A stretch of DNA of 28,435 nt from a virus (Duplodnaviria; Caudoviricetes), in the IMG/VR virus record IMGVR_UViG_3300008110_000430, positions 1-28,435 of that record. One strand, 5' to 3'. The notes below the pieces were generated by a model, which ran no database searches, had not been told where the DNA came from, and saw only the letters and a program-made list of their open reading frames with translations. Made by a program: the position numbers and the translations under genes. This document shows positions 1 through 28,435 of this stretch, in pieces (the stretch's first letter is position 1; every line of letters starts with the position of its first letter).

Positions 1-306
1 TTCAAAATCTATGAAAAATTAAAACCTTCTATTGATAAATATCAGGAAGGTATTGAAGAGATTAGATTGGATAATGCATCTGTAGATGATAAAGGTAATT
101 TAATTACAGATGAAAAAAGTGGTTATAAGTTTACTAAGGATGCTGCAAAAAAGATTAATCAAAAACTCAAAGAACTTAACGAAAAAGAAATTGAATTTAA
201 ACCTATTGAGGTACTCAACCCAGAAGGTTTAGAAATTCATGTGTATTTGCAGGGATGGTTAACAGGAGTTGAATTTAAGCAAGATGAGGAATCTGTTGAT
301 CTGTAG
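1..306 (+). CDS. Hypothetical phage protein, 5'-truncated
   Basis: Frame open from base 1 (FKIYEKLKPSIDKYQEGIEEIRLDNAS...) to TAG at 306. Confidence 0.7.
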   Translation, partial: FKIYEKLKPSIDKYQEGIEEIRLDNASVDDKGNLITDEKSGYKFTKDAAKKINQKLKELNEKEIEFKPIEVLNPEGLEIHVYLQGWLTGVEFKQDEESVDL

Positions 307-766
307 TCTGTTTTTAACAGGATGCCTTTCTGAAAGAAAACTTGCGGAAACCTGTGCAGAAAAATTCCCTGTTAAAGAGGAAATAAAAGAGGTTTTAATT
401 ATTGATACAGTACAATCTTTACCAGATACTGTTGTAATTCATTTTAAGGACTCAAATTTCACTTTTGTCTGCCCTCCTGTACAAACTATCACCAAAACAA
501 AAGAGGTCATTAAAACGCAGGAAAATACTGCTAAAATTGAATCTTTAAAAAAGGCACATCAAAAAGAGATGGAAAGCTATATTAAGGACTTTGAGATGCA
601 TGAAGAAAAGCATAATAAAGAGATTGAGAAATTAAAGAAAGATTTAATCAGCTCTGAGGAAAAGGTGGAAAGCCTGAGGAAATTTAAACGATGGTTTTAT
701 ATTTTAGTGTTAGGTTTAATTGCTTACTTTGCAATTCGTAATAGGTGGTTAAGATTCCCTCTGTAA
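284..766 (+). CDS. Lipoprotein with C-terminal TM helix, unimolecular spanin-like
   Basis: ATG 284 gives MRNLLICSLFLTG-C (lipobox LTGC), then coiled coil, then WFYILVLGLIAYFAI and a basic tail. Confidence 0.65.
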   Translation: MRNLLICSLFLTGCLSERKLAETCAEKFPVKEEIKEVLIIDTVQSLPDTVVIHFKDSNFTFVCPPVQTITKTKEVIKTQENTAKIESLKKAHQKEMESYIKDFEMHEEKHNKEIEKLKKDLISSEEKVESLRKFKRWFYILVLGLIAYFAIRNRWLRFPL

Positions 767-786
767 GTACAGGGGGTTTCTTTTTT
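757..786 (+). terminator. Rho-independent terminator
   Basis: CCCTCTGT-aagt-ACAGGGGG stem-loop followed by TTTCTTTTTT. Confidence 0.75.
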
Positions 787-963
787 AAAGTGTAATCTGT
801 TGCACTTTATTCGCAATTATGCCGAATTAACCATGAAAATTCAACATAAAGTGTTATAAAATGCACATTAATTCGACTTATTATCCTTTATAATATACAT
901 TGTAGCTCATATTTCCTATTTTTTGAGCTACAAATGAGCCGAATATGAGCCACAATCGGCTCA
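786..963. repeat. Array of adjacent inverted repeats in non-coding DNA
   Basis: TAAAGTGTAA/TTGCACTTTA (786-809), ATTCG/CGAAT (809-827), TATTAT/ATAATA (879-895), TTGTAGCTCA/TGAGCTACAA (900-933), TGAGCCGA/TCGGCTCA (935-963). Confidence 0.8.
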
Positions 964-971
964 AAATAAAT

Positions 972-1020
972 TTTGCAGATTATAAAAAAGGGTTTATATT
1001 TGAAATCTAAACCACTTATT
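972..1020 (+). promoter_or_regulatory. Bacteroidota primary-sigma promoter plus AAACCACTTATT leader motif
   Basis: TTTG 972-975, 19-nt spacer, TATATTTG 995-1002; AAACCACTTATT directly before ATG 1021. Confidence 0.8.
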
Positions 1021-1278
1021 ATGCAACTCAAACACATCAAATCAGATGTTTATCATCTTATAGGAGGTGATTACATCAACTGTTTCCTAACAGAACGAGA
1101 ACTTCTCAGATTAATTAAAGACAATGACATTGCCTATGTTTACAAAACTCCAATAGGATATTTTGTAGATCATGATCTTGGGCAACTTCCGTTTCATCAT
1201 TACCTGAAAGTTATTTCACAAAATGCATTGGACTCTCTTTGTATCATCTTAAACAATAGCATATATGAAAACCAATAG
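1021..1278 (+). CDS. Hypothetical early protein
   Basis: ATG 1021 follows the promoter and leader motif; preferred over the TTG start in the ORF track. Confidence 0.75.
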   Translation: MQLKHIKSDVYHLIGGDYINCFLTERELLRLIKDNDIAYVYKTPIGYFVDHDLGQLPFHHYLKVISQNALDSLCIILNNSIYENQ

Positions 1279-1465
1279 ACTTTACATTCCTGTTTCAGCA
1301 CAGGAATATATTCAAAATCAATTTAAAGATAAAGTTACATTTGAAGTGCAAACAGAAAATACTGTTGCTGCTATATTTGAACATGAATTAAATTCATTGG
1401 ATATAACAGACATATTTTTTGCAGGTGCTTATTGGGGAATTAATAAATCACTTAAAACAACATAA
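1265..1465 (+). CDS. Hypothetical protein
   Basis: 66-aa ORF tightly coupled to both neighbours. Confidence 0.7.
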   Translation: MKTNRLYIPVSAQEYIQNQFKDKVTFEVQTENTVAAIFEHELNSLDITDIFFAGAYWGINKSLKTT

Positions 1466-1466
1466 A

Positions 1467-2060
1467 ATGAACACAGTAAAAATCAAAGGCAAGGACTATG
1501 TACCTGTCCACGAAAGAATCAAATGGCTCAATGAAAATTATGAGTACAACATTCAATCAGATTATCAGTATTATCCAGAACGTAAAATGTGGGTTGTAAA
1601 AGCAACTCTAACCATTCATGGAGCTGAGAGAGATTACATTTATACAGGACTTGCACAGGAAATTGAATCAGACAATTACAGAGAAGTTAATCATACATCT
1701 GCTCTGGAAAATGCAGAAACATCTGCTGTAGGCAGAGCCTGTGCAATGGCTAATATCGGAATTGATACAGGCATTGCATCTGCTGATGAAGTCCAGAAGG
1801 CAGTTAATAGAGTTGAGGAAATAGACGAGGAAGGCAGAATGTATTTGCTAACTCTTTTAGAAACTACAACATATGAGGAAAGACAAAAGGAGCAATTGGC
1901 AGTCAGGATTAGCAGCATTAAAACAAAGGCTGAATATGAAAAGGCTCTGATTAACCTTAACATGAATCAGATTCAAGATCAGGACAGAATCAGCATGGGT
2001 TTAAATTACTCACAATCAGATATTAAAAAAACTTTAAAGAATGTTAGAGAAGTACAATGA
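1467..2060 (+). CDS. Rad52/Sak-like single-strand annealing protein (putative)
   Basis: IKGKDYVPVHERI and SALENAETSAVGRA motifs resemble Rad52-like phage recombinases; ATG 1467. Confidence 0.6.
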   Translation: MNTVKIKGKDYVPVHERIKWLNENYEYNIQSDYQYYPERKMWVVKATLTIHGAERDYIYTGLAQEIESDNYREVNHTSALENAETSAVGRACAMANIGIDTGIASADEVQKAVNRVEEIDEEGRMYLLTLLETTTYEERQKEQLAVRISSIKTKAEYEKALINLNMNQIQDQDRISMGLNYSQSDIKKTLKNVREVQ

Positions 2061-2406
2061 GCACTACCAAAGGATGATCAAATATCTTGAGCAGCCTATG
2101 CCAAAAGAAATTGAGGAACTTATTGATAGATTAAATAACCTGACAATTTTAATGACAAGATCAGGGCAGTACCTGACTGAATGCCAATATAAAATTGATG
2201 AAGTTGTAGATATCGAATGTAAAGTCAACCTTGAACTATTGGATAAATTCTCAGCATCAACCTTTAATATGATGATAAAGGCTAAGGCAAAGGATTGGAA
2301 TAGGCTAAAAACAGGATTTGAAAGATGCAACTCAGCATCTGTTCACCAGATAGATGCCATCAGAACTTTAATCTCTTACGAAAAAGCAAAAATGCAAATA
2401 TTATGA
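2041..2406 (+). CDS. Hypothetical helical protein
   Basis: 121-aa ORF overlapping the upstream stop; ends IRTLISYEK. Confidence 0.7.
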   Translation: MLEKYNEHYQRMIKYLEQPMPKEIEELIDRLNNLTILMTRSGQYLTECQYKIDEVVDIECKVNLELLDKFSASTFNMMIKAKAKDWNRLKTGFERCNSASVHQIDAIRTLISYEKAKMQIL

Positions 2407-2603
2407 ACTCTTATCAGCAACTCCCCCCACAGGAAAGAATGGTCATTGTTGCTAAAATCTACCATCATATCTGGTATTCAGAAGATAGATTTCAGGAATT
2501 GATGACTACATTAGACAATTGGGATATGAACCCAACAAAGGAAGCTAAATTTTTAAATCAAATAACAGATGGATCAGAACTCACAGAAACCGAACTTCGC
2601 TAA
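2403..2603 (+). CDS. Hypothetical protein
   Basis: ATGA overlap with the previous stop at 2403-2406. Confidence 0.65.
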   Translation: MNSYQQLPPQERMVIVAKIYHHIWYSEDRFQELMTTLDNWDMNPTKEAKFLNQITDGSELTETELR

Positions 2604-2784
2604 GGGTATTTACTTGACAAAGAAACAAGGCAAAAAAGGAGAATTTCTTGAACTTGCTTTTAAAGATGGTGACTCATATAAAAAATATGTTTGTTTCCAG
2701 AGCAGTAAAAAGGATAAATACGGAAATGATTTCTATGTAATTTATGAAAAAACAAAAGAGGCAAAGGAGGACTTACCATTTTGA
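2569..2784 (+). CDS. Small ssDNA-binding-like protein
   Basis: Basic/aromatic beta-rich core and acidic EDLPF C-terminus typical of SSBs; in the recombination module. Confidence 0.5.
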   Translation: MDQNSQKPNFAKGIYLTKKQGKKGEFLELAFKDGDSYKKYVCFQSSKKDKYGNDFYVIYEKTKEAKEDLPF

Positions 2785-3206
2785 AACAAGAACAAAATAT
2801 TACGAGATTATCTATACAAACTCTCATTAAAGATCACTACGAAATGATTAGCAAACTTGAAAAATTGCTTGATCAGTTTCCTGTGATTGAAAGAGTTGCA
2901 AGGCATAAACGCAGACCTGCAGATGAAATTATATCAATCGTTAATGAGGTATTTAATACTAATTGTCAGGAAGCATCCAGAAGGCAAAGAGTAAAGGATG
3001 CGAGGCATTGTGCAGTTTACTTTTTAAGGCAATATACAGACTTAACTTTAAAGGATATAGGTGAGCACGTTAGTACAGGAGCACATCATACAACTGTCCT
3101 GCACAGTATTAAGACCTGCAAAAATTTAGTTGATGTTGATGAATTGTTTGCTGAAAAATTCAGTCAGGCAAAAATATTAATAGATTCTAAGTTGCAATTG
3201 ATATAA
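2781..3206 (+). CDS. DnaA C-terminal (domain IV)-like HTH protein
   Basis: DARHCAVYFLRQYTDLTLKDIG...HHTTVLHSIKT matches the DnaA domain IV pattern (DHTTVLHA). Confidence 0.8.
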   Translation: MKQEQNITRLSIQTLIKDHYEMISKLEKLLDQFPVIERVARHKRRPADEIISIVNEVFNTNCQEASRRQRVKDARHCAVYFLRQYTDLTLKDIGEHVSTGAHHTTVLHSIKTCKNLVDVDELFAEKFSQAKILIDSKLQLI

Positions 3207-3221
3207 ATATTTGTATATTTG
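3191..3221 (+). promoter_or_regulatory. Bacteroidota-type promoter for the replication initiator
   Basis: GTTG 3191-3194, 19-nt spacer, TATATTTG 3214-3221. Confidence 0.6.
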
Positions 3222-3223
3222 TG

Positions 3224-3303
3224 GTATGAAGGAGGCAGCCTTCTATATGAACATACTCACTTCCCTGATGGGTGCGGAACTGCCTTTCCAATCCCTTCAG
3301 GGA
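3224..3303 (+). ncRNA. Putative structured 5' leader with a kissing-loop pair
   Basis: Hairpin GAAGG-AGGCAG-CCTTC, and long stem TCCCTGATGGG/CCCTTCAGGGA enclosing GGAA-CTGCCT-TTCC; the two 6-nt loops are exact reverse complements. Confidence 0.6.
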
Positions 3304-3313
3304 TTTTAAATTT

Positions 3314-3985
3314 ATGGCAAAAGATCCTGCAGTATTATTTTATACAAGTGATTTTCTTAGCGGTACATTCTCAATGACTAATGATGAGGTAGGTATGTAC
3401 ATTAGATTACTATGTTTACAACATCAAAAAGGTAAGCTAACAGAAAAGGATATGCTAAGCATATGTAAAGCATATGTACAAGATGTATATGAAAAATTTG
3501 ATTTAATAGATGGTCATTATGTAAATAAGAGAATGCATGATGAATCAGAAAAGAGGTCAAATTATACAAATTCGAGGAGAAATAATGCAAAAACTAAGCA
3601 TATGCCTGAGCATATGCAACAGCATATGCCTAAGCATATGGAAAATGAAAATGAAAATACAAATGAAAATATAAATAGAAATAAAAAGAATGTAAAACCT
3701 ACAATTTCAGAAGTTGAAGATTACTTTCTTGAAAAAGGAAGTACAGTTGAAAAAGCAAAACAAGCATTTGAATATTATGAAACTGCTAATTGGCATGATT
3801 CAAAAGGTAAGCCTGTAAAAAATTGGAAACAAAAAATGTTGGCGGTTTGGATTAATAACTCTAATTTTAACAATAACTTTAAATCACCTAAAACGAAAAT
3901 TGAGAAATATGCAGAATGGTATAACAAACTCACAGCTAATCTCAGCAGCGAAAAAGACAACGAGGTTAGCGGATTCATCAACTGA
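3314..3985 (+). CDS. Phage replication initiator (YdaU/DUF1376-like N-terminus)
   Basis: MAKDPAVLFYTSDFLSGT...GMYIRLLCLQHQKG; low-complexity middle; PTISEVEDYF...FEYYETANW...VKNWK C-terminal domain; internal repeats. Confidence 0.7.
   Translation: MAKDPAVLFYTSDFLSGTFSMTNDEVGMYIRLLCLQHQKGKLTEKDMLSICKAYVQDVYEKFDLIDGHYVNKRMHDESEKRSNYTNSRRNNAKTKHMPEHMQQHMPKHMENENENTNENINRNKKNVKPTISEVEDYFLEKGSTVEKAKQAFEYYETANWHDSKGKPVKNWKQKMLAVWINNSNFNNNFKSPKTKIEKYAEWYNKLTANLSSEKDNEVSGFIN
3458..3688 (+). repeat. Iteron-like repeats plus A-rich tract (putative origin)
   Basis: AGCATATG at 3458, 3469, 3597, 3609, 3621, 3633, then GAAAAT-type repeats from 3641. Confidence 0.7.
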
Positions 3986-4580
3986 GGAAATTTATGAAAT
4001 CCTAACACAGTCAATGATCCTTTTGGGAATTAAGGATGATAGGCTGCCTTCTGAATTTGAAATGAAGTACATGGCAAGAATGATGAAAGTTGATTATGCT
4101 AACTTACCAATAGGAGAGTTTAAATTAGCATTTGATCTGATGATAAAAAACAAGTTGGATGAAAACCCTGAAACATATCAGAACTTTTCAGCATTGTATC
4201 TTTCCAGATTAATGACATCATATGCGAGGTGGGCATATAAAAACTACATAGGAGAGAAACCAGAACCTGCAAAACAAATAGCTGCTCCACAGATATCTGA
4301 TGATGAAATACTTAATACAAGTTTGGAGATATACAAAAAGCATAAAGATTGGAATCATATTTTTATGGGTTTAAAATGCTTTAATATTATCCACAAAAGA
4401 GGAATAGTTACTGACTTTGAAGGTACTTTAAAAAGAACAGAGGAGGCAATTAGAAAACAATATCAATATGCATCCCACAAAGAAAGAAAAGAAATGAATG
4501 AATTTTTAGAAGATGATGAACAGATGGAGTTAGCCTGTAGGAGAATGGCAGTTGCTGAATATTTCAATAAATTAATCTAA
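3909..4580 (+). CDS. Hypothetical replication-associated protein (helicase-loader position)
   Basis: Long ORF overlapping the initiator end; function inferred from position only. Confidence 0.6.
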   Translation: MQNGITNSQLISAAKKTTRLADSSTEEIYEILTQSMILLGIKDDRLPSEFEMKYMARMMKVDYANLPIGEFKLAFDLMIKNKLDENPETYQNFSALYLSRLMTSYARWAYKNYIGEKPEPAKQIAAPQISDDEILNTSLEIYKKHKDWNHIFMGLKCFNIIHKRGIVTDFEGTLKRTEEAIRKQYQYASHKERKEMNEFLEDDEQMELACRRMAVAEYFNKLI

Positions 4581-4584
4581 CTTT

Positions 4585-4821
4585 ATGAAGTGTAAACATT
4601 GTTTTAAATTTTATACAGTTACGATTCATAATGGCAAAACAGGTAAAACAGACTGCCCACATTGCGGAATCATCCAAAGAACTGACTGCATCAGACCTTA
4701 CAAAATGGGCGAAGGCAGAAGGGGAAAGATTGGGTATGAGGTTGAACAGAGTCAACAATATACCTGTCAGGAGGCGAAAAGGAACAATAGAGAAAGGATG
4801 GGCAGACTTGCAAGGGTATAA
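4585..4821 (+). CDS. Small zinc-ribbon protein (overlaps VRR-NUC gene)
   Basis: CKHC-x17-CPHC; ATG begins 5 nt after the upstream stop. Confidence 0.45.
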   Translation: MKCKHCFKFYTVTIHNGKTGKTDCPHCGIIQRTDCIRPYKMGEGRRGKIGYEVEQSQQYTCQEAKRNNRERMGRLARV

Positions 4822-4990
4822 CCAATTAGGATTATATGTTGCAATAGAGGTTAAAAAAATAGGGGATAGATTAAGCAAAGAACAAATTGAAAGACTGAAC
4901 GATGTTATTGATTGCGGAGGGATAGCATACATATGTACACAGCAAGGTAAAAATCCAATTTTGATCAAATGGACAAAAACGGAATCTTAA
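4631..4990 (+). CDS. VRR-NUC family nuclease / resolvase
   Basis: KGWADLQGY...AIEVKKIGDRLSKEQIERL is the PD-(D/E)xK VRR-NUC signature. Confidence 0.8.
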   Translation: MAKQVKQTAHIAESSKELTASDLTKWAKAEGERLGMRLNRVNNIPVRRRKGTIEKGWADLQGYNQLGLYVAIEVKKIGDRLSKEQIERLNDVIDCGGIAYICTQQGKNPILIKWTKTES

Positions 4991-5451
4991 CTGAGCTGTG
5001 GAATAGCGATGAGGTGAATCAGGCTATTAAGAAAATGCACCCTGTAGAGTTGCAGGATGATTTGAAAAGTGAAGTATTTCTGATTTTGGCTGAACTTGAA
5101 GATCAGAAAGTTATTGAGTTGTATGAAAGAAAACAGATCAGATTTTACATGGTAAGAATCATGCTGAATCTGGTTCAGTCAACTGATAAAAAGTTCTTTA
5201 AAAAATACAGGGATTTTGTAGAGTGGCATCCAATAGAAAAGATTGATGAACAGGAGGTTGATGTTTCAGAAAATGTTATGCAGCATATTGAGGGATTATA
5301 TTGGTATCAAAAGGAAATATTAAGGCTCTATGCTTTTGAGTTCAAATGTAACGCAAAGGAGTTGAGCAGACAGACAGGGATTCCATATATGAGCATAATA
5401 AGAACTTTAAACCAGACTAAAAACGAATTAAAAAAACTTATAAGAAAATGA
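4969..5451 (+). CDS. Phage-encoded ECF-type RNA polymerase sigma factor
   Basis: Region-2-like DDLKSEVFLIL and region-4 HTH AKELSRQTGIPYMSIIRTL; located just before late genes. Confidence 0.7.
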   Translation: MDKNGILTELWNSDEVNQAIKKMHPVELQDDLKSEVFLILAELEDQKVIELYERKQIRFYMVRIMLNLVQSTDKKFFKKYRDFVEWHPIEKIDEQEVDVSENVMQHIEGLYWYQKEILRLYAFEFKCNAKELSRQTGIPYMSIIRTLNQTKNELKKLIRK

Positions 5452-5594
5452 TAATTATTGCAGCTTTAATGTTTTCAATATTCTTTGTTGAAATACATAG
5501 ATTTGATCAATTTGGAGGAACATATAGGAAATTTCCATACAGTCCAAAATGGGTATGTAAGAAATTTAGATATTCAACTACTAAATATGTATGA
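5448..5594 (+). CDS. Small ORF with hydrophobic N-terminus (possibly truncated)
   Basis: ATGA overlap with sigma stop; MIIIAALMFSIFFVEIHRF..., 48 aa; not in ORF track. Confidence 0.4.
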   Translation: MIIIAALMFSIFFVEIHRFDQFGGTYRKFPYSPKWVCKKFRYSTTKYV

Positions 5595-5790
5595 ACATAT
5601 TTATAAACTCTATCTTGATCCAAACTTTGTTTTGACTAAATGGTGCAGCAGTTGCGTTATGGATATGCTCAAAAGACTATATAGTTATTATCTAAGTTTG
5701 CCACAGGAGCAGGTTCAAGATTTGCCAATTGTACAATCTGATGTACAGGAAGTTATACAACCTAAAAAGAAAGGCAGACCAAAGAAATGA
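5485..5790 (+). CDS. Hypothetical protein, start uncertain
   Basis: WCSSC motif and KKKGRPKK tail; stop coupled to the next ATG; no upstream ATG. Confidence 0.6.
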   Translation: MLKYIDLINLEEHIGNFHTVQNGYVRNLDIQLLNMYEHIYKLYLDPNFVLTKWCSSCVMDMLKRLYSYYLSLPQEQVQDLPIVQSDVQEVIQPKKKGRPKK

Positions 5791-6779
5791 GAATACTTGC
5801 AATAACCTCAAAGTTTTCAGGTGTAGGATATCACAGAATCATGCTGCCTTTGGTGCATATGCAGAAAGATTATTGTTTGGTAACTGACACACTAAGTGAG
5901 GAAATAGTTAGTCAGGGATTTGATATATTCGTTATGAATAGGTTCTTGGCTGATATAAGTATTCAGCAGATAATTGATTGGCGAAATAAATATGGTTTTA
6001 AATTAGTGGTTGACAATGATGATTATTGGCAACTTGATCCAACTCATATACTATACAATAGATACGAGGCAAATAATATAACTGATAAAATAATACAATA
6101 CATAAAGATTGCAGACCTATGTACCTGTACACATGAAAGACTTGCAGATGGTATTTATCAATACAATCAGAATGTAGAAATTTTGCCCAATGCTTTACCA
6201 TATGGAGAGGAGCAGTTTCTTGATAATAAAATCGAATCTGATAAACTTAGGTTGTTCTGGTCAGGATCAGGAACACATGAAAAGGATTTAAAGATCATTA
6301 AAGAACCTGTAAAGAGATTAATTGGTGATAATGTAAAAATGGTCATTGCAGGTTATAATGAAAGCGAAGGCGAAGTCTGGAATAATATGTACTATTATTT
6401 CTCAGCAGGTAGGAAACTTGACACTCACATTTACAGATATGCACCAATTGAGAGATATATGGCTGCCTATGCAGATTCTGACGTTAGTTTGATTCCTTTG
6501 GTTGAGTCAAAGTTTAACGGAATGAAAAGCAATCTAAAGGTTTTGGAAACTGCAGCAAAGAAAAATCCTGCTATAGTATCTGATGTTGATCCTTATAAAA
6601 ACCTGCCTGTCTTATACGTTAAAAAACAATCTGATTGGTATAAGCATATAAAGAATTTGTTAAACGATCCACAGATGCGAGTGGAGTTAGGGCAGCAGCT
6701 TTTTGAATACTGCCAAAAGAATTACAATTTCAAAGAGATAAATATTAAAAGAAACAGCATTTATAGTAAACTGATCTAA
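5787..6779 (+). CDS. GT-B fold glycosyltransferase (GT4-like)
   Basis: MRILAI N-terminus, VVDNDDYW, LPNALP, DVSLIPL...KSNLKVLE...PAIVSDV. Confidence 0.8.
   Translation: MRILAITSKFSGVGYHRIMLPLVHMQKDYCLVTDTLSEEIVSQGFDIFVMNRFLADISIQQIIDWRNKYGFKLVVDNDDYWQLDPTHILYNRYEANNITDKIIQYIKIADLCTCTHERLADGIYQYNQNVEILPNALPYGEEQFLDNKIESDKLRLFWSGSGTHEKDLKIIKEPVKRLIGDNVKMVIAGYNESEGEVWNNMYYYFSAGRKLDTHIYRYAPIERYMAAYADSDVSLIPLVESKFNGMKSNLKVLETAAKKNPAIVSDVDPYKNLPVLYVKKQSDWYKHIKNLLNDPQMRVELGQQLFEYCQKNYNFKEINIKRNSIYSKLI
6737..6765 (+). promoter_or_regulatory. Putative phage late promoter
   Basis: GATAAAT-N14-CATTTATA, same geometry as 14931, 20542 and 25523. Confidence 0.6.
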
Positions 6780-7202
6780 ATGCCTGTTATAAAATGCTCA
6801 AATGGAAAATACAGAATTGGTAACGGATCATGTATTTACGATTCAGAGGAAAAAGCACACAGAGCATGGGCAGCAATCAGGGTTGCAATGGCAGACAGTT
6901 ACAATGACTATCCACAATCCGCAGTTAACGCAGCAAAAAGAGCAATAGATTGGGCAGAAAAAAATGGATGGGGATCATGCCTAACTCCTGTAGGCAAAGC
7001 CAGAGCATACCAATTAGCAAGAAAAGAAAACATAACGAGGGATACGATAGCGAGAATGGCAGCCTTTGCAAGGCATCTGCAGTATAAAGATGTACCATAT
7101 TCGAAAGGTTGCGGAGGTTTGGCTGTTGATGCATGGGGCGGTCAGGCAGGAATTGAATGGGCTCAAAAAAAATTACAAGAAATAAAAGATGGACAAAAAT
7201 AG
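6780..7202 (+). CDS. Conserved phage protein (domain recalled from head-protein fusions)
   Basis: SYNDYP...NAAKRAIDW...TPVGKARAYQLA...TIARMAAFARH...GCGGLAVDAWGG. Confidence 0.7.
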   Translation: MPVIKCSNGKYRIGNGSCIYDSEEKAHRAWAAIRVAMADSYNDYPQSAVNAAKRAIDWAEKNGWGSCLTPVGKARAYQLARKENITRDTIARMAAFARHLQYKDVPYSKGCGGLAVDAWGGQAGIEWAQKKLQEIKDGQK

Positions 7203-7347
7203 TATCGGAATGTGCTTTGCCACAATCCTAACAAATATATTTGCGAATATCACCCTGAGTGAGATGGGTAACATAGTGACAATTGGAGTGGGTTTAACTA
7301 CAATAGTTTATAATCTTTATAAGATTAAAGGCGAAAAAAAGAAATGA
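7189..7347 (+). CDS. Holin-like small membrane protein
   Basis: 52 aa MDKNSIGMCFATILTNIFANITLSEMGNIVTIGVGLTTIVYNLYKIKGEKKK; hydrophobic segments and basic tail; upstream of endolysin; not in ORF track. Confidence 0.6.
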   Translation: MDKNSIGMCFATILTNIFANITLSEMGNIVTIGVGLTTIVYNLYKIKGEKKK

Positions 7348-7529
7348 GGCAATTCTTTACAGAAGATAATAACAGATTGAGCATGAAGCGATTGTGCGGA
7401 TTTCTCTGCACAGTCAGTCTTTGTGCTGAGTTATTTCACAGAGGTGGGGATGTATTAGTTACTTCATTGGCATTTATAGGAGCAGGATTTTTAGGATTAA
7501 CAACAGCAGAAAAAATATTTAAGAAATGA
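7344..7529 (+). CDS. Holin-like two-TM protein
   Basis: SMKRLCGFLCTVSL and LVTSLAFIGAGFLGLT segments, KIFKK tail, ATGA-coupled to endolysin. Confidence 0.6.
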   Translation: MRQFFTEDNNRLSMKRLCGFLCTVSLCAELFHRGGDVLVTSLAFIGAGFLGLTTAEKIFKK

Positions 7530-7996
7530 AACTCAGCGAACATTTAGAATTAGCTGAGGTCATTAGATCAGAATCAGCTAAGAGAAGAGGCATTTCAAAT
7601 ATGCCAACTGAGGAACATATTGCTAACCTTAAAAAGTTGGCAGAAAATGTTTTTGAACCTATTCGATCAAATTTTAGACAACCTATCAGGATTAGTTCAG
7701 GTTATAGAAGTCAATCATTGAATGCAGCTATTGGAGGTGCAACAAAATCACAGCATAGTACAGGTGAGGCGATTGATATAGATATGCAAGGCACACAATT
7801 AAGTAATAAAGAAATATTTAATTTTATAAAAGAAAAACTTAACTTTGATCAGCTTATTTACGAATTTGGAAATAATACTGAACCTGATTGGGTTCATGTT
7901 AGTTACAAATCAAATGGGCAGCAGAGGAAACAGATTTTGAGAGCCATTAAAGAGAATGGCAAAACAAAATACATTCCATATGCCGACAAAACGTAG
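7526..7996 (+). CDS. Endolysin, peptidase M15 family zinc peptidase
   Basis: SSGYRS..LN.AIGGA..SQH..GEAID and WVHVSY motifs. Confidence 0.85.
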   Translation: MKLSEHLELAEVIRSESAKRRGISNMPTEEHIANLKKLAENVFEPIRSNFRQPIRISSGYRSQSLNAAIGGATKSQHSTGEAIDIDMQGTQLSNKEIFNFIKEKLNFDQLIYEFGNNTEPDWVHVSYKSNGQQRKQILRAIKENGKTKYIPYADKT

Positions 7997-8711
7997 GCGG
8001 TTATTTTTTGATATCGAAACTTCACCCAATTTGGGTTTGTTTTGGTCAGCAGGTTATAAACAACAGATAGATTACTCAAACATAATAAAAGAAAGAGCAA
8101 TCATTTGTATTTGTTATAAGTGGGAAGATGAAAAGGAAGTTTATGGATTGAATTGGGACAGGAAGCAGGATGATAAAAAAATGCTGCAGCAGTTCATTGA
8201 GGTATCTAATCAGGCAACTGAATTAGTTGGGCATAACGGAGATAAATTTGATTTGGCATGGATTAGAACGAGATGTTTATTTCATGGTATTGATATGTTT
8301 CCAACATATACAACTATTGATACTTTGAAAATTGCAAGGTCAAAATTTAGATTTAACTCCAATAGGCTCAACTACATTGCGAGTTATTTAGGCATAGGTA
8401 AAAAGATAAAGACTGAGTTTGATCTGTGGAAATCAATACTTCTGGATAACGATAGTATTGCAATGGGTAAAATGTTAAAGTATTGCAAACAGGATGTGGT
8501 ACTTTTAGAAAAGGTTTTTAAGCATTTAAATAACCATATTGAACCGAAAAGTCATTATGGAGTTATATTTGGTGCTGACAGAGGAAGTTGCCCTGAATGT
8601 GGATCAGATGATCTAATCATTCAGCAGAGAAAAACAACAGCATCAGGAATTAAGAAAATTGTATATCAATGTAAAACCTGTTTTAAATTTCACAGAAAAA
8701 CTGACAAATAA
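7980..8711 (+). CDS. RNase H-like 3'-5' exonuclease with C-terminal zinc ribbon
   Basis: FFDIETS, GHNGDKFD, IDTLK, YCKQDV; CPEC...CKTC. Confidence 0.85.
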   Translation: MPTKRRRLFFDIETSPNLGLFWSAGYKQQIDYSNIIKERAIICICYKWEDEKEVYGLNWDRKQDDKKMLQQFIEVSNQATELVGHNGDKFDLAWIRTRCLFHGIDMFPTYTTIDTLKIARSKFRFNSNRLNYIASYLGIGKKIKTEFDLWKSILLDNDSIAMGKMLKYCKQDVVLLEKVFKHLNNHIEPKSHYGVIFGADRGSCPECGSDDLIIQQRKTTASGIKKIVYQCKTCFKFHRKTDK

Positions 8712-8902
8712 TGTTACCTAAAAAAATAAATAAAATGAGCATTGAAGAACAGGAAGTGTATTTGATTAAGAAAATGCAGGAGTTGTACAGGAAAGAGGAA
8801 ATTTATAGAAGAGCATTGGCAAAGGTGAGAGGTAATCATAAAATAGATTTGTCAGATTTAGAAAGACCAGATTTATTGGAAATGAAAGGTGAACAGAATT
8901 AA
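8711..8902 (+). CDS. Hypothetical protein
   Basis: TAATG coupling to the upstream gene. Confidence 0.65.
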   Translation: MLPKKINKMSIEEQEVYLIKKMQELYRKEEIYRRALAKVRGNHKIDLSDLERPDLLEMKGEQN

Positions 8903-9161
8903 AGTTAAATATCGCAAACTTGGCAAACATAAAGTCTGGGGATTCTCAGACAGTTCTGGTTTTGTTGAGTTGGATGCAACTTTAAAAGGGAAAAAGGCAT
9001 TAGAGATACTGCTCCATGAATGTCTGCATTTACTTTATCCTGCTGACACAGAAGATGAAATTGTAAATAAAAGTATAATTTTGACAAATACTGTTTGGCA
9101 TGAAAAGTACAGAAAGATAGATGACAAAGAGGATATCCCAATGCAAGATGGTACATTATGA
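8889..9161 (+). CDS. Small HExxH metallopeptidase-like protein
   Basis: ILLHECLHLL followed by a downstream Glu. Confidence 0.6.
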   Translation: MNRIKVKYRKLGKHKVWGFSDSSGFVELDATLKGKKALEILLHECLHLLYPADTEDEIVNKSIILTNTVWHEKYRKIDDKEDIPMQDGTL

Positions 9162-9424
9162 AAAAACATACACAGATATACATGAAATATTTTGGTTATG
9201 GAGTTGATGATTTCATTGGCTGTGAAGTATGCGGTAATAAAGCTGTTGACATTCACCATATTGATTGTAGGGGTATGGGTGGCAGCAAAGATAAAGACAC
9301 GATCGAAAACCTGATGGCAGTCTGTAGGATGTGCCATGAAAAGTATGGTGACAAAAAGGAATACACAGAGTTATTAAAAGAAACCCACAGGAGGTTTATA
9401 GATATTTATGGCAAAATGTACTGA
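9158..9424 (+). CDS. HNH endonuclease
   Basis: CEVC..AVDIHHI...GG...ENLMAVCRMCH. Confidence 0.85.
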   Translation: MKKHTQIYMKYFGYGVDDFIGCEVCGNKAVDIHHIDCRGMGGSKDKDTIENLMAVCRMCHEKYGDKKEYTELLKETHRRFIDIYGKMY

Positions 9425-9938
9425 CAAAGAATTTCTGGAAACAGAATTAAAAATGGGGGTTAGCTTAGATAATCCTGCATTCATGGACTTGGCAAGAAAT
9501 ACAGTTGCTCAACTCAATGGATATGGTGCGAGTATTCTGGATTATGGTTGCGGAGTCGGAGCATACAGTAAAGCAGCAATTGATCATGGATTCAAAGTTT
9601 ATGCATTCGAGAAGTTTAAGAGCCATAAAGACTATTTAAAGAAAAATTTACCTGAATTAAAGTTAGTTACCAAACTGCCCAAAACAGATATTCTCATGTT
9701 CATTGAAACAGCAGAACACATGACTGATGATGAAATAAAAGGCATTTTTCAGCAGATCAATCCAATATGGATTCTGTTCAGCAGTACAAGTGTAGAAACT
9801 TTTAATGATGAAATGTGGGGGCATATAAACGTAAAAGATCAAAAAGATTGGGATGAGTTCTTTTTGCAGTTAGGGTATAGGGTACACAAACAGGTATCAT
9901 TACCTACAGAATGGTCAAAGATTTATCAATTGATGTAA
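9408..9938 (+). CDS. Class I SAM-dependent methyltransferase
   Basis: ILDYGCGVG motif I, ETAEHM, GHINVK; no DNA-methyltransferase catalytic motif. Confidence 0.8.
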   Translation: MAKCTDKEFLETELKMGVSLDNPAFMDLARNTVAQLNGYGASILDYGCGVGAYSKAAIDHGFKVYAFEKFKSHKDYLKKNLPELKLVTKLPKTDILMFIETAEHMTDDEIKGIFQQINPIWILFSSTSVETFNDEMWGHINVKDQKDWDEFFLQLGYRVHKQVSLPTEWSKIYQLM

Positions 9939-9939
9939 G

Positions 9940-10062
9940 ATGAAAAAAGGATCAGCAGATAAAATAAAAGTTACCTTTGGCAAACGTAAAAAGGGAAAGG
10001 CAAAAAGAGCCTTTAATAAACATGACAGAAAAGAAAGAACATATAGGGGACAAGGTAGGTAG
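9940..10062 (+). CDS. Small highly basic protein ending YRGQGR
   Basis: 40 aa MKKGSADKIKVTFGKRKKGKAKRAFNKHDRKERTYRGQGR; not in ORF track. Confidence 0.65.
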   Translation: MKKGSADKIKVTFGKRKKGKAKRAFNKHDRKERTYRGQGR

Positions 10063-10471
10063 ACCTACAAAGTACAAAGAGGACTTCTGCAATATGCTAA
10101 TTGAGCACATGGCAGAGGGTTATTCCTTTGATTCATTTGCAGGAATTGTGGAGGTTCATATTGATACTTTGTACGAATGGGCGAAAGTGCACAAAGAATT
10201 TTCCGATGCCAAACATATAGGGACTGCAAAATCAATGGCATGGTGGGAGAAAGTTGGGAGAATGGGGATGATCAATGAGATACCATTTTTTAATGATAGG
10301 ATATGGAGGCTGAACATGATTAACAGATTTAGGAATCAATGGTCAGATGGTACAAAGAACGAAAACAACGATAAAGTAAAAACTGAAATAGTTGTCAAAT
10401 ACGGAAATAAACCAGATAGACCTGTGGCTGCCGATAGCACATCAGACTCAACAGAAAGTTCTGGACTGTGA
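10022..10471 (+). CDS. terS: Terminase small subunit
   Basis: GRPTKY...HTH with TLYEWAKVHKEFSDA; directly upstream of terL; ATG 10022. Confidence 0.75.
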   Translation: MTEKKEHIGDKVGRPTKYKEDFCNMLIEHMAEGYSFDSFAGIVEVHIDTLYEWAKVHKEFSDAKHIGTAKSMAWWEKVGRMGMINEIPFFNDRIWRLNMINRFRNQWSDGTKNENNDKVKTEIVVKYGNKPDRPVAADSTSDSTESSGL

Positions 10472-11576
10472 TGCGAGGTTCATTGTTTTAATGTGTGGTA
10501 GAAGGTGGGGGAAGAGTGTAATCAGTCAGTCATTAGCAATTGAGAATGCCCTGCATGGAAAACTTGTAGCTTATATCACTCCTACATATGGTTTAGCAAA
10601 AATCTTTTATGAGGAAATAGGGAACAGGTTAGATGCTGTTATTGCATCAGGGAATAAGTCAGATTTAGTCTTTAATTTTTTTTCAGGTGGATCAATCAGG
10701 TTCTTTACAGGTGAGAGGTTAGATAATTTGAGGGGACAGAAATTCCACATGGCTATTATTGATGAGGCATCATACATTCCTAATCTTGAACATGGTTGGC
10801 TGAATGCCATCAGACCTACCCTCACAGATTTCAGAGGTAAAGCAATATTCCTGTCAACTCCCAAAGGGCAGAATTACTTCTATTCCCTGTACATGAAGTC
10901 AGGGGAAAATGGTTGGCAGAGTTTCAAATTCACTACATATGATAACCCTCATATCAATCCAGAGGAAATAGATGATGCCAGAACGCAACTTCCCCCTGCA
11001 GTATTTGAGCAGGAGTATATGGCGAATCCTATGGAGAATGCCTCCAATCCATTTGGTAGTCAGTTCATAAAGCAATGCACAAAACCAATGAGTGCCTCTG
11101 AGCCTCTTTATTTTGGCATAGATTTGGCTAAGTCTGTGGATTGGACTGTTATTATTGGTTTGGATCAAAATGGCAATGTTAGCCTTCTAAAACGTTTCCA
11201 GAGGGATTGGGGCAGCACAAAGCAGGAAATTCTAAACCTACCCAGAAAACCAATAGTCATTGACTCCACAGGTGTGGGTGATCCTATTTATGAAGATTTG
11301 CTTAGACAAGGTATTAATATTCAGGGAGTTAAGTTTACAAGTCAATCCAAACAGCAACTGATGATGGGGTTACAGACTGCCATACAAACAGGAAGGATCG
11401 GTTTTCCTGAGGGGATCATCACTCAGGAGTTAGAAATCTTTGAGTACCAATATACTCCAACAGGGGTTAAATATTCTGCACCATCTGGTTTCCATGATGA
11501 CTGTGTCATGGCTCTTGCACTTGCATGGCATAACATGAACTTTAAGGCAGGTTCTGGAAAATACAATTTTCTTTAA
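10392..11576 (+). CDS. terL: Terminase large subunit
   Basis: Walker A GRRWGKS, Walker B AIIDEA, STPKG, nuclease GIDLA and HDDCVMALALA; start codon uncertain. Confidence 0.95.
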   Translation: MSNTEINQIDLWLPIAHQTQQKVLDCDARFIVLMCGRRWGKSVISQSLAIENALHGKLVAYITPTYGLAKIFYEEIGNRLDAVIASGNKSDLVFNFFSGGSIRFFTGERLDNLRGQKFHMAIIDEASYIPNLEHGWLNAIRPTLTDFRGKAIFLSTPKGQNYFYSLYMKSGENGWQSFKFTTYDNPHINPEEIDDARTQLPPAVFEQEYMANPMENASNPFGSQFIKQCTKPMSASEPLYFGIDLAKSVDWTVIIGLDQNGNVSLLKRFQRDWGSTKQEILNLPRKPIVIDSTGVGDPIYEDLLRQGINIQGVKFTSQSKQQLMMGLQTAIQTGRIGFPEGIITQELEIFEYQYTPTGVKYSAPSGFHDDCVMALALAWHNMNFKAGSGKYNFL

Positions 11577-11594
11577 AAAAAAGTTTATAAAATA

Positions 11595-11660
11595 TTTGGT
11601 GGAATTAAAAAAAGGTTTATATTTGTGTAGTCGTTATGACAATCACAAAAAACCACTATT
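11595..11660 (+). promoter_or_regulatory. Early promoter plus leader motif
   Basis: TTTG-N19-TATATTTG (11618-11625); AAAACCACTATT-ATG. Confidence 0.8.
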
Positions 11661-11966
11661 ATGAACAAGCCTAACGTTAGCGAAATCGGAAAGTACATCA
11701 ACAAGTATTATTATTCAGATGTTGAACCAATGGGTAAGATCATTGGAATTAAAGGTTCAAAGTACATTGTTCAGGAAATCAAAGCTGAAAAACAGACTAA
11801 GAAATTAGAGTGGGTTTCAGGTGGATTTGCAGGACATTGTGTGAATCAACAGGAACAAGAGTGGGAGTTCATCCTGACTGAAAACATCTTTGAACACAGG
11901 ATATTAAAGAACAGCAGAGAGAGAATCTCAAATCATCCTGTTAAATATTATGATTACAATTTTTAA
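11661..11966 (+). CDS. Hypothetical early protein
   Basis: Own promoter and terminator; GGFAGHC and YYDYNF motifs. Confidence 0.8.
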   Translation: MNKPNVSEIGKYINKYYYSDVEPMGKIIGIKGSKYIVQEIKAEKQTKKLEWVSGGFAGHCVNQQEQEWEFILTENIFEHRILKNSRERISNHPVKYYDYNF

Positions 11967-11996
11967 AAAGGGGGAGAAATTCCCCTTTATTTTTTT
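11967..11996 (+). terminator. Rho-independent terminator
   Basis: AAAGGGGGA-gaaat-TCCCCTTT followed by a T tract. Confidence 0.7.
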
Positions 11997-12047
11997 GGTA
12001 GATATAAAAATATGTTTATCTTTAATGTACAAATAAAACCACTTATT
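11994..12047 (+). promoter_or_regulatory. Early promoter plus leader motif
   Basis: TTTG-N19-TATCTTTA; AAAACCACTTATT-ATG 12048. Confidence 0.75.
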
Positions 12048-12653
12048 ATGAAACAAGACAATTTTTACAAGTATTTCCCAACTGCAGAAGAGGTAGCTAA
12101 ATTTGAAGAGCATTGCAGGTATGAAGATGATCAGTACAGAAAGAATGCTGATTATCGGATGCAAAATTATTACAATTGTGTAGATGATTATTCATGGGGA
12201 GGGATTTGTGATCAAATAGCAGATCGAGCAAAGAGAGAAAGAGATGCTGATTTGAGTTTATTGAAGGAGCAATTAAAACTTGGAAAAGCTATTTCTGATC
12301 AACAGCATTGTTCGATTCTGGTTGATGCCGAAACTAAACAAATAGTTTCAGATAGGATCGTAAAAGGTAAATTTGGTGATTGTTGGATCATAAAGAATGG
12401 CAATGATGTTAAATTTGTCAGTGTTGCAAAAAAGCAATCTACCTATCAGAAAAAAGGGTATTTAGTTTTCACTAAACGTTATCATTTTGAGTATTATGGA
12501 TATTTTTCAAAAGGGGTAAAGATTCAATTAAGAATCATTAAAACTGATATTTTAGAGGAATTGCCAGAATATCAAAGCACTTATCTTTCTCAGGATTTAT
12601 ACTTTGCAATTAAAAATAAAGAGCATGAAATGCAGGATCAAATTCCTGCTTAA
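12048..12653 (+). CDS. Hypothetical early protein
   Basis: Start set by the leader motif; DDYSWGG and GKFGDCW motifs. Confidence 0.8.
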   Translation: MKQDNFYKYFPTAEEVAKFEEHCRYEDDQYRKNADYRMQNYYNCVDDYSWGGICDQIADRAKRERDADLSLLKEQLKLGKAISDQQHCSILVDAETKQIVSDRIVKGKFGDCWIIKNGNDVKFVSVAKKQSTYQKKGYLVFTKRYHFEYYGYFSKGVKIQLRIIKTDILEELPEYQSTYLSQDLYFAIKNKEHEMQDQIPA

Positions 12654-12656
12654 TTT

Positions 12657-12706
12657 TTTGGTTTATTTAAAATTATGTTTATCTTTGTTATATAAAAATC
12701 ACCATT
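12657..12706 (+). promoter_or_regulatory. Early promoter plus variant leader motif
   Basis: TTTG-N19-TATCTTTG; AAAATCACCATT-ATG. Confidence 0.75.
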
Positions 12707-13000
12707 ATGAAAAAAATCACTTTAGCGACAATCAAAAGTTTCCTCAAGAAAAACGAAGGCAAAATCTTCATCAAAACTAAATCAGACTTTAATGGTCATA
12801 CTGACTGTGTCGAACAGGTTCAGGATCATTTCAAGTTGGCAAAGCAGGTTGAAAACTCCAAATATACTTTGGGTGTTGGTGGGGCATGGTTTGTGGGAAG
12901 TTCAAGAGATAGATTCGAAAACTTCGAGAATGAGATTTACTCAGGATATGAAGTCTGGAATTGCTGCGGAAGTTTCATCATTGCAAAACCTAAAAACTAA
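12707..13000 (+). CDS. Hypothetical early protein
   Basis: MKKITLATIKSF...GAWFVGSSRD...NCCGSF. Confidence 0.8.
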   Translation: MKKITLATIKSFLKKNEGKIFIKTKSDFNGHTDCVEQVQDHFKLAKQVENSKYTLGVGGAWFVGSSRDRFENFENEIYSGYEVWNCCGSFIIAKPKN

Positions 13001-13004
13001 CAAC

Positions 13005-13091
13005 ATGAAAAAGGAAAACTTAAATTTAATTTTAGCTTTATTGATCGGTGCAATCATTATTGGATTAATTCAAGATAACTACTGTTTATGA
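13005..13091 (+). CDS. Small membrane peptide (28 aa)
   Basis: MKKENLNLILALLIGAIIIGLIQDNYCL; ATGA-coupled to the next gene. Confidence 0.6.
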   Translation: MKKENLNLILALLIGAIIIGLIQDNYCL

Positions 13092-13387
13092 AACTGCATA
13101 ACAAAGATGTCATAATTGACTTGCTCACAAATAAAGAGCATTTAAGAGATAACGATCAGGCATTGATTGCGAACATATGGTGGCGAGAATTAGTCACACA
13201 GGGCAAAGACAAATCAACTGCCTTTGAAATGCTTAAAGTATTCTCTGAAGGTAAGCTGTCTAATCCTGAATCAATCAGGAGGTCAAGGCAAAAGATACAG
13301 GAAGAACAACCTGAATTAAGGGGTGAAAGCTACAGAGCAAGACACAGAGAACAAGATAATGTTAAAGAACAATTAGGTTATAATTAA
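13088..13387 (+). CDS. Hypothetical protein
   Basis: LRDND..LIA.IW and ESIRRSRQKIQE motifs. Confidence 0.75.
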   Translation: MKLHNKDVIIDLLTNKEHLRDNDQALIANIWWRELVTQGKDKSTAFEMLKVFSEGKLSNPESIRRSRQKIQEEQPELRGESYRARHREQDNVKEQLGYN

Positions 13388-13418
13388 AACTTTTGTTATA
13401 TTTGTAAAAACCACTATT
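13373..13418 (+). promoter_or_regulatory. Early promoter plus leader motif
   Basis: TTAG-N20-TATATTTG (13397-13404); AAAAACCACTATT-ATG. Confidence 0.7.
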
Positions 13419-13616
13419 ATGAAATTAGAACTTGAAAAAGAAACAGATTATTTAGGGAGAATAAAATTTACAGTATGGTTAGAACTACATAAACAAATTG
13501 GAAGAAAATGCTGTAAAGTAACTGAATCCGAAGATGAAGCAATGAAGGAATTTGATAGATTAGCTGAAAGAATAACTAATCCCAAAAGAGAAATTATAAA
13601 ACAAATAGAAATATGA
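13419..13616 (+). CDS. Hypothetical early protein
   Basis: 65 aa; follows the leader motif. Confidence 0.7.
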   Translation: MKLELEKETDYLGRIKFTVWLELHKQIGRKCCKVTESEDEAMKEFDRLAERITNPKREIIKQIEI

Positions 13617-13819
13617 TCGGTGAACTATTGAGAAAAACAAGACAAGAGCAAAATCTAACCCAGAAACAATTAGCTGAGAAATCAGGCATCAGCTTTGTTT
13701 CAATAAACAGAATTGAAAATGGCAATCCACCCAGACTTTCAGTTATTACAAAAATCTTCTCTGCAATGGGCAAAGAGGTATCAATCAACATTACTGACTC
13801 AACTCAAGTGGTTGGTTAA
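13613..13819 (+). CDS. XRE-family HTH transcriptional regulator
   Basis: LRKTRQEQNLTQKQLAEKSGISFVSINRIENG. Confidence 0.9.
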   Translation: MIGELLRKTRQEQNLTQKQLAEKSGISFVSINRIENGNPPRLSVITKIFSAMGKEVSINITDSTQVVG

Positions 13820-13820
13820 G

Positions 13821-13919
13821 GTGATTTGGTTTCCTATATCTTTATTGATATGTTTTCCTATTGTTGCTGTAGGTTTGTATTATGCATTTATGGAATGGTA
13901 TGATAAAATTCACTATTAA
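13821..13919 (+). CDS. Small membrane peptide
   Basis: GTG just after the XRE stop; IWFPISLLICFPIVAVGLYYAF; TAATG-coupled to the next gene. Confidence 0.45.
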   Translation: MIWFPISLLICFPIVAVGLYYAFMEWYDKIHY

Positions 13920-14578
13920 TGACTTGGCAAGATATTAACGTATTTCAGTTTCAGCAGATAGTAAAAGCAAGAGAGGAAAAAGACTCTATTGAAAGAGATA
14001 GTAAATTAATTGCAATCATTAATGGATGGGGTGAAATGCAGGTTGACTCTTTGACTGTTGAAGATTATAATAAAGAAAGAGCAAAGCTAAAATTTCTGGA
14101 TGAAGATATAACAGGAAAGGCTGTTAACTACATAACCATAAATAAAAACAGGTATCAATGCATTTATGATGTCAGAAAAATAAATGCAGCCAGATATATT
14201 GAAAGCAAAACATTTGCTCAGGAACTTATACCTAACCTTCATAAAATTGCAGCATCATTAGTTCATCCAATGAAAAATACTTTATTTGGTTGGAGGCTTG
14301 ACAAATACGATGCAGCCAAACATGAGCAATATTCTCAGGATATGTTGGAGGCAAGATTTGTAGATGTTTATCATTCCGTTGTTTTTTTTTATCATGTCTA
14401 CAGAAATTGGATGGAGGTTTCAAAGGCTTATTTGATAGCGGAGATGGGGAGGCAGGGAATTACGAACCCAGAAAAGGCGGTAGCCGATTTATTGAATATT
14501 ATGGATGGCAGTATTGTACCAAAACTGTTGCCGACCACGAAAATATCACAGTTACAGAAGCATATGAATTACCAATAA
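13919..14578 (+). CDS. Tail assembly chaperone-like protein (zero-frame product)
   Basis: First gene of the tail block; slippery GTT TTT TTT TAT at 14381-14392. Confidence 0.6.
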   Translation: MTWQDINVFQFQQIVKAREEKDSIERDSKLIAIINGWGEMQVDSLTVEDYNKERAKLKFLDEDITGKAVNYITINKNRYQCIYDVRKINAARYIESKTFAQELIPNLHKIAASLVHPMKNTLFGWRLDKYDAAKHEQYSQDMLEARFVDVYHSVVFFYHVYRNWMEVSKAYLIAEMGRQGITNPEKAVADLLNIMDGSIVPKLLPTTKISQLQKHMNYQ

Positions 14579-14640
14579 TTCACTATCTTAATACTTTGGC
14601 ATATTTGAAAGCAGAAAGGGATTTTAAAAAGAACGGATAA
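14383..14640 (+). CDS. -1 frameshift extension of the tail chaperone
   Basis: -1 frame open from the T9 run (FFLSCLQKLDGGF...YYGWQY...LNTLAYLK); no ATG of its own. Confidence 0.65.
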   Translation, partial: FFLSCLQKLDGGFKGLFDSGDGEAGNYEPRKGGSRFIEYYGWQYCTKTVADHENITVTEAYELPIIHYLNTLAYLKAERDFKKNG

Positions 14641-14874
14641 ATGGAAATAGAAATCTTATATCATACAGATACCACAAAGATGCTCAAAGATTTGGACATG
14701 GAATTTAATTGGGATGATCTGGATAGGGTTATGGCATATTTCTGCAATATAGATGTAATCCTGCCATATGTCAGAGATGGTGTTGAGTATACAGAGATTC
14801 ATGTTGGAAATCATACTTATATCAGCACAGTACCTTATTTGTTGTTAAAGAAAGTTTTAATTCAATTACAATAG
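14641..14874 (+). CDS. Hypothetical protein
   Basis: 77-aa ORF beginning immediately after the stop at 14640. Confidence 0.65.
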   Translation: MEIEILYHTDTTKMLKDLDMEFNWDDLDRVMAYFCNIDVILPYVRDGVEYTEIHVGNHTYISTVPYLLLKKVLIQLQ

Positions 14875-14897
14875 CTTTTTTTCATAGCGGTTGGTTT

Positions 14898-14926
14898 ACC
14901 CTGTCTTTTTAGGCAGGGTTTTTTTT
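14898..14926 (+). terminator. Rho-independent terminator
   Basis: ACCCTGTCT-tttt-AGGCAGGGT followed by a T tract. Confidence 0.8.
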
Positions 14927-14930
14927 GCCA

Positions 14931-14959
14931 GATATTTTCCCAGATTTAACTCATTTATA
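14931..14959 (+). promoter_or_regulatory. Putative phage late promoter
   Basis: GATATTT-N14-CATTTATA, 3 nt before GTG 14963, immediately after a terminator. Confidence 0.6.
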
Positions 14960-14962
14960 ATT

Positions 14963-15655
14963 GTGAATAGACAACAGGCAGAATTTGTTAGAGAAAGATT
15001 TCTGAGCAGGTTTTCAGGTCAATATCAAAAAATTGATCCTGATAAATTCCCTGTATTGGAGCAGATTCTTTTTGCTGCAGGTTTGGAGTTCAATGATACA
15101 GTAAGAAAGAATTTAGAAAAAGCAGGGGCAATAGCATCTGGGGCATTGGCAGATGTATCTGTACCACAGGTTGCGAGAACAGGTGAGTTATATCAATTGT
15201 CTGTGGGTTATCCTATAGGATCAAAGCAAATGAAATACTTTGATTTTATCAATAAGGGTGTTAAGGGTGTAGGTGGCAAAGATGCAAAACCGAAAAGAAA
15301 CTCTGGACAATATACATTTAAAAGCAAAAGACCATCCTATTTCATGGCTAATGCGATTGCCAGATGGTTAGCAAATGCCAGAAAAAAGATTGCTGCAGAT
15401 AGGGTAGATTTGAGCAAGGTGGCAAAAAAGAATAGGAGTCTTTCCAATATTGTAGATGCTGCAAAAAGTCGAAAGAGTTTGAGTTTTGCGATTGCATCAG
15501 CAATTAAAAGAGATGGTATAAGGGCAACATATTATTTTGACAGAGCAGTAAATCAGGTATTTAATAAAGACTTTCAGGAGGCTTTACAGGTAGCTTTGGG
15601 AGCAGATATAGTAATACAAATAAGGCAAGAATATGGCAATAACAATAACAGATAG
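14963..15655 (+). CDS. Neck / tail-completion protein (HK97 gp10-like, putative)
   Basis: ASGALADV, YFDFINKGVKG, SLSFAIASAIKRDGIRAT; start moved past the terminator. Confidence 0.55.
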   Translation: MNRQQAEFVRERFLSRFSGQYQKIDPDKFPVLEQILFAAGLEFNDTVRKNLEKAGAIASGALADVSVPQVARTGELYQLSVGYPIGSKQMKYFDFINKGVKGVGGKDAKPKRNSGQYTFKSKRPSYFMANAIARWLANARKKIAADRVDLSKVAKKNRSLSNIVDAAKSRKSLSFAIASAIKRDGIRATYYFDRAVNQVFNKDFQEALQVALGADIVIQIRQEYGNNNNR

Positions 15656-16841
15656 TCCTGCAGCATATGCATCTCTACATGATGATTTGTGGTTTGTTTC
15701 AACATCCACAAACTCAGGAACTACTAACTTTAAGTTTATATACGATGTAAGGGTTAACGGAAATATCGTTAGCACAGTAAAGGTTTTCCCTGATCCCTCT
15801 GGTAGTGTTGGAATTTTTAATGCATCACCAATTGTCAGGGCATACGTTACAAACTACTTTGAGCCTTCTGGTAATTCAATTCTGGTAGCATCTAATGACA
15901 AATTAAAGGTCACTTATAATGTGGCTGTAGGCGAGGAGGTGACAGGTACGATCACTCGAAATATGGCATCTGGTGAGTTCAGCAGCTACAATTATTATCC
16001 ACCATTGTTTGCGGATATTCTTGCAATCAATGATAACACTCCATTGGTGCTATCTAACTATTATGATAATCTTTTGATTGAGAATTTTAGTGATGATTGG
16101 CTAACAGAAAGAGATACTGATGAAATAGGAATTGAATATGGGGACAATTTTTATGCAACATATTTTAAGAAAACAGGAGGTACATATTCTGCATGGGTTG
16201 AGGTTGTTGATTCAGGAGAACAGGTTTTAACTACTGTTAGTGCGAACATTAGTTTAGCAGGAGAGATGAATCTCTTTAATTTACAGGCTGCTCATGTTAA
16301 TGATTGGGCAGGTAGTACAATAATAACTTCATCAACATATGGTTATAATTTCTATTTGAAAAGAGGTGTAGCGGTTTCAAGAGTTTTAAAGATCAGGCAG
16401 AAATGCTATCCTAAATACAAGCAATATAACCTGCATTTCCTAAATAGAGTCGGAGGTTGGGATACAATGAAATTTGCTTTGGTTAATAGGCGAAGCAGCG
16501 AGTTTCAGAGGAGCTCATATAGGAGAAATGATTGGCAGCTATCAGGCAACCAGATGAAAAATGTGGATGCTTACAACAGATATAATGAAACATCTTTAAA
16601 CTATGCAATTCAGCATAAAGACAGATTCCATTTAATATCTGACTGGGTTAGTGAACAGGATTACACATGGTTGGCTCAATTGGTTGCGAGTTCAATATGT
16701 TATATTGAGGTACAAGGTGCATATTTCCCTGTAACAATCTCAAGCACAAACTATCAGTATAAGGTGCAAAATGCAGACAAACTATTTAATTTTGAAATAG
16801 ACATTGAGGTTAGTAAATACTTAAACTCACAGTTTAGATGA
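15633..16841 (+). CDS. Virion structural (tail-tip/baseplate) protein
   Basis: Beta-rich 402 aa; HFLNRVGGWDT and WLAQLVASS; in the tail block. Confidence 0.6.
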   Translation: MAITITDSPAAYASLHDDLWFVSTSTNSGTTNFKFIYDVRVNGNIVSTVKVFPDPSGSVGIFNASPIVRAYVTNYFEPSGNSILVASNDKLKVTYNVAVGEEVTGTITRNMASGEFSSYNYYPPLFADILAINDNTPLVLSNYYDNLLIENFSDDWLTERDTDEIGIEYGDNFYATYFKKTGGTYSAWVEVVDSGEQVLTTVSANISLAGEMNLFNLQAAHVNDWAGSTIITSSTYGYNFYLKRGVAVSRVLKIRQKCYPKYKQYNLHFLNRVGGWDTMKFALVNRRSSEFQRSSYRRNDWQLSGNQMKNVDAYNRYNETSLNYAIQHKDRFHLISDWVSEQDYTWLAQLVASSICYIEVQGAYFPVTISSTNYQYKVQNADKLFNFEIDIEVSKYLNSQFR

Positions 16842-18895
16842 TATCTACAGAGATTTATATTGAAGATAATAGATTGGATTTAGTTGATGAAATATCAACT
16901 GAGTTTCAGTATGCCATTGATGATATTCAGGATTTTGGTAGTAAAAATACTTCCTTTTCAAAGACCATCAATATCACAGGTACTGCAAACAATAATAAAA
17001 TCTTTGGATTTGTATTTGATTTAGGAAATGCAAATATCACAGATAATGATCAGCCTAATGTGGGATATAACTTCAATGCATCTAAGGTTGCAAACTGTAG
17101 GATATTCATTGATAAAATACAGATATTTAAAGGTGTTTTAAGGCTCTTAGAGATCGTTAAAGATGGATCAGCTATAGAATATCAATGTGCAGTTTTCGGT
17201 GAATTAGGAGGCTTTATTTCAGCTTTAGGAAACAAAAGATTAGAGGACTTGGCAAATGTTTCTGGTGGAGGTTATCCTGTTTATAGCGAATATAATGAGG
17301 CATGGACTGCAGCAAATATAACAGATCAATCTGTGCCTGTTTCTGGGAGTCCAATTCTTTATGGCTTAATTGACATAGGGAATGTTAGTACAGATAAAAT
17401 TGATTTTCAATTCAATGCTTTTAGACCTTGTTACAAGGTTAAAGAAATGCTTGAAAAAATCAGGATTCAATCTGGATATACTTGGGACTTTTCATATTTA
17501 AGTAATTCATTATTTGACAGACTTGTTATACCTACAAATAGAAAGGTTTTGTCCAACTCAACAACTCAGGCATTTTTTGCAAATGCTGTAGTTGCAACAT
17601 ACAATACAGAAAACTTACCAGATTTTTCTGTGGTTACTGCAGGAAATTTCACATTAGTCGGAAGTTCATATAGATACAATGGTGCATCAGCTTTGCCATG
17701 TACAATACAGGCTGAATTATATGGCGAGTTTTTAGATGTTCAGCCTAATGGTTTAGGAGGTTATTATGATGTGACTATTTCAATTAGGGTTAATAGTCTG
17801 GATGTTGTTACAGAAACATTTCCTGTTTTTGCATTGCCCAGATATTTCAACTTATTGTTAGAGTACAATACAACATTAAATACTAACGATACTATAGATG
17901 TTTGGGTATCATCTGCTGCAACTCAATACTCAATAACATCAGGATTTTTAGCTGTTAATACAACAACTGTGACTGATGTACCTATCAACTATGGGGAAAC
18001 TATTCAGTTTGATAAACAATTGCCACAGGGTATATTTCAGAAAGACTTCTTTTTGTCAATATGCAAAATGCTCAATCTTTATGTTTATGATGATCCTGTA
18101 GAGGAAAAGAAAATAATTATAAAACCATATATTGATTTTTATAGCGGTGCTACAGAAGATTGGACAAACAAAATTGATAGATCAAAACCAATGAGCATTA
18201 AACCAATGAGTGAAATTAATGCCAGATATTATCAATTTAAGTTTAAGCAGGACAATGATTTGTACAATGAAAACTATAGAAAGAAATACTCAGAGGGTTA
18301 TGGTGATAGGATATTTGATACTGAATTTGATTTTGTTAAAGATACTGACACTACTGAGGTGATTTTTAGTGCAAGTCCATTATATCAGGCAACAGGTACT
18401 GATAAGATTTATCCTGCTATATATAAAGTTGGATCAGGTGGAGTTGAAGAGTCAATGGATTTTAACATTAGGATTTTTCAGGCAAGATATATAACAGAAA
18501 GGACAGGGTATAAAATTAAAAATGGAGCTAATAACGTATTAAGTAACGTAACTACTTATACTTACGTTGGGCATCTGGACAATCCATTTAGTCCAACTAA
18601 TGACATAAATTTTGGAGCACCAAAAGAGATTTTCTTTACAGCAACTACATATCCAACTACTAATCTATTTAATGCATACTATTCAGATTATATGTCTGAG
18701 ATAACAGACAAAGACAGTAAATTATTAACCTGCAATGTTTTATTGAATACAATGGATATTTATAATCTTGACTTTGGAAAATTAGTCTGGATAGATGGTG
18801 TCCTTTTTAGGATTAATACAATAGAAGGTTATAACCCTATGGATTATACAACAACAAAAGTTTCCTTATTAAAAGCAATTGAAAAAACATTCTAA
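16838..18895 (+). CDS. Minor tail / baseplate-hub-like protein
   Basis: 685 aa; SFSKTINITGTANNNKIF, QKDFFLSICKMLNLY; adjacent to tape measure. Confidence 0.6.
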   Translation: MISTEIYIEDNRLDLVDEISTEFQYAIDDIQDFGSKNTSFSKTINITGTANNNKIFGFVFDLGNANITDNDQPNVGYNFNASKVANCRIFIDKIQIFKGVLRLLEIVKDGSAIEYQCAVFGELGGFISALGNKRLEDLANVSGGGYPVYSEYNEAWTAANITDQSVPVSGSPILYGLIDIGNVSTDKIDFQFNAFRPCYKVKEMLEKIRIQSGYTWDFSYLSNSLFDRLVIPTNRKVLSNSTTQAFFANAVVATYNTENLPDFSVVTAGNFTLVGSSYRYNGASALPCTIQAELYGEFLDVQPNGLGGYYDVTISIRVNSLDVVTETFPVFALPRYFNLLLEYNTTLNTNDTIDVWVSSAATQYSITSGFLAVNTTTVTDVPINYGETIQFDKQLPQGIFQKDFFLSICKMLNLYVYDDPVEEKKIIIKPYIDFYSGATEDWTNKIDRSKPMSIKPMSEINARYYQFKFKQDNDLYNENYRKKYSEGYGDRIFDTEFDFVKDTDTTEVIFSASPLYQATGTDKIYPAIYKVGSGGVEESMDFNIRIFQARYITERTGYKIKNGANNVLSNVTTYTYVGHLDNPFSPTNDINFGAPKEIFFTATTYPTTNLFNAYYSDYMSEITDKDSKLLTCNVLLNTMDIYNLDFGKLVWIDGVLFRINTIEGYNPMDYTTTKVSLLKAIEKTF

Positions 18896-20538
18896 TGGCT
18901 GAACAATTAAATTTAAATATAAATGTTGGCGGTAATGCCACAGAGAGTGTAGGAAGTTTAAAAAAACAATTGCGAGATGCAACTGCACAGGTAGCTTTAT
19001 TATCTGAAAAATTTGGAGCAACATCTGTAGAGGCAGCAGCAGCAGCAAAGAGAGCAGCAGAATTAAGAGATAGGATTGGAGATGCTCAGTTGTTGACTCA
19101 GGCATTTAACCCAGATCAAAAGTTTAAAGCATTAGCAAATGCACTTTCTGGTGTTGCAGGTGGATTTTCTGCAGTACAGGGTGCAATCGGTTTATTTGGT
19201 ATTGAATCAAAAGAGGTTGAGCAGCAATTGTTAAAGGTTCAATCTGCTCTTGCATTATCACAGGGGCTCAATGCAATAGGTGATAGCATAGATGCATTTA
19301 AAGCACTCAAAACTCAAATAGTTGTTGAGGTTATTCCTGCTATAAAAGCACTCGGAACTGCTGCACAGGTTGGTATCGGTTTACTTATTACTGCTGTTGT
19401 TGGTGCTATTGTTGCATGGAAAGAATATATAGATACACAGGAGCAGGTACAAAAAGCGACAGAGGAAACAAATAAAGCAATTGAGAAAGGATCAAAAGCA
19501 CAATTAGAAGGTGAATTAGCCTTTATTGATAGAGAATCCAGATTGCAGATTGCAAGATTAAAAAACACAAAGAATAATGAACAGGCAATATTTGAAGAAG
19601 AGCAGTCAGCAAGAAGAAGTCGAATAAGATCATTGGAAAGATTTTATGATGAACAAAAAAATAAAGATGGTGAGGCTGCTCAAAAAGCATTAAATGACAT
19701 TAAAAATTTACAGACTGAAATACAGATTGCTGAGATTAATCATCAGGGTAAATTAATTGAAATAAAAGAGGCTGCTGCATTAAAAGAAAAAGAAAGACTC
19801 AAAAAACTTGAGGATGAAAGAAGAGAAGCACAAAGCAGAATGATGGCTCTTGAACTTCAAGCAATAGAAAATAGAAGTAAGGCAGCAAAAGATCAGGCTA
19901 TTGCTGATGATGAATATCTTGCAAATCAATTTGCAAAAGAAGAGGAATTGCAGGGTAAAAAAATTGAATCAACAAATCAAAGAGTACTAAGAGAGAAAAA
20001 GGCTGCAGAAGATTTAAAAGAGGCAGAAAAGGGATTATATGAGGCAAGATGGGCATTTGCAGGTGCAACAGTACAATTATTTGCATCATTGGCAGGACAA
20101 AATGAAAAGGCAGCAAATGCATTCTTTATACTTGACAAGGCTCTTGCAATTGGTAAGGTTGTAGTTGATACACAAAGAGAAATAGCAGGTTATTTGGCGA
20201 ATCCTTTTTGGAGTGCTTTGCCTGATGGAGGTGCTACAATAAAATCGGCAAATATTGCTGCTGCTAAATTTAGAGCAGCTACAAGCATTGCAACAATTGG
20301 AGCATTATCAATTGCGAAATTTAAAAATGGTTCAACCTCAGGATTTGGAGGAAGTACAGGAACTTTGGGAGTTGCACCATTAGTCCCACAATTGCCAACT
20401 GCAAACTTGACTGCATTGAATCAGGACACAATCAATGCTCTTGGGAATCAGGCAATTAGAGCATATGTTATTGAAACTGATATGACTACAAATCAACAAA
20501 GAATACAGGCAATTAGACAAAGAGCAAGATTTGGTTAA
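18895..20538 (+). CDS. Tape-measure-like protein
   Basis: Ala/Glu/Lys-rich helical sequence with hydrophobic stretch GIGLLITAVVGAIVAW. Confidence 0.7.
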   Translation: MAEQLNLNINVGGNATESVGSLKKQLRDATAQVALLSEKFGATSVEAAAAAKRAAELRDRIGDAQLLTQAFNPDQKFKALANALSGVAGGFSAVQGAIGLFGIESKEVEQQLLKVQSALALSQGLNAIGDSIDAFKALKTQIVVEVIPAIKALGTAAQVGIGLLITAVVGAIVAWKEYIDTQEQVQKATEETNKAIEKGSKAQLEGELAFIDRESRLQIARLKNTKNNEQAIFEEEQSARRSRIRSLERFYDEQKNKDGEAAQKALNDIKNLQTEIQIAEINHQGKLIEIKEAAALKEKERLKKLEDERREAQSRMMALELQAIENRSKAAKDQAIADDEYLANQFAKEEELQGKKIESTNQRVLREKKAAEDLKEAEKGLYEARWAFAGATVQLFASLAGQNEKAANAFFILDKALAIGKVVVDTQREIAGYLANPFWSALPDGGATIKSANIAAAKFRAATSIATIGALSIAKFKNGSTSGFGGSTGTLGVAPLVPQLPTANLTALNQDTINALGNQAIRAYVIETDMTTNQQRIQAIRQRARFG

Positions 20539-20541
20539 GCA

Positions 20542-20570
20542 GTTAAATTTAAAAATTACTTACATTTATA
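20542..20570 (+). promoter_or_regulatory. Putative phage late promoter
   Basis: GTTAAAT-N14-CATTTATA, 3 nt before ATG 20574. Confidence 0.6.
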
Positions 20571-20573
20571 GAT

Positions 20574-22028
20574 ATGAATTTACCAATATTTGAATTAATG
20601 ATCAATGAGGACATCAATGATGATGCAGAGGTAAACTTTGTGGCATTAGTTGACAGACCTGCGATCCAAAAAAATTGGAATGCATTTAAAGAAAAATATA
20701 AATTTGAAATTGTATCTGAGGACAAGCGAATTATTTCTGGTGCTCTCATGTTGGCTGACACTCCAATTTTTAGGAGTGATGCTACTCATGGTGATTACTA
20801 TGTTATGTTTAGCAAGGACACTATTTTCAAAATTGCTCAGAAGTTTTTCAAAAAAGGCTATCAGGCAAATGTAAATCTAATGCATGATCCATCACAGAAA
20901 GTTGATGGAGTTGTTATGTTCGAGAGTTTTATATCTGATAAAGATAGGGGCATATTGCCAATGAAGGGTTTTGAAGATTCCCCAGATGGTTCATGGTTTG
21001 GTAGTTTTAAGGTTGAAGATGATGCAACTTGGGAAAAAGTTAAAAATGGTGATGTCAGAGGTTTTTCTGTTGAGGGAATTTTCGAATATGGAAAGGCTCA
21101 AAAGAAAAGCAAGGAAGAGGAAATGATGGAAATGATTTACAGGATTCTGGAGGAGGTTGAAATGGGCGGTGAAGGTAGTGGATGCAAGGGTGATAATTGT
21201 GGTAGACCTAAAGGAAGCGGAAGCGGTACAGAAGGTGGAGCACCAAAAGTAAATTATTCTGATCCAAAGATTTTAAAAGAATCAGTTGATAAAATATTGT
21301 CTGAGCCTCCTAAATATGGAACTCAGGAAATATTTTCTAAAGATGGAGTTTACACAGATGAAAGACAGGGTTTACATAAAGAGGTTATTAATGATTATTT
21401 AAAGAATGGTAGTACAAATACAGGTACTTCGTATTTCATGGGCGGTGCTCCTGCAACAGGTAAAAGTTCAATCATAAATTCAGGGGATGTGACTTTGCCT
21501 CAGGGGATTATGGTTGTTGATGCAGATGCTATTAAAGCTAAAATCCCAGAATACGGAGAGATGATCAACAGGGGTGAAGGTCAAGCTGCAGCAAGAGTAC
21601 ATGAAGAGAGTTCAACATTATCAAAAGCAATAACTGCAACTGCTGCAAAAAGAGGTTATGATATCGTAAACGATGGAGTTGGAGATGGTAAATATGAATC
21701 TATAGTAAAAAAGGTTGAAGAGCAGAGAGAAGCAGGAAAAAGAGTTGTAGCGAATTATGTAACTACAGATACTGAAACATCTTTACAAAGAGCAAGACAA
21801 AGAGGAGAAAGAACAGGGAGAGTTGTACCTGAGGAATATATAAAAAGTATGCACAGGGAAATTTCAAACTTAGTGCCTAAGTTGGCTCAAAATAAAGTAT
21901 TTGATGAACTAAGACTTTACGATAATAACGGATCAAAACCGAAATTAATATTTGAACAAAAAGGCGATAAAATCACAATACATGATCAGACCGCCTATAA
22001 AAAGTTTTTAGCAAAACAGAAAGGTTAA
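20574..22028 (+). CDS. XkdF-like prohead serine protease fused to a zeta-toxin-like P-loop kinase
   Basis: N-terminal ALVDRPAI, NLMH, PDGSWF, GFSVEG; linker GGEGSGCKGDNCGRPKGSGS; C-terminal GGAPATGKS, VVDADAIK..IPEY, GYDIVNDG, SLQRARQR..RTGRVVPEEYI, FDELRLYDN. Confidence 0.85.
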   Translation: MNLPIFELMINEDINDDAEVNFVALVDRPAIQKNWNAFKEKYKFEIVSEDKRIISGALMLADTPIFRSDATHGDYYVMFSKDTIFKIAQKFFKKGYQANVNLMHDPSQKVDGVVMFESFISDKDRGILPMKGFEDSPDGSWFGSFKVEDDATWEKVKNGDVRGFSVEGIFEYGKAQKKSKEEEMMEMIYRILEEVEMGGEGSGCKGDNCGRPKGSGSGTEGGAPKVNYSDPKILKESVDKILSEPPKYGTQEIFSKDGVYTDERQGLHKEVINDYLKNGSTNTGTSYFMGGAPATGKSSIINSGDVTLPQGIMVVDADAIKAKIPEYGEMINRGEGQAAARVHEESSTLSKAITATAAKRGYDIVNDGVGDGKYESIVKKVEEQREAGKRVVANYVTTDTETSLQRARQRGERTGRVVPEEYIKSMHREISNLVPKLAQNKVFDELRLYDNNGSKPKLIFEQKGDKITIHDQTAYKKFLAKQKG

Positions 22029-22205
22029 TTACATCTGTGGTATGTCAACCACTTTGCCAGACTTCATCAGTTCTTGAATCTCTTTGAGAAGTTGAATCTC
22101 TGATTCGTTTTGAGGCTCAGCACCACCAATGAGTTCAAGAACCCTTTTTTCTGATTCTGAGATGTTGCTTGAAACTTTGCCATCGTATACTATATCTTCT
22201 TTCAT
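22029..22205 (-). CDS. Small acidic protein, candidate antitoxin/immunity protein
   Basis: 58 aa MKEDIVYDGKVSSNISESEKRVLELIGGAEPQNESEIQLLKEIQELMKSGKVVDIPQM; stop abuts the toxin-fusion stop; not in ORF track. Confidence 0.6.
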   Translation of the reverse strand: MKEDIVYDGKVSSNISESEKRVLELIGGAEPQNESEIQLLKEIQELMKSGKVVDIPQM

Positions 22206-22221
22206 ATTTGTAATTTACAAT

Positions 22222-22250
22222 AATAAATGCAGTTTTCAAAATCTTTTATC
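22222..22250 (-). promoter_or_regulatory. Putative late promoter for the 58-aa ORF
   Basis: Minus strand reads GATAAAA-N14-CATTTATT, same spacing as the other copies. Confidence 0.5.
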
Positions 22251-22836
22251 AGGCATACCAACTGCAGTAATTTTCTTCACCTTCTTTGTGTTTCATCAGA
22301 GAACCGACAACATCACCCATTGAAATGTGATAACTTATCTCTCCATTCCAACCCACACTTGGCACAATTCTTTTCACAAAAGGCTCACCACAGAAACCAT
22401 TGATCTCTGGTTTAAATAACCCAGAAGCCCATGAACTTTCACTCACCATAACTTTTCCGATCTTTCTCAGGATGGCTGATTTACCTTTGAAACCAACAAT
22501 CTGATAGTATCTCAAGTTAGTTTGTTCATAACCCCAACTTTCGTAGAGCACCTGTCCGACATAGAACCCATGCTCAAAACTTTGGGCAGCCTCTTTTTTC
22601 TTTCTCTTCATTTCCTCTCTTCTCTCCTGAATCTTCTCAAGGTTGGAAACGTAACTCTCAAGATAACTGATCATGTTTTCCTGATTTCTGAACCTGTAGT
22701 AAAACTCAGGTTTTTTGAATCTTGCTTTGCTGACAATCTTTTCAGCTTTAGCGAGGAACTGTCTTGAACCCTCAATCCTTTCCTCAAGAACCAGAGAGAG
22801 GTTTTGTTTTTCGAATCTTTCAATTAACTGTTTCAT
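22249..22836 (-). CDS. Early protein with SWGYEQTN motif, function unknown
   Basis: VGQVLYESWGYEQTNLRYYQIV; own early promoter and leader motif. Confidence 0.85.
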   Translation of the reverse strand: MKQLIERFEKQNLSLVLEERIEGSRQFLAKAEKIVSKARFKKPEFYYRFRNQENMISYLESYVSNLEKIQERREEMKRKKKEAAQSFEHGFYVGQVLYESWGYEQTNLRYYQIVGFKGKSAILRKIGKVMVSESSWASGLFKPEINGFCGEPFVKRIVPSVGWNGEISYHISMGDVVGSLMKHKEGEENYCSWYA

Positions 22837-22890
22837 AATAAGTGGTTTTAATTACAGATCAAATATATAAACTTTTCTTTAATTTCCAAA
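22837..22890 (-). promoter_or_regulatory. Early promoter plus leader motif
   Basis: Minus strand TTTG-N19-TATATTTG...AAAACCACTTATT-ATG. Confidence 0.8.
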
Positions 22891-22908
22891 ATATTTTTGT
22901 GGTTTTTT

Positions 22909-23088
22909 TTAATATTCTTTTGGTGAATTTAATATCTGAGAAACAATCTCAAAAACACTTGGCACTCTTTCTAACTCATCTAATTCATCTGATAATTGAT
23001 TCCATAAATCACCATTTGGAAAGTTGTTTTCAACTTCAAAATTCATTTGTTCTTTGAGTTCTTTAACTCTGTTTTCTTTGTTATTCAT
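22909..23088 (-). CDS. Small acidic early protein (59 aa)
   Basis: MNNKENRVKELKEQMNFEVENNFPNGDLWNQLSDELDELERVPSVFEIVSQILNSPKEY, preceded by AAAACCACTAAT; not in ORF track. Confidence 0.7.
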   Translation of the reverse strand: MNNKENRVKELKEQMNFEVENNFPNGDLWNQLSDELDELERVPSVFEIVSQILNSPKEY

Positions 23089-23089
23089 A

Positions 23090-23188
23090 TTAGTGGTTTT
23101 TATAATATCTCTTTTGGTAATACTTCCTGTTATCTAAGTGAAAGAGAGAAGCACCGATCAAAGCGAGGAAAAAACAAACGTAAATCAT
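23090..23188 (-). CDS. Small membrane peptide (32 aa)
   Basis: MIYVCFFLALIGASLFHLDNRKYYQKRYYKNH, directly downstream of an early promoter. Confidence 0.5.
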   Translation of the reverse strand: MIYVCFFLALIGASLFHLDNRKYYQKRYYKNH

Positions 23189-23205
23189 AATCTCAAATTG
23201 TACAG

Positions 23206-23237
23206 TAAAGATATAAACTAAAGTTTATAATTCCAAA
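23206..23237 (-). promoter_or_regulatory. Early promoter
   Basis: Minus strand TTTG-N20-TATCTTTA. Confidence 0.65.
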
Positions 23238-23344
23238 TATTTATAAAGTTTTTTTTAAAATATTATTGTAACAATGTTGCAAAAAAGAATAATTAAACTT
23301 TAAGTGATAAATAGTCAATGTTTTACGGATTTAAAATAAAATGT

Positions 23345-23929
23345 ATGAACGCAAAAGAAGCAATCATGAAAATTAGGGCACTCTTTGAAGAGGCGTCCAA
23401 TATTCAGGAGGCTCAAGTTGAAGAGGCAAAACAAGAGTTTGCTGAATATCAACTTGCTGATGGCACTAAGGTTATGATCTCATCACTCGAAATTGGCGGT
23501 GAGGTTAAACTCGAAGATGGCTCATTCGCTCCTGATGGTGATCATCAACTTGCTGATGGCTCACAAATCTCTGTTTTAGGTGGTAAGATTACTGAAATCG
23601 AAGCTGCAGAAAAACCAGAGGCTGATATGCCAGAGGTAGAAGTTGAAGCAAAGAAAGACAAAAAAATGGAGGAAATGGCTGCAGAATTTGCTGCAAAAAT
23701 TTCTGAGATGAACGGATTAATTGAAGCCTTGAATGAAAAAATATCTTCTATTGAAGATAAATCAAAGCAAGGTTTTTCTCAGGTAGTTGATTTGATTGAA
23801 GAGGTAACTAAAATGCCTCAGGCTGATCCAATTGAAAAGCCACAATCTTTCAAATTTGAAGCTACAAAAGACATTAAGTTCGAAAGACTTAATAAATACA
23901 GACACGCAATTTTAAACTCTAAAAACTAA
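23345..23929 (+). CDS. Capsid scaffolding protein (putative)
   Basis: Acidic, coiled-coil, repeated xQLADG motifs, directly upstream of the capsid gene; ATG 23345. Confidence 0.7.
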   Translation: MNAKEAIMKIRALFEEASNIQEAQVEEAKQEFAEYQLADGTKVMISSLEIGGEVKLEDGSFAPDGDHQLADGSQISVLGGKITEIEAAEKPEADMPEVEVEAKKDKKMEEMAAEFAAKISEMNGLIEALNEKISSIEDKSKQGFSQVVDLIEEVTKMPQADPIEKPQSFKFEATKDIKFERLNKYRHAILNSKN

Positions 23930-23935
23930 AACAAA

Positions 23936-24889
23936 ATGGCATTTAACGTTTCTGCATTAGCAGATTACACAGAACAAAACGAAGCACTTTTGGTTACATC
24001 ATCTGTGCTTGGTGCTAAAACTGCATCTTTAATTAAGAGTGCAGGTAACGTGATGGTAGGTGTTAAATCATCTGAAACCATCAATATTATGGATACTGAT
24101 GCAATTTTCCAAAGCGGTGCATCTTGCGGATTTACTGCATCTGGTTCAACAACTTTCACACAAAGAACTGTGACTGTTGGAAAAATTAAAGTAAACGAGG
24201 CTCTTTGTCCAAAAGACCTTGAGGCTAAGTACTTGCAAAAAGCATTGCCTACAGGTTCAATGTATGACAGCATTCCATTCGAACAAGAGTTTTCTGAAAA
24301 GAAAGCTAAGAGAATTGCTGCTCAACTTGAAACTGCTCTTTGGCAAGGTGATACTGATTCAGTTAACGTAAACCTCAACAAATTTGATGGTTTGGTTAAA
24401 TTGATCGGTGCTGCATCTGGTGTTGTTGCTGCGAATGCATCAACTTACATTTCTGGTGCTCCTTTGTCAAGCATTACTGCTGCTAACGTAATCAGCATTT
24501 TTGATGGTGTTTACAAAGCAATCCCTGCTCAAGTTGTTGCTGCTGATGATATGACTATCTTCTGCGGTCAAGATTTGTTCAGAACTTACACAGTTGCATT
24601 GAAAGATGCTAACCAATTCCACTACTCAATTGATGTTAAAGCTGACAGCGAATTTATCCTGCCAGGTACAACTATCAAAGTGGTTGCGGTTGCAGGTTTG
24701 AATGGTACAAACAAAGTTTACGCAATGAGATTGAGTAACTTGTTTATCGGAACTGATCTTTTGAACGAAGAGGAAAAATTTGAAATCTTCTACGCAAAAG
24801 AAGCTGATCAGGTTCGTTTCGTATCTGAGTTCAAAATGGGTGTGAACATTGCATTCCCTGATGAAGTTGTGAAGTTCATCCTTGCATAA
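23936..24889 (+). CDS. Major capsid protein
   Basis: 317 aa; KIKVNEALCPKDL, ETALWQGD, KFDGLVK, NLFIGTDL; follows scaffold and precedes a terminator. Confidence 0.85.
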   Translation: MAFNVSALADYTEQNEALLVTSSVLGAKTASLIKSAGNVMVGVKSSETINIMDTDAIFQSGASCGFTASGSTTFTQRTVTVGKIKVNEALCPKDLEAKYLQKALPTGSMYDSIPFEQEFSEKKAKRIAAQLETALWQGDTDSVNVNLNKFDGLVKLIGAASGVVAANASTYISGAPLSSITAANVISIFDGVYKAIPAQVVAADDMTIFCGQDLFRTYTVALKDANQFHYSIDVKADSEFILPGTTIKVVAVAGLNGTNKVYAMRLSNLFIGTDLLNEEEKFEIFYAKEADQVRFVSEFKMGVNIAFPDEVVKFILA

Positions 24890-24894
24890 TATAC

Positions 24895-24923
24895 AGGGCA
24901 GCCTAAAAAACTGCCCTATTTTT
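24895..24923 (+). terminator. Rho-independent terminator
   Basis: AGGGCAG-N9-CTGCCCT followed by ATTTTT. Confidence 0.65.
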
Positions 24924-24945
24924 AAATACAATAAATTTATTTAAT

Positions 24946-25467
24946 ATGTCGTGTGCACTCAGTCAGAGCTACACATTAGATTGTAAAGATTCTTTAGGTG
25001 GCATTGTTGAGGTTTATTTCATGGCATCTCAAGATGTGGCATCTTACACAGTATCTGGTGGAGTGGTTACTGCTCTTACAAAAGATACAGGAAAGAGATT
25101 CTACAAATATGAATTAGTCAAAGCGACATCAAATTTTGTTGAGAATATAAATGCATCTGTTGAAAACGGAACAATATTTTATCAGCAGGAATTGACAGTT
25201 GTTTTAAATAAACTTCAAGTAAATACAAGAAACGAAATCTTGTTGTTAGCTAAAAATCTTTTAGTTGCTGTAGCTAAAGATAACAATGGTAAATATTGGT
25301 ACTTAGGATTGACAAGAGGACTTGACATCACAGCAGGTTCATCTCAATCAGGTACTGCAGAAGGTGACAGAAGTGGTTACACACTTACTTTCACAGCAAA
25401 AGAACCAGAACTTGCTCCTGAGGTAAACTCTACAGTTGCAGGTCAACTTACAACTGCAGGTTCATAA
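24946..25467 (+). CDS. Major tail tube protein (putative)
   Basis: CKDSLGGI, ENGTIFYQQEL, GDRSGYTLTFTAKE; beta-rich 173 aa. Confidence 0.7.
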   Translation: MSCALSQSYTLDCKDSLGGIVEVYFMASQDVASYTVSGGVVTALTKDTGKRFYKYELVKATSNFVENINASVENGTIFYQQELTVVLNKLQVNTRNEILLLAKNLLVAVAKDNNGKYWYLGLTRGLDITAGSSQSGTAEGDRSGYTLTFTAKEPELAPEVNSTVAGQLTTAGS

Positions 25468-25488
25468 TATATATAGATTCTAAGTCTT

Positions 25489-25522
25489 AATGCTCTACCT
25501 TTTTAGGTGGGGCATTTTTTTT
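25489..25522 (+). terminator. Rho-independent terminator
   Basis: AATGCTCTACCT-tttt-AGGTGGGGCATT followed by a T tract. Confidence 0.8.
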
Positions 25523-25551
25523 GTTAATATCCAACCTTTTCTGCATTTATA
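25523..25551 (+). promoter_or_regulatory. Putative phage late promoter
   Basis: GTTAATA-N14-CATTTATA, 4 nt before ATG 25556, immediately after a terminator. Confidence 0.6.
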
Positions 25552-25555
25552 GTTG

Positions 25556-25930
25556 ATGATACAACTAACAAAGGGACAAACTCAGTATATATATTTAACT
25601 TTAACTGAGAAACAGTTATTGTCAAATCCTAATTATTTGTTCATATTTACTAACAGGAGTTCAAATATTGAGGTTAAATTTGTATTGCTTAATGCTGCAG
25701 ATGTGAGTCAATATAAAGACAGATATAATAAATTTTCAATTGTCACAAATACTTATTTTGGCAGCAGCCTTAATGGTCAATGGACATATGATGTTTACGA
25801 GCAGGTAAGTACATCAAATACAAATCCTGCAGGTTTAAATAAATTGGAAAGTGGAATAATGATGTTAAATCAGGCAGCTACAGTATATACTGAGTATGCA
25901 ACTACAGACACTTATAAAATAAGAGAATGA
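25556..25930 (+). CDS. Virion structural protein (head-tail region)
   Basis: Beta-rich 124 aa; ATGA-coupled to portal. Confidence 0.55.
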   Translation: MIQLTKGQTQYIYLTLTEKQLLSNPNYLFIFTNRSSNIEVKFVLLNAADVSQYKDRYNKFSIVTNTYFGSSLNGQWTYDVYEQVSTSNTNPAGLNKLESGIMMLNQAATVYTEYATTDTYKIRE

Positions 25931-27735
25931 TAAGTAATCAGAACATAGGAAACTACGTTTTAGTACAATTTGCAGAGGCTAAACAACCTGAATACAGGGA
26001 AAAGAAAGGTGAAGGTTATATGCAGTATGGGGATAGAAATGATTATCCAACATATCTGGTAGAACTTTTTAATAAGTCTGCAAAACACAATGCAATTGTA
26101 AGAAATAAAGTTCACTACATTATCGGAAACGGATGGGTAGGAAGTGAGCAAAGTCAACCTTTCATTGATAGCCCAAACAGGAGTGAAAGTCTGGATGATC
26201 TTTCCAGAAAGGTTAGCTTAGATATTGAGTTATTTGGAGGTGCATACTTAGAGGTAATCTGGGGAATCGGAAAGGTTTCTGAGATTTGGCATTGTGATTA
26301 TACTAAGTTCAGAACAAATAAAGATAATACTCAATTCTGGTATAAGGAAGATTGGAAAGATACTAAAGAGAAATATGAGGTTTATCCTGCTTTTAATCCT
26401 AAGAACCCACAGGGAAAACAAATACTTTATTTAAAGGAATACAGACCTAATGGAGGTGTTTATTCCCTGCCTTCTTACTTTGGTGCTCTGAACTATATTG
26501 AGTCTGATATTGAGGTTTCTAAGCACGTTTTAGGCAATGCCAAAACAGGATTCTCTGCGAGTAAATTGATTACTCTTCCTAATGGTGAACCTTCACCTGA
26601 GGAGCAGAGAGTTGTACACAATAAGTTTAAGAACACTTATACAGGTGCTGATGGTATAAAATATATGTTAGCCTTTGTAAATGATGCATCCAGAAAACCA
26701 ATAGTTGATGACTTAGGGCAGTCTGATTTGACAAAAGAGGACTTTGGCAGAGTTGATGAATTGATCCAGACTAACATATTTAGCGGTCATCAGGTTACAA
26801 CTCCATCAATTTTCGGTATTGCAGTTGCAGGTAAGTTAGGAACAAGAACTGAAATGAGGGATGGATATGAGATTTTCAAAAATACTTACGTTAATGGTAA
26901 GCAAATGTTTTTGGAGGCTGCATTTAATATGTTATCAGGTTATGCAGGATACCCAGAAGATTTGAAAATCTTAGCAACTGAACCTGTTGGAATTGAGTTC
27001 AGCGAGTCAACCATTTTGCAAGTTGCTCCGAAAGAATGGATCATTGAGAAACTTGGTATTGACATGAGTAAATATCAGCAACCTGAGCAACCTGTTGAGC
27101 AGCCTGCACAAAATTTTGCTGATCAGTTTCAGGTGTTTTTCGAATTTGGTCAAGATAAAAGCGAATTTAATATCTGGAAAACCAAACATCTTTTTGGTGA
27201 TGTTGAGTTGTTTGCTGATGTAACGCAATTACAATCTAATGTTTTGGATTTAATTGCTAAGGACAAAAGAATAACTCCAGAAGTTATTGCAGATACATTA
27301 AAAGAAGATGTAGGATCAATTAAAAGAGTAATAGATTCACTCGAAAAAAATGGGTTTTTAAATATTAAAGAGTCTGTTATTGGAGAGGGTATTGATTCAA
27401 ATGTAGTTATAGAAAGAACATTAACTGCTCCTATTTCTGAGATAGTACAAAAGATAAAACCTGCAACAACTGAGTTTCTGATTAGGTATTCATATGAATG
27501 GAAAAAGGGAATCCCAACAAATCAAAAAGATACAATTAATCATCCCTCAAGAGAGTTTTGTAAATATCTAATGGAGGCAAATAAAATGTATTCCAGAAGT
27601 GAGATTGAACAAATGAGTGCAAGATTAGGATATTCTGTTTGGGATAGAAGGGGAGGTTGGTGGACTCAGCCTAATGGCAGTCATTCACCATCTTGCAGAC
27701 ATGAATGGGTTTCTAACATTGTAACAAGAAAATAA
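25927..27735 (+). CDS. Portal protein with C-terminal winged-helix and MuF-like Cys/His extension
   Basis: YGDRNDYP..L..LFNKSAKHNAIV, YSLPSYFGALNYIE, IFSGHQVTTPSIFGI; extension begins after a QP-rich linker. Confidence 0.8.
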   Translation: MISNQNIGNYVLVQFAEAKQPEYREKKGEGYMQYGDRNDYPTYLVELFNKSAKHNAIVRNKVHYIIGNGWVGSEQSQPFIDSPNRSESLDDLSRKVSLDIELFGGAYLEVIWGIGKVSEIWHCDYTKFRTNKDNTQFWYKEDWKDTKEKYEVYPAFNPKNPQGKQILYLKEYRPNGGVYSLPSYFGALNYIESDIEVSKHVLGNAKTGFSASKLITLPNGEPSPEEQRVVHNKFKNTYTGADGIKYMLAFVNDASRKPIVDDLGQSDLTKEDFGRVDELIQTNIFSGHQVTTPSIFGIAVAGKLGTRTEMRDGYEIFKNTYVNGKQMFLEAAFNMLSGYAGYPEDLKILATEPVGIEFSESTILQVAPKEWIIEKLGIDMSKYQQPEQPVEQPAQNFADQFQVFFEFGQDKSEFNIWKTKHLFGDVELFADVTQLQSNVLDLIAKDKRITPEVIADTLKEDVGSIKRVIDSLEKNGFLNIKESVIGEGIDSNVVIERTLTAPISEIVQKIKPATTEFLIRYSYEWKKGIPTNQKDTINHPSREFCKYLMEANKMYSRSEIEQMSARLGYSVWDRRGGWWTQPNGSHSPSCRHEWVSNIVTRK

Positions 27736-27736
27736 A

Positions 27737-28339
27737 ATGAGTTTAAACATACTTTTCATATCGGTTGATACGATCAAAGACAGAACAGGATTGCATAACA
27801 ATGTTGATGAAAAATTGATCCTGCCTGAAATTAAAGCAGCACAGGATATCTATATTTTACCTGCTTTGGGTTCTGCTCTTTACAATAGATTACAGGATGG
27901 TATTAATAACAATAATCTGACTCAGGCTGAAATAACCCTGATGAATGATTATATAGTGGACACATTAGTAAACTTTGTTTTAAGTGAATTGCCACAGGGA
28001 TTGAGTTTTCAATATTATAACAAAGGACTGCTAAGAAAAACAGGTGAAAATTTTGAATCACCTTCTATGCAGGACATGATTGATATTGCTAACAGATATA
28101 AAGGAAGAGCAGAATATTATAAACAAAGATTAATAAAGTATTTGAAAGAGCAATCATCAAAAGGTAATTTCCCTCTTTACTTGAATCCCGGTTCTGGTAT
28201 TGATACAGTAAGACCTGAACATGATGGTTATCATTCAACTATTTATTTGGGTGATGATACTTGCTGTGGGGATAGAAAATATTATAAAGATTTTAAATAC
28301 ATATATCAGGGCGATAATCCACCATGCTGTTATGAGTAA
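27737..28339 (+). CDS. Head-to-tail adaptor / head completion protein (putative)
   Basis: ILFISVDTIK...AQDIYILPALGSALY; helical; directly after portal. Confidence 0.6.
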   Translation: MSLNILFISVDTIKDRTGLHNNVDEKLILPEIKAAQDIYILPALGSALYNRLQDGINNNNLTQAEITLMNDYIVDTLVNFVLSELPQGLSFQYYNKGLLRKTGENFESPSMQDMIDIANRYKGRAEYYKQRLIKYLKEQSSKGNFPLYLNPGSGIDTVRPEHDGYHSTIYLGDDTCCGDRKYYKDFKYIYQGDNPPCCYE

Positions 28340-28389
28340 ACAAGCAAACTTAAAAAACCAAAAGAAATTGCAGATTTATCTGAAAAAAC

Positions 28390-28435
28390 ATGGCAACAAC
28401 ACTAACACTAAACCAAACGATAAAGGCTCTGACAG
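28390..28435 (+). CDS. Start of next structural gene, 3'-truncated
   Basis: MATTLTLNQTIKALT... open to the window end. Confidence 0.4.
   Translation, partial: MATTLTLNQTIKALT

Follow-up and report, generated by a model that had tools for sequence, protein, structure and literature searches.

A phage prohead protease with an exchangeable zeta-fold kinase tail and a convergently encoded predicted inhibitor

The analysed stretch of DNA (28,435 nucleotides of a Caudoviricetes virus record, hereafter the window) encodes a prohead protease whose C-terminal tail, here a zeta-fold kinase, is an exchangeable cassette that has been swapped repeatedly among related small freshwater phages, each tail type occurring with its own partner genes except in a single locus. 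According to the explanation we favor, with a probability of roughly 0.58, the protease carries the kinase, which faces a convergently encoded predicted blocker, into the prohead, where the kinase would be freed for later delivery into the next host. By analogy, the protease is likely a new kind of carrier packing a toxin into the virus particle, and such a protease-borne version would widen this toxin class beyond the MuF proteins and beyond temperate phages, integrase not having been found in the phages considered here. For the MuF-type toxins both the function and the travel in the virion are described as open in PMC10083569.

The fusion gene and its place in the head module

Protease and kinase occupied a single open frame of 484 codons on the + strand (20574-22028, no internal stops; Table 1), as the original prediction had read from the sequence, and the motifs quoted there were all present, including the Walker A motif GGAPATGKS (aa 290-298, nt 21441-21467). 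Both parts gave the anticipated Pfam families above cut-off: Peptidase_S78_2 (PF14550) at aa 47-169 (E 9.8e-16, 58.3 bits against a cut-off of 24) and Zeta_toxin (PF06414) at aa 282-453 (E 9.2e-29, 100.7 bits against 22.3). In the predicted model both domains were folded and the linker was of low confidence (pLDDT <50 at 187-223), with the N-terminal part giving a middling match to the fold of the T4 gp21 protease (Z 7.9, rmsd 3.3, 117 residues aligned).

Table 1. Features of the cassette and of the adjoining head genes (window coordinates)
Feature	Position	Strand	Remarks
Prohead protease domain (XkdF/Peptidase_S78_2), aa 1-197	20574..21164	+	PF14550; head maturation protease PHROGs 3017, 34096; T4 gp21 fold
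GGxGSG leader and Gly/Ser linker after Met197	21165..21240	+	common to all cargo types; low pLDDT
Zeta-fold P-loop kinase cargo, HEES subfamily	21241..22028	+	PF06414; K297, D318, H343-E344-E345, D367, R406, R410, R416, H427
58-aa predicted inhibitor (immunity protein) of the kinase	22029..22205	-	convergent, abuts kinase stop codon
195-aa protein, phrog_37844	22249..22836	-	constant cassette part with either cargo
TTTG-N19-TAnnTTTG promoter-like site	22860..22890	-	ahead of the 195-aa and 58-aa genes
59-aa ORF, variable slot of the opposite-strand block	22909..23088	-	homologues in 7 examined loci
32-aa hydrophobic ORF, first of the opposite-strand block	23090..23188	-	putative gene; read in the identical L001, also in L002 and L035
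TAAGTGATAA element	23301..23310	+	right edge of inserted block; single occurrence in window
Scaffold-like gene	23342-23929	+	label by position and size
Major-capsid-like gene	23936-24889	+	phrog_1623 virion structural protein; capsid label by position and size

An assembly artefact, named at the outset as a possible refutation, was rejected, since full-length fusions covering 99-100% of the query and carrying both Pfam domains recurred in at least 56 relatives (among the 120 listed of 1199 matches) and contigs of two runs from different studies crossed the junction without gaps (X1, 20847-23496; X2, 20401-22892). Locus L001, being 100% identical to the window, was not counted as independent. 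The runs compared were pond, lake and freshwater metagenomes. One fusion (P0056) was present in public databases under an automatic name, and a search of 50,697 phage records yielded no cultured member, the best match having 39% identity. In the RNA run X15 short contigs covered the protease, kinase, 58-aa and 195-aa genes, with strand and level absent and DNA carry-over possible.

His104 and Ser165, which we take by analogy to be the catalytic residues, were invariant across 22 aligned fusions, and the GFS[VI]EG motif was present in 119 of the 121 proteins of the homologue listing. By its profile, its His/Ser motifs and its position in the head module the N-terminal domain is an XkdF/Peptidase_S78_2 prohead protease, with predicted activity. 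The fusion gene was located between a tape-measure-like ORF and the scaffold-like and capsid-like ORFs, with the portal further on (position-based labels); terminase and endolysin genes were also present in the window.

An exchangeable cassette with paired partner genes

A survey of homologous proteases for variable C-termini, suggested at the outset, revealed kinase, RelA/SpoT-like, ART and HExxH tails or none. The listing comprised 121 proteins (120 matches listed of 1199), 119 of them with the protease, and the tails of the latter were 63 kinases, 51 RelA/SpoT-like domains, 3 unassigned, 1 HExxH and 1 ART, the RelA label resting on PF04607 matches of P0060, P0080, P0084 and L032, mostly below cut-off (none for P0088). 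Seeing only proteins of 266-847 aa, this search is silent on the frequency of tail-less forms. When viral sequences were scanned with nothing but the protease, 80 loci were recovered, 76 of them tail-less, in which the protease was followed directly by the scaffold-like gene and this by the capsid-like gene, many of the capsid-like proteins being 93-99% identical to that of the window; with the kinase as the only query, 3 loci were recovered. The kinase, RelA-like and tail-less forms represent natural three-way alleles in near-identical backgrounds: the protease cores of P0060 and of the window (P0001) were 99.5% identical and had the same linker, but P0060 ended in a RelA-like tail. A further type of cargo, about 150 aa long, without Pfam match and ART-like by eye only, was seen in P0076, P0078, P0081, L164 and L170.

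On the tree of protease cores (109 sequences, 132 before duplicate removal; the truncated or protease-less P0057-59, P0067-69, P0073 and P0104 were left out) the kinase label needed 16 changes, and strongly supported branches forced at least 14 of these. In run X7, one contig followed the window to 21240 and resumed at 22253, with 1324 other bases in place of this exact interval, so that the kinase and the 58-aa gene had been replaced as one unit, the swap point lying at about 21240. The protease tail is an exchangeable cassette that has been repeatedly swapped, and it is dispensable, being absent from 82 tail-less loci and from five near-complete genomes; in 5/5 of these genomes the kinase, the 58-aa and the 195-aa protein remained unmatched, part of the searches having been run without positive control.

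A cargo-blind scan for the junction pattern recovered 42 viral loci, i.e., 16 with the kinase, 24 with a complete RelA-like arrangement, L083, which ends inside the gene, and the HExxH locus L103. Apart from L103, which had no partner gene between tail and scaffold and none of the cassette partners, each tail type was strictly paired with its own partner genes: a convergent ORF of 56-58 aa accompanied the kinase (16/16 kinase loci, none of the 24 complete RelA loci, none of the 82 tail-less ones), and a co-directional 72-aa ORF together with a convergent HD hydrolase accompanied the RelA-like tail (24/24, against 0/82 tail-less). An ORF of 191-195 aa was common to all 40 complete kinase or RelA loci and occurred in 0/82 tail-less loci. 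The pairing profiles were built from the same loci and the loci are related, so the counts test presence and exclusivity, not independent prediction, and do not represent independent events. A + strand ORF at 22129-22323 was also considered as the immunity gene and rejected, occurring only in near-identical loci.

The hydrolase of the RelA variant matched HD_4, and a homologue of the 72-aa family in L163 gave a weak match to Tis1_ImmP (E 0.016). With its small ORF and HD hydrolase the RelA variant repeats the layout of MuF-Apk2, where a Tis1-like inhibitor and the hydrolase Aph1 come after the toxin (PMC10083569, PMC12226406). In L163 (2153-6586) a RelA-like cargo with the 72-aa-family ORF, HD hydrolase and a 195-aa homologue was found on an unrelated carrier of 835 aa, which adjoins a glucosaminidase-domain protein and is possibly an ejection protein.

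In the opposite-strand block of the window, the slot taken by the 59-aa ORF held different small ORFs in other loci. Two looser promoter-like matches (23237-23206 and 22240-22210, TTTG-N19/20-TAnnTTTG-like) accompanied the site in Table 1, whose consensus is presumably that of the Bacteroidota housekeeping promoter; the signal was weak, with 4 matches in the window against 1.54 expected and 6 of 100 shuffles equally high, and a scan for sigma-70 promoters and terminators stayed at chance level. The TAAGTGATAA element was present in 39/39 cassette loci and in 9 of 13 tail-less loci examined, and was located at the 3' end of the protease in the tail-less relatives.

The 58-aa protein had 142 relatives, with 15 invariant columns in 12 sequences, no matches in Pfam, NCBIfam or PHROG and no usable match in the ESM Atlas, where the 195-aa protein matched unnamed viral clusters only; it represents a candidate new inhibitor family. 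Complex prediction with the kinase (aa 226-484) scored 0.74, against 0.00 for the best of 3 controls; 116 of 157 solved complexes and 2 of 215 mismatched pairs attained this mark (a rough guide, own alignments having been used). The prediction runs had at least 87% of contacts in common, with a partner pLDDT of at least 79. The predicted interface (aa 343-348, 350-352, 368-373 and 415-422, i.e., the HEES helix, the 368-373 loop and the 415-422 stretch) aligned with the acceptor site of zeta, and the 58-aa protein is accordingly predicted to plug the acceptor-substrate cleft of the kinase. This differs from epsilon, which blocks the ATP site (PMC3062530) and to which the 58-aa protein is unrelated by Pfam, even though a solved epsilon/zeta complex exists. 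Furthermore, epsilon and zeta are operonic, whereas here the partner is downstream and convergent and the kinase is fused to the protease; the upstream gene is the tape-measure-like ORF of 547 aa, not a co-transcribed epsilon or PezA. The common properties with epsilon/zeta and PezAT (PF06414; 1gvn, 2p5t) are the fold, the Walker A Lys, the catalytic Asp and a small neighboring partner gene.

The kinase subfamily and its probable substrate

The residues listed for the HEES subfamily in Table 1 were invariant in 64/64 aligned domains. In a fold search independent of Foldseek the kinase was closest to AvrRxo1 (Z 19.4, rmsd 3.0, 231 residues aligned), followed by zeta (18.5) and PezT (17.6), while Foldseek placed zeta first, and zeta was also the best match by sequence. 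AvrRxo1, a 3'-NAD kinase, resembles the tail in its fold, in having an inhibitor partner (AvrRxo2) and in lacking the UDP-GlcNAc motif; it is, however, a type III effector and not a phage protein, and sequence comparison with an E limit of 1 did not match it. Two alignments with S. pyogenes zeta gave the same ungapped register at an identity below 20%, in which K46, D67 and E116 of zeta correspond to K297, D318 and D367, all invariant in the 64 domains, and the tail enzyme is therefore probably active. The initial assignment as a zeta-like kinase was thus upheld by the PF06414 profile, the P-loop Lys, the catalytic Asp and the fold.

The same did not apply to its substrate. PMC3062530 names five residues with which S. 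pyogenes zeta contacts UDP-GlcNAc, and in this low-identity sequence alignment the catalytic Asp was the sole one retained: T118 was replaced by V369 (63 V and 1 I of 64), R120 by D371 and E100 by K351 (both 64/64), and T128 fell into a variable K/E/D/A/S column (379). A Thr-to-Val change at the equivalent of T118 gives a non-toxic PezT, according to that paper. The invariant H343-E344-E345 stands in place of the TPY of zeta, which, together with the four differing contacts, sets the subfamily apart from epsilon/zeta and PezAT; the HEES kinase of PSS2 keeps the Thr.

The original prediction had the kinase phosphorylate UDP-GlcNAc and block MurA, with a weakened wall aiding lysis or DNA entry, and we now consider this quite unlikely. 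Its strengths are the PF06414 match, the top rank of zeta by sequence and in Foldseek and the conserved catalytic Lys and Asp; moreover, such a role was proposed for MuF-zeta fusions in PMC5512222, and ng_zeta1 uses other residues to bind UDP-sugars, which it holds in a flipped pose (PMC5923241), so that the missing streptococcal contacts do not decide the matter. Nevertheless, the positions of these contacts hold V369, D371, K351 and a variable column, and AvrRxo1, tied with zeta in fold and equally devoid of the contacts, phosphorylates NAD (PMC5087710). The tail is also swapped with enzymes without a wall role, and an M15 endolysin is separately encoded in the window, both of which argue against wall weakening. 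In addition, the subfamily is present in HVTV-1, a virus of Haloarcula, whose cells have no peptidoglycan. The contact residues, the fold tie with AvrRxo1 and the haloarchaeal virus make UDP-GlcNAc doubtful, and the substrate of the HEES subfamily probably differs from the cell-wall precursor used by the textbook zeta. There is close to an even chance that it is an adenine dinucleotide or nucleotide, NAD-like as for AvrRxo1; some other compound is less probable, and a UDP-sugar a little less probable again. Of the idea that the maturation protease serves as an effector carrier, the variable C-terminal domains and the MuF-like behavior were supported, but the UDP-GlcNAc and wall role of the cargo was not.

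The HEES subfamily also included the MuF minor head protein of PSS2 (39%), HVTV-1 gp115 (with an ART) and a protein of Bacteroides phage DAC16, in which the kinase stands alone, so that a carrier is dispensable for the subfamily; the same kinase (61%) was carried by P0104, a Bxa-type MuF-like protein. The role of these viral zetas is called unknown in PMC4284463. No homologue of the 58-aa protein was found near the kinases of PSS2, DAC16 or HVTV-1.

It is very unlikely that the kinase is a non-toxic counter-defense or helper enzyme, modifying for example an immune signal or nucleic-acid ends, with the 58-aa protein as its regulator or chaperone. Polynucleotide kinases were next in the fold ranking (Z 14.3 and below), virion-borne polyvalent proteins have been proposed to counter host immunity (PMC5512222) and homologues of the 58-aa protein adjoin restriction systems in other loci (see below), all of which would suit a helper, but a regulator or chaperone agrees poorly with a partner predicted to fill the acceptor cleft, and the RelA tail with which it is interchangeable is arranged like a toxin that has been tested and that has two immunity proteins.

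Release, delivery and orphan inhibitors

The GGxGSG leaders were preceded by F, L or M in 114/114 cases (121 listed proteins; background 12%; the sequences are related). Six proteins had an RDxxGR[FW] leader starting after F, M or Y, and P0104 had neither leader. In L164 and L170 the N-terminal part of the protease enclosed both leader and cargo, an F preceding the leader and an F-rich sequence following the cargo, which is consistent with excision by cleavage. This leader context is suggestive of cleavage C-terminal to a large hydrophobic residue, freeing a cargo that begins with the leader, and supplies Met197 as the predicted cleavage site. Prohead proteases often degrade themselves and nearby proteins, and the cargo might therefore not survive in the virion. 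Among related observations, P0073 (323 aa) combined an RDxxGRW leader after F with the HEES kinase and had no protease, suggesting a stand-alone internal head cargo, and L036-L080, L103 and P0058 had an insert of about 100 aa in the N-terminal part of the protease, with F residues at its bounds, resulting in proteases of 298 aa.

In the favored mechanism the kinase would enter the prohead on the protease and be released there by a cut after the F, L or M residue preceding the GGxGSG leader. The opposite-strand block would be expressed early from host-type promoters; with the partner genes behind promoter-like sites, the inhibitor could precede the late head genes and would keep the late-made kinase silent in the producing cell. 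After ejection the kinase would act briefly, before fresh inhibitor is made, and may phosphorylate a cytoplasmic nucleotide metabolite, thereby aiding host takeover.

Kinase and 58-aa protein could also form a toxin-inhibitor module that works inside the producing or carrier cell, for addiction, competitor exclusion or timing of late infection, and is never injected, the protease merely lending a late expression slot. The strict pairing and the predicted binding suit any toxin-antitoxin use, opposite strands permit separate timing and the DAC16 kinase is not fused to anything, yet we regard this as unlikely: the cargo was repeatedly found in frame on head or virion proteins (the protease, MuF, HVTV-1 gp115) C-terminal to a conserved leader, the 5/5 complete genomes devoid of integrase and resolvase give no evident sign of a long carrier state, and the bacterial orphan inhibitors described below make more sense with a kinase that enters cells without the cassette.

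Judged from its sequence, the cassette mirrors the MuF polymorphic toxins and differs in the carrier domain. Both combine a constant head protein with a variable C-terminal enzyme (RelA-like, ART, metallopeptidase; PMC5576092, PMC3482391, PMC11699363), and both have adjacent small partner genes in the head module, as in Apk2 with Tis1/IapK and Aph1 or Bxa with Bsi and BAH. In contrast to the MuF toxins, the carrier here is an XkdF protease with a PF14550 N-terminus and no MuF domain, and the kinase partner and the HD hydrolase are on the opposite strand. The MuF toxins were described from temperate phages, whereas tyrosine integrase (PF00589) and resolvase (PF00239) were absent from 5/5 complete genomes of the relatives here; a plasmid-like state or an unusual lysogeny is possible, and no prophage copy was found in a first genome scan with alignment A6. 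PF04233 was also absent from 5/5 genomes, but it misses the Bxa-type MuF of P0104 as well, so a MuF protein may still be present. The portal protein had a conserved C-terminal extension (window 27373-27735) with invariant R-F-C and C-R-H-x-W motifs; as a hidden MuF this Cys/His extension gave no Pfam and no informative PHROG match and an hhalign probability of 1.3% against the PSS2 MuF, near the controls (single-sequence templates).

Fusions of zeta-like kinases to MuF were already noted in PMC5512222, and the word zeta does not occur in the main text of PMC5576092. Polyvalent proteins, such as the PSS2 minor head protein and HVTV-1 gp115, likewise have the HEES kinase on head-associated multidomain proteins (PMC5512222), but here there is a single cargo, a protease carrier and dedicated partner genes, and XkdF has no occurrence in the main text of that paper. 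A prohead protease of the XkdF type as toxin carrier was not found in the openly available main texts searched, including passages of PMC7824862 and PMC9424270; such fusions may be contained in the architecture lists of PMC5512222.

Homologues of the 58-aa protein were also detected at 11 metagenome loci (8/64 parts of the collection scanned) and at two genome loci. One, L138, was a phage cassette; for the remaining 12 the fetched DNA, which in L132 and L140 ends at or just after the gene and in L134 amounts to 1.3 kb, showed no kinase. Seven of the 10 metagenome orphans were close to defense genes, i.e., type I/III restriction, McrBC or GmrSD in L129, L131, L132, L133, L135 and L137, and a PD-(D/E)XK nuclease in L130; L140 was also near such genes judging by its ORF list, and L136, L139 and L141 not clearly so. 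In L129, L132, L133 and L140 the homologue was located directly 3' of an HD hydrolase. The two genome-locus orphans belonged to MAGs of Sediminibacterium sp. and Chitinophaga pinensis, which, together with the fold match to the XkdF protein of a Nonlabens phage, points to Bacteroidota hosts.

The orphans are a first hint that bacterial defense islands may store antidotes to virion enzymes. In an extended version of the favored explanation, which is tentative and on balance somewhat unlikely, lytic freshwater phages would employ their maturation protease to load, free and inject a swappable enzyme, in the present case a zeta-fold kinase acting on a new nucleotide substrate, and their Bacteroidota hosts would keep captured inhibitors as antidotes in defense islands, often beside an alarmone-hydrolase-like gene. 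If true, this would be anti-phage defense by orphan immunity proteins against virion-delivered toxins, of which no description was found in the literature searched. It is equally possible that the orphans protect against other toxins of the zeta type or that they are remnants. A viral scan with the orphan P0174 gave one match, L125, which was spurious.

A recurring array of small genes was observed around the orphans in L129 (4240-5899), L130, L131 and L133, consisting of the orphan, the HD hydrolase, a basic small lipoprotein-like ORF and an NT5C-type phosphatase (PF06941), which, speculatively, might reverse a nucleotide phosphorylation. Elsewhere in the window a glycosyltransferase (phrog_7162, 5787-6779), a methyltransferase (PF13489, 9408-9938) and, side by side, an ORF with the DnaA C-terminal helix-turn-helix (PF08299, 2781-3206) and a DUF1376 replication-type protein (3272-3985) were present. 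Beyond the window, G001 continued with tail-fibre-like and small ORFs, as judged by eye.
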